Below, one piece after another: positions 1 through 53,313 of a DNA stretch of 53,313 nucleotides. The notes beneath the pieces are model-generated. The model saw only the letters and a program-made list of their open reading frames with translations, did no database searches and was not told the origin of the DNA. This DNA is from Bacteroidota bacterium. GTDB taxonomy: Bacteria; Bacteroidota; Bacteroidia; AKYH767-A; OLB10. The stretch covers positions 1 to 53,313 of the forward strand of contig JBJOND010000006.1 of NCBI GenBank assembly GCA_046052065.1, read 5' to 3'. A program made the translations under genes and the position numbers. The stretch's first letter is position 1; the number at the start of each line of letters is the position of its first letter.

Positions 1-1063
1 GATGACCGTTTTCTCGTGGAGAGGAGATGTTGATACACTCTTGTCGCCAATGGATTCTATCCGTTATTATAAAATGTTTTTACGTACGGGATTTATGGCA
101 CTTGAACCTCAAACAGGACAAGTAAAGGCATGGGTTGGCGGACTCGATTTTCATTATTTTAAATATGATCAGGTAAAAGAGGGAGCGCGTCAAGTAGGTT
201 CTACTTTCAAGCCCTTCGTTTATACATTAGCAATGCAAGAAGGATATTCGCCTTGTTATCAAGTTCCAAATTCAAAAGTAACAATCTATGATAAAGCAGG
301 TGTGCCGTGGATTCCTTCTAATTCAGATGGAAAATATGGCGGAATGCTTTCATTGAAGCAAGCGCTGGCGAATTCTGTCAATTGTGTTTCTGCTTATTTA
401 ATGAAGCAATTCGGTCCAGAAGCTGTGGTTCAGGTTGCACACAAAATGGGAATTACTGCTCCCATTGAACCCTATCCATCCATTGCATTAGGAACAGCAG
501 ATATATCTGTTTTTGAAATGGTAGGTGCTTACGGAACATTTGCTAATAATGGTATTTGGACGGAGCCAATGTATATAACAAGAATTGAAGATAAAAACGG
601 AGTTGTATTACAAGAGTTTGTTCCTAGAAAAGTAGAAGCAATTAATGAAGAAACGGCCTATCTGATGCTTAATTTAATGGAAGGTGTAACTAAGTTTGGA
701 ACAGGTGCACGACTACGAGGTGGAGATTATCATTTTACAAATCCTATTGCAGGTAAAACAGGAACAACACAAAATCAAAGTGATGGTTGGTTTATGGGCA
801 TTACACCAGAATTGGTAGCTGGCTGTTGGGTGGGTTGCGAAGACAGAGGCGTACACTTTAGGTCTACATCTCTTGGACAAGGGGCTAATACTGCCTTACC
901 TATATGGGGTTTATTTATGCGAAAAGTATTTGATGATCCGAAGTTGAATTACTCACAAGGAGAATTTTCTAAACCACAAAAACCGCTTAATGTAGAGCTC
1001 GATTGCTCAAAGTATAATATGCCTGCAACACCAGGTGCAACAAATAATTTTGATATCAACTAA
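1..1063 (+). CDS. mrcA: Penicillin-binding protein 1A, transpeptidase part (5' end lies outside the window)
   Basis: SxxK (GSTFKP), SxN (ANSVN) and KTG (AGKTGTT) motifs, plus the class A PBP segment ALGTADIS. Confidence 0.9.
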   Translation, partial: MTVFSWRGDVDTLLSPMDSIRYYKMFLRTGFMALEPQTGQVKAWVGGLDFHYFKYDQVKEGARQVGSTFKPFVYTLAMQEGYSPCYQVPNSKVTIYDKAGVPWIPSNSDGKYGGMLSLKQALANSVNCVSAYLMKQFGPEAVVQVAHKMGITAPIEPYPSIALGTADISVFEMVGAYGTFANNGIWTEPMYITRIEDKNGVVLQEFVPRKVEAINEETAYLMLNLMEGVTKFGTGARLRGGDYHFTNPIAGKTGTTQNQSDGWFMGITPELVAGCWVGCEDRGVHFRSTSLGQGANTALPIWGLFMRKVFDDPKLNYSQGEFSKPQKPLNVELDCSKYNMPATPGATNNFDIN

Positions 1064-1064
1064 A

Positions 1065-1757
1065 ATGAATAAAGTAGTAAATAACGCAGAGGAAGCCATT
1101 CATGATATTCAGGATGGTGAAGTAATTATGCTCGGAGGTTTTGGCCTTTGTGGCATACCAGAAAATTGTATTAACGCCCTCGTAAAAAAAGGAACAAAAG
1201 AGCTTACTTGTATATCTAATAATGCAGGTGTTGATGATTTTGGAATTGGCTTAATGCTTAAAACGCGTCAGGTAAAAAAAATGATTTCTTCTTATGTTGG
1301 CGAGAATGCAGAATTCGAAAGACAATTATTAAGTGGAGAATTAGAAGTAGAGCTAATCCCTCAGGGAACATTAGCAACAAGATGTATGGCTGCTGCTTAT
1401 GGTATGCCTGCAGTATGGGTACGTGCAGGAGTAGGAACTGAAGTCGCAATTGGAAAAGAAACGCGCTTATTTGATGGAACCGAGTATTTATTGGAAATGG
1501 CTTTCAAAGCAAAGTTCGCAATTGTTAAAGCATGGAAAGGAGATACACATGGTAATCTAATTTTCCGTAAAACAACACGTAATTTTAATATGCCAATGGC
1601 AATGGCCGGACAAATTACAATTGCTGAAGTAGAAGAGTTAGTACCTGCGGGAACGTTAGACCCAGATCATATTCATGTACCAGGAATATATGTCCACAGA
1701 ATATTTCAAGGAAATAATTACGAGAAAAGAATTGAGCAAAGAACTATTAGGAAGTAA
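1065..1757 (+). CDS. scoA: 3-oxoacid CoA-transferase subunit A
   Basis: GGFGLCGIPEN, SNNAG and PQGTLA motifs. ATG 1065 is preferred over the overlapping GTG 1035. Confidence 0.92.
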   Translation: MNKVVNNAEEAIHDIQDGEVIMLGGFGLCGIPENCINALVKKGTKELTCISNNAGVDDFGIGLMLKTRQVKKMISSYVGENAEFERQLLSGELEVELIPQGTLATRCMAAAYGMPAVWVRAGVGTEVAIGKETRLFDGTEYLLEMAFKAKFAIVKAWKGDTHGNLIFRKTTRNFNMPMAMAGQITIAEVEELVPAGTLDPDHIHVPGIYVHRIFQGNNYEKRIEQRTIRK

Positions 1758-2057
1758 TTAGCTAATTTGAAAATGTGCTAAATAAACTACTAACCATGGT
1801 TAGAGAAGCACAAAGTCCGGAATCAATAAGTGATTTTATTCACAAATTAAAAATTGCCGCAAAAGAAGCAGAAGAAAGCATGTATTGGTTAGAACTAGCA
1901 GAAACTTCTATGCATTATCCATCACCTTCTAATGAGGGATTGATAAAACCATTAAATGAAATCCAAAAACTTTTAAGTTCAATTATTAAAACCTCAAAAA
2001 ATAAATCAAAGACAAATTGTTGACGCCATATTAGCAGATTGTCTAATTAACTAATTA
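1755..2057. repeat. Imperfect 27-bp inverted repeats (1755-1781 / 2031-2057) flanking the four-helix-bundle ORF
   Basis: The reverse complement of taattagctaatttgaaaatgtgctaa matches ttagcagattgtctaattaactaatta at 23/27 positions. Confidence 0.7.
1775..2023 (+). pseudogene. Four-helix-bundle (23S rRNA IVP-like) protein, apparently N-terminally truncated
   Basis: REAQSPESISDFIHKLKIAAKEAEESMYWL resembles the family core, but the usual preceding QLxRSxTSIGAN helix is absent and the ORF is only 82 aa. Confidence 0.7.
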
Positions 2058-2070
2058 GCAAATTAAAACA

Positions 2071-2730
2071 ATGTTAGATAAAATAGGAATCGCAAAACGA
2101 ATTGCACAAGAAGTAAAAGATGGAAGTTATGTAAACTTAGGAATCGGTATTCCTACTTTAGTTGCTAACTATATTCCCAAAGGCGTGAATGTAACTTTAC
2201 AATCTGAAAATGGAATGTTAGGTATGGGTCCTTTCCCGTTTGAAGGAGAAGAAGATGCCGACTTAATTAATGCAGGTAAACAAACTATTACCGAAGTGCA
2301 AGGCACAGCTTACTTCGATTCTGCATTAAGCTTTGGAATGATTCGCGCAGGAAAAGTAGATTTAACTATTCTTGGTGCAATGGAAGTAAGTGAAAATGGA
2401 GACATCGCTAACTGGAAAATTCCTGGTAAAATGGTGAAAGGAATGGGTGGTGCAATGGATCTTGTAGCTGCCGCGAAAAATATTATTGTTGCAATGCAAC
2501 ATGTAAATAAAGCAGGCGAATCAAAGTTGCTTCCTGAATGCACACTTCCATTAACAGGTGTAAAATGCATCAAGAAAATTGTAACGGAACTTGCGGTTTT
2601 AGAGGTTGTTCCAGGAAAAGGATTCGTCCTTTTAGAAAGAGCACCTGGTGTAACGGTTGAGGAGATACGTAAAGCAACTGCTGGTAAGTTAATAGTGGAA
2701 GGAGAAATTCCTGAGATGATAATTGATTAA
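2071..2730 (+). CDS. scoB: 3-oxoacid CoA-transferase subunit B
   Basis: VNLGIGIPT, QSENG (catalytic Glu) and GMGGAMDL motifs. Confidence 0.93.
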   Translation: MLDKIGIAKRIAQEVKDGSYVNLGIGIPTLVANYIPKGVNVTLQSENGMLGMGPFPFEGEEDADLINAGKQTITEVQGTAYFDSALSFGMIRAGKVDLTILGAMEVSENGDIANWKIPGKMVKGMGGAMDLVAAAKNIIVAMQHVNKAGESKLLPECTLPLTGVKCIKKIVTELAVLEVVPGKGFVLLERAPGVTVEEIRKATAGKLIVEGEIPEMIID

Positions 2731-2734
2731 TTGA

Positions 2735-3691
2735 ATGACTACATTATCTGTTATCATTCCCGTATTTAACGAAGAGAAAAATATTTCTTCAGTATATAGC
2801 AGATGCATTTCAGTTCTTAGTTTAATTGGAGAACCTTTCGAAGTGATTTTTATAAATGATGGGAGCAAGGATAATACTTTTCAAAAGGTTTACCAGCTTT
2901 CAGAAACTGATGCTCGTGTAAAATACATTAACCTGAGTAGGAATTTCGGACATCAAATTGCAGTTTCAGCAGGTCTCGATGCTTGTTCTGGAAGTTACGC
3001 TGTAATTATTGATGCAGATTTACAAGACCCGCCTGAGCTTATCACTGATTTATACGCAAAAGCGCAAGAAGGTTTTGATGTTGTATATGCTAAGCGACAA
3101 CTGCGAAAAGGGGAAACATTCTTTAAAAGTATAACTGCAAAGTTCTTTTATCGACTTCTAAAAAAAATCACTACGATTAATATTCCGTTAGATACTGGCG
3201 ATTTCAGAATTATCTCACGTAAAGTAATTAATGTGCTGAAGCAAATGCCAGAACAGCAAAAGTTTTTAAGAGGACAAATAGCATGGGTTGGCTTTCGTCA
3301 AACAGCCGTTGAATATCAACGTGAAGAAAGAAACGCAGGAACCTCTGGGTATACAGTAAAAAAAATGATGCGTTTAGCAATGGATGGTATCACTTCTTTT
3401 TCTAATCTTCCATTGCGTATAGCTACTATCGCAGGATTCTTAGTTTCCGGAATTACATTTTGTGTTGCACTCTACGCCCTGTATTCACGGTTTATTTCAA
3501 AAGATTATGTGCCTGGCTGGACGTCCATCATTATTTCCGTATTGTTCATTGGAGGAGTACAATTAATTACAATCGGAATTATTGGAGAATACATTAGTAG
3601 AATTAGTTCTAACGTACGTAATCGTCCGCTCTATGTAGTTAGCGAAACAAATTTAGATTATTCGAAATTCAACGAAAAATCATCCCAATAA
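2735..3691 (+). CDS. GT2 polyprenol-phosphate glycosyltransferase (GtrB/ArnC-like, two C-terminal TM helices)
   Basis: IIPVFNE, NDGSKD, SRNFGHQ, IDADLQDPP, GDFR and RPLY motifs. Confidence 0.9.
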   Translation: MTTLSVIIPVFNEEKNISSVYSRCISVLSLIGEPFEVIFINDGSKDNTFQKVYQLSETDARVKYINLSRNFGHQIAVSAGLDACSGSYAVIIDADLQDPPELITDLYAKAQEGFDVVYAKRQLRKGETFFKSITAKFFYRLLKKITTINIPLDTGDFRIISRKVINVLKQMPEQQKFLRGQIAWVGFRQTAVEYQREERNAGTSGYTVKKMMRLAMDGITSFSNLPLRIATIAGFLVSGITFCVALYALYSRFISKDYVPGWTSIIISVLFIGGVQLITIGIIGEYISRISSNVRNRPLYVVSETNLDYSKFNEKSSQ

Positions 3692-4167
3692 ACTTTAGAT
3701 TTTCCTTCGTTTAATCCGTAAAGTTTTATTACCATATCATCAGTTAAAGGCTCTTTTAAATCAACCTTTAATTGAACCAGTTCCCATTTGTTAGGAATCT
3801 TAACAGTGTTCTGAATATCGCTCCCTTGCCAGATGATACTTTTATCGTTTTTATCAATTGATAATACCAACTTGCCTTTAGGGTTTTGTAATTTCGACAT
3901 TACCCAAACGGTAGCCGTTATACTTTTAGGTGTTTTGTTTTTTAGATGTTTGCTTGATGCAATCATTGTTTGTGAGAAAACTAATGTGCTATCTGTAAAT
4001 GTTGAATAGACTCCACTATGACTTGCTTCAGTCGTTAACTGATCCTTCGTTGACCAATTTCCCATTACCTCAAAGTCGTTGTTATATACCGAGGCTTGTT
4101 GTTCTTCTTTAGAACCACAACCTAATGACAAAATTGTTAAACCAGCGATGTAAAGTCCTTTCTTCAT
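3658..4167 (-). CDS. Lipoprotein with a galactose-binding/CBM4-9-like beta-sandwich
   Basis: Start reassigned to MKKGLYIAGLTILSLGC (lipobox). NNDFE...HSG.YS...W...VYWDDFSL is the pattern of CBM-like domains. Confidence 0.6.
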   Translation of the reverse strand: MKKGLYIAGLTILSLGCGSKEEQQASVYNNDFEVMGNWSTKDQLTTEASHSGVYSTFTDSTLVFSQTMIASSKHLKNKTPKSITATVWVMSKLQNPKGKLVLSIDKNDKSIIWQGSDIQNTVKIPNKWELVQLKVDLKEPLTDDMVIKLYGLNEGKSKVYWDDFSLNFE

Positions 4168-4253
4168 GACATTAAAATTTTGGCTAAAATAAATAAGAAT
4201 AATCACACATAGTAGCGCTATTACGTAAATTGAAAATAAATATCTTTGAGGCA

Positions 4254-5609
4254 ATGGTTAATTTATTTAAAAGACGATTTTCGCTCGTATTGGTGTTCAT
4301 TATTTCATTGATAGCCTTATTGGTTGTTATGAACCTGAAGAAGTGGCGCTATGATGAAAAGGTAATAGCTTATGATGTACATGCTTTTTACGGATACTTA
4401 CCAGCTAAATATATTTTTGATGATCTTAAAGTAGAAAAAAGCGATTATAAATATGCGGAAGGTCAATATTGGTTTTGGTTAAAACAATATGATAGCGGTA
4501 AAAAGGCATTTGATAAAACGTACGGACTATCTATTATGTACGCTCCCTTTTTTGCGATGGCTCATCAGGTAGCTAAAACATTTGATTATCCGTTAACAGG
4601 ATTTTCAGAACCCTATCTCTTCTTTTTATTGCTAAGCTCGCTGTTTTATTTTTTCCTTGGATTACTTTATCTGCGAAAGCTATTACTTCATTATAATTTT
4701 TCAGATAGAGAAATTTCAATTACACTTTTAATTATTGGCCTCGGTACAAATCTATTTTGTTATGCATCGCAGTCGGCACCACTGCCAGAAGTTTATTTGT
4801 TTGCCATAAGTTCACTATTTGCATATGCAACAGCTAAGTGGCATATGAACCGAAAATTGAAGTCAATTATAATTGTTAGTGCAACTTTATCATTAATGAT
4901 TTTGATTCATTTTCCTTTAATACTTTTCGCATTGTATTTCATTTTATATGATGTAAAAAAAATTACAGAAATCGGTGCAAAGAAAATTCCAATCTACGCA
5001 CTGCTGATTTTTGCAGTTATTTTCATTGCTGTTTGGATTCCACAATTTAAGTACTGGAAGTTGACATTAGGTAGTTATTTAGGAGCATCTGATAATTACG
5101 AACATTATTATTTTTTAAAACCGATGCTTTGGAAAGGTCTATTAGGATTTCAAAAAGGATGGTTTATTTATACACCGTTGTTGTTGTTTATTTTCCCTGG
5201 AATTTATTTTATGCTTAAACGTGTTCCAGAGTTAAAATGGTCGGTAATTATTTTAACGCTGTTATTTGTTTACATTACACTTAGTTGGTGGAACTGGTGG
5301 TACGGGGGAAGTTTCGGACAAAAATCTATGATTCCACTTTATACTATGTTAGCAATACCAGTTGCTTGTTTAGTTTCAAAAGTGTTGGCTAAAGGTGCGG
5401 TCATTAAATATTCGTTTATAATCACTATTACCTCTTTTATTCTATTGAATATTTTTCAGACCTATCAATTTGAGTATGGCTCCTTACATGGTGATGCAAT
5501 GAATAGTAAGGTTTATTTTAAGCAGTTTGGAAAGTTAAATAAAATTGAAAAGTTTGAAGAGCAGCTGTCCTATCCAAATTATGATGAAGCAAAAAAAGGG
5601 AATAGATGA
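4254..5609 (+). CDS. Polytopic membrane protein, GT-C-like glycosyltransferase
   Basis: Many hydrophobic segments, an acidic residue after TM1 (AYDVHAFYGYLP), KGWFIYTP and WWNWWYGGSFGQK. Confidence 0.65.
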   Translation: MVNLFKRRFSLVLVFIISLIALLVVMNLKKWRYDEKVIAYDVHAFYGYLPAKYIFDDLKVEKSDYKYAEGQYWFWLKQYDSGKKAFDKTYGLSIMYAPFFAMAHQVAKTFDYPLTGFSEPYLFFLLLSSLFYFFLGLLYLRKLLLHYNFSDREISITLLIIGLGTNLFCYASQSAPLPEVYLFAISSLFAYATAKWHMNRKLKSIIIVSATLSLMILIHFPLILFALYFILYDVKKITEIGAKKIPIYALLIFAVIFIAVWIPQFKYWKLTLGSYLGASDNYEHYYFLKPMLWKGLLGFQKGWFIYTPLLLFIFPGIYFMLKRVPELKWSVIILTLLFVYITLSWWNWWYGGSFGQKSMIPLYTMLAIPVACLVSKVLAKGAVIKYSFIITITSFILLNIFQTYQFEYGSLHGDAMNSKVYFKQFGKLNKIEKFEEQLSYPNYDEAKKGNR

Positions 5610-7600
5610 AATTAATTGCTAAGCTCAGGAGTTATCTTAAAAAGGATATACAAATAAATCAATTTCTGCCATTGATGATGTTGATAGCAGGAATATGGCT
5701 TTTTCCATTAGACCTCCTTCAGCGCGATTTATCAGTAATGCCAGGCGATAAAGGTGATTCCCGCTTTAACAATTATATTCTTGAACATGGATATAATTTT
5801 CTGACAGGGAAAGTAAATAATTATTGGGATGCTCCTTTTATGTATCCTGAAAAAAATGCAATTGCTTATTCCGATAATTTACTGGGAACTGTTCCATTAT
5901 ATTCATTATTCAGAGTAATGAAATGTGATCGGGAAACTTCTTTCCAATTATGGTTTTTATCGCTCTTTGTTTTAAACTTTATCTGCGCTTATTGGGCTTT
6001 AAAAAAATGGACAGAGTCTACTTTGTTGTCTTCGGTTGGTGCTTACATCTTTACCTTTTCAATATTTATCTTAACGCATATTAATCATGCGCAGGTGTTT
6101 CCACGCTTTGTGATACCTTTAATTGTATATTGGTTTTGGAATTGGATCAAACATAAAAATCTAAAATCGTTTTATTTACTTACTGCAGGAATTGTTTATC
6201 AGTTTTACTGCGGAATTTATTTAGGATTTTTTATTGTTTACATTTTGCTATTTGTTTTTATTGCTTACTTGATTGTATATCGCGATAAGCAAATAGTTAC
6301 TTGGCTAAAAGAAGGAAAAAATATTTTCAGGCATCTGCTTACAATTATTTTCGGATTGCTTTTATTAGTCCCAATGTTTATTCCTTACATGGAAATCAGC
6401 AGTCGTTTTGGCTACCGCGATTTTGCAGAAGTGTTAAGTTATATTCCAACATGGCGCTCTTATTTTTCAGCTATTCCTGAATCAGCAATATGGCGATTTC
6501 TTAGTTGGCATATTCGAGAGCAGGGAGGAAATTGGTGGGAGCTCTTTTTATTCCCTGGTCTGATAGCTTACTTAGGTATTCTTATGTTCCCCTTTGCTTA
6601 TAAAAAGGCGACTAATAAAAAGGAATTAGTATTCATCTTATTAAGTCTTTTATTGTTAGTTGTTTTTACATTAAACATAAATGGATTTACACTTTATAAA
6701 TGCTTTTACAATCTGCCAGGATTCGGATCTATGCGATCTATTAATCGTATTATAAATGCCGAAATAATTTTGATTGTACTCTTGATGGTAGCAGTTTTAA
6801 AAGTTTATGAAACCAGTAAATGGAAAAACATTTTATTATTACTGCCTTTGTTAGTTATAATTGATAATTCAACTTCTTACTGGGAACGTCAATATAAAAA
6901 GTCCGAAGTACAGCAACGTGAGAAAGAAACAAAAGACCGAATAAAAAAATACATTACAGGTAATAGGGCAGTTGCTTATCAGCATTATAATTTAGCAGGT
7001 CAAGAGGCATTTTCACATTTAGACGTTATGATTGCTTGTCAGGATTTGAATGTAGCTTGCGTTAATGCATACACAGGGCTTTATCCTAATAAATACAAAG
7101 GGTTTTTTAATGGAGAAGGATTAGACTCTCTCTCGGTATGGCTATCCGCAAATAATAAATCTATCAGCGATGTTGTAGTTGTTAGTGAGGATAAAGCTAA
7201 TTTTTTTCATCGTAGTTATGTAAAGATCAAATGTGCGAATGGTAAATATTTGAAAATTGATAAAGACCATGGTGATAAATTAATGGCAATTGGAGAGAAT
7301 CAAAATGATGGGGAGTTATTTGAATACGCACAAATTGATGAAACTAATTCTGTTTTTCGTGCAACTACAGGTAAATATGCTTGTGCAGAATTTTATGATA
7401 ATGGTTTAATGGTTGTTAATCGCGATGGTATTGGTGAGTGGGAGCGCTTTAGATTATTGAAACAGCCTGACGGAAGTTTTTTAATACAAACGTTTACCAA
7501 TAATTATTTATCGCTTGAAAAAGAAGGAAGTTTAAGAAGTGTAGATAAAAGTCCAACTAATCAATCACGCTTTGTTTTCGAAACGCCTTTATATTATTGA
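5606..7600 (+). CDS. GT-C/YfhO-like membrane protein with a C-terminal fascin-like beta-trefoil domain
   Basis: GDKGDSRFN, WDAPFMYP and AYSDNLLG followed by many TM segments. The C-terminus has repeated NGKYL/TGKYA/NNYL and EWERF motifs. Confidence 0.65.
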   Translation: MKLIAKLRSYLKKDIQINQFLPLMMLIAGIWLFPLDLLQRDLSVMPGDKGDSRFNNYILEHGYNFLTGKVNNYWDAPFMYPEKNAIAYSDNLLGTVPLYSLFRVMKCDRETSFQLWFLSLFVLNFICAYWALKKWTESTLLSSVGAYIFTFSIFILTHINHAQVFPRFVIPLIVYWFWNWIKHKNLKSFYLLTAGIVYQFYCGIYLGFFIVYILLFVFIAYLIVYRDKQIVTWLKEGKNIFRHLLTIIFGLLLLVPMFIPYMEISSRFGYRDFAEVLSYIPTWRSYFSAIPESAIWRFLSWHIREQGGNWWELFLFPGLIAYLGILMFPFAYKKATNKKELVFILLSLLLLVVFTLNINGFTLYKCFYNLPGFGSMRSINRIINAEIILIVLLMVAVLKVYETSKWKNILLLLPLLVIIDNSTSYWERQYKKSEVQQREKETKDRIKKYITGNRAVAYQHYNLAGQEAFSHLDVMIACQDLNVACVNAYTGLYPNKYKGFFNGEGLDSLSVWLSANNKSISDVVVVSEDKANFFHRSYVKIKCANGKYLKIDKDHGDKLMAIGENQNDGELFEYAQIDETNSVFRATTGKYACAEFYDNGLMVVNRDGIGEWERFRLLKQPDGSFLIQTFTNNYLSLEKEGSLRSVDKSPTNQSRFVFETPLYY

Positions 7601-9105
7601 ACAGCCGATACATTAAGCTTTTTAAGTGTTATCGTTCCCATTTTTAATGTTGGAATGCCGTCGCTACCAACAGTCGCTGTATCGGGCTTGTAGTCGCCGC
7701 GTATACGATCGTATAATGGGCCAGCAATCATCCAATGATAAAAAGAATATTCGCTGTATAGCTCAAAAGTGCCGTCTGGTTTTGTGGTTGTTACATGATG
7801 ATTAACCCACCATTCATCCCATGCTAATATTTCGCCACCTTCAATAGGGTTCCCGTCTTCATCAACCATTTTTCCTGTTACGCGAAATTTATTGTTATTA
7901 CTAAAATTGTAATAGTTTGATAAACACTCACACTTGCCCTTTTTTTGTTTTACATCAAAATCGTTGATTGCTTTATTTACAGGTTTCGGCGTGCCATTTA
8001 CAATTTCACCTTTACTTGTTTTTGTTTCACCTGTCCAGCTTAATACGCCAAGAAAATTCTGATGATATATTTGCCAGTCTACATCCTTAAATTGCCACCA
8101 CGAATAACCCATCCCTCCACAGTTGTAATTTTGTAACATTGTTTTTTTCGCAAATTCTACTTGAGCCTCATATTTAACGGAATCATTATCTGCAGGAATT
8201 CCCGTTTCTCCAATAATCCACGGTTTTTTAACAAAACGATTATACCAATACAATTCATTTCTAACCTGATCCTTTTCATATTCATAAGGGTGAAAAGAAA
8301 CAAAGTCTACATTCATCAGATTTGGATCCCATTCAAATAGCTCTCTTTGATTGGCAAGACCTATAGTGGTTAAATGGTTTGGATCATTTTTCTTGGCAAT
8401 TTTTTGCCATTTTAAAGTGATATAATAAACATCTTCTTTTTTTCTTTCTAATGAATCGAAGTATAAAGGCTCATTAAAAAAATCATATGCAAGTAAGGAG
8501 GTATTGTCTTTAAAATGATTTGTTATTTTTTCAAGATGCACTTCTGTATCATGCGATTCTTTAAAAAGTCTTGTTGTTAAAATAGCTTTTAGTCCTGCAT
8601 TTTCAACAGTTTTCATTAGTTCATCAAGCGCATTAAGATACTTCGTATAGTCGTCATCGTTATTAAGATACAAACAGTAATTATGATTGTTTCCAAAACT
8701 TGCTTTAAAGTTGATTCGACCTGTTGACCGGTCACGAACTTCAGGTTCTCCTATACCCACTAATCGTATTGTGTTGTAGCCAAGCTCTTTTACAAGATTT
8801 AAATGTGCTTGTAAATCTTTCAAGCTCGATATCTTATCCTCATAAGGGAAAAGTCCATTTGGGCCATATCCAACATATATAGCTGGCCACATGGTTGTAT
8901 CGTTTACCCTCAACGAAATAACAAAGTTGATTACTTTAGGATAGAATGGTTGTCCGTCTAAATAAAATTGATTGTCTTTTATTGACACGAATTTTTTATC
9001 AACTTCGTGAGGCTCTAAAACGGCCACCGATTTTCTGTATTCAATATAAAAATATGTCCAGCCTAATAAACATAAAACTATAAATACGGATAGAATTTTT
9101 TTCAT
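7594..9105 (-). CDS. Membrane-anchored clan GH-A glycoside hydrolase (GH5/GH2-like) with a C-terminal beta domain
   Basis: N-terminal TM segment, GYNTIRL, FFNEP (acid/base), VSFHPY, IIGETG (nucleophile) and YSWWQF. Confidence 0.75.
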   Translation of the reverse strand: MKKILSVFIVLCLLGWTYFYIEYRKSVAVLEPHEVDKKFVSIKDNQFYLDGQPFYPKVINFVISLRVNDTTMWPAIYVGYGPNGLFPYEDKISSLKDLQAHLNLVKELGYNTIRLVGIGEPEVRDRSTGRINFKASFGNNHNYCLYLNNDDDYTKYLNALDELMKTVENAGLKAILTTRLFKESHDTEVHLEKITNHFKDNTSLLAYDFFNEPLYFDSLERKKEDVYYITLKWQKIAKKNDPNHLTTIGLANQRELFEWDPNLMNVDFVSFHPYEYEKDQVRNELYWYNRFVKKPWIIGETGIPADNDSVKYEAQVEFAKKTMLQNYNCGGMGYSWWQFKDVDWQIYHQNFLGVLSWTGETKTSKGEIVNGTPKPVNKAINDFDVKQKKGKCECLSNYYNFSNNNKFRVTGKMVDEDGNPIEGGEILAWDEWWVNHHVTTTKPDGTFELYSEYSFYHWMIAGPLYDRIRGDYKPDTATVGSDGIPTLKMGTITLKKLNVSAVQ

Positions 9106-9210
9106 TGCATCAACAACTCTTAATGATTCATCGGACGCAAAACTAACTTAAATCGATTGAAAAGGCTTTAAGTTTTTAATTATTAAATTTGCAAGACCAA
9201 AATTGTATTT

Positions 9211-9927
9211 ATGTCGCAAGTTTTATCCATAGTCATACCCGCTTATAATGAAGCCAGAACTATTCATCTGATTTTGGATAAAGTTAAGGCCGTGAATCTC
9301 CTGAACAATCTTAAAATGGAAATCATTATTGTGAATGATTGTTCAAGTGATACGACAATCGATGCAATTAAAAACTATCAACGTGAAAACCCTGATTTCC
9401 CTATTTCCCTTTATAATCAAGAAAGAAATATGGGTAAAGGCGCTGCTTTGCATAGAGGTATTAAAGAAGCAACTGGCGATTATGTACTAATTCAGGATGC
9501 TGATTTAGAATATGACCCATCGGAGTATAACAGTTTATTAAAGCCAATTTTAGATGGTTTTGCAGATGTGGTTTATGGTTCCCGTTTTATTGGTGGGAAG
9601 CCCCATCGTATTTTGTTTTTCTGGCATACCATCGGGAATAAAATATTGACATTCGCTTCTAATATGTTATCCAACCTTAATTTAACGGATATGGAAACTT
9701 GTTATAAGCTATTCAAAAGAGAAACGATACAGTCTATCAAGTTAAAAGAAAATCGTTTTGGCTTTGAACCAGAGGTGACGGCCAAGATTGCTAAGATTCC
9801 TAATATTCGCATTTATGAAGTAGGTATTTCATATTATGGACGTACTTACGAGGAAGGGAAGAAGATTAACTGGAAGGATGGTTTTCGCGCTATCTATTGT
9901 ATTATTAAGTACAACCTTTTTAGTTAA
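9211..9927 (+). CDS. GT2 glycosyltransferase, DPM1/Ppm1-like
   Basis: [38 protein letters not shown] and FGFEPE. Confidence 0.9.
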
Positions 9928-10670
9928 TGAATAGTCGGCATTTTGAATTTAAGGAGCACGATGCCGAAGGTCTAGAAACGCTTCAGGCAATTAAAGAAGC
10001 TGATGCGTTTAATTATTGGATGTATAATCAGATAGCTTCGTTTATTGAGTCGCCTGTTCTGGAAATCGGTAGTGGCATCGGGAATATTTCAAAATGCTGT
10101 TTAGCAGATGGTCATTTGTTAACGATGACGGATATCAGATTGGAGTACCTAGAATTTTTAAAAGAAAATTTTTCAGACCAAAGGCAGGATATAATACAAC
10201 TTGATCTCGTAGATGAGAATTTTGAAGAAAAGTACAAGCGTTATTTCGGAAAATTCAAGACTGTTTTTGCATTAAACGTTATCGAGCATATCGAGAATGA
10301 TTGTCTGGCAATACAAAATGCGACCAAGTTATTAGGTGTAGATGGGAAACTGATAATATTGGTCCCTGCCCATGCCATGCTTTATAATAAAATAGACCGT
10401 AACCTATTCCATTTTAAAAGATATGGATTCAGTGATTTAAAAAAGCTGATGAAAACCCCTCCCTTGAAGTTTGAGTCAATTAAGGGATTTAATGGTTTAG
10501 GCATTGCAGCCTGGGTTTATGGCGGATTATTTTCTAAGAAAGGCGTTATTGCTGGTGGGGATATGAAATTGTATAATCGCTTGGTTCCAATTGCAAAGTG
10601 GATAGACAAGATTACTTTTTTTAAGTTAGGATTATCTTTAATAGCTGTTTCCCGAAAGTTGGATAAGTAG
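9927..10670 (+). CDS. Class I SAM-dependent methyltransferase
   Basis: VLEIGSGIG, NVIEHIE and VPAH motifs. Translationally coupled to the GT2 (TAATG overlap). Confidence 0.85.
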   Translation: MNSRHFEFKEHDAEGLETLQAIKEADAFNYWMYNQIASFIESPVLEIGSGIGNISKCCLADGHLLTMTDIRLEYLEFLKENFSDQRQDIIQLDLVDENFEEKYKRYFGKFKTVFALNVIEHIENDCLAIQNATKLLGVDGKLIILVPAHAMLYNKIDRNLFHFKRYGFSDLKKLMKTPPLKFESIKGFNGLGIAAWVYGGLFSKKGVIAGGDMKLYNRLVPIAKWIDKITFFKLGLSLIAVSRKLDK

Positions 10671-10903
10671 TTAATTAGTACACTAAATCTGATTTTGTGA
10701 GGTGCTTATTTGAGTGTTTTAATGGATGGATTTTTGAATCTGTTTTATCTCTTAAAAACACTAAAAAAGTGAATAACTCTAGTTGCACGTTTTTCCGCAT
10801 ATGGGACAATTCCCGTTTTGAGAAACAGCCTTTGATGGTTTACGGAAGTATTTAAAATGCTACTTTTCAATACATTAAAATATGAAAAAAAATGTTGATA
10901 TGT

Positions 10904-10934
10904 TTTGTTATTGTCAGAAATGTTTCTAATTTTG
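10904..10934 (+). promoter_or_regulatory. Bacteroidota primary-sigma promoter of rplM
   Basis: TTTG (10904-10907), 19-nt spacer, TAATTTTG (10927-10934). Confidence 0.8.
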
Positions 10935-10971
10935 CAACCCCTTAGAAAATCACATAATAAAAATTAACATC

Positions 10972-11421
10972 GTGAATACGTTAAGTTATAAAACGATTTC
11001 GGCAAATGCCAAGACAGCTACTAAAGAGTGGGTTGTGCTTGATGCGAAAGACCAAGTTTTAGGTCGTTTTGCTTCTCAGGTAGCAATGATTCTTCGTGGA
11101 AAGCATAGACCGAATTACACACCACATGTAGACTGTGGAGACAATGTCATCATCATTAACGCTGATAAGATTCGTCTTACTGGTCGCAAGTGGACTATGA
11201 AGGAGTATGTTCGTCACACTGGATATCCAGGTGGTCAACGTAAAGTTACTCCTGCTAAATTAATTGCTGTAAAACCAACAATGGTTCTTGAAAAAGCGAT
11301 TTATGGAATGATTCCAAAAAATCGTTTAGGAGAGGCTATTAAGAGTAATCTTTACCTATATGCAGGTACAGATCATCCACATGCAGCTCAGCAACCTAAA
11401 GCAGTAACACTAAAGTATTGA
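10972..11421 (+). CDS. rplM: 50S ribosomal protein L13
   Basis: LGRFASQVA, RGKHRPNYTPHVDCGD and HTGYPGG; GTG start. Confidence 0.98.
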   Translation: MNTLSYKTISANAKTATKEWVVLDAKDQVLGRFASQVAMILRGKHRPNYTPHVDCGDNVIIINADKIRLTGRKWTMKEYVRHTGYPGGQRKVTPAKLIAVKPTMVLEKAIYGMIPKNRLGEAIKSNLYLYAGTDHPHAAQQPKAVTLKY

Positions 11422-11432
11422 TATAAATCTAC

Positions 11433-11819
11433 ATGGAAATCACTCATACAATTGGTCGCCGTAAAACAGCAGTAGCCCGCGTTTATGTAAAGCCGGGTAA
11501 CGGAACCATCTCGGTTAACAGCCGTGATTACAAGGAATATTTCCCAACAATGCCATTACAAAACCTGGTTCAACAACCGTTTGATGTATCAAACACGAAA
11601 GACCAGTACGATGTTATGATCAACGTTGGAGGAGGAGGATACAATGGTCAGGCGGAAGCTATCCGTATGGCTATTGCTCGTGCATTGTGTAAAATCAATG
11701 CTGAACATCGTCCTGCATTAAAATCTAACGGATTACTTACTCGTGACCCTCGTATGGTTGAGCGTAAGAAATACGGTCAACGCAAAGCACGTCGTCGCTT
11801 CCAATTCTCTAAACGTTAA
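11433..11819 (+). CDS. rpsI: 30S ribosomal protein S9
   Basis: GRRKTAVARV and RDPRMVERKKYGQRKARRRFQFSKR. Confidence 0.98.
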   Translation: MEITHTIGRRKTAVARVYVKPGNGTISVNSRDYKEYFPTMPLQNLVQQPFDVSNTKDQYDVMINVGGGGYNGQAEAIRMAIARALCKINAEHRPALKSNGLLTRDPRMVERKKYGQRKARRRFQFSKR

Positions 11820-11850
11820 TATTCCTCAACCCTCAGCATACAATAGCGTA

Positions 11851-12687
11851 ATGATAAACGTAACGCAAGAAGAACTTCTAAATGCCGGTGTTCACTTTGG
11901 ACACTTGAAGCGTAAATGGAATCCAAAAATGGGCGCATACATCTTTATGGAGCGCAATGGTATCCACATTATCGATTTGAATAAAACGCATGCAAAGCTT
12001 GAAGAAGCAGCAGCAGCAGTTAAGCAAATCGCAAAGTCAGGCAAGAAAATCTTGTTTGTCGCAACAAAAAAACAAGCAAAAGAGATAGTTGCTAATGCAT
12101 CTAAATCCGTAAATATGCCTTATATCACTGAGCGTTGGCCAGGTGGTATGTTAACGAACTTCGCTACACAGCGTAAGTCGGTTAAAAAAATGGCTAATTT
12201 GGATAAAATGATGAGTGATGGAACGTTGTCGGTTGTTTCTAAAAAGGAGCGCCTTCAAATTTCTCGTCAGAAATCAAAAATGGAAAAATTGATTGGTTCA
12301 ATCGCAGATTTGAACCGTCTTCCAGCAGCATTATTCATTGTTGATACTGTTAAAGAACATATCGCAGTTGATGAAGCAATCAAGTTAGGAATTCCAACTA
12401 TCGCAATTTGTGATACTAATAGCGATCCTTCATTAATCGACTTCCCAATCCCAGCAAATGATGATGCATCAAAGTCAATTGAACTAATCTTGAATTGCAT
12501 GGTTCGTTCAATCGAAGAAGGATTGTCAGAGCGTAAAGTGGATAAAGAACAAGAGCGTGAACGCGATGCTGCTAATGAAGAAGAAGCAGGAGACCGTGCT
12601 GTTACTTCAGAAGAAGAATCGTCGGAAGGTGGAGATAAGAAAAAAGGTTCTGGATTACGTTCCCGCAAAGGCGCACCAAGAAAGTAA
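11851..12687 (+). CDS. rpsB: 30S ribosomal protein S2
   Basis: AGVHFGH, WNPKM, RWPGGMLTN, DTNSDP and PANDDA. Start set at ATG 11851. Confidence 0.97.
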   Translation: MINVTQEELLNAGVHFGHLKRKWNPKMGAYIFMERNGIHIIDLNKTHAKLEEAAAAVKQIAKSGKKILFVATKKQAKEIVANASKSVNMPYITERWPGGMLTNFATQRKSVKKMANLDKMMSDGTLSVVSKKERLQISRQKSKMEKLIGSIADLNRLPAALFIVDTVKEHIAVDEAIKLGIPTIAICDTNSDPSLIDFPIPANDDASKSIELILNCMVRSIEEGLSERKVDKEQERERDAANEEEAGDRAVTSEEESSEGGDKKKGSGLRSRKGAPRK

Positions 12688-12710
12688 TTAGTACTAAATA
12701 TAATTTAACG

Positions 12711-12740
12711 GCGGGGTGATTATATCATCCCGCTATTTAT
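12711..12740 (+). terminator. Stem-loop between rpsB and tsf (weak terminator or stability element)
   Basis: gcggggtgat-tat-atcatcccgc followed by tatttat. Confidence 0.5.
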
Positions 12741-12769
12741 AAATAACAAAATCTAAAAAAAATAAAATT

Positions 12770-13603
12770 ATGTCAACTGCAACAATCACCGCTGCTGATG
12801 TTAATAAACTACGTCAAATTACTGGCGCAGGTATGATGGACTGTAAGAAAGCTTTAGCTGAGGCTGAAGGCGATTTCGAAAAAGCGATCGACTACCTTCG
12901 TAAGAAAGGTCAAAAAGTAGCTGCTAACCGCGCTGATCGTGAAGCGAAAGAAGGTTATATAATTGCTCAAACGAACGCTGAAGGAACAAGAGGTTACCTA
13001 GTAGCTATTTCTTGTGAAACAGACTTCGTAGCGAAAAATCAAGATTTCGTAAACTTTGCTCAAGGTATTTTAGATGTAGCTATGGCTAATAATCCTGCAG
13101 ATGCTGAAGCATTAAAAGCTTTACCTTTTGATGGAGCAACTGTAAACGATAAAGTTTTTGATATGGTAGGTAAGATCGGAGAGAAAATCGAATTATCTCG
13201 TTATGAAATGATCGAGGCTCCGAAAGTAATTGCTTACAATCACCCAGGAAACCGTTTAGCTTCTATGGTAGGATTATCAAGTGCAACAGCACCTGAGTCT
13301 GCTGGAAAAGACGTTGCTATGCAAATCGCTGCAATGAGTCCTGTAGCTATTGATAAAGGTGATGTTGATTCAGCAACTATCGAAAGAGAGTTAGAAATTG
13401 CTAAAGAACAAATTCGTGCAGAAGGTAAACCAGAAGAAATGGTTGAAAAAATTGCTGCAGGTAAATTAAACAAGTTCTATCAAGAAAGTACATTGTTAAA
13501 TCAGTCTTTCATTAAAGAAGATAAGAAATCAGTTGGTCAGTATTTAGACAGCGTTGAAAAAGGTCTTACTGTATCTGTTTTCAAAAGAGTACAAATTGGA
13601 TAA
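12770..13603 (+). CDS. tsf: Elongation factor Ts
   Basis: LRQITGAGMMDCKKAL, CETDFVA and GKPEEMVEKI. Confidence 0.98.
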   Translation: MSTATITAADVNKLRQITGAGMMDCKKALAEAEGDFEKAIDYLRKKGQKVAANRADREAKEGYIIAQTNAEGTRGYLVAISCETDFVAKNQDFVNFAQGILDVAMANNPADAEALKALPFDGATVNDKVFDMVGKIGEKIELSRYEMIEAPKVIAYNHPGNRLASMVGLSSATAPESAGKDVAMQIAAMSPVAIDKGDVDSATIERELEIAKEQIRAEGKPEEMVEKIAAGKLNKFYQESTLLNQSFIKEDKKSVGQYLDSVEKGLTVSVFKRVQIG

Positions 13604-13624
13604 TTCCATATTGTTTTAAGTTTT

Positions 13625-13656
13625 AAAGTCCCGAGGTAAACTCGGGATTTTTTTTT
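13625..13656 (+). terminator. Intrinsic terminator after tsf
   Basis: gtcccgag-gtaaa-ctcgggat followed by a T run. Confidence 0.85.
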
Positions 13657-13834
13657 GATTAATTTTTGGTCAATTATTTATTGTCGCTTAATAATTCATC
13701 AATTCATATTCTGCTGTTTATAATTTAAAGCTTTACTACTTTATTCTCTGAAGATTTTGATATTACTTTACTAGCAACTACAAATAATTATATGCAGTTT
13801 AACTAATACTGTAACAACTACAATACAATTTTAA

Positions 13835-15682
13835 ATGTCGAAGTCTAAAATCAAAAATGAAAAAACAATAGCAAGTTCAAGCCTTTTGTTTAAAATCGTT
13901 TTCGCCATTGTAATTATTATCGTTTATGGACAAACTCTACGATTTGGATTTGTGCTCGATGATGATTTATACATTGTGAAAAATCCATCTGTTCAAAATG
14001 GTATCTCCTATATCCCGCAAACGTTTTTTCATGGAATAAGTGAACATTTTAAAGGTTCAAATTTTATGGGCTATCGCCCAGCAACCATGAGTTTGTTTAT
14101 TATTGAGTATTCTGTTTTTGGAATGAACCCAGCAGGGTTTCATTTGGTTAATTTGTTATTATATTTTCTAATTGCTGTTCAATTATTTTATTTTCTTCAA
14201 AAGCTTTTATTAAGTTATAATTCCTATTACCCATTTATCATTGTTCTATTGTTTTTATTACATCCTATCCATACTGAAGTAGTCGCAAATATTAAAAGTC
14301 AGGATGAACTTTTGTCGGGGTTATTTATTTTACTTGCCCTTAATTACTTTATTCGATGGGCTAATGCAAATGATAAAAAGCTACTTGCAATTTCATGTAT
14401 ACTATTCTTGGCAGCTTTGTTTAGTAAAGAAAGTTCAATTGCTTATATCCTGATTTTCCCTGCAATGCTGTACTTATTATTTAATAACACAATAGCCAAT
14501 AGTTTTAAAAAAGCTTTGCCTCTTTTTTTAATGAGTGGCTTGTTCTTAGGATTACGTTTTATAGCACTTCAGTATGTAGTTCAAGGGTATGAAACTTCTG
14601 CCAGAGAAAACATACTTTATGCCGCTTCATCTTTCAACGAATTATGGGCTACTAAATTTGAAATATTGTATCATTATTTTACTAAAACATTAATACCTAC
14701 AAATCTTTCATGGGATTATTCTTTTAATCAGATTCCTGTTGTAACATTTAGTTCGTATAGGCCTATCGTTAGTGTTTTACTTTGTATATTTTGTGCTTTT
14801 GTTTTCATAAAAAATTTAAAACGTAACCAGGAAATAGCCTTTGGTGTATTTTGGTTTTTTGTTCTGTTAGCACCAACTTGTAATATGTTTATCATGAACG
14901 GAACTACGTTTGGCGAACGATTCTTATTTATGCCAATTGTTGGAGCTGTTTTCATTGCAGTAGTTTTAGGAAAGATTTTTTTACGTCTGGATAGTTCGCA
15001 ATCGCCTTTTAAGGCAAGTAGGAATTTTACCATTGGATTTGTAATAGTTGGAAGTATATTTCTATTGCAGAGTGTAAGTCGGGCATCAGATTGGAAAGAT
15101 AACTTAACACTATTTCAATCTGGAGTTATTAGTTCTCCGAATAGCGCAAGAACAAATGTTGCATTGGCTACAGAGTATATGAATAAAGCAGAAAAGGAAA
15201 TGGTTCCACAAACGCGAAATAGTTTAGTTGATAGCGCTCTTGTATATTTTTATAAAACCGTACAAATTGATACGGCTTTTTCTGATGCTTGGTATAAGCT
15301 GGGATTAATTCATGCAATCAAATCAGATAATAATAAAGCAGTTGAATATTATCGAACTGCAATTCGATATAATTCGAAAAATGTTTTTGCGCTTAATAAT
15401 CTGGGAGCTTTGTATGTTTCTTTACAGCAACCTGATTCAGCTTATTCTTGTTTTGTGCAATCGTATAAGGCAGAAAAGGTGAACGACATGACATTGACCA
15501 ACCTTACAATTGTTTGTACGATATTAAATAAATCCGATGAAGTAATTTTTTATGGTAAGGAAGCCATCAATAATCAATTGGCGAATCAGAAGATTTATTT
15601 GAACATGGCAACTGCCTATCAGAAATTAAACAAAATACAAGAGGCCAATAAATATCAATCATTAGCAAGTACCACCCAATAG
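13835..15682 (+). CDS. TMTC-like GT-C glycosyltransferase with C-terminal TPR repeats
   Basis: FVLDD, YRP, HPIHTEVV, SKE and ERFL motifs, W.DN.TLF, then TPRs (AWYKLG, ALNNLG). Confidence 0.8.
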   Translation: MSKSKIKNEKTIASSSLLFKIVFAIVIIIVYGQTLRFGFVLDDDLYIVKNPSVQNGISYIPQTFFHGISEHFKGSNFMGYRPATMSLFIIEYSVFGMNPAGFHLVNLLLYFLIAVQLFYFLQKLLLSYNSYYPFIIVLLFLLHPIHTEVVANIKSQDELLSGLFILLALNYFIRWANANDKKLLAISCILFLAALFSKESSIAYILIFPAMLYLLFNNTIANSFKKALPLFLMSGLFLGLRFIALQYVVQGYETSARENILYAASSFNELWATKFEILYHYFTKTLIPTNLSWDYSFNQIPVVTFSSYRPIVSVLLCIFCAFVFIKNLKRNQEIAFGVFWFFVLLAPTCNMFIMNGTTFGERFLFMPIVGAVFIAVVLGKIFLRLDSSQSPFKASRNFTIGFVIVGSIFLLQSVSRASDWKDNLTLFQSGVISSPNSARTNVALATEYMNKAEKEMVPQTRNSLVDSALVYFYKTVQIDTAFSDAWYKLGLIHAIKSDNNKAVEYYRTAIRYNSKNVFALNNLGALYVSLQQPDSAYSCFVQSYKAEKVNDMTLTNLTIVCTILNKSDEVIFYGKEAINNQLANQKIYLNMATAYQKLNKIQEANKYQSLASTTQ

Positions 15683-15829
15683 CTTGTCTTAGTATTTGAA
15701 TCAAGAAAATGATTTAAAGAATGGTATAATGCAAGAATAAGCCTTATCCGAAGAAGAGAAGTAGTTAATGAAATAATTAAAGCCATGCTTCCTGCGTAAA
15801 TAAGATTAAATTGATAATTTTGTGCAACC

Positions 15830-16537
15830 ATGAAATACAAACGAATACTTCTTAAACTTAGCGGTGAAGCCTTAATGGGCGACAAACAATTTGGAATCGA
15901 CAATAACCGCTTGTCGCAATATGCCAGTGATATTAAATCGATTGTTGATTTAGGTGTTGAAGTGGCTATTGTAATTGGTGGAGGAAATATTTTCAGAGGA
16001 TTACAAGCGGCGGAAGGCGGAATGGATCGTGTACAGGGAGATTATATGGGAATGCTTGCTACAGTTATTAATTCAATGGCTTTGCAAAGTGCATTAGAAA
16101 CACATGGTGTAATGACACGATTGCAATCAGCGATAAAGATGGAGGCTATTTGTGAGCCTTTTATCAGAAGAAGAGCAGTACGACATTTGGAGAAAGGGCG
16201 TGTTGTTATTTTTGGTGCAGGCACAGGTAATCCGTATTTTACTACTGATACAGCTGCATCTCTACGTGCAATTGAAATTGAAGCTGATGTAATTTTAAAA
16301 GGAACACGTGTGGATGGTATTTATACAGCCGATCCAGAGAAAGATAAAACAGCAACGCGATATAGTAAAGTTACCTTCACTGAAGTATATGAAAAGAATC
16401 TTCAGGTAATGGATATGACAGCATTTACGCTTTGCCAGGAAAATAAATTACCGATTATTGTATTTGATATGAATAAGCCTGGTAATTTAAAATCGTTGGT
16501 AGAAGGAGTAGAAGTTGGAACATTAGTAGAAATTTAA
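15830..16537 (+). CDS. pyrH: UMP kinase
   Basis: [20 protein letters not shown] and [11 protein letters not shown]. Confidence 0.98.
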
Positions 16538-16553
16538 TTAACCATCAAATACT

Positions 16554-17114
16554 ATGGAAGAAGTAAAAAATATTTTAGATCAATTACAAGATCAGATGAA
16601 CAAAGCAATTGCTCATTTAGAATCTGAATTACAAAAAGTAAGAGCTGGTAAAGCAAGTCCTTCTATGTTGGAAGGGTTATACGTAGATTACTACGGTACA
16701 CCAACGCCAATGAATCAGGTTGCAAGTGTAAATACACCAGATGCAAGAACGCTCATTGTTCAGCCTTGGGAAAAAACAATGATTAAGCCTATTGAAAAAT
16801 CAATTATTGATGCTAACCTTGGCTTTGCTCCGCAAAACGATGGCTCTATGATTCGAATAAATATTCCTCCACAAACTGAAGAGCGTCGTAAAGAACTTGT
16901 AAAAAAGGCAAAGGCGGAAGGAGAGCATGCAAAAGTGGGTATTCGTACATTTAGAAAAGATGCTAACGATAATGTAAAGAAGGCACAGAAAAACGGTTTG
17001 CCTGAAGACATGGCAAAGGATGCTGAAGACAAAATTCAAAAGCTAGTAGATTCGTTTGTTGTAAAAATAGACAAGCACTTAGAGGCAAAAGAAAAAGAAA
17101 TCATGACTGTTTAA
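16554..17114 (+). CDS. frr: Ribosome recycling factor
   Basis: RAGKASP, VDYYG, PPQTEERRKEL and KEKEIMTV. Confidence 0.98.
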   Translation: MEEVKNILDQLQDQMNKAIAHLESELQKVRAGKASPSMLEGLYVDYYGTPTPMNQVASVNTPDARTLIVQPWEKTMIKPIEKSIIDANLGFAPQNDGSMIRINIPPQTEERRKELVKKAKAEGEHAKVGIRTFRKDANDNVKKAQKNGLPEDMAKDAEDKIQKLVDSFVVKIDKHLEAKEKEIMTV

Positions 17115-17140
17115 AAGTCAATTTAAGAGTAAATTTTGAT

Positions 17141-17167
17141 AAGGGTCCTAATGGACCCTTTTTTTTT
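17141..17167 (+). terminator. Intrinsic terminator after frr
   Basis: aagggtcc-taat-ggaccctt followed by a T run. Confidence 0.85.
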
Positions 17168-17174
17168 AAATATA

Positions 17175-17205
17175 TGTAACCTTTTAATTTTTATTTCGCT
17201 ATAAA
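17175..17205 (+). promoter_or_regulatory. Putative ECF-sigma promoter, copy 1
   Basis: TGTAAC-16 nt-CGCTATAAA; the same motif recurs at 18022-18051. Confidence 0.55.
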
Positions 17206-17231
17206 GAACCAAATCCTTAAAAAGATTAATT

Positions 17232-17954
17232 ATGAAAAAGGTATTTACCGGAGTTATAGCAGGTACTATATTGTTAGTTAATGGAGCATTTGCACAATCA
17301 GTTTCAAATGATAATACTATTGCTTTAGTAGAATCTGGAGATGATATTTCTTTTAGTTCAACAGTCATAAGTGGAGATGAGCCTGAAGCAGGTTCGTTTA
17401 TGGTTATTGAATTATTATCACTTACAGCAGCTGAAAGAGATGAATATAATTTAATCGATTGGACAACCTTGTCAGAAAAAAATAACGATTACTTTACTTT
17501 AGAAAGGTCTTCTAATGGTGTTGATTTCCGTCCGATAACAGCAATGAAAGGAACTGGATCAAATAACATTCAACGCACCTATTTTTATAAGGATATGAAT
17601 CCTATGCTTGGCGTTAGTTATTATCGTTTGACAAGAACGGATTTTGATGGCACATTCAAACGTAGTAAAGTAATCGCATTGCGTCGTCATTTCTCTAGTT
17701 ATTTTCAAATTGAACCTTTAGAAGATGCAAGGGATGCAATTTATAATGTAAACATTATCACTGAAAACTTTGGTGTGTATGATTTAAACATTCTTGATAT
17801 GACAGGTAGAGAAGTGTACTCAGAAAAAATTAATGTGAATGAGAATGAAATCAATCATGAAATTGATCTGGCAAAATTAAATACTGGAGATTACGATTGT
17901 TATATTCAAGATATAGCGAATCATCAAAAAATTAAAATAAGGATTACAAAGTAG
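17232..17954 (+). CDS. Small secreted protein: Ig/FN3-like stalk plus a degenerate T9SS type A C-terminal domain
   Basis: Signal peptide (AFA|Q), ELLSLTA..WTT.SEKNNDYFTLERS, YYRL...DFDG, DMTGREV and terminal KIRITK. Confidence 0.75.
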   Translation: MKKVFTGVIAGTILLVNGAFAQSVSNDNTIALVESGDDISFSSTVISGDEPEAGSFMVIELLSLTAAERDEYNLIDWTTLSEKNNDYFTLERSSNGVDFRPITAMKGTGSNNIQRTYFYKDMNPMLGVSYYRLTRTDFDGTFKRSKVIALRRHFSSYFQIEPLEDARDAIYNVNIITENFGVYDLNILDMTGREVYSEKINVNENEINHEIDLAKLNTGDYDCYIQDIANHQKIKIRITK

Positions 17955-17980
17955 ACATATTAAATTTGGATTATTGGATT

Positions 17981-18012
17981 GAGCGCCCTAAAAAAGCGCT
18001 CTTCTTTTTTTT
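17981..18012 (+). terminator. Intrinsic terminator
   Basis: gagcgc...gcgctc followed by ttcttttttt. Confidence 0.65.
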
Positions 18013-18021
18013 GTAAGAAAT

Positions 18022-18051
18022 TGTAACAAATTTTTAAGAATACGCTATAAA
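18022..18051 (+). promoter_or_regulatory. Putative ECF-sigma promoter, copy 2
   Basis: TGTAAC-15 nt-CGCTATAAA. Confidence 0.55.
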
Positions 18052-18071
18052 CCTCTACAATAACAATTACT

Positions 18072-21000
18072 ATGAATCGATTAAAGTTTAATCTTATTGT
18101 AATTGCGCTACTGGCTTTTTATTATTCCACATCCGCACAGGATGAATGCAGTTCAGCAACAACAATAACACCGGGTGCATCGTGTAGCTATACTACATTC
18201 GATTTGCCTGGGGCTTTAACACGGTCATCTAATCTACCAAGTGCATGTAGTGGAAGTGGAATTGTGGATGATGCATGGGCAAAATTTACAGCAACTGCTA
18301 CAGCCTCAACTGTCCGCTATCAAAATACTAATCGAGATGCTGCAATATGGATTTATAGCGGAACGTGTGCATCGTTAACTTACATAAATTGTTCTAATAA
18401 CAGTACCTCCGCCAGCACTGAAGAAGTTACGTTCGCTTCTCTTGTAGGAACAACTTATTTTATTCGTGTAGGCCGTATGAGTGGAAATGGATCTCAAAGT
18501 ATGAGCGGTTCGATATGTGTAATTTGTGGAGACCCACCAGCTAACGACAACCCATGTGCGACAACGTTAGTTACAGCTAATTCCTCGTGCTCCTTTACGT
18601 ACTTTACCAATCTAATGGCAACATCTACTTCAGGCGTAGCTACGCCAAGTTGTGGAAATTATTCAGGGGGTGATGTTTGGTTTAAAACAGTAGTGCCTTC
18701 ATCGGGAGCACTTACAATCAGTACAGATACTGGGGCAATTACAGACGGGGCAATGGCCCTATATAGTGGATCTTGTGGGTCATTAACTTTAATCAATTGT
18801 TTTGATGGCGGTGGAGGCTCAAATGGGTTGATGCCTACGGCAAATCTTACTTGCTTAACACCTGGTGATACGCTATTCACTCGTTTCTGGGAAAGTGGTA
18901 ATGATGTAACGGGAACATTTAAATTCTGCGCTGTTGATCCTGGTGGTGCATCTGGCGTTCCTACAAATGATGAACCTTGTGATGCATTATCTATTATTTT
19001 AGGCGTACCAACAACTGGAACAAATAGTTGTTCGGGAGGGTCAGGTGAACCTTCAGCGCCATCTTGTTGGACAAATGGTAGCGGACAGCTAAACACAGTA
19101 TGGTATTCTATAGTAGCACCAGCAAGTGGTAAGCTTAGCATAAGAACAGGATTAGGAACATTAATCAATACTCAAATACAAGCATTCTCTGGGAGCTGCT
19201 CTAGTTTAGTCTCCATTGGCTGTAGTGATGACGTATCCTTATGCGGGGGTACGCAACAATGGTCGCAGCTACTATTAACAGGTTTAACAGCAGGTGCAAC
19301 CTATTATATTCGTGTGGATGGTTTTAATGGTTTGATGGGTGATTTTACAATCACTGCAATTGATGGAAATACAAATTGGCCAGCAGTACCAGGACAAGAT
19401 TGTTCCTCTTCATTATCTGTTTGTAGTGCGAATATGTCTGTAGGTAATCCCGGATTTTTAGGAAGTGGAAATTTTTGTGATTACCCGGGTAATGCAACTG
19501 GATGTTCAACCGGATCTTGTATTAAAGTAGGTGAAAGAAATTCTGTTTGGTATTCATTTTCGACTAATGCAACAGGGAATATTGAATTTATAATAACACC
19601 AAATTCTCCAGTAGATTACGACTGGGCTTTGTATGATGTTACTGGATTACCAGATGGATGTTCTTCCATTTCATCAAGTTTATTGTCCCCAGTTCGTTGT
19701 AGCTATTGGGGAGGTACAGGCCCAACAGGTTTGTCATCAGCAGGAACAGAAACCTGCGACGGTACTTCGGGAACGGAAGATGGATGGTCAAATGTGTTAC
19801 CTACTTTAGGTAACCGTCAGTATTTATTATTTGTGAGTAATTATAGTCTCACTACGTTTGTTGGTTATTCACTCACGTTTGGATCGAGTCCAATTAATTA
19901 TAATCAGAGTAGTAATCTTACCTGGTCAGGTTCTGCTGGTACTAACTGGAACAATTCCAACAATTGGGGTGGGTGTAATATTCCAGATTGTAGCCGTGAT
20001 GTATTAATTTATGGTGGTCCGTCATCACAACCAATTATCCCAGATAACACCACTATCAATTGTCGAAATCTAACAATTCAAGCGGGTGCTACATTAACAT
20101 TCGGACAAAACTGTACGCTTAATATTTGTGGAAGTTATGTTAATAATGGGTTGTTAAATATGCCTTCTACTTGTACCATTCAATTTCAAAATGTAGCAAC
20201 GCAAACCATTGATGGTAATATGACAGGAACTAATAAGTTTGGAAATTTTACAGTATCCAAAACAGGAGGAACGTTAACATTTTTGCAAGATGTTGATGTA
20301 AGTGGAAATCTGACAATCAATTCGGCGCTTTCTACTACTACAATGAACGGTAAAAAAGTAAAGTTGGAAGGAAATTTTTCTAATCCAAGTTCTGCTTTAA
20401 TTATACCAGTTAGCTCGACTCTTGAATTTTATGGAAGTAATAATCAAACGTATCATCAAGGAGCAGTTGATCTTGATCATCAAAATGTAATTATCAATAA
20501 GGCAGGAGGTTTTATTACATTACAAACCGACTTGGTTGTTGATGAGTTGGGCGTTTTAAATTTAACGAATGGAATTATCGCAACAGGGCTAAATAAAGTG
20601 TATTTACAAAATGAATATTCAACAGGGCTGATTGGAGGATGTTCGAACAGTTATATTGACGGTGAATTAATGCGTGATGTTGTTGGCTCAGTCAACACCT
20701 ATACTTTTCCTATTGGTAAGATAGGTATTGGGTTTCAACTTGCTTCCGTAGATGTTATTAATCCTGCTGCATTGAACGCGTTAAGTGGTCGATTTAATTC
20801 ATGGTCAACTGTTCCGATGGGTCCTTCATCGAACGATTGTGGAGGAGCTAATTACGGATTAATGCAGGTGTTTAACTCTGGATATTGGACATTTAATTCT
20901 ACACCTGCCAATGTACCTGGAAATTATAGTATGAGTATTGCTTCAACTGGACAAACGAATGAAGGGTACAATGCAGGAACAACAATTGTTAAATCAACAA

Positions 21001-21674
21001 ATGGCGGTATTGCGTGGGGATTAGATGGTGTTTGTGTTACAACAAGCAATGCAAGACTTGCAGCACGATCTTTAATGAGTGGATTTGGAATGTTTGCTAT
21101 TGGACAAACCTCAGCGCCGTTACCAGTAGAGCTTTTATCGTTTACGGGCACTCCTCATGAACATTATAATTTACTTGAATGGATGACTGCTACTGAGAAA
21201 GACAATGATTTTTTTACTTTAGAAAAATCGTTTGATGGAGTTTCTTTTGAAAAGGTTGGTACCATAAAAGGAGCTGGTAATAGTAGCGTACAACAAAATT
21301 ATTCCATGTTAGATGATAATACCGCCAATGGCATTACCTATTATCGTTTATCTCAAACAGATTACGATGGAACAACAAGTAAGAGTTCAATTATTGCTAT
21401 CAACCGAAAAAATAAATCGTGTGTTGTTATGGCTTATCCTAATCCTTCAACAGGCCCTTGTGCATTGCATATCGAAACCGTTAATACTGGAAATTACACT
21501 CTTTATATAAGTGACTTGCATGGCAGAGAACTTTTCAGGCAATCAATTTTTATTGATAAAGAAGTTTATAGTTATAACTTTAATATTTCAGAATATAAAT
21601 GCGGAATTTATAATTGTATTCTCGAAAATGACGAAACAAAAGAACGAGTCAATATTCGTTTTATCAGACAATAA
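18072..21674 (+). CDS. Large Cys-rich T9SS-secreted surface protein (1200 aa)
   Basis: Signal peptide, repeated modules starting QDEC/NDNPC/NDEPC/QDC each with a later D/T/S-V/A-W motif, a beta-rich centre, the LPVEL domain and a YPNP C-terminal domain. Confidence 0.85.
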   Translation: MNRLKFNLIVIALLAFYYSTSAQDECSSATTITPGASCSYTTFDLPGALTRSSNLPSACSGSGIVDDAWAKFTATATASTVRYQNTNRDAAIWIYSGTCASLTYINCSNNSTSASTEEVTFASLVGTTYFIRVGRMSGNGSQSMSGSICVICGDPPANDNPCATTLVTANSSCSFTYFTNLMATSTSGVATPSCGNYSGGDVWFKTVVPSSGALTISTDTGAITDGAMALYSGSCGSLTLINCFDGGGGSNGLMPTANLTCLTPGDTLFTRFWESGNDVTGTFKFCAVDPGGASGVPTNDEPCDALSIILGVPTTGTNSCSGGSGEPSAPSCWTNGSGQLNTVWYSIVAPASGKLSIRTGLGTLINTQIQAFSGSCSSLVSIGCSDDVSLCGGTQQWSQLLLTGLTAGATYYIRVDGFNGLMGDFTITAIDGNTNWPAVPGQDCSSSLSVCSANMSVGNPGFLGSGNFCDYPGNATGCSTGSCIKVGERNSVWYSFSTNATGNIEFIITPNSPVDYDWALYDVTGLPDGCSSISSSLLSPVRCSYWGGTGPTGLSSAGTETCDGTSGTEDGWSNVLPTLGNRQYLLFVSNYSLTTFVGYSLTFGSSPINYNQSSNLTWSGSAGTNWNNSNNWGGCNIPDCSRDVLIYGGPSSQPIIPDNTTINCRNLTIQAGATLTFGQNCTLNICGSYVNNGLLNMPSTCTIQFQNVATQTIDGNMTGTNKFGNFTVSKTGGTLTFLQDVDVSGNLTINSALSTTTMNGKKVKLEGNFSNPSSALIIPVSSTLEFYGSNNQTYHQGAVDLDHQNVIINKAGGFITLQTDLVVDELGVLNLTNGIIATGLNKVYLQNEYSTGLIGGCSNSYIDGELMRDVVGSVNTYTFPIGKIGIGFQLASVDVINPAALNALSGRFNSWSTVPMGPSSNDCGGANYGLMQVFNSGYWTFNSTPANVPGNYSMSIASTGQTNEGYNAGTTIVKSTNGGIAWGLDGVCVTTSNARLAARSLMSGFGMFAIGQTSAPLPVELLSFTGTPHEHYNLLEWMTATEKDNDFFTLEKSFDGVSFEKVGTIKGAGNSSVQQNYSMLDDNTANGITYYRLSQTDYDGTTSKSSIIAINRKNKSCVVMAYPNPSTGPCALHIETVNTGNYTLYISDLHGRELFRQSIFIDKEVYSYNFNISEYKCGIYNCILENDETKERVNIRFIRQ

Positions 21675-21757
21675 AAAAGAAGAGCGGCCATTTAGCCCCT
21701 CATTTAGTTTTAAATATATTTGTATAATGAAGGAACTATCTAAATTATGTGGTTTAT

Positions 21758-22037
21758 AAAATAGTGGCTTTAAAGACACTATTTTTAAGAGTAAGTATGC
21801 TGACAGTATGCATTAAGTCATATAAAATCAGTCGAGCTCGACTGATTTTTTTGTGGATTGATGAAAAAAATAATTGTTTGTTATTAAACGAGTGTGCCGC
21901 GGTAAACTCATTTGTGGTATTGTGGTTAGACAAAAAGAAATGGACGATATTTTCAGTGTAACACGTTACACTATTTTGAAATAAAGATTTGATATCGGAG
22001 TTTGTAACAATAAAAACAGTCCAATTGGACTGAATAT
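21758..22037. repeat. Regularly spaced array of five variable-core palindromes (AGT-core-ACT with A/T flanks)
   Basis: Units at 21758-21785, 21824-21849, 21886-21913, 21950-21977 and 22012-22037. Centre-to-centre spacing is 65, 63, 64 and 61 bp. Confidence 0.8.
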
Positions 22038-22147
22038 TTCAAACTTTGAGTGTTGAAAAATGAAATGAACGATATTATATCAGATATGCTTCATTGAAAA
22101 TTAGTAGTGGGTTGATGATATTTTGAAATGAATTAATTTTTCTGCAC

Positions 22148-22176
22148 AAAAAAACCCCGATGACAATCGGGGTTTT
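22148..22176. terminator. Intrinsic terminator of sodA, possibly bidirectional
   Basis: aaaaccccgat-gaca-atcggggtttt with a preceding A tract. Confidence 0.85.
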
Positions 22177-22198
22177 AATTTTTATGTTAAACGAATTC

Positions 22199-22801
22199 TT
22201 ACATAGTAAATCTCTTCTCTGCTTCTTCCCAGTTTACTACATTCCACCACGCATTGATGTAGTCGGGGCGACGATTTTGATAATGCAAATAGTAAGCATG
22301 TTCCCAAACATCTAAACCAATAATAGGAAAGCCTTTTACATCAGCAACATCCATTAACGGATTATCTTGATTTGCAGTGCTGCAAATTTCTAAATCGCCA
22401 TTTGCATTTTTAATTAACCAAGCCCAACCTGAACCAAAACGTGTTGTAGCTGCTGCATTAAATTTCGTTTTAAAATCTTCGAAGTTGCCAAATGCTTTGT
22501 TGATGGCTTCTGCTAAAGTTCCTTTCGGCTGTCCGCCACCGTTAGGTGATAAAATTGACCAGAACATGGAGTGGTTGTAATGTCCACCGCCATTGTTACG
22601 TACTGCCATTGGATATTTGCTGATGTTTTTGCATATATCTTCTATGCTTGCATTTTCTGCATCTGTTCCAGCAATTGCATTGTTAAGATTAGTTACATAC
22701 GCTTGATGGTGTTTTCCATGGTGGATTTCCATTGTGCGTGCGTCGATATGAGGCTCTAAAGCATCTAAATTGTAATTAAGTGTTGGTAGTGTGAATGACA
22801 T
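22199..22801 (-). CDS. sodA: Superoxide dismutase, probably Mn-type
   Basis: [28 protein letters not shown] and DVWEHAYY. Confidence 0.95.
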
Positions 22802-22820
22802 AATATGATTGTTTTAAAAA

Positions 22821-23930
22821 TTATTTTCTTTTTTCAGTTAAACACTGGTTGAACATCGTTTCATATTCATCAGCAATTTTTTGCCAGTTATACTCCTGGT
22901 CAATTTTTACTTTATTGTTTTGTATAAAAGTAGTACGTTTCGGCTCTACTTCTGTTTTTCCATCAATAATATTGGCCACATCCTGATTATTATCAAAGTA
23001 AAAAGCATTTTCGCCTAAAACATCGCGGTTAAATAAGTTGTTATGCGCCATAATAAAGGCACCTGATGCCATTGCCTCCAATAAAGATGGATTTGTACCT
23101 CCAACAGAATGTCCGTGGAAATAATAACGCGAATGCCATCTTAAATTATCTAACACATTTAAATTATAAAGCCCGCCTAAAAAACGGATACCCGTAGCGT
23201 TAGCATACTTTGTTTTTAGTACTTCTCCGTAAGGTGTATTATGATTTCCGATTACAAGCATTGGCTTATCCGAAGAAGATAACAAGTACCCATCTAATAT
23301 AGTTTCTATGTTATTTTCTTTTTCCAAACGTGCAATTAGCATATCATAATTACCTTCCTGAAGTTGATATTCTTTCAGGCATGAAGCATCTGGTTGATCA
23401 AATAAAGTAGCACCGTAAGCTATAAAGGCAGAATCTTTCTGATAAGTATTTAAAAAGTAATTACGGATTTCGCGATTATCGCTGACCAAGAAATCAGAAT
23501 ATTTAACGCCTAACTTTTCGAAGAAGATGGTTAATTTTTTTACGGTAGGACTCCACTTATCTCGTTTCCATTCTAGACCATCCATATTGGTTACCCAAAC
23601 CGATTTACGCTTACGTACAAAGGGAAAGAAAATTGAGGAAGTAGCATATCCAAGAAAAAGTAAAATATCATATTTACTTTTCGAAGCATGGCGCATACTT
23701 AAGTAATCATAAATAAAAACACCAGCTGAACCAATTTTTTCTTCTGGGTTATAAATCTTTTCAATTTTTACTCCTTGAAATTCGGGTTGATCGTAATCGT
23801 GGTAATGCGGATTATACACTGTAACCTGATGTCCAGCCTTCACTAATAGTACCGCCACCATTTCCGCAAATTGTTCAAAGCCACCATAGTTATTTGGAAC
23901 ACCTCTCGATCCGATAATCGCAATTTTCAT
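22821..23930 (-). CDS. GT4 glycosyltransferase with an N-terminal DUF1972-like domain
   Basis: IIGSRGVPNNYGGFE, NMDGLEWKR and HGHSVGGTNPSLLEAM. Confidence 0.88.
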   Translation of the reverse strand: MKIAIIGSRGVPNNYGGFEQFAEMVAVLLVKAGHQVTVYNPHYHDYDQPEFQGVKIEKIYNPEEKIGSAGVFIYDYLSMRHASKSKYDILLFLGYATSSIFFPFVRKRKSVWVTNMDGLEWKRDKWSPTVKKLTIFFEKLGVKYSDFLVSDNREIRNYFLNTYQKDSAFIAYGATLFDQPDASCLKEYQLQEGNYDMLIARLEKENNIETILDGYLLSSSDKPMLVIGNHNTPYGEVLKTKYANATGIRFLGGLYNLNVLDNLRWHSRYYFHGHSVGGTNPSLLEAMASGAFIMAHNNLFNRDVLGENAFYFDNNQDVANIIDGKTEVEPKRTTFIQNNKVKIDQEYNWQKIADEYETMFNQCLTEKRK

Positions 23931-23947
23931 GTGAACGAAAATAAAAG

Positions 23948-24994
23948 TTATTTTGATAGAAATGCATCCCAGCCTTGAGCAGAGAGCGGGTGCACATTAT
24001 TTTGTTTGTCAACGAAATGGTAACCTGCGCTTTTATGAGTGATATGTCCAACAACACTTATTTCAGCACGATCTTTTACTTTTTCATATTCGCTCATGGG
24101 AATTGTAAATAGTAATTCATAATCTTCTCCGCCATTTAATGCGGCCATGGTAGCATCTAATCCGAGTTCCATTCCGAGTTCACGGGTTAAGTGATCAATT
24201 GGAAGTTTATCTTCATAAATCTGACAGCCTACATCTGACTGATGACAGATATGTAATATTTCAGAAGCCAATCCATCAGAGATATCAATCATAGATGTTG
24301 GTTGTAAATACCAGGTTTTAAAGCGTTGGATAATATCTAAACGTGCTTCAGGTTTTAACTGACGCTCGAGGATATAATCAAACCCTTGTAAGTCGGGTTG
24401 TGCATTCGGATTTTCGAGGAAGATTTGTTTTTCACGATTTAGAAGTTGTAGTCCCATGTATGCTCCACCTAAATCGCCAGTCACGCAAATCAAATCATTT
24501 TCTTTAGCCCCGTTTCGATAAACGATATCTTGAGCGGGCGCAATACCAATGGCGGTGATGCTGATAATCATTCCACTTTTCGAAGAAGTGGTATCTCCAC
24601 CAACAAGGTCAACACCGTAGCGTTCGCAGGCTAAAAGAACGCCGCTATAAAATTCTTCAATAGCTTCTAGCGAGAAGCGATTAGAAATTCCTAGGCCGAG
24701 GGTTATTTGCTTAGGAATAGCATTCATGGCACATACATCACTGATGTTAACCACTACCGATTTATAGCCTAAGTGTTTTAATGGGCAATAGGAAAGATCA
24801 AAGTGAACGCCTTCCAAAAGCAGGTCGGTAGTTATAACTGTCTGGCCTTCGCCATTATCAACTACTGCCGCATCGTCGCCAATACCTTTAATACTACCTG
24901 ATTGCGTAAGCTTTACTTGATTTTTGATATGTTCTATTAATCCGAACTCCCCTAAATTCTGTAGTTCAGTTCTGTTGTTTTTATTTTCAAACAT
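23948..24994 (-). CDS. thiL: Thiamine-monophosphate kinase
   Basis: GEFGLI, GIGDDAA, NISDVCAM, GGDT, IDISDGL and GGEDYEL. Confidence 0.96.
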   Translation of the reverse strand: MFENKNNRTELQNLGEFGLIEHIKNQVKLTQSGSIKGIGDDAAVVDNGEGQTVITTDLLLEGVHFDLSYCPLKHLGYKSVVVNISDVCAMNAIPKQITLGLGISNRFSLEAIEEFYSGVLLACERYGVDLVGGDTTSSKSGMIISITAIGIAPAQDIVYRNGAKENDLICVTGDLGGAYMGLQLLNREKQIFLENPNAQPDLQGFDYILERQLKPEARLDIIQRFKTWYLQPTSMIDISDGLASEILHICHQSDVGCQIYEDKLPIDHLTRELGMELGLDATMAALNGGEDYELLFTIPMSEYEKVKDRAEISVVGHITHKSAGYHFVDKQNNVHPLSAQGWDAFLSK

Positions 24995-25116
24995 GGGGCA
25001 AAGATAATGAGAGAATTGGTCCGAGGGTCAATTGAGAGATTGAGAATGAAATCATATCAAAATATAATGGCTCAAAAACAGTGATTTAAATCGAGGCAAG
25101 AGAGCGACATTATACA

Positions 25117-25154
25117 TTCACAAACCTTTATTATAATATTAAGAAATTGTTAAG
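25117..25154 (+). promoter_or_regulatory. Possible PHO-box-like direct repeats phased at 11 bp
   Basis: ttcac / ttatt / ttaag / ttaag start at 25117, 25128, 25139 and 25150, upstream of a phosphate transport operon. Confidence 0.35.
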
Positions 25155-25210
25155 TGGGGGAAGTAACATTATAAAAAAGTTAACTTCGCCCCATTAAACA
25201 GATTAAAATT

Positions 25211-25858
25211 ATGTCAACATTTGGATTCTTAAAGTATTTCGTTCCTCAGGATCGTAAATTCTTCCCTCTATTTGATAAAGCAGCATCGAACGTTCACGAA
25301 GGTGGAAAAGCGATTTATGCTTTGGTAACAGCTGAAACTAGCGAAGAAAGAACACATTATCTACGCTTAATAGAAAAAATCGAACATCAGGGCGATGAAA
25401 TTACGCATGAGATTTTTACAGAATTGAGTAAAAATTTTATTACGCCTTATGATCGCGAAGATATTCACCGATTAGTAACTGCAATTGATGATATTATTGA
25501 TTTTATTCATGGATCATCTAAGCGAATCGAATTATATAAAATTGAAAAGTTTGATAATGATGTTATTAAGTTAGCTGAATTAATTGAGCACACGACAGAT
25601 GAATTGCGTCGTGCAGTTTTAGAATTAAAGAATATGCAGAAGATGCGTGACATTACAGCATCATTAGTTCGTATTAATAGCATTGAAAATCATGCAGACG
25701 ATATTTTTGATCATGCTGTAGCCAATTTGTTTGAGAAGGAAACAAACGCTGTGCAGATTATTAAGATGAAGGAGATTTTACAATCATTAGAAACAGCTAC
25801 CGATAAATGCGAAGATGCTGCTAATGTGATTGAGTCAATTATGATTAAAATGGCTTAA
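25211..25858 (+). CDS. DUF47 / PhoU-like phosphate transport regulator
   Basis: EHQGDEITH, FITPYDREDI, ENHAD and LETATDKCED; adjacent to PiT. Confidence 0.9.
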   Translation: MSTFGFLKYFVPQDRKFFPLFDKAASNVHEGGKAIYALVTAETSEERTHYLRLIEKIEHQGDEITHEIFTELSKNFITPYDREDIHRLVTAIDDIIDFIHGSSKRIELYKIEKFDNDVIKLAELIEHTTDELRRAVLELKNMQKMRDITASLVRINSIENHADDIFDHAVANLFEKETNAVQIIKMKEILQSLETATDKCEDAANVIESIMIKMA

Positions 25859-25869
25859 GGCAAACTACT

Positions 25870-26973
25870 ATGCTTACATTATTAGTAATCGTTATTATTC
25901 TTGCCATTGTATTTGATTTTATCAATGGTTTTCATGATGCAGCCAATTCAATTGCAACGGTAGTAAGTACGCAAGTATTAAGTCCTGTAGCAGCTGTTAT
26001 TTGGGCCGCATTTTTTAATGTGCTTGCATTTTGGCTATTCAAGCTACATGTAGCTGATACGGTATCAAAAACAGTCACCGGAGATATAACACTATATGTT
26101 GTACTTGCGGGATTAATTGCTGCTATTATTTGGAACTTACTTACCTGGTGGTTAGGAATTCCTTCAAGTTCGTCACATACTTTAATTGGCGGGTTTGGCG
26201 GTGCTGCTATTGCCCACGGTGGGTGGGATTGTGTTGGTTGGTATAAGGCAGGAAAAGAAGGTGTTGCGTGGTATAATGGAGGAATGCCTTCGGGGGTATT
26301 GGTAGTAATTGCGTTTATTGTAATTGCGCCCGTTGTAGGGATGTTATTTTCCTATGTCATCTCCGTAATTACGCTTCATATTTGCAAGAAGGTTCGTCCA
26401 TCGAAAGTAGATAAGGTATTCCGCAAATTACAATTAGCATCAAGTGCTTTGTTTAGCTTAGGTCATGGTGGTAATGATGCACAAAAAGTAATGGGGATCA
26501 TATCAGCGGCCTTATTAATTTACATGAAGCATTTGGAATCAACGGGTATGGCAATCCCTGAATGGGCAAATGTGGTGAGAGAACTGGATCCTAAGACGGG
26601 TAAAATGTCTATCAAAGATATACCTACTTGGGTTGAAATCAGTTGTTATTCTGCTATTGGTTTGGGTACAATGTTCGGAGGATGGAAAATTGTAAAAACA
26701 ATGGGTAGCAAGATTACGAAACTAACACCGTTTGAAGGCTTCTCTGCAGAGACAGCAGGTGCTGCCACTTTATTTGCAACAAGTTCAATGGGTATTCCAG
26801 TGAGTACTACGCATACAATTACAGGCTCTATTATAGGAGTAGGAATGATGAAAAGAGTTTCTGCGGTTAGATGGGGTGTTACTATTAGTTTATTATGGGC
26901 GTGGATTTTAACCATCCCGATTTCAGGTTTATTAGCTGCTTTAACCTATTATTTGATAACGCTATTTATTTGA
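25870..26973 (+). CDS. pit: Inorganic phosphate transporter, PiT family
   Basis: NGFHDAANS, GIPSSSSH, HGGNDAQK and GIPVSTTH. Confidence 0.95.
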   Translation: MLTLLVIVIILAIVFDFINGFHDAANSIATVVSTQVLSPVAAVIWAAFFNVLAFWLFKLHVADTVSKTVTGDITLYVVLAGLIAAIIWNLLTWWLGIPSSSSHTLIGGFGGAAIAHGGWDCVGWYKAGKEGVAWYNGGMPSGVLVVIAFIVIAPVVGMLFSYVISVITLHICKKVRPSKVDKVFRKLQLASSALFSLGHGGNDAQKVMGIISAALLIYMKHLESTGMAIPEWANVVRELDPKTGKMSIKDIPTWVEISCYSAIGLGTMFGGWKIVKTMGSKITKLTPFEGFSAETAGAATLFATSSMGIPVSTTHTITGSIIGVGMMKRVSAVRWGVTISLLWAWILTIPISGLLAALTYYLITLFI

Positions 26974-26995
26974 TAGCATTGATTTAAGTTTTATA

Positions 26996-27034
26996 AAAAC
27001 CCTGCAGTTCTAAAAACTGCAGGGTTTTCTTTTT
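26996..27034 (+). terminator. Intrinsic terminator after pit
   Basis: aaaaccctgcagtt-ctaaa-aactgcagggtttt followed by a T-rich tail. Confidence 0.88.
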
Positions 27035-27127
27035 CAGGTAGTTCCGTTTTAGCAAGGTTGCAGAAATTTAAAAAAAGGGTTGGAGGGGGTGCATCTTTGC
27101 CTCACTAATTTTAAAACAACTCACAAC

Positions 27128-27778
27128 ATGAAATCAAAAACGTATTATCAGCTGATCATGGATGCTAGTAGCAGCATGTCAGGCGTGCAAATTGAAACGC
27201 TTAACGCATTGAACTCACAGATTGAGTCTATTCGTAAAACGGCAGCAAAAAATCCTGAACAAAAAATTTATGTATCACTTACTTTGTTCGATACAGTTGT
27301 AAAAGAGGTAATTACTAATTCGGCTCCGAATTGTATTCAATTATTAACCCGAAGTCAGTATCAACCTGGTGGATGCACAGCCTTATTAGATGCAATCGGA
27401 TCACGCATTGCACAATTAGAAGAGGTTGTTACACCAGAGGATGATGTAGTGATGGTTATCTTAACGGATGGAGAAGAAAACTCTTCACAGTTTTATAACT
27501 ACGCACAAATTGCGAATAAAATCAAAACACTTACGGATAAAGGAAACTGGTCGTTTTCATTCTTAGGAGCAGATATCGATGCATGGAGTATTGCTAGAAA
27601 TTTAAATATTAGACAAGATGAAGTACGATCATTTTCTAAGGATCAAATGTGTTGCTCAATGGATGTTGTAGCAGCTGATTTTGATGGTTACATGTTGAAA
27701 AAGACCATGGGTATTCGTTCCAACAAGTTGTTTGGAAATGATGACGATGCTCCGATCAATCCTCGTCCAAAGATTTAA
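27128..27778 (+). CDS. Stand-alone von Willebrand factor A (vWA) domain protein
   Basis: MIDAS DxSxS (MDASSSM), GCTALLDAIG, ILTDGEENSS and FSFLGA. Start ATG 27128. Confidence 0.88.
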   Translation: MKSKTYYQLIMDASSSMSGVQIETLNALNSQIESIRKTAAKNPEQKIYVSLTLFDTVVKEVITNSAPNCIQLLTRSQYQPGGCTALLDAIGSRIAQLEEVVTPEDDVVMVILTDGEENSSQFYNYAQIANKIKTLTDKGNWSFSFLGADIDAWSIARNLNIRQDEVRSFSKDQMCCSMDVVAADFDGYMLKKTMGIRSNKLFGNDDDAPINPRPKI

Positions 27779-27845
27779 TTAATTGTTTAAGTGTCTTTCT
27801 AGTTTGCAATTCAATAATAAAATAATAGTATTAAAAAATCAATTT

Positions 27846-28199
27846 ATGAAAAACACAATTGTTCCTCCAACACAAAATGCGATGATGTCATTGGCCTTAT
27901 ATCGCGAAGAAACAACCTGGAAATTTGATGATGACCGAAAGGGTATTATTGCAGAGCCCTTTGTATTAGGCATGTCAGAAATTATCAGTTCGTATTTAAC
28001 AGAAGGAAAAGAAACATCGACAATCATTTTCAGTGCAAATCCGTTTCCGGGCGCACACTGTTTAAAGTTAGAAAGAGAAGAATCAAATGGAGGCTGGTAC
28101 CAAGTAAAAGAAACGGAAATGCGTGGTTGGTTATGTCCGGTAACGAGAGTTTATATGGGAGGAATTCCCTCTCAAATTTACTTTCATGTGTTTGGATAA
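27846..28199 (+). CDS. DUF6717-like hypothetical protein
   Basis: WKFDD, EPFVLG, FSANPFPG, GGWY and GWLCP pattern; family assigned from memory. Confidence 0.65.
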   Translation: MKNTIVPPTQNAMMSLALYREETTWKFDDDRKGIIAEPFVLGMSEIISSYLTEGKETSTIIFSANPFPGAHCLKLEREESNGGWYQVKETEMRGWLCPVTRVYMGGIPSQIYFHVFG

Positions 28200-28425
28200 T
28201 TGTTGAAATGAAAAATGTATTTAAAAGAATTTCCAGCATTGTGTAGGCTTGATGAATCATTTCATAAATCCTATAACCCCCGGCCTTCATTTTTGAAGGA
28301 CAATGCAACGGTGTTAAAATAATTTTACACCGATTTTTTGGAAGGAGTGGTGCAGCGTATCTCTTTTAGGAGGTATTGCTGCATTATTCTTTCATAAATT
28401 AATTTAATTATATAAATTTACGATA

Positions 28426-29679
28426 ATGATTGTACATTTAATTAGAACCAAGGGAGTAAGCGACGAATTATATTTCGGTTGCCATGAATTTTTAAATCAA
28501 TTTGTAGGGCCTTATAGCTTTGTAATGAGTGATAAACCTAGAGAGATCACTATTAAAGATGAGATCAGATTTGTTAAGCCGGAAGACCCGAGATATGCTA
28601 TAAAAGAAAAAATTCGATATAGTCAATATATGCCTCCAGCAGAAAGTAAAATTCAAGAACGCAAATCTTGGAGGGATTTATTTCGAATCAACAATAAATA
28701 TAGAAAGTCAAAGGATGTTAAAGAATCTAATCTGCATGATTCAAGGCGATTTGAGATACTTGAAGATCGTAATGAGGATTATGCTCCAGCTTCATTTCAT
28801 TCTGAACCGGTCGTAGAAGAACTTTCTGATTTTTATTTTTCAGAAAATGCAGAACCATATATTGTTATTCTCTTAACCGAACATGCTAATCATGAAAATT
28901 GGTTTGTAGGATATGACCCAAATTTGAAAGGCAATTATTTTATTCATACCGATGGATGGGATCATTTTACCTCGGGAGATCCTCGATATCCTATCTGTTA
29001 TCATATTGTGAGTACGCTTTTAAAACATTCAATGTTTGATAATCCTCAAGAGATGGGTAACTATATGCACTATGAATCGAAAGGATGTATGATGGACTTT
29101 TGTCAGAACAAATCAGAGGTAATGTTAAAGCTCCGTACTGCTGATGTTTGTCCTGATTGCCAGGATTTGATTCGAAAGAAAAGTATACCACATATGCAAT
29201 TGCGTTATACGTTCGATGTGATGGAGGATATTCGCAGGCAGTTGTTGTTTAAAGATCGTTACGACTTATTGAGACAAGCAACTCCAATGTTGATTAAAGG
29301 CCGTGCTCAAAAAATTGTATTGCCAGAGATGGGAATGTTGCAAATAAATTTATCTCCTACAGAAAGGGCCGTTTATCTTTTATTTTTAAACCATCCTGAA
29401 GGAATTCGGTTGGCAGAAATGGGAGACTATAAAGCAGAATTACGAGGTATACTAAATAAGGTAAGTCCGAGTGATAGTAGAGAAACAATTGAAGGTCAGC
29501 TTGAGAATTTGTGCGAATACAACAGCAATTCTTTGAGTGAGAAAATGTCGAGGATAAAAAGAAAGTTCGATGAAAAGTTGGGAGCGGCTATGTCGGAACA
29601 TTATTACATAAAAGGGCCTAATGGTGGAATTAAAAAAATAGACTTAGATAGAAATCTGTTAAAATTCGAAGATAACTAG
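28426..29679 (+). CDS. Hypothetical protein: archaemetzincin-like Cys/Met module lacking HExxH, plus a C-terminal winged-HTH-like domain
   Basis: H-x5-C-x-M-x18-CPDC, then LSPTERAVYLLFLNHPEGI...SLSEKMSRIKRKF...YYIKG. Confidence 0.6.
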   Translation: MIVHLIRTKGVSDELYFGCHEFLNQFVGPYSFVMSDKPREITIKDEIRFVKPEDPRYAIKEKIRYSQYMPPAESKIQERKSWRDLFRINNKYRKSKDVKESNLHDSRRFEILEDRNEDYAPASFHSEPVVEELSDFYFSENAEPYIVILLTEHANHENWFVGYDPNLKGNYFIHTDGWDHFTSGDPRYPICYHIVSTLLKHSMFDNPQEMGNYMHYESKGCMMDFCQNKSEVMLKLRTADVCPDCQDLIRKKSIPHMQLRYTFDVMEDIRRQLLFKDRYDLLRQATPMLIKGRAQKIVLPEMGMLQINLSPTERAVYLLFLNHPEGIRLAEMGDYKAELRGILNKVSPSDSRETIEGQLENLCEYNSNSLSEKMSRIKRKFDEKLGAAMSEHYYIKGPNGGIKKIDLDRNLLKFEDN

Positions 29680-29755
29680 TTTTTACATAGTAGAATAGTT
29701 TTTTTGTTATGCTTCATTTCGTTACTTTTGACGAAAGTAAAAAAATAAAAAAATT

Positions 29756-30289
29756 ATGAATAAGCAATTATGGGTAATTGATCCCGTTCACTCTGACATC
29801 TCTTTCAAAGTACGTCACATGATGATTACTAACGTGACTGGTACATTTGACAATTTTACAGCGAAGATGCATTCTTCTGAAAAAGATTTTTCAGATGCTG
29901 AAATCGATTTCGAAGCACAGATAGATTCTGTTAATACGCGTAATGAGCAACGTGATGGTCACTTGAAAAGTGATGATTTCTTCAGCGCGGCTACTTATCC
30001 AACAGTAACTTTCGCTCACGGAAAATTAAAAAGCAAGGGTGATCATAAGTATGATTTGATGGGTGATATTACTATCAAAGGTGTAACGAAACCTATCACA
30101 TTGGCTTGTGAATTTACAGGAACTGTAATTGATCCTTGGGGACAAGCTAAGGCAGGTTTTGAAATTAATGCAGTAATCAATCGTTCAGAATTTGGTTTAA
30201 CATGGAATGCAAGTAATGAAGAGGGAGATGTTGTATTGGCGGAAGAAGTAAAGCTTGCTTTAAACATCCAGATGATTAAGCAAATGTAA
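29756..30289 (+). CDS. yceI: YceI family polyisoprenoid-binding protein
   Basis: [32 protein letters not shown] and DPWG. Confidence 0.92.
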
Positions 30290-30294
30290 TTTTG

Positions 30295-32832
30295 ATGATA
30301 CAGAATTTAAGAAAGAACATCTATCGTTGGTTAAAGGCTAGGCTAAAAACTGAACAACGGATGTTCTTTTTTTATGGTGCTTTATTTGGAAGTGCATTTC
30401 CAATTGTTGGTACCTTGTGGCAAAGTTTATTTGCCTATAATAGTTTGTCTCCAACACATTGGATGATGTGTCAGATGGAAGCACCTACCTTGTGGATTAT
30501 TGATTTAGCTCCGTTGGTGTTGGCCATTGTTGCATCGTATGCTGGTCGTGCTTTAGATTTAATTAATCAAAAGAACGTAGAAGCAAACGAACGCTATATG
30601 CAAATGGCCAAGCTTCGTGAATCAGCTGATGCAGCCAATAAATCAAAAGGAGAATTTTTAGCGAACATGTCGCATGAGATTCGTACGCCCATGAATGCTA
30701 TCATTGGGATGAGTTATCTGATGAAGAAAACTTCACTCAATGAAAAGCAAAAAGATTACAATCATAAAATAGAAGTTTCTGCTCGTAATTTATTGCGAAT
30801 CATAGATGACATTCTCGACTTTTCAAAAATTGAAGCAGGGAAACTGACGCTCGAACATTCGAATTTATTTTTAGATGAATTAATTTCTGAAGTATCGGAT
30901 GCAGTGAATGTGAAACTGCAAAATAAAAATGAAGTTGAATTAGTAACTTCTGTCGATCCACTTATTCCACCGGTTATTTTAGGAGATAGTGTTCGTTTAC
31001 GTCAGGTATTATTGAATTTAACTGATAACGCAGCGAAGTTTACGAAAGCAGGTGAAGTGAAATTATCTGCGAAGCTCGTTAAGAAATTATCTTACGGATT
31101 AATCATTCACTTTAGTGTGGAGGATACAGGGATTGGTATTTCGCAAGAGCAAATAGACAAGTTATTTTCTCCTTTTCAGCAAGCAGATTTGTCGACTACA
31201 CGAAAATTTGGTGGTACTGGATTAGGTCTTGTAATTTGCAAGCGTATTGTTGAAATGATGGATGGAGAATTAGATGTGCAGAGCAAGGAAGGGAAGGGGT
31301 CTGTGTTTTCATTTAATGCATTTTTTAGTTTGGCAGATTCTCAAGAAGATGAAACAGAAGTTGTAGTTTCAATGAAGGGACGTAAAGCCTTACTCGTTGA
31401 TGACTCAGAATCGGCTCGCATTGTATTAAATGAAATGTTGAATTCATTAGGCTTTGATGTAGTTGTTGCTAACGATGCATTTGAAGCCATTGAGATTTTT
31501 GAGAAAGAACAAAAATCAGATAAGCATTTATCGTTGATGGTTGTCGACTGGCAAATGCCAGGAATGGATGGATTGCAATTAGTGCGTGAAATAAAAGCCA
31601 AAGAAGGATTAGAGGTTCCTTCTATTTTAATGGTGACCGCTTACGGATTAGAATCAGTGCGCGAAGCAGCTAAGCAGAAATTAGTCGATGGTGTTTTATT
31701 AAAACCAATTAATACTTCTACGTTAAACGATACACTCAATAGCATTCTTCATCTGAACGATAAAAAGAGTGGAACTAAATTTAACGCCGATAACGAAGGT
31801 GACCTATCCATCTTTAAAGGTTATTTGGAAGGGGTGCGAGTGTTATTAGTAGAGGATAATGATATCAATTTACAGCTTGCAGAAGAATTACTATCGGATG
31901 TAGGTGTAATCTATTCTGCTGCACGTAACGGATTAGAAGCAGTTGATAAGGTTAATACAGAAACGTTTGATGCCGTGTTGATGGATATTCAAATGCCAGA
32001 GATGGATGGCTTAACAGCTACAAAAAAAATCAGAGAGGATAAACGCAAAGACAATCTTCCAATTATAGCCATGACAGCGCATGCGTTGAAAGGCGAGAAA
32101 GAGAAAAGTCTAGCAGCTGGTATGAATGATCATATCACTAAACCGATTGATCCAACTATTTTATACAAGGCGCTCATTAAATATGTGAAAGGTATTGATG
32201 TCAATCAAAATGCTACAGTCGTAACGAAAGAAAATAAATTCGTATTAGAAATAGAAGGACTCGATGTAAAAGAAGGATTAAATCGCATTGGAGGTAAAGT
32301 TGATTCTTATAAGAAATTGCTGGAAACTTTTATCAGAAATTATGAAAACACTTCTGATGTAGTTTTGAAATGGAAGTCTGAAAATAATTTGAAAGAACTA
32401 GCGCCTCTAATGCATACCATTGCAGGTGTTTGTGGAAATATTGGTGCGAAGGAAATTTACGTAGTGGCGTATCCGTTATCTCATGCATTTAAAATAATGG
32501 CTGACGAGAATTCGGGTACATTAACAATTCCTCAGCAAAAACAATTGGAGTATATTGCAGATAAGTTACAAAAGTTGGTTTCTGATTTAAAGCAGAAGCT
32601 AACATCATCAGAAGCTAACGACGATTCAAAAGCAATAATCACAGATGATGAATGGTTATCCAAGATTGAAGTATTGAAAAAACTCATTGAAGGTCAAGAT
32701 GGAACAGCAGTAGATGTATGTCAAACACTTTTAACTACAGTTCAATTATCTGACGATAAAAAAGCAACGCTCGTAAAAATTAAAAATCTGCTCGATGAAT
32801 TTGAATTCGACGAAGCATTATCATTATTATAG
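30295..32832 (+). CDS. Membrane hybrid sensor histidine kinase (HisKA-HATPase-REC-REC-Hpt)
   Basis: [35 protein letters not shown], two receivers (DWQMP, DIQMP) and an Hpt ([12 protein letters not shown]). Confidence 0.93.
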
Positions 32833-32834
32833 AA

Positions 32835-33848
32835 TTGGAATACGTTAGTCCCTTACCGATAGTATTAGTTGTTGATGATGCCGTAGAAAATCTACAAGTA
32901 TTGTCAGGTTTATTGAAGGATAAATATCGCATTAAGATTGCGAAGAACGGAGAGAAAGCGTTAGAGCTTGCCAATGCATCAGAGAAACCGAACTTAATTT
33001 TGTTAGATGTTGTGATGCCTGGCATGTCGGGATTTGAAGTCTGTGCACAGTTAAAGTCTGATGAGTCTACGAAAAATATACCTGTTATTTTTATTACTGC
33101 ATTAAACGAGGCTACTGACGAAACAAAAGGGTTCTCGGTAGGTGGCGCTGATTTTATTGCAAAGCCTTTTCATCCGGAAGTGGTACTCGCGCGTATTCAA
33201 ACGCATATCGAACTACAAGCAGCAAAACAGAAGTCGGATACACTCTTAAAAGTGTTGTTGCCTGAGAATGTAGTCAACGATTTAATTAATAAGGGTAAGC
33301 ATATCCCCGAAATTCATAATAACGTAAGTATTTTGTTTTTCGATTTTGTTGGATTTACCAATATGACAACGCAAATGAATCCTCAGGTGTTAATCGAGGA
33401 GTTATCGGGTATATTTACCGACTTTGATGAAATCTGTTCAAAGCATCATGCTACTCGTATCAAAACAATTGGTGATGCTTATATGGCAACAACAGGTTTA
33501 GGGACTGATGATAAAAACCATTCGGTGAATCTGGTGAATACAGCAATTGATTTTATCAACTATTTAAATAATCGTAATCAAACAGCGGAATTTAAATGGC
33601 AATGCCGAATAGGAATTCATTCTGGCAGTGTTATCGCGGGGATCATTGGCAAGAATCGTTTTGCCTATGATATTTTAGGAGATGACGTAAACATTGCAGC
33701 CAAAGTAGAAAGTGCAGGTGTTCCAATGAAAGTTACCATCACAGAAGCAACTAAACAGCTCTGTGCGAATGAATTTGTTTCAGAAAGTATTGGAAAGGTA
33801 ATGTTGAAGCGTCGTGGCGAAATGGAGTTGTTTGTCGTTACGCCTTAA
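32835..33848 (+). CDS. Response regulator fused to a class III adenylate/guanylate cyclase
   Basis: Receiver (VDD, DVVMP, KPF), then SILFFDFVGFT, IKTIGDAYM, RIGIHSG and YDILGDDVNIAAKVES; TTG start. Confidence 0.9.
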   Translation: MEYVSPLPIVLVVDDAVENLQVLSGLLKDKYRIKIAKNGEKALELANASEKPNLILLDVVMPGMSGFEVCAQLKSDESTKNIPVIFITALNEATDETKGFSVGGADFIAKPFHPEVVLARIQTHIELQAAKQKSDTLLKVLLPENVVNDLINKGKHIPEIHNNVSILFFDFVGFTNMTTQMNPQVLIEELSGIFTDFDEICSKHHATRIKTIGDAYMATTGLGTDDKNHSVNLVNTAIDFINYLNNRNQTAEFKWQCRIGIHSGSVIAGIIGKNRFAYDILGDDVNIAAKVESAGVPMKVTITEATKQLCANEFVSESIGKVMLKRRGEMELFVVTP

Positions 33849-34620
33849 CCGTTACATTGATTTTTTCCTGAACTGAATCCCAAAGTAATTTTCTTGATTG
33901 TAATGCAGCAATGGTAGCTTCGGTTGCTTCCTTCCATTTTTGTTCATCGTCACCGCAAAGCTCTTCTGTCATTTCTAATGCTAAATGAGAATGATGTCCG
34001 CCATCAACTTCTATATGACGCTCGATGTAATAATGCAACGTCTCAAGCTGATCAGGGAACTGTGCTTTTAATGTTTTGATGATTTCTATAAACATATCTG
34101 GAATCAAATCTTCACGCCCGAAAGTAAATACCGCTGCAACAACATGTAGTTTATTGGTGTGAATAAATTCAAACGTTTGATTTAAAAAATGATTCGGTCC
34201 ATCAGGTAAACTAGATGCAGCAATTGCTTCTTCAATTGTTTTCCCTGATTGAAGGTGGTGAATTAAATGGGAGATAGTTTTTGTATCGCAACCAATTTCA
34301 TTCATGGCGCGCAAGTATAATTCAAAATGACTGATTCTGTTGCCATGCTGATCTACATCACTTTCTTCGCCAGTTACAATTTCATTAATTAAAAAGCGAG
34401 TATTAGCACTTCCTACTGGCATCCAGGGCAAGGTAGTGCAGGTTAAGTTTATTTGTAAATATTTTAACAGCGACATAAAATCCCATACCGCAAAAACATG
34501 ATGCTCCATGAAGGACTCAATATCTGAAATCGTGTCGATGGACGAATATAATGGATGGCTAATTAATGCTTCTCGATACGGGGCAATGGCAGATTGTAAT
34601 TTTTCAGTATTTGGATTCAT
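33838..34620 (-). CDS. DUF3050 family protein (heme-oxygenase-like fold)
   Basis: FMEHHVFAVWDFMSLLK, INEIVTGEESD, SHFELY, FGREDLIP and RHIEVDG. Confidence 0.85.
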   Translation of the reverse strand: MNPNTEKLQSAIAPYREALISHPLYSSIDTISDIESFMEHHVFAVWDFMSLLKYLQINLTCTTLPWMPVGSANTRFLINEIVTGEESDVDQHGNRISHFELYLRAMNEIGCDTKTISHLIHHLQSGKTIEEAIAASSLPDGPNHFLNQTFEFIHTNKLHVVAAVFTFGREDLIPDMFIEIIKTLKAQFPDQLETLHYYIERHIEVDGGHHSHLALEMTEELCGDDEQKWKEATEATIAALQSRKLLWDSVQEKINVTVKA

Positions 34621-34643
34621 ATCGCTTAAACAACAGGGGAAGT

Positions 34644-35823
34644 AATTCAGTTTTGGTAATTATTAAATTTCTGCAAAAATAACTGAATCCAACTTTTAAT
34701 CACTCTTTAAAAAACTTCTTACTAATAATTTCATTCGCTGAAACAAACTGAATAATATACATATTAGAAGGTAAAGAAGTAATATCAATATTTAAGGAAT
34801 TTGCAGAATTGGGCTTGAAATTTTGGTTTAGCAATACTTTACCTTGAACATCAATTATTCGATATTGTGAAAATTGCGAACTTATTCCTTTAATTGTGAT
34901 GGAACTTGTTGCTGGATTTGGGAAAAAAGTTATTGTATTTAGATTTAACTGATTTTCCTTTATTCCCGTCCATGTTGCGGCATACAATGAATCAGTAGAT
35001 AAACATACATCATCAATGAAATAATAAGCAGCAGCATATTGATAGGTTAAACTATCATTATCCAAATTCATGGTATCTGTATGTGCATCATCAAAGAAAT
35101 TACCAATCATTAATTTTGAGAAACTACCGTTCGAAATAAAAGAACCACTTATTTTAACCCATTGTGCTGTATCAATGTGATAAGTCGTGTCATAATAGTC
35201 TGCTATGTTGTTTATTGGCACAGGATTTAATGGAGTGTAGTTTGAATTTGTAAGCTTTACTCCAATACGATTAGTAGCTAATTGGCATACCCACGGATAC
35301 TTACTATATGCTTGATTAATGAACATAGAAAAGTAATAAGTATTGCCAGATATTGTATTTTGAATTAAATTTATTCCAGCTATTTCTCTATTTACTCCCT
35401 GCGAAGCTAGTTGAGTTGCATAAGTTGCAATTCCAATCATTTTATTTCCACTATGCGGAAATTGATAAGATGGACCTGTATTGGGGACAATATCAATTTG
35501 ACTACAATCTGTCCAATAGTCTGGCGAATATTTACAAGAATACCAATTCTCACATTGACTAATTCCTCCAACTCCAGTATAGAGGCACATTAGAGTGTCT
35601 TCAAAACTAGGATTAGACACTAGGTTTAACTGTGCTTTGCATTTTCCACTTAGTGCTATTATCGCAATAAAAATTAAAAATTTAAATTTCATTTATTCTT
35701 TATTACTACTTTACTTGAATAGGTTTGAGTAAATTTAACTAAAACTATTGAATAAATAATTTAACAAAGAACTAATAAGAGAAAGAAATTCAATTTTGTT
35801 TGTTATTAAATTTCTGCAAAAAT
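34644..35823. repeat. 37-bp direct repeats (34644-34680 / 35787-35823) bracketing a T9SS gene
   Basis: aattcagttttggtaattattaaatttctgcaaaaat versus aattcaattttgtttgttattaaatttctgcaaaaat: 33/37 identical, last 21 bp exact. Confidence 0.8.
34700..35692 (-). CDS. T9SS type A sorting-domain protein
   Basis: Signal peptide, NLVSNPSFE, SPDY, YYFIDDV, FPNPA and terminal KKFFKE. Confidence 0.85.
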   Translation of the reverse strand: MKFKFLIFIAIIALSGKCKAQLNLVSNPSFEDTLMCLYTGVGGISQCENWYSCKYSPDYWTDCSQIDIVPNTGPSYQFPHSGNKMIGIATYATQLASQGVNREIAGINLIQNTISGNTYYFSMFINQAYSKYPWVCQLATNRIGVKLTNSNYTPLNPVPINNIADYYDTTYHIDTAQWVKISGSFISNGSFSKLMIGNFFDDAHTDTMNLDNDSLTYQYAAAYYFIDDVCLSTDSLYAATWTGIKENQLNLNTITFFPNPATSSITIKGISSQFSQYRIIDVQGKVLLNQNFKPNSANSLNIDITSLPSNMYIIQFVSANEIISKKFFKE

Positions 35824-35881
35824 CAACATTTATCATTTAATTCGCGAGTCAAAATATTTATCATTGCAAAAAAATTACATC

Positions 35882-36448
35882 ATGAAAAATAAACATATTT
35901 TATTCCTTTTACTGATTTCATTAATCAGCATTTCATCTTGTACGATGGAGAAAAGACATTATCAATCGGGTTATTACATCGATTGGAAGAATAATGTGAA
36001 AAATACTGCAGCTGAAAGAACCACTCCAACAAATATCGAGCGAATCAATGCTAAGACCATTGAAACGACTCCGTTTTCGGCTTCCACAAATGAGGATATT
36101 ATTTTAACCACTTCGACGAATTCTGACATTTCTACATTCAAAACTGAAAAAAATACGAGTGATGTAAAAGCATCTGAAAAGGCACAATCAAAACTTACTG
36201 TTAAAGACAAGATTAAAGTTGTAAAGGCAGTCAATAAAATGAAAAAGGCAACCAAGCGTAGTGATGCTGATGGTATTCCTACAGTTTTGTTATTTGTTTT
36301 AGCGGTATTATTGCCTCCTCTTGCTGTTGGTCTAGTTACTGATTGGGACCTAGAGCAAACATTAATAAGCGTCGGACTAACCTTTTTATGTTGGTTACCT
36401 GGAATCATACACGCTATCATTGTAGTGGATAGAAACCGAGGGTATTAA
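35882..36448 (+). CDS. Lipoprotein with a C-terminal YqaE/Pmp3 membrane hairpin
   Basis: Lipobox ISSC; AVLLPPLAVGL...LTFLCWLPGIIHAI. Confidence 0.8.
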   Translation: MKNKHILFLLLISLISISSCTMEKRHYQSGYYIDWKNNVKNTAAERTTPTNIERINAKTIETTPFSASTNEDIILTTSTNSDISTFKTEKNTSDVKASEKAQSKLTVKDKIKVVKAVNKMKKATKRSDADGIPTVLLFVLAVLLPPLAVGLVTDWDLEQTLISVGLTFLCWLPGIIHAIIVVDRNRGY

Positions 36449-36450
36449 TC

Positions 36451-36741
36451 TTGAAGTATAAAATTCAATTGATATTGTTGCTGGTATTACCTATCATTTT
36501 GTGGGTACTACCAGCTTCTTTTTTTGATAAAGGACAGAGTTTATGTTTATCTGTTTTACTACTTGATAAAACATGCTACGGATGTGGCATTACGCGAGCA
36601 GTTCAACATTGTTTGCACGGAGAATTTTTAATCGGGTATCAGTTCAATCCATTAGTTGTAATCGTTTTGCCTTTATTAATTTATTTATGGGCCAAAATGA
36701 TAATCTTTAATTGGAAGTCACTTACAAGTTCGAAAAAATAA
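36451..36741 (+). CDS. DUF2752-like membrane protein
   Basis: C...CYGCGITRA...FNPL; TTG start. Confidence 0.78.
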   Translation: MKYKIQLILLLVLPIILWVLPASFFDKGQSLCLSVLLLDKTCYGCGITRAVQHCLHGEFLIGYQFNPLVVIVLPLLIYLWAKMIIFNWKSLTSSKK

Positions 36742-36767
36742 TACATTTGAATTCACAATTGAAAATC

Positions 36768-37271
36768 ATGAAACACATCCATTTAGTCATTACATTATCC
36801 ATTCTATTTCTTGCATCGTGTACAACACAGCATGCTATTACAACCAAAACAACAGACATTTACGGTGTAGGTGTAATACAAAAACCTGTGTTAGCTGATA
36901 TGGAGGTAAAAGAAGAAAAAACTTCAGCTACCATCAATGCACGTGGAAAACGTATCAATGACGATTTAAAAAATAAGGCAGTAGCAGAAGCAGTTAAAAA
37001 ATCGAATGCTGATGTATTAGTCGAGCCACGATTTGAATCGACTATCAAAGGAAGAAAAATCACATTGACAGTAACGGGATATCCGGCAACTTATAAAAAC
37101 TTCCACACAATAAAACAGGAGGAAGTAGAGTTATTAAAAGCCGGAAAAGTACAGCAAGTAAATACGATGGATACTAATCAGATTAAATCCAAAGGAGGTA
37201 AAGTCGTTTTAGCAGTAGGTTTAGGAATTATCCTCGTTGTTTCGTTGATTATTGCGATTTTTCCAGGTTAA
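36768..37271 (+). CDS. Hypothetical lipoprotein with a C-terminal TM helix
   Basis: Lipobox FLASC, ADVLVEPRF, VTGYPA and a hydrophobic C-terminus. Confidence 0.65.
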   Translation: MKHIHLVITLSILFLASCTTQHAITTKTTDIYGVGVIQKPVLADMEVKEEKTSATINARGKRINDDLKNKAVAEAVKKSNADVLVEPRFESTIKGRKITLTVTGYPATYKNFHTIKQEEVELLKAGKVQQVNTMDTNQIKSKGGKVVLAVGLGIILVVSLIIAIFPG

Positions 37272-37303
37272 TAGAGTAACTTCATATAAATTTTCTGAAA
37301 AAC

Positions 37304-38038
37304 ATGTTTAAATCAAACCTTACCTCTATTGTTTATTCTATTGCTATTATCGTTGCAGCTTTTGCTTTAGGTAATTCCATCATGAATCGTAATAAGCCTG
37401 ATAATGTAATATCAGTAACAGGACTTGGGGAAATAAATTTCACATCTGATTTAATTGTTTGGGAAGGTTCTTTCGCTCGTCAGGATATGGATATGAAAGC
37501 AGCTTCGGCAGCGCTTAATGCAGATAAAACTGCCATCGAAAAATACCTTATAACAAAAGGTCTTGATAAAAAATCATTGGTGTTTAGTTCTATCTCTGTT
37601 GAGAATTTAACTACCTACCGTTATGGTAATAATGGAGAAGTAGTAGGACAAGATTTCGCGGGATACAAACTCACTCAGTCGGTTGAAATTACCTCTTCAA
37701 AAATTGATCAGGTAGAAGAAGTGTCGCGTAATATTACAGAGTTAATTAACGAAGGCATTCAATTGAATTCCCAAGCACCTCGTTATTATTATACAAAGCT
37801 GGCCGATTTAAAACTTTCATTAGTCTCAAAAGCTACAAAGGATGCACGTGAGCGTGCTGAAAAAATTGCGGAAGAATCTGGAAGCCATATCGATAAACTA
37901 ACCACCGCTCAAATGGGAATTATTCAGATTACCGGACAAAACTCGGGCGAAGATTATTCATGGGGAGGGGCTTATAATACTTCTTCTCGCGAGAAAACGG
38001 CTTCTATAACCATGAAATTGAACTATAAACTGGACTAA
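37304..38038 (+). CDS. SIMPL domain protein (DUF541)
   Basis: N-terminal TM segment, ISVTGLGE, YKLTQSVEITS and ATKDARERAEKIA. Confidence 0.85.
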   Translation: MFKSNLTSIVYSIAIIVAAFALGNSIMNRNKPDNVISVTGLGEINFTSDLIVWEGSFARQDMDMKAASAALNADKTAIEKYLITKGLDKKSLVFSSISVENLTTYRYGNNGEVVGQDFAGYKLTQSVEITSSKIDQVEEVSRNITELINEGIQLNSQAPRYYYTKLADLKLSLVSKATKDARERAEKIAEESGSHIDKLTTAQMGIIQITGQNSGEDYSWGGAYNTSSREKTASITMKLNYKLD

Positions 38039-38063
38039 ACAGCTCCGTTTTTAACAATATTAG

Positions 38064-38090
38064 AAAGTCGCTCAAATGGGCGGCTTTTTT
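38064..38090 (+). terminator. Intrinsic terminator
   Basis: aaagtcgctc-aaat-gggcggcttt followed by T residues. Confidence 0.7.
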
Positions 38091-38156
38091 CATTAATCTA
38101 CTTAATCAAACTATACGTTTTTTAGAGCGAAAATCTTTTTGACCATCTATTAACAT

Positions 38157-38203
38157 TTCCTATATAGAATTGTTCTAAATAGGAATTTTTCATCGTATCT
38201 TTG
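38157..38203 (+). promoter_or_regulatory. suf promoter with a palindromic operator (Fur-like)
   Basis: ttcctatatagaa-ttg-ttctaaataggaa (12/13 symmetric) just upstream of the TATCTTTG -7 box at 38196-38203. Confidence 0.65.
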
Positions 38204-38222
38204 CCATCAAATTGTTAATAAC

Positions 38223-38549
38223 ATGATTACCGTAACAGAAAAAGCCATCGAAAAAGCGCGCGATTTAATCAAGGAAGAGAATCGCCCAGCTGACTCATTT
38301 ATCCGCGTAGGAGTAGAAGGTGGTGGATGCTCAGGTCTTTCTTATAAGCTTGAATTTGATAGTGTTATCAAAGATGGCGATAAGATTTTTGAAGATAAAG
38401 GGATGAAAATCGTATGTGATAAGAAGAGCTTTTTATACCTCGTAGGTACTCAACTCGACTTCTCCGACGGCCTTAACGGGAAAGGTTTTGAATTCCATAA
38501 TCCAAACGCAACTCGCACCTGTGGATGTGGCGAATCGTTCGCTGTTTAA
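38223..38549 (+). CDS. sufA: A-type Fe-S carrier (IscA/SufA)
   Basis: GGGCSGLSY and NPNATRTCGCGESF. Confidence 0.93.
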   Translation: MITVTEKAIEKARDLIKEENRPADSFIRVGVEGGGCSGLSYKLEFDSVIKDGDKIFEDKGMKIVCDKKSFLYLVGTQLDFSDGLNGKGFEFHNPNATRTCGCGESFAV

Positions 38550-38570
38550 TTATTTTAAAAGATTTAATTC

Positions 38571-40016
38571 ATGTCAGACGACTTAAAAATATTAGACGAT
38601 GTTGCTAACTCCGAGTATAAATGGGGGTTTGTAAGTAATATCGAAAGTGATAATGCTCCTAAAGGACTTAACGAGGATATCGTTCGTTTCATCTCTGCAA
38701 AAAAGAATGAACCAGAATGGTTACTTGAATACCGACTAAAGGCATTCCGCCATTGGCAAACCATGACAGAGCCAGTATGGCCAAATGTTACCTATCCGAA
38801 AGTTGATTTTCAAGACATCATTTATTATTCTGCACCAAAACCAAAAGTGCAGCTAGATAGTCTTGATGACTTAGATCCGGAAATTAAAGCAACGTTTGAT
38901 AAACTTGGAATTTCACTCGAAGAACAAAAGCGTTTAGCGAATGTGGCTGTTGATGCAGTTATCGATTCGGTTTCTGTAAAAACAACTTTTCGTGAAGCAC
39001 TTTTAGAGAAAGGAATTATTTTCTCTTCTTTTTCAGAGGCAGTTCATGAGCATCCAGAATTAGTAAAGAAATATTTAGGTAGTGTAGTGCCGTACACCGA
39101 TAATTTTTATGCGGCGTTGAATGCGGCGGTATTCAGTGATGGTTCGTTCTGCTATATCCCGAAAGGCGTTCGTTGTCCGATGGAATTAAGTACGTATTTC
39201 CGTATTAACTCTGCTGGAACAGGTCAGTTTGAAAGAACATTAATTATTGCCGACGAAGGTGCTTATGTGAGTTATCTTGAAGGTTGTACTGCTCCTATGC
39301 GCGACGAAAATCAGTTGCATGCAGCAGTAGTTGAAATTGTTTCGCATGCGGAAGCGCAAGTGAAATATTCAACGGTGCAGAACTGGTATCCGGGAGATAA
39401 AGAAGGAAAGGGTGGTATTTTTAATTTTGTTACCAAGCGTGGAATTTGTTTAGGAAATAAATCAAAAATTTCATGGACGCAAGTAGAAACAGGTTCTGCT
39501 GTAACATGGAAATATCCATCGGTAATTTTAAAAGGAGATAATTCTGTTGGAGAATTTTACTCTGTTGCAGTAACGAATAATATGCAACAAGCGGATACTG
39601 GTACTAAGATGATTCATATCGGAAAAAATACCAGCAGTACAATTATCTCGAAAGGAATTAGTGGAGGAAGAAGTCATAATAGTTACAGAGGTTTAGTGAA
39701 GATTAATAAGAGTGCTGATAACGCAAGAAATTTTTCGCAATGCGATTCATTATTACTCGGCGATCAATGCGGTGCTCATACATTCCCTTATTTAGAAGTC
39801 AGTAATAAGTCGGCGAAAGTAGAACACGAAGCAACGACATCTAAAGTTGGAGAAGATCAAATATTTTATTGCAATCAACGTGGTATCTCTACTGAAGATG
39901 CAGTAGGATTAATTGTGAATGGCTATTGCAAAGAAGTATTTAATCAGTTGCCAATGGAGTTTGCTGTAGAAGCACAAAAATTATTAGCCATCTCATTAGA
40001 AGGTTCTGTAGGATAA
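38571..40016 (+). CDS. sufB: Fe-S cluster assembly protein SufB
   Basis: [33 protein letters not shown] and EHEATTSK. Confidence 0.97.
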
Positions 40017-40043
40017 AAATTAAAAACGAAATTCAAAAAAGAA

Positions 40044-40808
40044 ATGTTAACTATAAAAGATTTAAAAGCTTCCGTTGAAGAAAAACAAATTTTAAACGGA
40101 CTTAATTTCGAAGTGAAACCAGGTGAAGTGCATGCAATCATGGGTCCTAATGGCTCAGGTAAAAGTACGCTAGCAAGTGTGCTTGCAGGAAGAGAAGAAT
40201 ATGAAGTGACAGGAGGAGAAGTATTATTCAACGGAGAAGATTTATTAGACATGAGTCCTGAAGATCGCGCACGCGCAGGCGTCTTTTTAGCTTTTCAATA
40301 TCCAGTTGAAATTCCAGGAGTGAGTAATGCGAACTTTTTGAAGACAGCTGTGAACGAAGTGCGTAAATCGAAAGGTTTAGAAGCATTAGACTCCAAACAG
40401 TTTTTAAAATTGATGCAAGAGAAAATGAAATTAGTGGAGATGGATAAAACGATGACGCAGCGTTCGGTGAATGAAGGCTTCAGTGGTGGAGAGAAAAAGC
40501 GTAATGAGATTTTTCAAATGGCGATGTTAGAACCATCGTTAGCTATTTTAGATGAAACAGATTCTGGTTTAGATATCGATGCCTTACGAATTGTTGCGAA
40601 TGGTGTGAATGCATTGCGCGATGGAAATCGTTCGTTTATTGTGATTACGCATTACCAACGTTTGTTAGATTATATCGTTCCGGATTTTGTTCATGTATTG
40701 TACAAAGGAAGAATTGTTAAGTCGGGAACAAAAGACTTAGCACTTGAATTAGAAGAAAAAGGCTACGATTGGATTAAAGAAGAAGTAGACGCAACTTTAA
40801 ACGCGTAA
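40044..40808 (+). CDS. sufC: Fe-S assembly ATPase SufC
   Basis: [27 protein letters not shown] and LDETDSGLD. Confidence 0.97.
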
Positions 40809-40812
40809 TATC

Positions 40813-42120
40813 ATGAGCACTTTGCAAGAAACAAAAAATACAATTCTTACTTCTACTTTATTTCAGGATTGGGTAAACACATCACCGAGAGTAGATGCAT
40901 TTGCTACAATTACAAAGGATGCTGCGCAAGCTTTCTTGTTGCAGGGAATTCCGACTACGAAGCATGAAGAATGGAAATATACCAACGTTACTCGTTTAGC
41001 AAATACGTCTTTTGAATTATCAAAGTCGAACGCTACGTTAACAGCAGCAGATGTTACTAGTGAAAAAGTAACGGCAGATGCGATATTAATTGTGATTGAA
41101 AACGGAATCATCAATAAGGTAGCATCTAACATGGACGGCTTACCTAAAGGAATTCATATTGGAAGCATTCACGATTTAAAAGATAATGCAGCAATTCAAA
41201 AAGATTTTCTGCAACATGCCGATTATAAGTCGGAACCATTTGTTGCATTAAATACAGCAACTTTTTCAGATGCAGTTTGTATTCTTGCTGAAGCAAATGT
41301 GGAGTTTAACACGCCTATTCATTTGATGATTGTAAATACATCGAACGAAGCGCATGTTTATATTCCTGTTCGTGTATTTGTAGCTGCGGAAAAAAATGCA
41401 TCAATTCATGTCGTAGAAACATTTTCTACTAAAGGAAATAATACAACAGCATTTGTTAATGCAGTGAGTGAAGTAGTAGTTGCTGACAATGCAAAAGTAA
41501 ATTATGTGAAGTTGCAAGATGAATCATCAAATACCACACATATTAATTACCATCGCATAGCAATGGCACGCGATAGTTACGAGCATTTAACAACACTAAG
41601 TTTAGGTGGAGTACTTATACGCAATAATTTAAATATTCGTTTAGGCGATATTAACGGAACGGCTTACCTCAACGGATTAACATTAGCGCGTCATCAACAA
41701 TTAGTTGATCATCACACTGCAGTTGATCATGCAATGCCACATTGTTATAGTAATGAGTTATACAAAAACTTAATCGACGATAAGGCACAAGGTGTATTTA
41801 ACGGAAAAATATTTGTCCGCAAGGATGCACAAAAAACAAACGCATTTCAATCAAACAAAAATTTATTGTTAAGTGATGATGCTACCATGAATGCTAAACC
41901 ACAGCTTGAAATTTTCGCTGATGATGTTAAGTGTTCCCACGGTGCTACTACTGGTCAGTTAGATGATGAGTCGTTGTTTTACTTACGAGCAAGAGGAATC
42001 GGTGAGGATGCAGCTCGTGCTTTATTAAATCATGCGTTTGCTGCTGATGTGATTGAAGGAATTGCGCATGAGGGCATCAAAGAGAAAATGCTTGAGGTTT
42101 TAAATCATAAATTAAACTAA
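40813..42120 (+). CDS. sufD: Fe-S assembly protein SufD
   Basis: EEWKYT, FNGKIFV, PQLEIFADDVKCSHGAT and FYLRARGI. Confidence 0.95.
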   Translation: MSTLQETKNTILTSTLFQDWVNTSPRVDAFATITKDAAQAFLLQGIPTTKHEEWKYTNVTRLANTSFELSKSNATLTAADVTSEKVTADAILIVIENGIINKVASNMDGLPKGIHIGSIHDLKDNAAIQKDFLQHADYKSEPFVALNTATFSDAVCILAEANVEFNTPIHLMIVNTSNEAHVYIPVRVFVAAEKNASIHVVETFSTKGNNTTAFVNAVSEVVVADNAKVNYVKLQDESSNTTHINYHRIAMARDSYEHLTTLSLGGVLIRNNLNIRLGDINGTAYLNGLTLARHQQLVDHHTAVDHAMPHCYSNELYKNLIDDKAQGVFNGKIFVRKDAQKTNAFQSNKNLLLSDDATMNAKPQLEIFADDVKCSHGATTGQLDDESLFYLRARGIGEDAARALLNHAFAADVIEGIAHEGIKEKMLEVLNHKLN

Positions 42121-42132
42121 TCTATTATAACT

Positions 42133-43377
42133 GTGGAACAACTATTGGTCAATAATGCTTTTGATGTGTTGGAAGTCCGAAAAGATTTTCCAATACTTGC
42201 AGAGTTACCATATGGTAAACCACTCGTTTATTTTGACAATGCTGCTACTTCGCAAAAACCGCAAGTAGTGATTGATGCATTGGTGAATTACTACACGCAT
42301 TACAACGCGAATGTTCATCGTGGTGTTCATTTTCTTTCTCAGAAAGCAAGTGATGCATTTGATGAAGTACGTGAAAAGGTAAGAGGATTTATAAACGCAG
42401 CATCGGAGCGAGAAATAATTTTTGTTCGTGGTACTACCGAAGGAGTAAATTTAGTGGTGGCTACTTACGGAAGAAAAAACATTCAACAAGGAGATACGAT
42501 TTTAGTTAGCGCAATGGAACATCATTCAAATATTGTTCCTTGGCAATTGCTATGTGAAGAGAAAGGAGCGCGATTGAATGTTATTCCCATGAATGAAAAT
42601 GGCGAATTGGTTTTAGATTCACTAGAGGACTTACTAAACGATAATTGCAAATTTGTTGCAGTTACGCATACTGCAAATTCCTTGGGAACGATTAATCCTA
42701 TTAAAGAAATTATTTCAAAAGCACACGAAAGAAATATTCCTGTATTGGTGGATGGTGCACAAGCAGTCGCGCATGACTACGTAGATGTGCAGGCGTTAGA
42801 TTGTGATTTTTTTGTTTTCAGTGCGCATAAAATGCTTGGTCCTACTGGAATCGGTGCTGTATATGGTAAGTTACATTTATTAGAAGAGATGCCGCCCTAC
42901 CACGGTGGAGGAGAGATGATAAAGTCAGTGTCGTTTAAAGGCACTACCTGGAACGATGTTCCTTATAAGTTTGAAGCCGGCACACCGAATATTGCAGATG
43001 TAATTGCAATGGGTGCTGCAATTGATTATTGGAATTCGATTGATAGAGCAGGAGCACATGAACAGGAAATCGAATTGTTGAATTACTCTACATCGTTATT
43101 AGCGGATATCCCTTCCGTTAGAATTATTGGTACAGCAAAAAATAAAGCAGCGGTTATTTCTTTTGTGGTAGATAAAGCTAATGCTATGGACATTGGAATG
43201 TTTCTCGATACAAAAGGCATTGCAGTGCGAACGGGACAACATTGCGCTGAGCCTGTGATGGATTGGTTTGGTATTCCCGGGACAATACGCGCCTCGTTTA
43301 TGTTTTATAATACCAAAGAAGAAGTAGATTTTTTCATCGAGCAATTAAAAAAAGCCATTCAATTATTAGCCGTTTGA
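42133..43377 (+). CDS. sufS: Cysteine desulfurase SufS
   Basis: YFDNAATSQKP, EHHSNIVPW, DGAQ, SAHKMLGPTG and RTGQHCA. Confidence 0.96.
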   Translation: MEQLLVNNAFDVLEVRKDFPILAELPYGKPLVYFDNAATSQKPQVVIDALVNYYTHYNANVHRGVHFLSQKASDAFDEVREKVRGFINAASEREIIFVRGTTEGVNLVVATYGRKNIQQGDTILVSAMEHHSNIVPWQLLCEEKGARLNVIPMNENGELVLDSLEDLLNDNCKFVAVTHTANSLGTINPIKEIISKAHERNIPVLVDGAQAVAHDYVDVQALDCDFFVFSAHKMLGPTGIGAVYGKLHLLEEMPPYHGGGEMIKSVSFKGTTWNDVPYKFEAGTPNIADVIAMGAAIDYWNSIDRAGAHEQEIELLNYSTSLLADIPSVRIIGTAKNKAAVISFVVDKANAMDIGMFLDTKGIAVRTGQHCAEPVMDWFGIPGTIRASFMFYNTKEEVDFFIEQLKKAIQLLAV

Positions 43378-43378
43378 T

Positions 43379-43804
43379 ATGCGTACAATCGCCGAAATAG
43401 AAAATGAAATTGTTGAAGATTTCGCTTTGTTTGATACTTGGGAAGAGAAGTACCAGTACATCATTGAAATCGGGCAAAAACTAAAACCATTAGCTGCTGA
43501 ATTTAAAATTGATGATAACAAAATCAAAGGTTGTCAAAGTAGCGTTTGGCTAACCGCGAGTGAGAATAACGGTATCATAGAATTTTCTGCTGATAGCGAT
43601 TCTGTTTTTGTGAAAGGAGAAATTGCGTTGTTGATGGAAGTATTATCGAATCAATCGCCGGAAGCAATTGTAAATGCTGAATTAGGATTTATTGATCAGA
43701 TTGGATTACGTAGTCATATGGCACAAACACGTGCTAACGGACTTGCTGCAATGATTAAACAAATGAAATTATACGCTGTGGGTTTCCAGCATAAGAATGT
43801 GTGA
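43379..43804 (+). CDS. sufE: Sulfur acceptor SufE
   Basis: IKGCQSSVW, ADSDS and RANGL. Confidence 0.93.
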   Translation: MRTIAEIENEIVEDFALFDTWEEKYQYIIEIGQKLKPLAAEFKIDDNKIKGCQSSVWLTASENNGIIEFSADSDSVFVKGEIALLMEVLSNQSPEAIVNAELGFIDQIGLRSHMAQTRANGLAAMIKQMKLYAVGFQHKNV

Positions 43805-43805
43805 T

Positions 43806-44171
43806 ATGAGTGAAGAACTAAATAAGTCAGAAGAAATTAAGAATGACGGAATTGATATTCCAACTACTCCTTCATTGCGTGAACGCATCATCGCTACATT
43901 AAAAACATGCTATGATCCGGAAATTCCCGTAGATATCTGGGAGCTAGGATTGATTTATGAAATTCGAATCAATGATGGCAATGATGTACATATCATGATG
44001 ACGCTAACTTCTCCAGCTTGTCCTGTAGCAGAAACGTTACCTCCTGATGTAGAAAATAAAATCAGTGAAATACCGGATGTAAATTCAGCTCGCGTTGAAA
44101 TTACATTTGATCCTCCTTGGGAGAAGGAAATGATGAGCGAAGAAGCACGATTAGAATTAGGAATGTGGTAA
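43806..44171 (+). CDS. sufT: DUF59/SufT Fe-S maturation protein
   Basis: DPEIPVDIWELGLIY, TLTSPACP and FDPPW. Confidence 0.88.
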   Translation: MSEELNKSEEIKNDGIDIPTTPSLRERIIATLKTCYDPEIPVDIWELGLIYEIRINDGNDVHIMMTLTSPACPVAETLPPDVENKISEIPDVNSARVEITFDPPWEKEMMSEEARLELGMW

Positions 44172-44172
44172 T

Positions 44173-44682
44173 ATGAGCGAAGAAACCATTATCAATAAAG
44201 TAGAGCAAAGCGGATTAATTACCATTAATCTCGAAGACTTTTATCCTGAAGGTCAGCGAAAAGTGATTGATATTCGCGAGCAATTGATAGAGGATGTTTT
44301 ATTGAGAGAAAAATCGTTTCGCGAGTATATTGCTTCGACTGATTGGTCACAATATCAAGATTGTTTTGTTACTGTTTATTGTTCTGTTGATGCGGTGATT
44401 CCGCATTGGGCGTATATGTTGATGGCAACAGCGATTCAACCATTCGCAAAATTGGTTTATTTCGGTAGTGCAGAGGCGCTAGAAAACAAATTATTTGAAG
44501 AGATCATTGATTCAATGGATGTGCAAGTCTATCAAGATGCACGTGTGATTATTAAAGGATGTTCTGATAAGCCAGTTCCTGCTGCTGCATACTTTTATTT
44601 AGCTGCTAAACTTCGTCCAGTAGCAAAGAGTATCATGTTTGGCGAGCCATGCAGTACGGTGCCAGTATTTAAAAAGAAATAA
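44173..44682 (+). CDS. DUF2480 family protein
   Basis: IINKVEQSGLITINLE, LLREK.FR, CSVDAVIP.WAYML, IKGCS and MFGEPCSTVP. Confidence 0.8.
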   Translation: MSEETIINKVEQSGLITINLEDFYPEGQRKVIDIREQLIEDVLLREKSFREYIASTDWSQYQDCFVTVYCSVDAVIPHWAYMLMATAIQPFAKLVYFGSAEALENKLFEEIIDSMDVQVYQDARVIIKGCSDKPVPAAAYFYLAAKLRPVAKSIMFGEPCSTVPVFKKK

Positions 44683-44699
44683 TTACTAAATTTAGTACT

Positions 44700-45092
44700 A
44701 TGAAAAAGTGGTTCATCTTATTCTTTTGTCTGATGACATTAGGCGTTGTAGCACAGCAATTACCAGAACACAGTACTAATCGCGACGATACTTTTATTGT
44801 AGTCGATCAGATGCCTGAATATCCTGGAGGAAATGAAGCTTTGCAAGAATACATTTCATTGAATCTAAAATATCCAGTATTGAAAGAAGTTTCAGGGAAG
44901 GTTTTCGTAAGTTTTGTTGTGGATAAAAAAGGAAAAGTGACGGATGTCAGAGTGAAGAATGAAGTAGATGCAGCACTATCAAAAGAGGCGATTCGCCTTG
45001 TAAAAGCAATGCCACTTTGGACACCTGGTAAGTTAGAGGGTAAGCCTGTTAATGTACAGTTGAATTTGCCTATTTATTTCAAGGCTAATTAA
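44700..45092 (+). CDS. Short exported TonB C-terminal-domain protein
   Basis: Signal peptide, MPEYPGG, GKVFVSFVV, EAIRLVKAMP.W.PG and GKPV. Confidence 0.85.
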   Translation: MKKWFILFFCLMTLGVVAQQLPEHSTNRDDTFIVVDQMPEYPGGNEALQEYISLNLKYPVLKEVSGKVFVSFVVDKKGKVTDVRVKNEVDAALSKEAIRLVKAMPLWTPGKLEGKPVNVQLNLPIYFKAN

Positions 45093-45107
45093 TACATTTG
45101 CGCTCTC

Positions 45108-46085
45108 ATGGCCAATCAATTGGATCGTATTAAAGCTCCTGTAAAGGATGAAATGGAACTATTCGAAAAGAAGTTCCGTGTGGCTATGCAGAGCAAAGTT
45201 TCGTTGCTCGATAAAATCATGCATTACATTGTTAAGCGAAAAGGGAAGCAAATGCGTCCGATGTTCGTTTTTTTAACCGCTGGAATGACAGGCAATATTG
45301 GTGAGTCAACGTATCGTGCAGCATCATTAATAGAACTATTACATACTGCAACTTTAGTACACGATGATGTAGTAGACGATAGTAATTTACGTCGTGGATT
45401 TTTCTCGATAAATGCTTTATGGAAAAATAAAATTGCAGTGTTGGTAGGTGATTATCTTTTATCAAAAGGATTATTACTTTCTGTTGAGCATAAAGAATTT
45501 CATTTACTTGAAATTGTTTCCAATGCAGTTCGTAGAATGAGTGAAGGCGAGTTATTACAAATCGAGAAAGCACGTAAACTAGATATAACAGAAGAAGTCT
45601 ATTATGAAATTATCGGAGCTAAAACAGCCTCGTTGATTGCGTCTTGTTGTGCTACTGGCGCTGCTTCTGTTGGATGTGATGCTGCAATGATTACACGCAT
45701 GCACGACTTTGGCGAGTCTGTAGGAATTGCTTTTCAAATCAAAGATGATTTATTCGATTACGAAGAAAGTGTAAAGACAGGAAAGCCAAAAGGCATCGAT
45801 ATCAAGGAACATAAGATGACGCTTCCTGTTATTTATACTTTGCAAAAGGTAAGTAAAGACGACAAGAAGTTTATCATTAATACGATTAAGCATCATTCAG
45901 AAGATGCTAAGCGCGTGGAGCAAGTGATACAACTTGTTTTATCCAATGGAGGATTAGACTATGCTCGTAATGCGATGTACAGTTACCAACAAAAAGCCTT
46001 CAACCTTTTAACGGATATCCCTGACAGTGAGTACAAGACTTCTTTAATGGAGTTGGTGAGGTTTACGACGGAACGAAATCACTGA
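45108..46085 (+). CDS. ispB: Long-chain polyprenyl diphosphate synthase
   Basis: GKQMRP, first Asp-rich motif LVHDDVVD..RRG, KTASL and second motif FQIKDDLFD. Confidence 0.92.
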   Translation: MANQLDRIKAPVKDEMELFEKKFRVAMQSKVSLLDKIMHYIVKRKGKQMRPMFVFLTAGMTGNIGESTYRAASLIELLHTATLVHDDVVDDSNLRRGFFSINALWKNKIAVLVGDYLLSKGLLLSVEHKEFHLLEIVSNAVRRMSEGELLQIEKARKLDITEEVYYEIIGAKTASLIASCCATGAASVGCDAAMITRMHDFGESVGIAFQIKDDLFDYEESVKTGKPKGIDIKEHKMTLPVIYTLQKVSKDDKKFIINTIKHHSEDAKRVEQVIQLVLSNGGLDYARNAMYSYQQKAFNLLTDIPDSEYKTSLMELVRFTTERNH

Positions 46086-46236
46086 TTTAATTTGAAAACT
46101 ATAGACCTCCCTATATCCCTCCAAGGGAGGGACTATCTAAATTTTACTCCTCTCCTTTGGAGAGGTAGGGAGAGGTTTTAATTTAATGGAGTTGGTGAGG
46201 TTTACGACAGAGAGAAATCACTAGTTAATTTGAAAA
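46043..46236 (+). repeat. Direct duplication (about 55 bp) of the ispB 3' end (46043-46098 / 46182-46236)
   Basis: First 27 bp identical; both copies encode LMELVRFTTERNH-stop. Confidence 0.9.
46105..46176. repeat. GC-rich REP-like double-hairpin element
   Basis: tccctcc-aag-ggaggga (46116-46132) and cctctcc-ttt-ggagagg (46149-46165), enclosed by acctcccta / tagggagaggt. A related fragment ccccctaaatccccc lies near 48914-48929. Confidence 0.65.
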
Positions 46237-46292
46237 TGAATTAATCTCTATTCAAATTTGATGTTTTAAATTCTAAGGAATTATTCGTATAA

Positions 46293-46616
46293 CTAAAAAG
46301 AAATAACCGTAACTCCAATACTCAATCTACCTGTAAGCACAATATTGATTTTTGAAGCAAGTTGTTGTAAAGTGAGATAAGTGTTATCACTTGCGTTTAG
46401 AACAATAACAGGCAACTGGTATTTTTCAAAGTTTTGTTGGAATTGTAAATTTTTATCAAAGGTGATTAATGCATTAAAATTATTTTCAATTAATAATTTC
46501 ATAAGCTCACCATTTTTCTTTCCATTCCAACCCATATCACGTACAGTGAAAATTTGATGGTTCGGGAAATCAGATTTTAAACGCTTTGGTAAGTTTTCAT
46601 CAAGCAGCAGTTTCAT
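46293..46616 (-). CDS. DUF5615 PIN-like toxin (VapC45-like)
   Basis: MKLLLDENLP, V...GW.G..NGEL and LITFDKN; start reassigned to 46616. Confidence 0.85.
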   Translation of the reverse strand: MKLLLDENLPKRLKSDFPNHQIFTVRDMGWNGKKNGELMKLLIENNFNALITFDKNLQFQQNFEKYQLPVIVLNASDNTYLTLQQLASKINIVLTGRLSIGVTVISF

Positions 46617-46842
46617 AAAGCTTGATAATTTTTTCATTAGAAAATAAATTTTCTGCCAACTCCAAAACGGCAATGGCAGTCGATTTTTCTACGGTTGGAA
46701 AATCTTCTAAAAATTCATTTAGCGATACACCTTTTTCCAAATGACTGAATAAGGTAACCACAGGAACTCTCGTCCCTTTAAAAACAGGCTGTCCTGAAAG
46801 TATTTCCTTGTCAATTGTAATGAAATCTCTAACGTTCTTCAT
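46600..46842 (-). CDS. DUF433 antitoxin (VapB45-like)
   Basis: ILSGQPVFKGTRVPV and FLEDFPTV; overlaps the toxin start. Confidence 0.88.
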   Translation of the reverse strand: MKNVRDFITIDKEILSGQPVFKGTRVPVVTLFSHLEKGVSLNEFLEDFPTVEKSTAIAVLELAENLFSNEKIIKLYETAA

Positions 46843-47026
46843 ATTTCAAATATACAAAAACAATTTGTTAAAAGTATTATCTAGTAATTTCTATTATAAT
46901 AATGCGATGCGAAATATCGATAAAAAGGTGAGGCATCAATAGAATTTAATAAAAAGAACATTCAAGAGAGGGTGACTCTCTTTATCTAATTGTTCGGAGT
47001 TTTAAATTGATGAATATTTTCAGAAT

Positions 47027-47057
47027 AAAAAAAGCCATGAGTTTTTTCTCATGGCTT
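47027..47057 (-). terminator. Intrinsic terminator of the LamG gene
   Basis: aagccatgag-tttttt-ctcatggctt with an A tract on + (U tract on -). Confidence 0.8.
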
Positions 47058-47077
47058 GAAATAATTTTTATTAGCGT

Positions 47078-48424
47078 TTAATTTTTAATCACTTTAAAGG
47101 ATTGCTTTTTTGAATTATCATCTATGCCAATTAAATAATTTCCTTCGGATAAATTGTTTATATCGATGGACATATTTTCAGATGTAATTTTTCCTGTTAA
47201 AATAGTTTTACCTAAATTATCAAAAATGAAATACGTTTTCCCGATTAGTTGAGCGTCTGATTTAACCTTGATGATAGCATTAGCAGGGTTAGGGTAAATA
47301 GCCAACAAATTGTTATTTGAAATTTCGTTAATACCCACATTATTATTTACCGTTAACACAGCAACGTTGGAAGTATCTGAGCAAGAACCTGAATTTATAA
47401 TACAACGGAAAGGCTGGTTATTATTTGCGAAGGTTACGTAAGAAACAGTTAATGTATCATTATTAGCCCCGCTATATTGACCTACGCTACTTAAATTTTG
47501 AAAACCTACTCCAATATCTGTTTGCCATTGGTAGGTTGCATTAGGATCTGTAGTGCTTATTATGAAGTGCGAATTATTATTTACATTAATAGTTTGATTT
47601 ACGGGTTGTCCTGTAATTGAAAGAATACAACCAGTGTATAATTGATAAACTTCTTCTAAACTCAACTCTCGATTCCAAAAACCAATTTCATCGATTTTTC
47701 CATCAAACGGAGAAAAGAAGCCGTTGCTTTGATCTGTTAGTCCTATTGTAAGTCCAGAGTTGCTATTTGCGTTTAAAGTAAATCCATTTAAAACTAATGA
47801 TTTTTCATGTACTCCGTTATAATATAATTTTAAAGTATCACCATCAAATGAAAATAGAACATGTGTCCAATTGTTTGTGTTTATTTGCATTATTCCATAA
47901 GTTGCTTGAGCGGCAGGTAAAATATTATCAAATATTCTAGCACTTGTGGTAGTACTAGAATTAGTGGTAACAGAAAAGCGCCATGCTAAATTATTTTGTC
48001 CATTTTGTATTCGACTAATGATATTTTGTTCTTGACTTAATAATGGACTATTATAATTGTAGATCCAAGCTGAAAGTGTTATTTTCTGGTTATTAAAGGT
48101 TGGATTATAAGGTATAGATATATTGTCTCCTGATGAACCAAGCGACCAATTACTGATATTAAAACTATAAGAGCTATTTAAATTTCCAAACCTATCGTTA
48201 GTCAAAGTTGCCCCGTTTACGGTTCCATTATTCCCATTTCCACTTTCATCATTGGCATTTCCGTTGAAGGGCCACCAGCCTACAAGTCCATTGGTTGGGA
48301 CATAACTAGGCACTTGTGCTTTTAACGATGTAGCACTCATTAATAATACTACGAATAGCATAACATAAATGCTTACTTGTTTTTTGCTTCTCGTTGTTGA
48401 AGTTTTTTGGAAGTTGTTTTTCAT
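47078..48424 (-). CDS. T9SS-secreted LamG/ConA-like jellyroll protein with an Ig-like domain
   Basis: GLVGWWPFNGNANDESGNGNNG, WTHV, FDGKIDEIGFWNRELS, YQWQ and YPNPA C-terminal domain. Confidence 0.88.
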   Translation of the reverse strand: MKNNFQKTSTTRSKKQVSIYVMLFVVLLMSATSLKAQVPSYVPTNGLVGWWPFNGNANDESGNGNNGTVNGATLTNDRFGNLNSSYSFNISNWSLGSSGDNISIPYNPTFNNQKITLSAWIYNYNSPLLSQEQNIISRIQNGQNNLAWRFSVTTNSSTTTSARIFDNILPAAQATYGIMQINTNNWTHVLFSFDGDTLKLYYNGVHEKSLVLNGFTLNANSNSGLTIGLTDQSNGFFSPFDGKIDEIGFWNRELSLEEVYQLYTGCILSITGQPVNQTINVNNNSHFIISTTDPNATYQWQTDIGVGFQNLSSVGQYSGANNDTLTVSYVTFANNNQPFRCIINSGSCSDTSNVAVLTVNNNVGINEISNNNLLAIYPNPANAIIKVKSDAQLIGKTYFIFDNLGKTILTGKITSENMSIDINNLSEGNYLIGIDDNSKKQSFKVIKN

Positions 48425-48471
48425 TTTTTAATAAAATTTATTCTACGCGGCCCCAGTGTAGAGTTGGTATA

Positions 48472-48612
48472 AAAAATAAGCGTGGGACACTTAGCAACTC
48501 GACTAGAGGTACCACGAAGCACCCGAATACAAGTATACCAAAGCCCACGCCTATGCGCGAGCGTTTAGTGTTTTCTTGTATTCTTTTTGAAATTCGTGGT
48601 TTCCTAGTCAAG
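48472..48612 (-). ncRNA. Structured 5' leader RNA of the LamG gene (candidate attenuator or cis-regulatory motif)
   Basis: Nested stems of 9, 8 and 9 bp, an apical 8-bp hairpin, and an alternative gcgtggg/cccacgc pairing before a U-rich tract. G-U wobbles favour the minus strand. Confidence 0.65.
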
Positions 48613-48686
48613 AATTAACTAACGCTAATATTTTATGTTAGCCATGAAGGCTATTTTTTTAGGTCATTGATTTATTTTTAGTTTTT

Positions 48687-48694
48687 CAAATTTA
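48687..48694 (-). promoter_or_regulatory. -7 promoter box upstream of the LamG leader
   Basis: TAAATTTG on the minus strand. Confidence 0.5.
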
Positions 48695-48804
48695 CATTTT
48701 TATTTGAAAAAAGAAGTAGTGGCAACTAACAATATCGAATTAAACAGATTTATTAAAAAATAATATGTCCGCCTTAAAATTATTGAGGAAAAAACCTACT
48801 TGAC

Positions 48805-48836
48805 TTTTAATTATGGCGAATTCGCCATAATTAAAA
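48805..48836. repeat. Perfect 32-bp loopless palindrome
   Basis: ttttaattatggcgaa|ttcgccataattaaaa. Confidence 0.9.
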
Positions 48837-48950
48837 ATAGGATTATAAATCTATTCCCCAGAACCAAGGCACTCGATTCTGTTTCGATTAAGAAAGCTAT
48901 CTGAAGTAAAAACCCCCCTAAATCCCCCCTAATTTTCGTATTTTAGCAAA

Positions 48951-50981
48951 GTGATTACACCTGAAACAAAAGAACGAATTTTAGAAGCCTGCCGCGTAGA
49001 AGAAGTGGTTGGTGATTTTGTGTCGTTGAAGAAGCGTGGAGCTAATTTGCTTGGTGTTTGTCCTTTTCACAATGAGCGTACGCCATCGTTCACTGTATCG
49101 CCTGCAAAAGGATTTTTCAAATGCTTCGGTTGCGGTAAGGCAGGTGATTCAGTTACTTTCATGATGGAACATGAGCAACTCTCTTTTCCAGAAGCTTTAC
49201 GATATCTCGCTGGTAAGTATAGTATCACTATTGAAGAGGAAGCTCCATCAGCAGAAATGATGGAGGCACAATCGCAACGTGAGAGTTTGTTTGCAGTAAT
49301 GGATTTTGCAAAAAACTATTATGTCGATTACCTATGGAATAATGATGAAGGTATTGCCATTGGATTAAGTTATTTCAGAGAACGTGGGTTTACCGATGAG
49401 ATCATTAGAAAATTTGAATTAGGTTTTTCACCTGATAAATGGGATGGGCTTACTTCTGCCGCAACGGGTGCAGGATACAAAGAAGAAATTTTAGAGAAGG
49501 CGGGATTACTTATCGTTAACGAACAAAAAAAATACGATCGCTTTCGTGGAAGAGTAATGTTTCCTGTTGCAAGCTTAACAGGTCGCACGATTGCTTTCGG
49601 TGCGCGTATTCTGAAAACAGATCCGAAGAGTCCGAAGTATTTAAACTCACCCGAGACAGAAATTTATTTCAAGAGTAAGAGTTTATACGGTATTTCGCAT
49701 GCGAAGAAGTCGATTGTTGAGAAAGACGTTTGTTATTTAGTAGAAGGATATACGGATGTGATTTCTTTACATCAAGCGGGGATAGAAAATGTAGTAGCAA
49801 GTTCTGGTACTTCACTAACGGTAGAGCAGATACGCTTAATAGGTCGCTATACAAAAAACATTACGGTATTGTATGATGGTGATGCTGCTGGTATAAAGGC
49901 TTCGTTAAGAGGAATTAATTTGATTCTCGAAGAAGGAATGAACGTACGTGTAGTATTATTTCCTGATGGAGAAGATCCGGATTCTTATTCACGAAAAGTT
50001 ACTACGGTTGAATTGCTGGAATATTTATCTAAATCTGCGGTAGATTTTATTTCATTTAAAACAAAATTATTACTGAGTGATACAGCAGGTGATCCGATTA
50101 AGAAAGCAGGACTAGTTCGAGATATTGTAGAAACAATTGCTGTTGTTCCAGATGCAATTACCCGCGCAGCTTACTTGCGTCAGGCATCTACCTTGATGGA
50201 AATGGGAGAGGCTGTATTGATTGCCGAGATGAATAAAATTATTCGTGCGCGTAATAATCGTCAGTCAGAGGAACAGCAAACACCCGTGCAGGATCATGCT
50301 GGAGAGGTGCTTGATAACATCGAGAAAGAATACACGGAAGAACAGCTTATCAATGATGAACATAGTACCGAAGTTCATGAGGAAGAAATAATACGTATTC
50401 TTTTAAATTATGCTGAGGAAATATTTCCGCTTCCCGATTTTAGTAAATACTTAGAAGTAGAACCTGTTAAGGGAAAGCAAAAAAAGAAAGGCTTTAATGT
50501 AGAAGAAGAAGAGGAAAAGCCAGAACTACAACATATCAAGGTAAAGGATTTTATTTTTGATGTGCTTCAAACAGATGGAATCAGTTTTACAAACGAAGGA
50601 TATGCAGGACTGTTAGCAGAGTTTACGAATTTAATAACTACTGAAACGGACTATGATACGCAATCATTTATCAATAATTTAAGTCCTGAATTAAAGCCAC
50701 TCGCTATATCATTAGTTACTCCTAAATATGAATTAGCTGATTGGAAATCGAAGGGAATAATTGTTCGATTAGATAAAGACAGAATCGATAAAACAGTCGT
50801 AGATGCCATGGTGTACATTCAAAAGAAAATGGCAAACAAAAAAGCAATGGAGTTTCAAAATGAAATCAAAGAGCGTTCAGAAGTGGGAGCAGACATTGAC
50901 GAATTACTTGAGCACTATCAAGAACTAATCAACTTGAAAATGGTTTTAAACCGAATCACAAATACGGTTATAAATAAGTAA
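48951..50981 (+). CDS. dnaG: DNA primase
   Basis: CPFHNERTPSF..CFGC zinc finger, KYLNSPET, VEGYTDV and YDGDAAG TOPRIM motifs. Confidence 0.97.
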   Translation: MITPETKERILEACRVEEVVGDFVSLKKRGANLLGVCPFHNERTPSFTVSPAKGFFKCFGCGKAGDSVTFMMEHEQLSFPEALRYLAGKYSITIEEEAPSAEMMEAQSQRESLFAVMDFAKNYYVDYLWNNDEGIAIGLSYFRERGFTDEIIRKFELGFSPDKWDGLTSAATGAGYKEEILEKAGLLIVNEQKKYDRFRGRVMFPVASLTGRTIAFGARILKTDPKSPKYLNSPETEIYFKSKSLYGISHAKKSIVEKDVCYLVEGYTDVISLHQAGIENVVASSGTSLTVEQIRLIGRYTKNITVLYDGDAAGIKASLRGINLILEEGMNVRVVLFPDGEDPDSYSRKVTTVELLEYLSKSAVDFISFKTKLLLSDTAGDPIKKAGLVRDIVETIAVVPDAITRAAYLRQASTLMEMGEAVLIAEMNKIIRARNNRQSEEQQTPVQDHAGEVLDNIEKEYTEEQLINDEHSTEVHEEEIIRILLNYAEEIFPLPDFSKYLEVEPVKGKQKKKGFNVEEEEEKPELQHIKVKDFIFDVLQTDGISFTNEGYAGLLAEFTNLITTETDYDTQSFINNLSPELKPLAISLVTPKYELADWKSKGIIVRLDKDRIDKTVVDAMVYIQKKMANKKAMEFQNEIKERSEVGADIDELLEHYQELINLKMVLNRITNTVINK

Positions 50982-52133
50982 TTATCGAATAAGCTTTTTA
51001 ATTGTCTTTTCGAATTCCGATTTATAAATTTCAAATTCTTTTCCTGTAGCAGGTCCCGAAAATCCAGCATGTACTTTTACTACTTTGCCTTTGTCATCAA
51101 GAAATAAAGTTGTCGGAAAAGAAATAAAATCTTTAATCTGAGGAATCACTTTCATCACATTATCTTTTCCTGCTACACCAGCAATTAATACAGGATACTT
51201 CAAATCGAGATTTTTCACAAAACGTTCAGCACTTGCTTTCGCTTTTGAAAATTCTGCGCTGCGTTCAAAGGTTAATCCGATAATTTCTAATCCTTGATCG
51301 TGATAGGTTTTGTAAATCTCATTAAAGTACTTTGCTTCATCCATACAATTCGGACACCATGATCCCATGAACTGAATGATGGTCGCTTTTTTCTGAAAGC
51401 GTTTATCTGTAATTGATACGATGTTACTATCTAAATCAGGGAAACTAAAATTGAGATCACCTTCTACCCGTGTGATGGTATTAGGATCGCGAAGCTTTGC
51501 ATTTTCATATCTGCGTGCATGAAATGGTGCTTTATAAGTGTTACCAGAGTAAAACATTCCTAACATCGAATCATTTTTTACATCTGCAAGATAGAGCCAT
51601 GCGTGCGCTCCATCAAAAACACTTAGTTTTAATTTATTTCCAACTATAACGCCTTCGAGGTAACGATGATCACCCGTTTCAGTTAAGAACGTTCCTGTAA
51701 CATGATTTCCATCTTGATTAAATACTCCAATAGCAAGCGATGAATCAGGACTATCAACATCAAACCAAGTTTCCCATTTACCTGTGATATTTAAAGTAGT
51801 ATTTCCTTTATCTGGAAAGCGTTCCGTTACCCCTTTATAGCCTACAAATACAACTTCAGGATTTCCTTTTTTACTGTAGTTAATCCACTTACCACGCAAG
51901 CGATCACCTTCAATATGTAACTTAATTTCCGAATCGAAATAAGGGGGTCGGATAAAGAGTGAGTCGCCACGCACATCTGTAACTTCACAAACAATACGCT
52001 CTTCAGCATTATGAATAACAAAAATAACTTTTCCGCTCTCTTCTTTTAATTCAAAGTTAAATGGTAAAGGTTGCCCTGGAAGAAATAATTGTCCGAGCCA
52101 CATGCCCAATAATAAACCGATATTGTAAACCAT
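50982..52133 (-). CDS. Exported TlpA/ResA-like thiol-disulfide oxidoreductase with N-terminal beta domains
   Basis: GSWCPNCMDE, SFPTTLFLD and HAGFSGPATG. Confidence 0.85.
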   Translation of the reverse strand: MVYNIGLLLGMWLGQLFLPGQPLPFNFELKEESGKVIFVIHNAEERIVCEVTDVRGDSLFIRPPYFDSEIKLHIEGDRLRGKWINYSKKGNPEVVFVGYKGVTERFPDKGNTTLNITGKWETWFDVDSPDSSLAIGVFNQDGNHVTGTFLTETGDHRYLEGVIVGNKLKLSVFDGAHAWLYLADVKNDSMLGMFYSGNTYKAPFHARRYENAKLRDPNTITRVEGDLNFSFPDLDSNIVSITDKRFQKKATIIQFMGSWCPNCMDEAKYFNEIYKTYHDQGLEIIGLTFERSAEFSKAKASAERFVKNLDLKYPVLIAGVAGKDNVMKVIPQIKDFISFPTTLFLDDKGKVVKVHAGFSGPATGKEFEIYKSEFEKTIKKLIR

Positions 52134-52138
52134 AGTCG

Positions 52139-52672
52139 TTAATTAATCACTCCTGTTATGCGATAATAAGTAGTATCCGATAAAATCATTTTCTCTTTTG
52201 CGTTAATGGAGAAAAATGTTTGCGGTATATATTCTATCTCTTGCTTTGAATAATAAAAGGTATTTTCTTTCATTCGTTCAATCGCGATTCTTTTAATTGA
52301 ATTTTGATGTTTGACTACAACAAATTTTCTTACTTCTGACTTAGTTTCTTTTGATGAATAAGTAATGATAGTACTATCGTTTTGTTGAAGTGTATCGATA
52401 GTATAGCTTAGATATTTCTCAGAAATATTACTGGCTACAATTAATTCAAGTTCTTTATTCCAATTTACGGTATCTAATTGAAACATTTCTTTCTTGCTAT
52501 TGTATTCTGCTGTTTTAAGTAGATGGGAGTTGTTTTTATTAAGCAATACTATTTCACTTCGTATATAACTAGCACTGTTAAATAGTTTAATGCTACTGTT
52601 TGATACTTCAGTGGTACAATTACTGAGATAAACAATTGCGAGAGTCAGCAGTATAAAGATTCTTTTTTTCAT
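52139..52672 (-). CDS. Hypothetical protein, probable lipoprotein
   Basis: MKKRIFILLTLAIVYLSNC signal with Cys; tight spacing with co-oriented neighbours. Confidence 0.6.
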   Translation of the reverse strand: MKKRIFILLTLAIVYLSNCTTEVSNSSIKLFNSASYIRSEIVLLNKNNSHLLKTAEYNSKKEMFQLDTVNWNKELELIVASNISEKYLSYTIDTLQQNDSTIITYSSKETKSEVRKFVVVKHQNSIKRIAIERMKENTFYYSKQEIEYIPQTFFSINAKEKMILSDTTYYRITGVIN

Positions 52673-52673
52673 A

Positions 52674-53313
52674 TTAAAAATTTAAACCTAATTCACGTGC
52701 CTTTTGCAGACATTCATTTGCCTTAATGGTATCTCCCATATTTCTATAGGTAATACTTAAATTCACCCATGCCTTCCCGTTAGAAGGGTCGAGTTTAACG
52801 GATTCATTAAACCAGTATAAACATGAATCTTTTATTCCCATTACAGCATAACAGTTTCCAAGGTTGTTATAAGCATCAGCATAAGAAGGATTAATCGAGA
52901 GTGCTTTTTTATAATTATCAATTGCAGAACGAAAATCATTTTTTTGTGCATAGATATTTCCACGGTTGTAATAGGCTTTATCAAATGCAGGTTTGATAGC
53001 AAGTGCTTTTTCAAAACAAACAAATGATTCATCATACATTTTGTTTTCTCCTAAGTACAAACCAAGGTTATTGTAATTGTCGGAAGAATTTGGATTAAGT
53101 GCTATGGCAGCTTTTAAATCGATGATTGCTTTATCTAATTGACCATTGTTACCATATGCGATTCCGGCATTCGATAATTTTTCATCAGTATCAAACGCTT
53201 TGTAACTACGAGCCTGTTCAAAAGCATATACTGCATTTTTAAAATCGTTCTTCTCTTTATAGGCCATTCCTAAATTATACCATGCATCGTTATAATTCGG
53301 AATCAGACTTACT
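52674..53313 (-). CDS. TPR-repeat protein, C-terminal part (gene starts beyond the window)
   Basis: The frame stays open to the window edge (VSLIPNYNDAWYNLGMAY). Tandem TPRs include YNNLG, YYNRG and WVNLS. Confidence 0.85.
   Translation of the reverse strand, partial: VSLIPNYNDAWYNLGMAYKEKNDFKNAVYAFEQARSYKAFDTDEKLSNAGIAYGNNGQLDKAIIDLKAAIALNPNSSDNYNNLGLYLGENKMYDESFVCFEKALAIKPAFDKAYYNRGNIYAQKNDFRSAIDNYKKALSINPSYADAYNNLGNCYAVMGIKDSCLYWFNESVKLDPSNGKAWVNLSITYRNMGDTIKANECLQKARELGLNF

Follow-up and report, generated by a model that had tools for sequence, protein, structure and literature searches.

A multi-hairpin array between two convergent genes of a Bacteroidota bacterium: a possible lineage-specific expansion of a terminator region

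The window, that is, the whole stretch of DNA that was analyzed, comprises 53,313 nucleotides of a draft Bacteroidota genome (2.53 Mb, 35.7% G+C). Two convergent genes in this window, one encoding a secreted protein and the other a superoxide dismutase (sodA), are separated by a gap of 524 bp (21675-22198) that contains an array of palindromes bordered by two bidirectional terminator hairpins, T0 and T7 (Table 1). A C at 21698 introduces one mismatch into T0 in this genome and weakens the hairpin. T7 belongs to a small family of dispersed hairpins, as the pattern CCCGAT-N2-6-ATCGGG is present in 13 copies in the genome and in none in the reversed control. The neighboring genes include tsf, a pyrH-like kinase gene, frr, and genes encoding T9SS cargo proteins, a glycosyltransferase, an AIR-synthase-related protein and phosphate transport. 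A preliminary description of the array, made from the letters of the window, saw no partner gene for it. The annotation agrees, since the neighbors from 12.8 to 29.7 kb are all housekeeping genes and no regulator, partition or mobile-element gene lies within +/-9 kb of the array.

Table 1. Features of the gap and its two flanking genes, and metagenome contigs that carry the array (positions in the window)
Feature	Positions	Strand	Description
Secreted protein gene	18072-21674	+	1200 aa, T9SS C-terminal sorting domain; Pfam GBD_T9SS_assoc, G8, Por_Secre_tail
T0	21682-21701		ancestral bidirectional terminator hairpin, GAGCGGC..GCCCCTC, -7.8/-11.4 kcal/mol
Extra stretch	21716-22198		array and T7; not in relatives with a T0-type terminator
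P1	21758-21785		type A hairpin, AGTG..CACT, center TTTAAA, 13/14 arm pairs, A4/T5 flanks, -7.7 kcal/mol
P2	21824-21849		type B hairpin, CAGTC..GACTG, perfect 26-bp palindrome, center GAGCTC, A4/T7 flanks, -13.3 kcal/mol
P3	21886-21913		type C hairpin, AACGA..CTCATT, 11/14 pairs, center CCGCGG, -6.4 kcal/mol
P4	21950-21977		type A, P1 paralogue, arms AGTG..CACTATTTT identical, core differs, 8+2+8, -5.6 kcal/mol
P5	22012-22037		type B, P2 paralogue, arms identical, center CAATTG, perfect central 16 bp
Sixth hairpin	22064-22095		weak, decayed P3 paralogue, arms AACGA..TTCATT, 83% complementary, -6.9 kcal/mol
T7	22151-22176		strong bidirectional terminator hairpin for sodA, CCCCGAT-GACA-ATCGGGG, -17 kcal/mol
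sodA	22199-22801	-	Fe/Mn superoxide dismutase; Pfam Sod_Fe_N, Sod_Fe_C
X3 contig	21689-22200		identical
X4 contig	21500-22017		3 differences
X6 contig	21763-22030		8 differences
X6 contig	22011-22244		3 differences
X7 contig	21796-22193		9 differences

The five palindromes (P1 to P5) are 26-28 bp long and all carry AGT...ACT around cores of 12, 8, 12, 12 and 8 nt, respectively. Their centers (21771.5, 21836.5, 21899.5, 21963.5 and 22024.5) are 65, 63, 64 and 61 bp apart and the spacers between them are 38, 36, 36 and 34 nt long. Four of the five are symmetric through the very center, and their feet read ATAG, TCAG, CGAG, TCAG and ACAG. Re-measurement of each palindrome between 21758 and 22037 gave the position, symmetry, core, spacer and spacing that had been described previously. 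The arms, which had been called shared, do recur, but they are really of three types, each present twice: AGTG..CACT in P1 and P4, CAGTC..GACTG in P2 and P5, and AACGA..TCATT in P3 and the sixth hairpin.

Palindromes were scored without gaps (+1 per pair, -1.5 per mismatch, loop 0-4, threshold 6.5). The whole draft contains 3653 palindromes by this measure (1.45 per kb), and the gap alone contains six, counting T7, and their scores total 58. When the gap is shuffled with its dinucleotide content preserved (n=1000), a mean of 1.1 palindromes (maximum 5) and a mean summed score of 8.1 (maximum 40) are obtained. The earlier concern that shuffled intergenic DNA might produce such palindromes often is answered by these shuffles, none of which matches the gap on any of three measures. 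The motif AGT-(nearly palindromic core)-ACT is found at 144 sites genome-wide, but at least three of them fall within 300 bp at the array only. The array is therefore confirmed as real and as far beyond chance.

The spacers of the array, which were at first considered unique, are diverged copies of each other, with 60 of 87 aligned positions identical. Alignment of 21740-21945 with 21930-22150 finds 128 of 191 positions identical (67%) and scores 89.5, whereas 300 shuffles average 55.6 and never exceed 75. The alignment pairs P1 with P4, P2 with P5, and P3 with the sixth hairpin, and the structure is one of two ~190-bp blocks, each composed of three hairpin-plus-spacer units of ~63 bp. The best self-shifts of 21716-22150 (192, 64, 188, 125, 63 and 123) are multiples of ~63, and the top shift has a z of 3.7, just above the 95th percentile of shuffle maxima. 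Tandem Repeats Finder reports nothing at a score of at least 30 because the copies are too diverged, and the periodicity is visible by alignment and autocorrelation only. Judged from these comparisons, the array is a diverged tandem duplication. The phasing of ~63 bp is inherited from that duplication, making selection for one helical face unnecessary as an explanation.

The arms and cores of the paralogous hairpins have diverged to very different extents. Between P1 and P4 and between P2 and P5, all 18 arm positions agree but only 3 of 16 core positions do, with the cores still self-complementary. Two core pairs have changed with compensation in P2/P5, and three have changed with compensation and one is broken in P1/P4. 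The cores are more diverged than the spacers (3/16 vs 60/87, Fisher p 4e-4) and the arms are less diverged (p 0.006), but in these tests gapped alignment raises spacer identity, paired positions are non-independent and the numbers are small. A rough estimate that allows for neutral change plus symmetrizing correction gives ~0.6 of core pairs changed, compared with 7/8 observed, a difference that is not significant. Neutral change of this kind together with symmetrizing correction could thus explain most of the contrast between cores and arms.

The array was sought in 11 congeners, 71 further genomes of the family (82 in total) and three informative metagenome relatives, and it is absent from all of these other species. 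BLAST of 21716-22150 against the 82 family genomes (G052 included) returns short, chance-level matches only. In six congeners (G001, G002, G003, G006, G007 and G008), ~45 bp with a single hairpin separate the two genes. A perfect GAGCGGC..GCCGCTC occupies the place of T0 in G001, G002, G003, G007, G008, L027 and L028, and a diverged form is present in G006. Four other congeners (G004, G005, G009 and G010) have a gap of 90-130 bp with one hairpin each, and in G011 the upstream gene is different. G004 and the metagenome relative L030 carry a CCCCGAT..ATCGGGG hairpin of the T7 type at the equivalent place, and the last ~50 bp of 21716-22198 are also found in these two. Relatives of the secreted protein were found on five metagenome contigs (64-89% identity), three of which span the gap while two end inside the gene; none of the three gap-spanning relatives has the array and each has one terminator hairpin instead. 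When this region is aligned to its relatives, query positions 1-116 directly adjoin 600-661. Compared with its nearest kin, this genome has ~483 extra bases (21716-22198) between the slightly damaged T0 and sodA, and the array lies in ~430-480 bp of non-coding DNA there. No terminal inverted repeats or target duplication are seen at 21715/21716 and 22198/22199.

The array is also present in other populations of the same species. Assembled contigs from four independent freshwater/lake metagenome studies (X3, X4, X6 and X7) carry it at 97-100% identity, and thus it is neither an assembly artefact nor a one-off. A comparison of strains for gain or loss of units, as envisaged in the preliminary description, finds that all four agree in their units and unit order over the stretch covered. 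X6 also contains an 'empty' form, in which a ~90%-identical relative has 21715 joined to 22208. X4, X6 and X7 have a G at 21698, which makes the T0 stem perfect as in the relatives, and a G>T change at 21767, which makes P1 a perfect 28-bp palindrome. Each of these two within-hairpin substitutions relative to the X4 strain (21698 in T0 and 21767 in P1) breaks a pair here, and therefore the comparison identifies two derived, pair-breaking point mutations in this genome. These substitutions give no sign of purifying selection at the strain level. A contig that covers P1 and is joined to 22059 was also seen in a ~86%-identical relative in X7 and might reflect a shorter array; this junction is too weak to be used, having only 20 letters on one side.

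The array is non-coding. Small peptides encoded by the open reading frames of the gap (10-54 aa) were considered and find no support, the longest being broken in other strains: in X6 and X7 the change 21824 A>T places a stop codon in the 54-aa frame that runs from 21797, the only one of more than 30 aa. ARAGORN detects no tRNA or tmRNA.

The anatomy of the hairpins (A-run, stem and T-run) is that of the bidirectional terminators of this genome. P1 and P2 have A-run and T-run flanks on both strands, P4 on the + strand only and P5 on the - strand only, and the T-runs of P3 are poor. A consensus terminator scan of the gap accepts only P5 (- strand) and T7, and the array stems are A+T-rich and weak by predicted RNA folding (-5.6 to -13.3 vs -17 kcal/mol for T7). 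Of the 389 strong palindromes of the genome, 211 have arms that contain AAAA, and 37 of 222 lack a loop, so that hairpins of full symmetry with A/T flanks are nothing unusual in this genome; among arm words, those enriched are G+C-rich stems preceded by A-runs. Bidirectional intrinsic (Rho-independent) terminators likewise sit where two convergent genes end and consist of a stem bounded by an A-run and a T-run, a pattern that the array follows in P1 and P2 and, on one strand each, in P4 and P5; one such hairpin lies at the same position in 10 of the 11 congeners and in the three metagenome relatives. Unlike such terminators, the array comprises five to six extra hairpins in series, with weak, G+C-poor stems, T-runs that in several cases are on one strand, and loops that are self-complementary.

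Other hairpin families are present in the genome. When 320-bp segments are ranked by palindrome content, the array is fifth, and ranks 1, 2, 4 and 6 are occupied by REP-like hairpin families. These families are loop-free palindromes centered on GGGTTTAAACCC (contigs C20, C28, C31, C106 and C2), the TCCCGATAGCTATCGGGA family (contig C85), to which T7 is related, and the GTTCAACCC..GGGTTG family (contig C12). The genome also contains four Y1_Tnp (IS200-like) genes, three of which score above the NCBIfam cut-off for IS200; the REP_Tyr_transpos threshold is attained by no product of the four. Three of the Y1 genes are flanked by hairpin families of their own, the one on C106 by the GGGTTTAAACCC palindromes. 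A Y1 gene flanked by its own palindromes, as on C106, is the classical REP/RAYT arrangement. None of the four is flanked by AGT-type hairpins, and none lies within the window.

The GGGTTTAAACCC family is found genus-wide, with 11 copies here and 2-19 in eight of the 11 congeners, compared with 0 in the control. Its copies often form pairs 66-82 bp apart in the congeners and arrays spaced 47-93 bp here. The stems vary symmetrically between the foot and a fixed apex, and by inspection 13 of 15 long copies have a CAG/TAG foot. The sites are orthologous across species, as the same two palindromes are present in G000 (C28), G008 (C42) and G003 (C92) while the intervening spacers drift. Thus, phased small arrays of related but different perfect palindromes are a habit of the genus, and among the arrays found, that in the window is the longest and the sole locus-specific one. 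The GGGTTTAAACCC family resembles it in its loop-free, perfect palindromes of 24-32 bp, its CAG/TAG foot, its symmetric variation within the stem and its intergenic doublets and triplets 47-93 bp apart. It differs in that its apex is fixed and its copies are dispersed and kept at orthologous sites, whereas the array has variable apices and a single locus.

Among known elements, the array is best read as closest to a BIME-like cluster of tandemly amplified palindromic units. BIMEs are regularly spaced REPs (PMC2817692), REP clusters are described as reiterated in tandem with flanking DNA (PMC3733652), and Y1 transposases act on REPs and BIMEs (PMC3333891). REP325 of E. coli is a six-fold tandem REP cluster that is transcribed (PMC4550694). 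The array shares with the E. coli BIMEs, with REP325 and with the clusters surveyed in PMC3733652 its short extragenic palindromes of regular spacing, its tandem amplification with linker DNA, its location between convergent genes, which is a frequent one for such clusters, and the presence of Y1 transposases in the same genome. REP clusters can serve as terminators or mRNA stabilizers, and the array may do likewise. The REP/BIME features of a short (20-40 bp) extragenic stem-loop palindrome and of regular extragenic clusters are both found here (61-65 bp, in the convergent gap). In contrast, the array is confined to one locus instead of existing in tens to hundreds of dispersed copies: BLAST against its own genome finds the array locus only, and its arm patterns occur at control level in the 82 family genomes. 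It is also A+T-rich, loop-free and perfectly symmetric, its neighboring cores differ, and its feet lack both GTAG and CGTC, the two REP tags described in PMC3733652. No cognate Y1 (RAYT) gene flanked by the same palindromes was found in the genome. The array is not placed in a REP family because dispersal, the GTAG/CGTC tag and the cognate transposase all fail.

The reading preferred here, with a probability of roughly one half, is a lineage-specific, non-coding expansion of a terminator region into a BIME-like, locally amplified hairpin array in which the hairpins act in RNA or single-stranded DNA. A module of ~63 bp, consisting of a hairpin (A-run, stem and T-run) and a spacer, would have been duplicated in tandem to form a block of three hairpins of ~190 bp, and this block would then have doubled to give two copies ending at T7. 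The units would act as hairpins in RNA or single-stranded DNA and not as duplex sites. The array would likely serve in stopping or insulating converging transcription and in protecting mRNA 3' ends, and possibly in relieving supercoiling, a role that has been proposed for BIMEs (PMC3733652). Selection for the hairpin might preserve the symmetry of the palindromes, as might intra-strand template-switch correction of quasi-palindromes; template switching is reported to create and maintain perfect hairpin stems (PMC8794818).

It is unlikely that the array is a true REP/BIME cluster whose hairpins are substrates of one of the four Y1 (IS200/RAYT-like) transposases, with the enzyme recognizing the feet and amplifying the units. 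Such an enzyme would be suited by conserved arms and a variable core length, three of the Y1 genes already have hairpin families of their own, and the likeness to the GGGTTTAAACCC family extends to a CAG/TAG foot in four of the five array palindromes and to the TTTAAA center and ATAG..CTAT foot of P1. However, the genome contains none of the five palindromes at any other site, and the Y1 genes, the feet and the family-wide arm counts all fail to connect the array to such an enzyme, as set out above. Active rewriting of palindromes at this locus, with the feet constant and the cores replaced wholesale and always symmetrically, is likewise doubtful. It would use hairpin-templated copying, resulting from template switching or from the action of a Y1 enzyme specific for hairpins, and it would account for arms that agree fully between paralogues while the cores differ more than the spacers. 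If rewriting is true, the array would be a snapshot of the birth of new REP-like families and a substrate bank rather than a set of terminators. Symmetric core rewriting is the one feature of the array that deserves follow-up. A non-coding RNA locus, transcribed by read-through or from its own promoter and cut into small or nucleoid-associated hairpin RNAs as for REP325 of E. coli, is a quite unlikely alternative, although the preliminary description had offered a multi-hairpin RNA as its second reading, and even though there are multiple stable hairpins on both strands and the array is intact in four populations. A single TAnnTTTG, a -7-box-like motif, lies at the left edge of the insert (21715-21722), but a lone copy is at chance level (0.57 expected) and lacks an upstream TTG. 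No Rfam model matches near its gathering score; searches at E up to 10 return sub-threshold sRNA noise, the best at 26-28 bits compared with gathering scores of 60-80. Four of the five palindromes contain no G-T pairs, and the DNA symmetry is perfect right into the loops, a combination not expected from selection at the RNA level alone. There are no homologues for a covariation test, and RNAalifold on the five hairpins misaligns the units with different core lengths.

The species-specific stretch lies between T0 and T7, terminator types that relatives carry singly, and the substitutions derived here disrupt pairing within hairpins. These observations would suit a functionless remnant, that is, a drifting piece of foreign or mobile DNA, or a decayed gene, inserted between two terminators. 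This origin is very unlikely, as the internal periodicity and the kept symmetry indicate local growth and not an imported decayed gene, the boundaries of the insert show neither terminal inverted repeats nor a target duplication, and there is no coding signal. Additionally, blastn of 21700-22200 finds no match in phage records and two weak, chance-level matches in plasmid records (26-43 nt, E 0.1 and 0.5), the exact P2 24-mer has no match in genome_contigs or viral_contigs, and the P4 21-mer has none in viral_contigs. In 14 family genomes, 21847-21874 has a 27-nt match, which falls within a conserved coding segment, FFVIDEKNN, presumably of secA by inspection; another match, of 23 nt (21770-21792), falls within a different coding gene. 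Both were treated as chance. Matches to the palindromes or their arm patterns elsewhere, of the kind that the preliminary description proposed to look for, do not exceed control level in the genome, the 82 family genomes or the phage, plasmid and viral collections, and by its own reasoning this absence counts against a general system. In one of its two readings, that description proposed an array of same-face duplex sites, each for a different specificity variant of one family of dimeric DNA-binding proteins. Such sites might serve as a decoy, resemble a centromere or form a bank of operators. Symmetry to the center in four of the five palindromes suggests symmetry at the DNA level, the paralogue arms are fully conserved and the centers are about six helical turns apart. 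This interpretation is nevertheless highly improbable and was set aside, since duplication explains the phasing, the locations are at the 3' ends of both genes, and no related site or partner gene was found. The arms are 8 or 12 nt apart depending on hairpin type, a 4-bp difference that is too large for a rigid dimer bound to duplex DNA and departs from the constant half-site spacing of operators and centromeres. The core hexamers are neither avoided nor enriched (observed/expected 0.90-1.17). The idea that the cores are restriction sites was rejected on the same figures, as TTTAAA, GAGCTC, CCGCGG and CAATTG are not avoided (0.99, 0.90, 0.91 and 1.17, respectively). The geometry was also called CRISPR-like, which holds for the repeat-plus-spacer period of 61-65 bp and the partly palindromic repeats. 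Unlike a CRISPR array, however, it has no leader, its repeats differ in their cores and its spacers are diverged mutual copies. A CRISPR array is ruled out by the non-identical repeats, the related spacers and the lack of Cas1 in the draft, which is 93.5% complete.

Expansion of a terminator region draws its support from the presence of REP-like arrays in the same genome, the absence of the array elsewhere and its presence in other populations of the same species, the duplication, the terminator anatomy and the non-coding nature of the stretch. Counting against it are the weak A+T-rich stems, of which the terminator scan passes only P5, and the poor T-runs of P3. A single good terminator suffices in the relatives, leaving five more with no obvious need. 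Drift plus selection for hairpins does not predict that cores diverge more than spacers, and the substitutions at 21698 and 21767 are both pair-breaking.

The array does not point to a new defense, partition or regulatory system. If the expansion reading is right, this locus would be a clean, datable case of an intergenic terminator region that grew into a multi-hairpin array within one species. The relatives would then keep the 'empty' ancestral site, with the filled one stable from lake to lake. Cases of this kind would be useful for understanding how REP/BIME-like clusters arise and how perfect palindromes stay perfect.

The array (palindromes P1-P5) and the neighboring T0 terminator differ between strains. 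The terminator stem is disrupted by a C at window position 21698 and is conserved elsewhere, while a G at 21767 disrupts the pairing of P1; both bases are found in the genome under study and in metagenome run X3. Both positions carry the pairing base in the nearly identical strain of run X4. A contig in run X7, from a relative of about 86% identity, seems to follow window positions 21579-21783, including P1, and then to be joined to position ~22059. The joint, supported on its far side by only 20 letters, is a faint sign that a sister lineage may have the array in a shorter form.

The sodA terminator hairpin (window 22151-22176) is a member of a small dispersed family, CCCGAT-N2-6-ATCGGG, that occurs 13 times in the genome under study (compared to none for the reversed control); a single locus (C85:4371-4667) has five copies in tandem. 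The sodA gene is followed by the same hairpin in the congener G004 and in the contig of a metagenome relative (L030). Only one hit of the insert recurs: a 27-nt stretch (21847-21874) of the spacer 3' of P2 has 93-96% matches in 14 family genomes, in a coding segment that is conserved. The segment translates as FFVIDEKNN and looks like secA; its resemblance to the spacer was judged to be due to chance. A separate palindrome in the window, at 48805-48836, is perfect and loop-free over 32 bp, with 16-nt arms, a GAATTC center, and T/A runs at its flanks.

Another palindrome family, centered on GGGTTTAAACCC, is found genus-wide. Its members are perfect and loop-free, with a CAG/TAG foot and a variable stem segment that is nonetheless symmetric. 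There are 11 copies in the genome under study and 2-19 in 8 of the 11 congeners (control, 0), and spacing within doublets and triplets is 47-93 bp. These palindromes lie on both sides of an IS200-like Y1 transposase gene (C106:2047-2439, minus strand). Two more Y1 genes are each flanked by a hairpin family of their own, and a fourth, more divergent gene on C65 has no obvious hairpins at its flanks.

Palindromes, hairpins and Y1 transposase genes in the genome under study
Feature	Extracted locus	Contig positions
GGGTTTAAACCC palindromes and Y1 gene	L014:1350-1960	C106:1930-2540
GGGTTTAAACCC palindromes		C28:4710-4885
GGGTTTAAACCC palindromes		C20:19595-19752
GGGTTTAAACCC palindromes		C31:12855-12980
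GGGTTTAAACCC palindromes		C2:86373-86447
Y1 gene and GCTCC/GCCCC-N3-4-GGAGC/GGGGC hairpins	L013:1100-2200	C2:18600-19700
Y1 gene and GTTCAACCC..GGGTTG hairpins	L015:1000-1500	C12:29600-30100

Together, the GGGTTTAAACCC palindromes and the Y1 gene that they flank look like a REP/RAYT-type system (RAYT, REP-associated tyrosine transposase) in a T9SS-bearing, Bacteroidota-type lineage.
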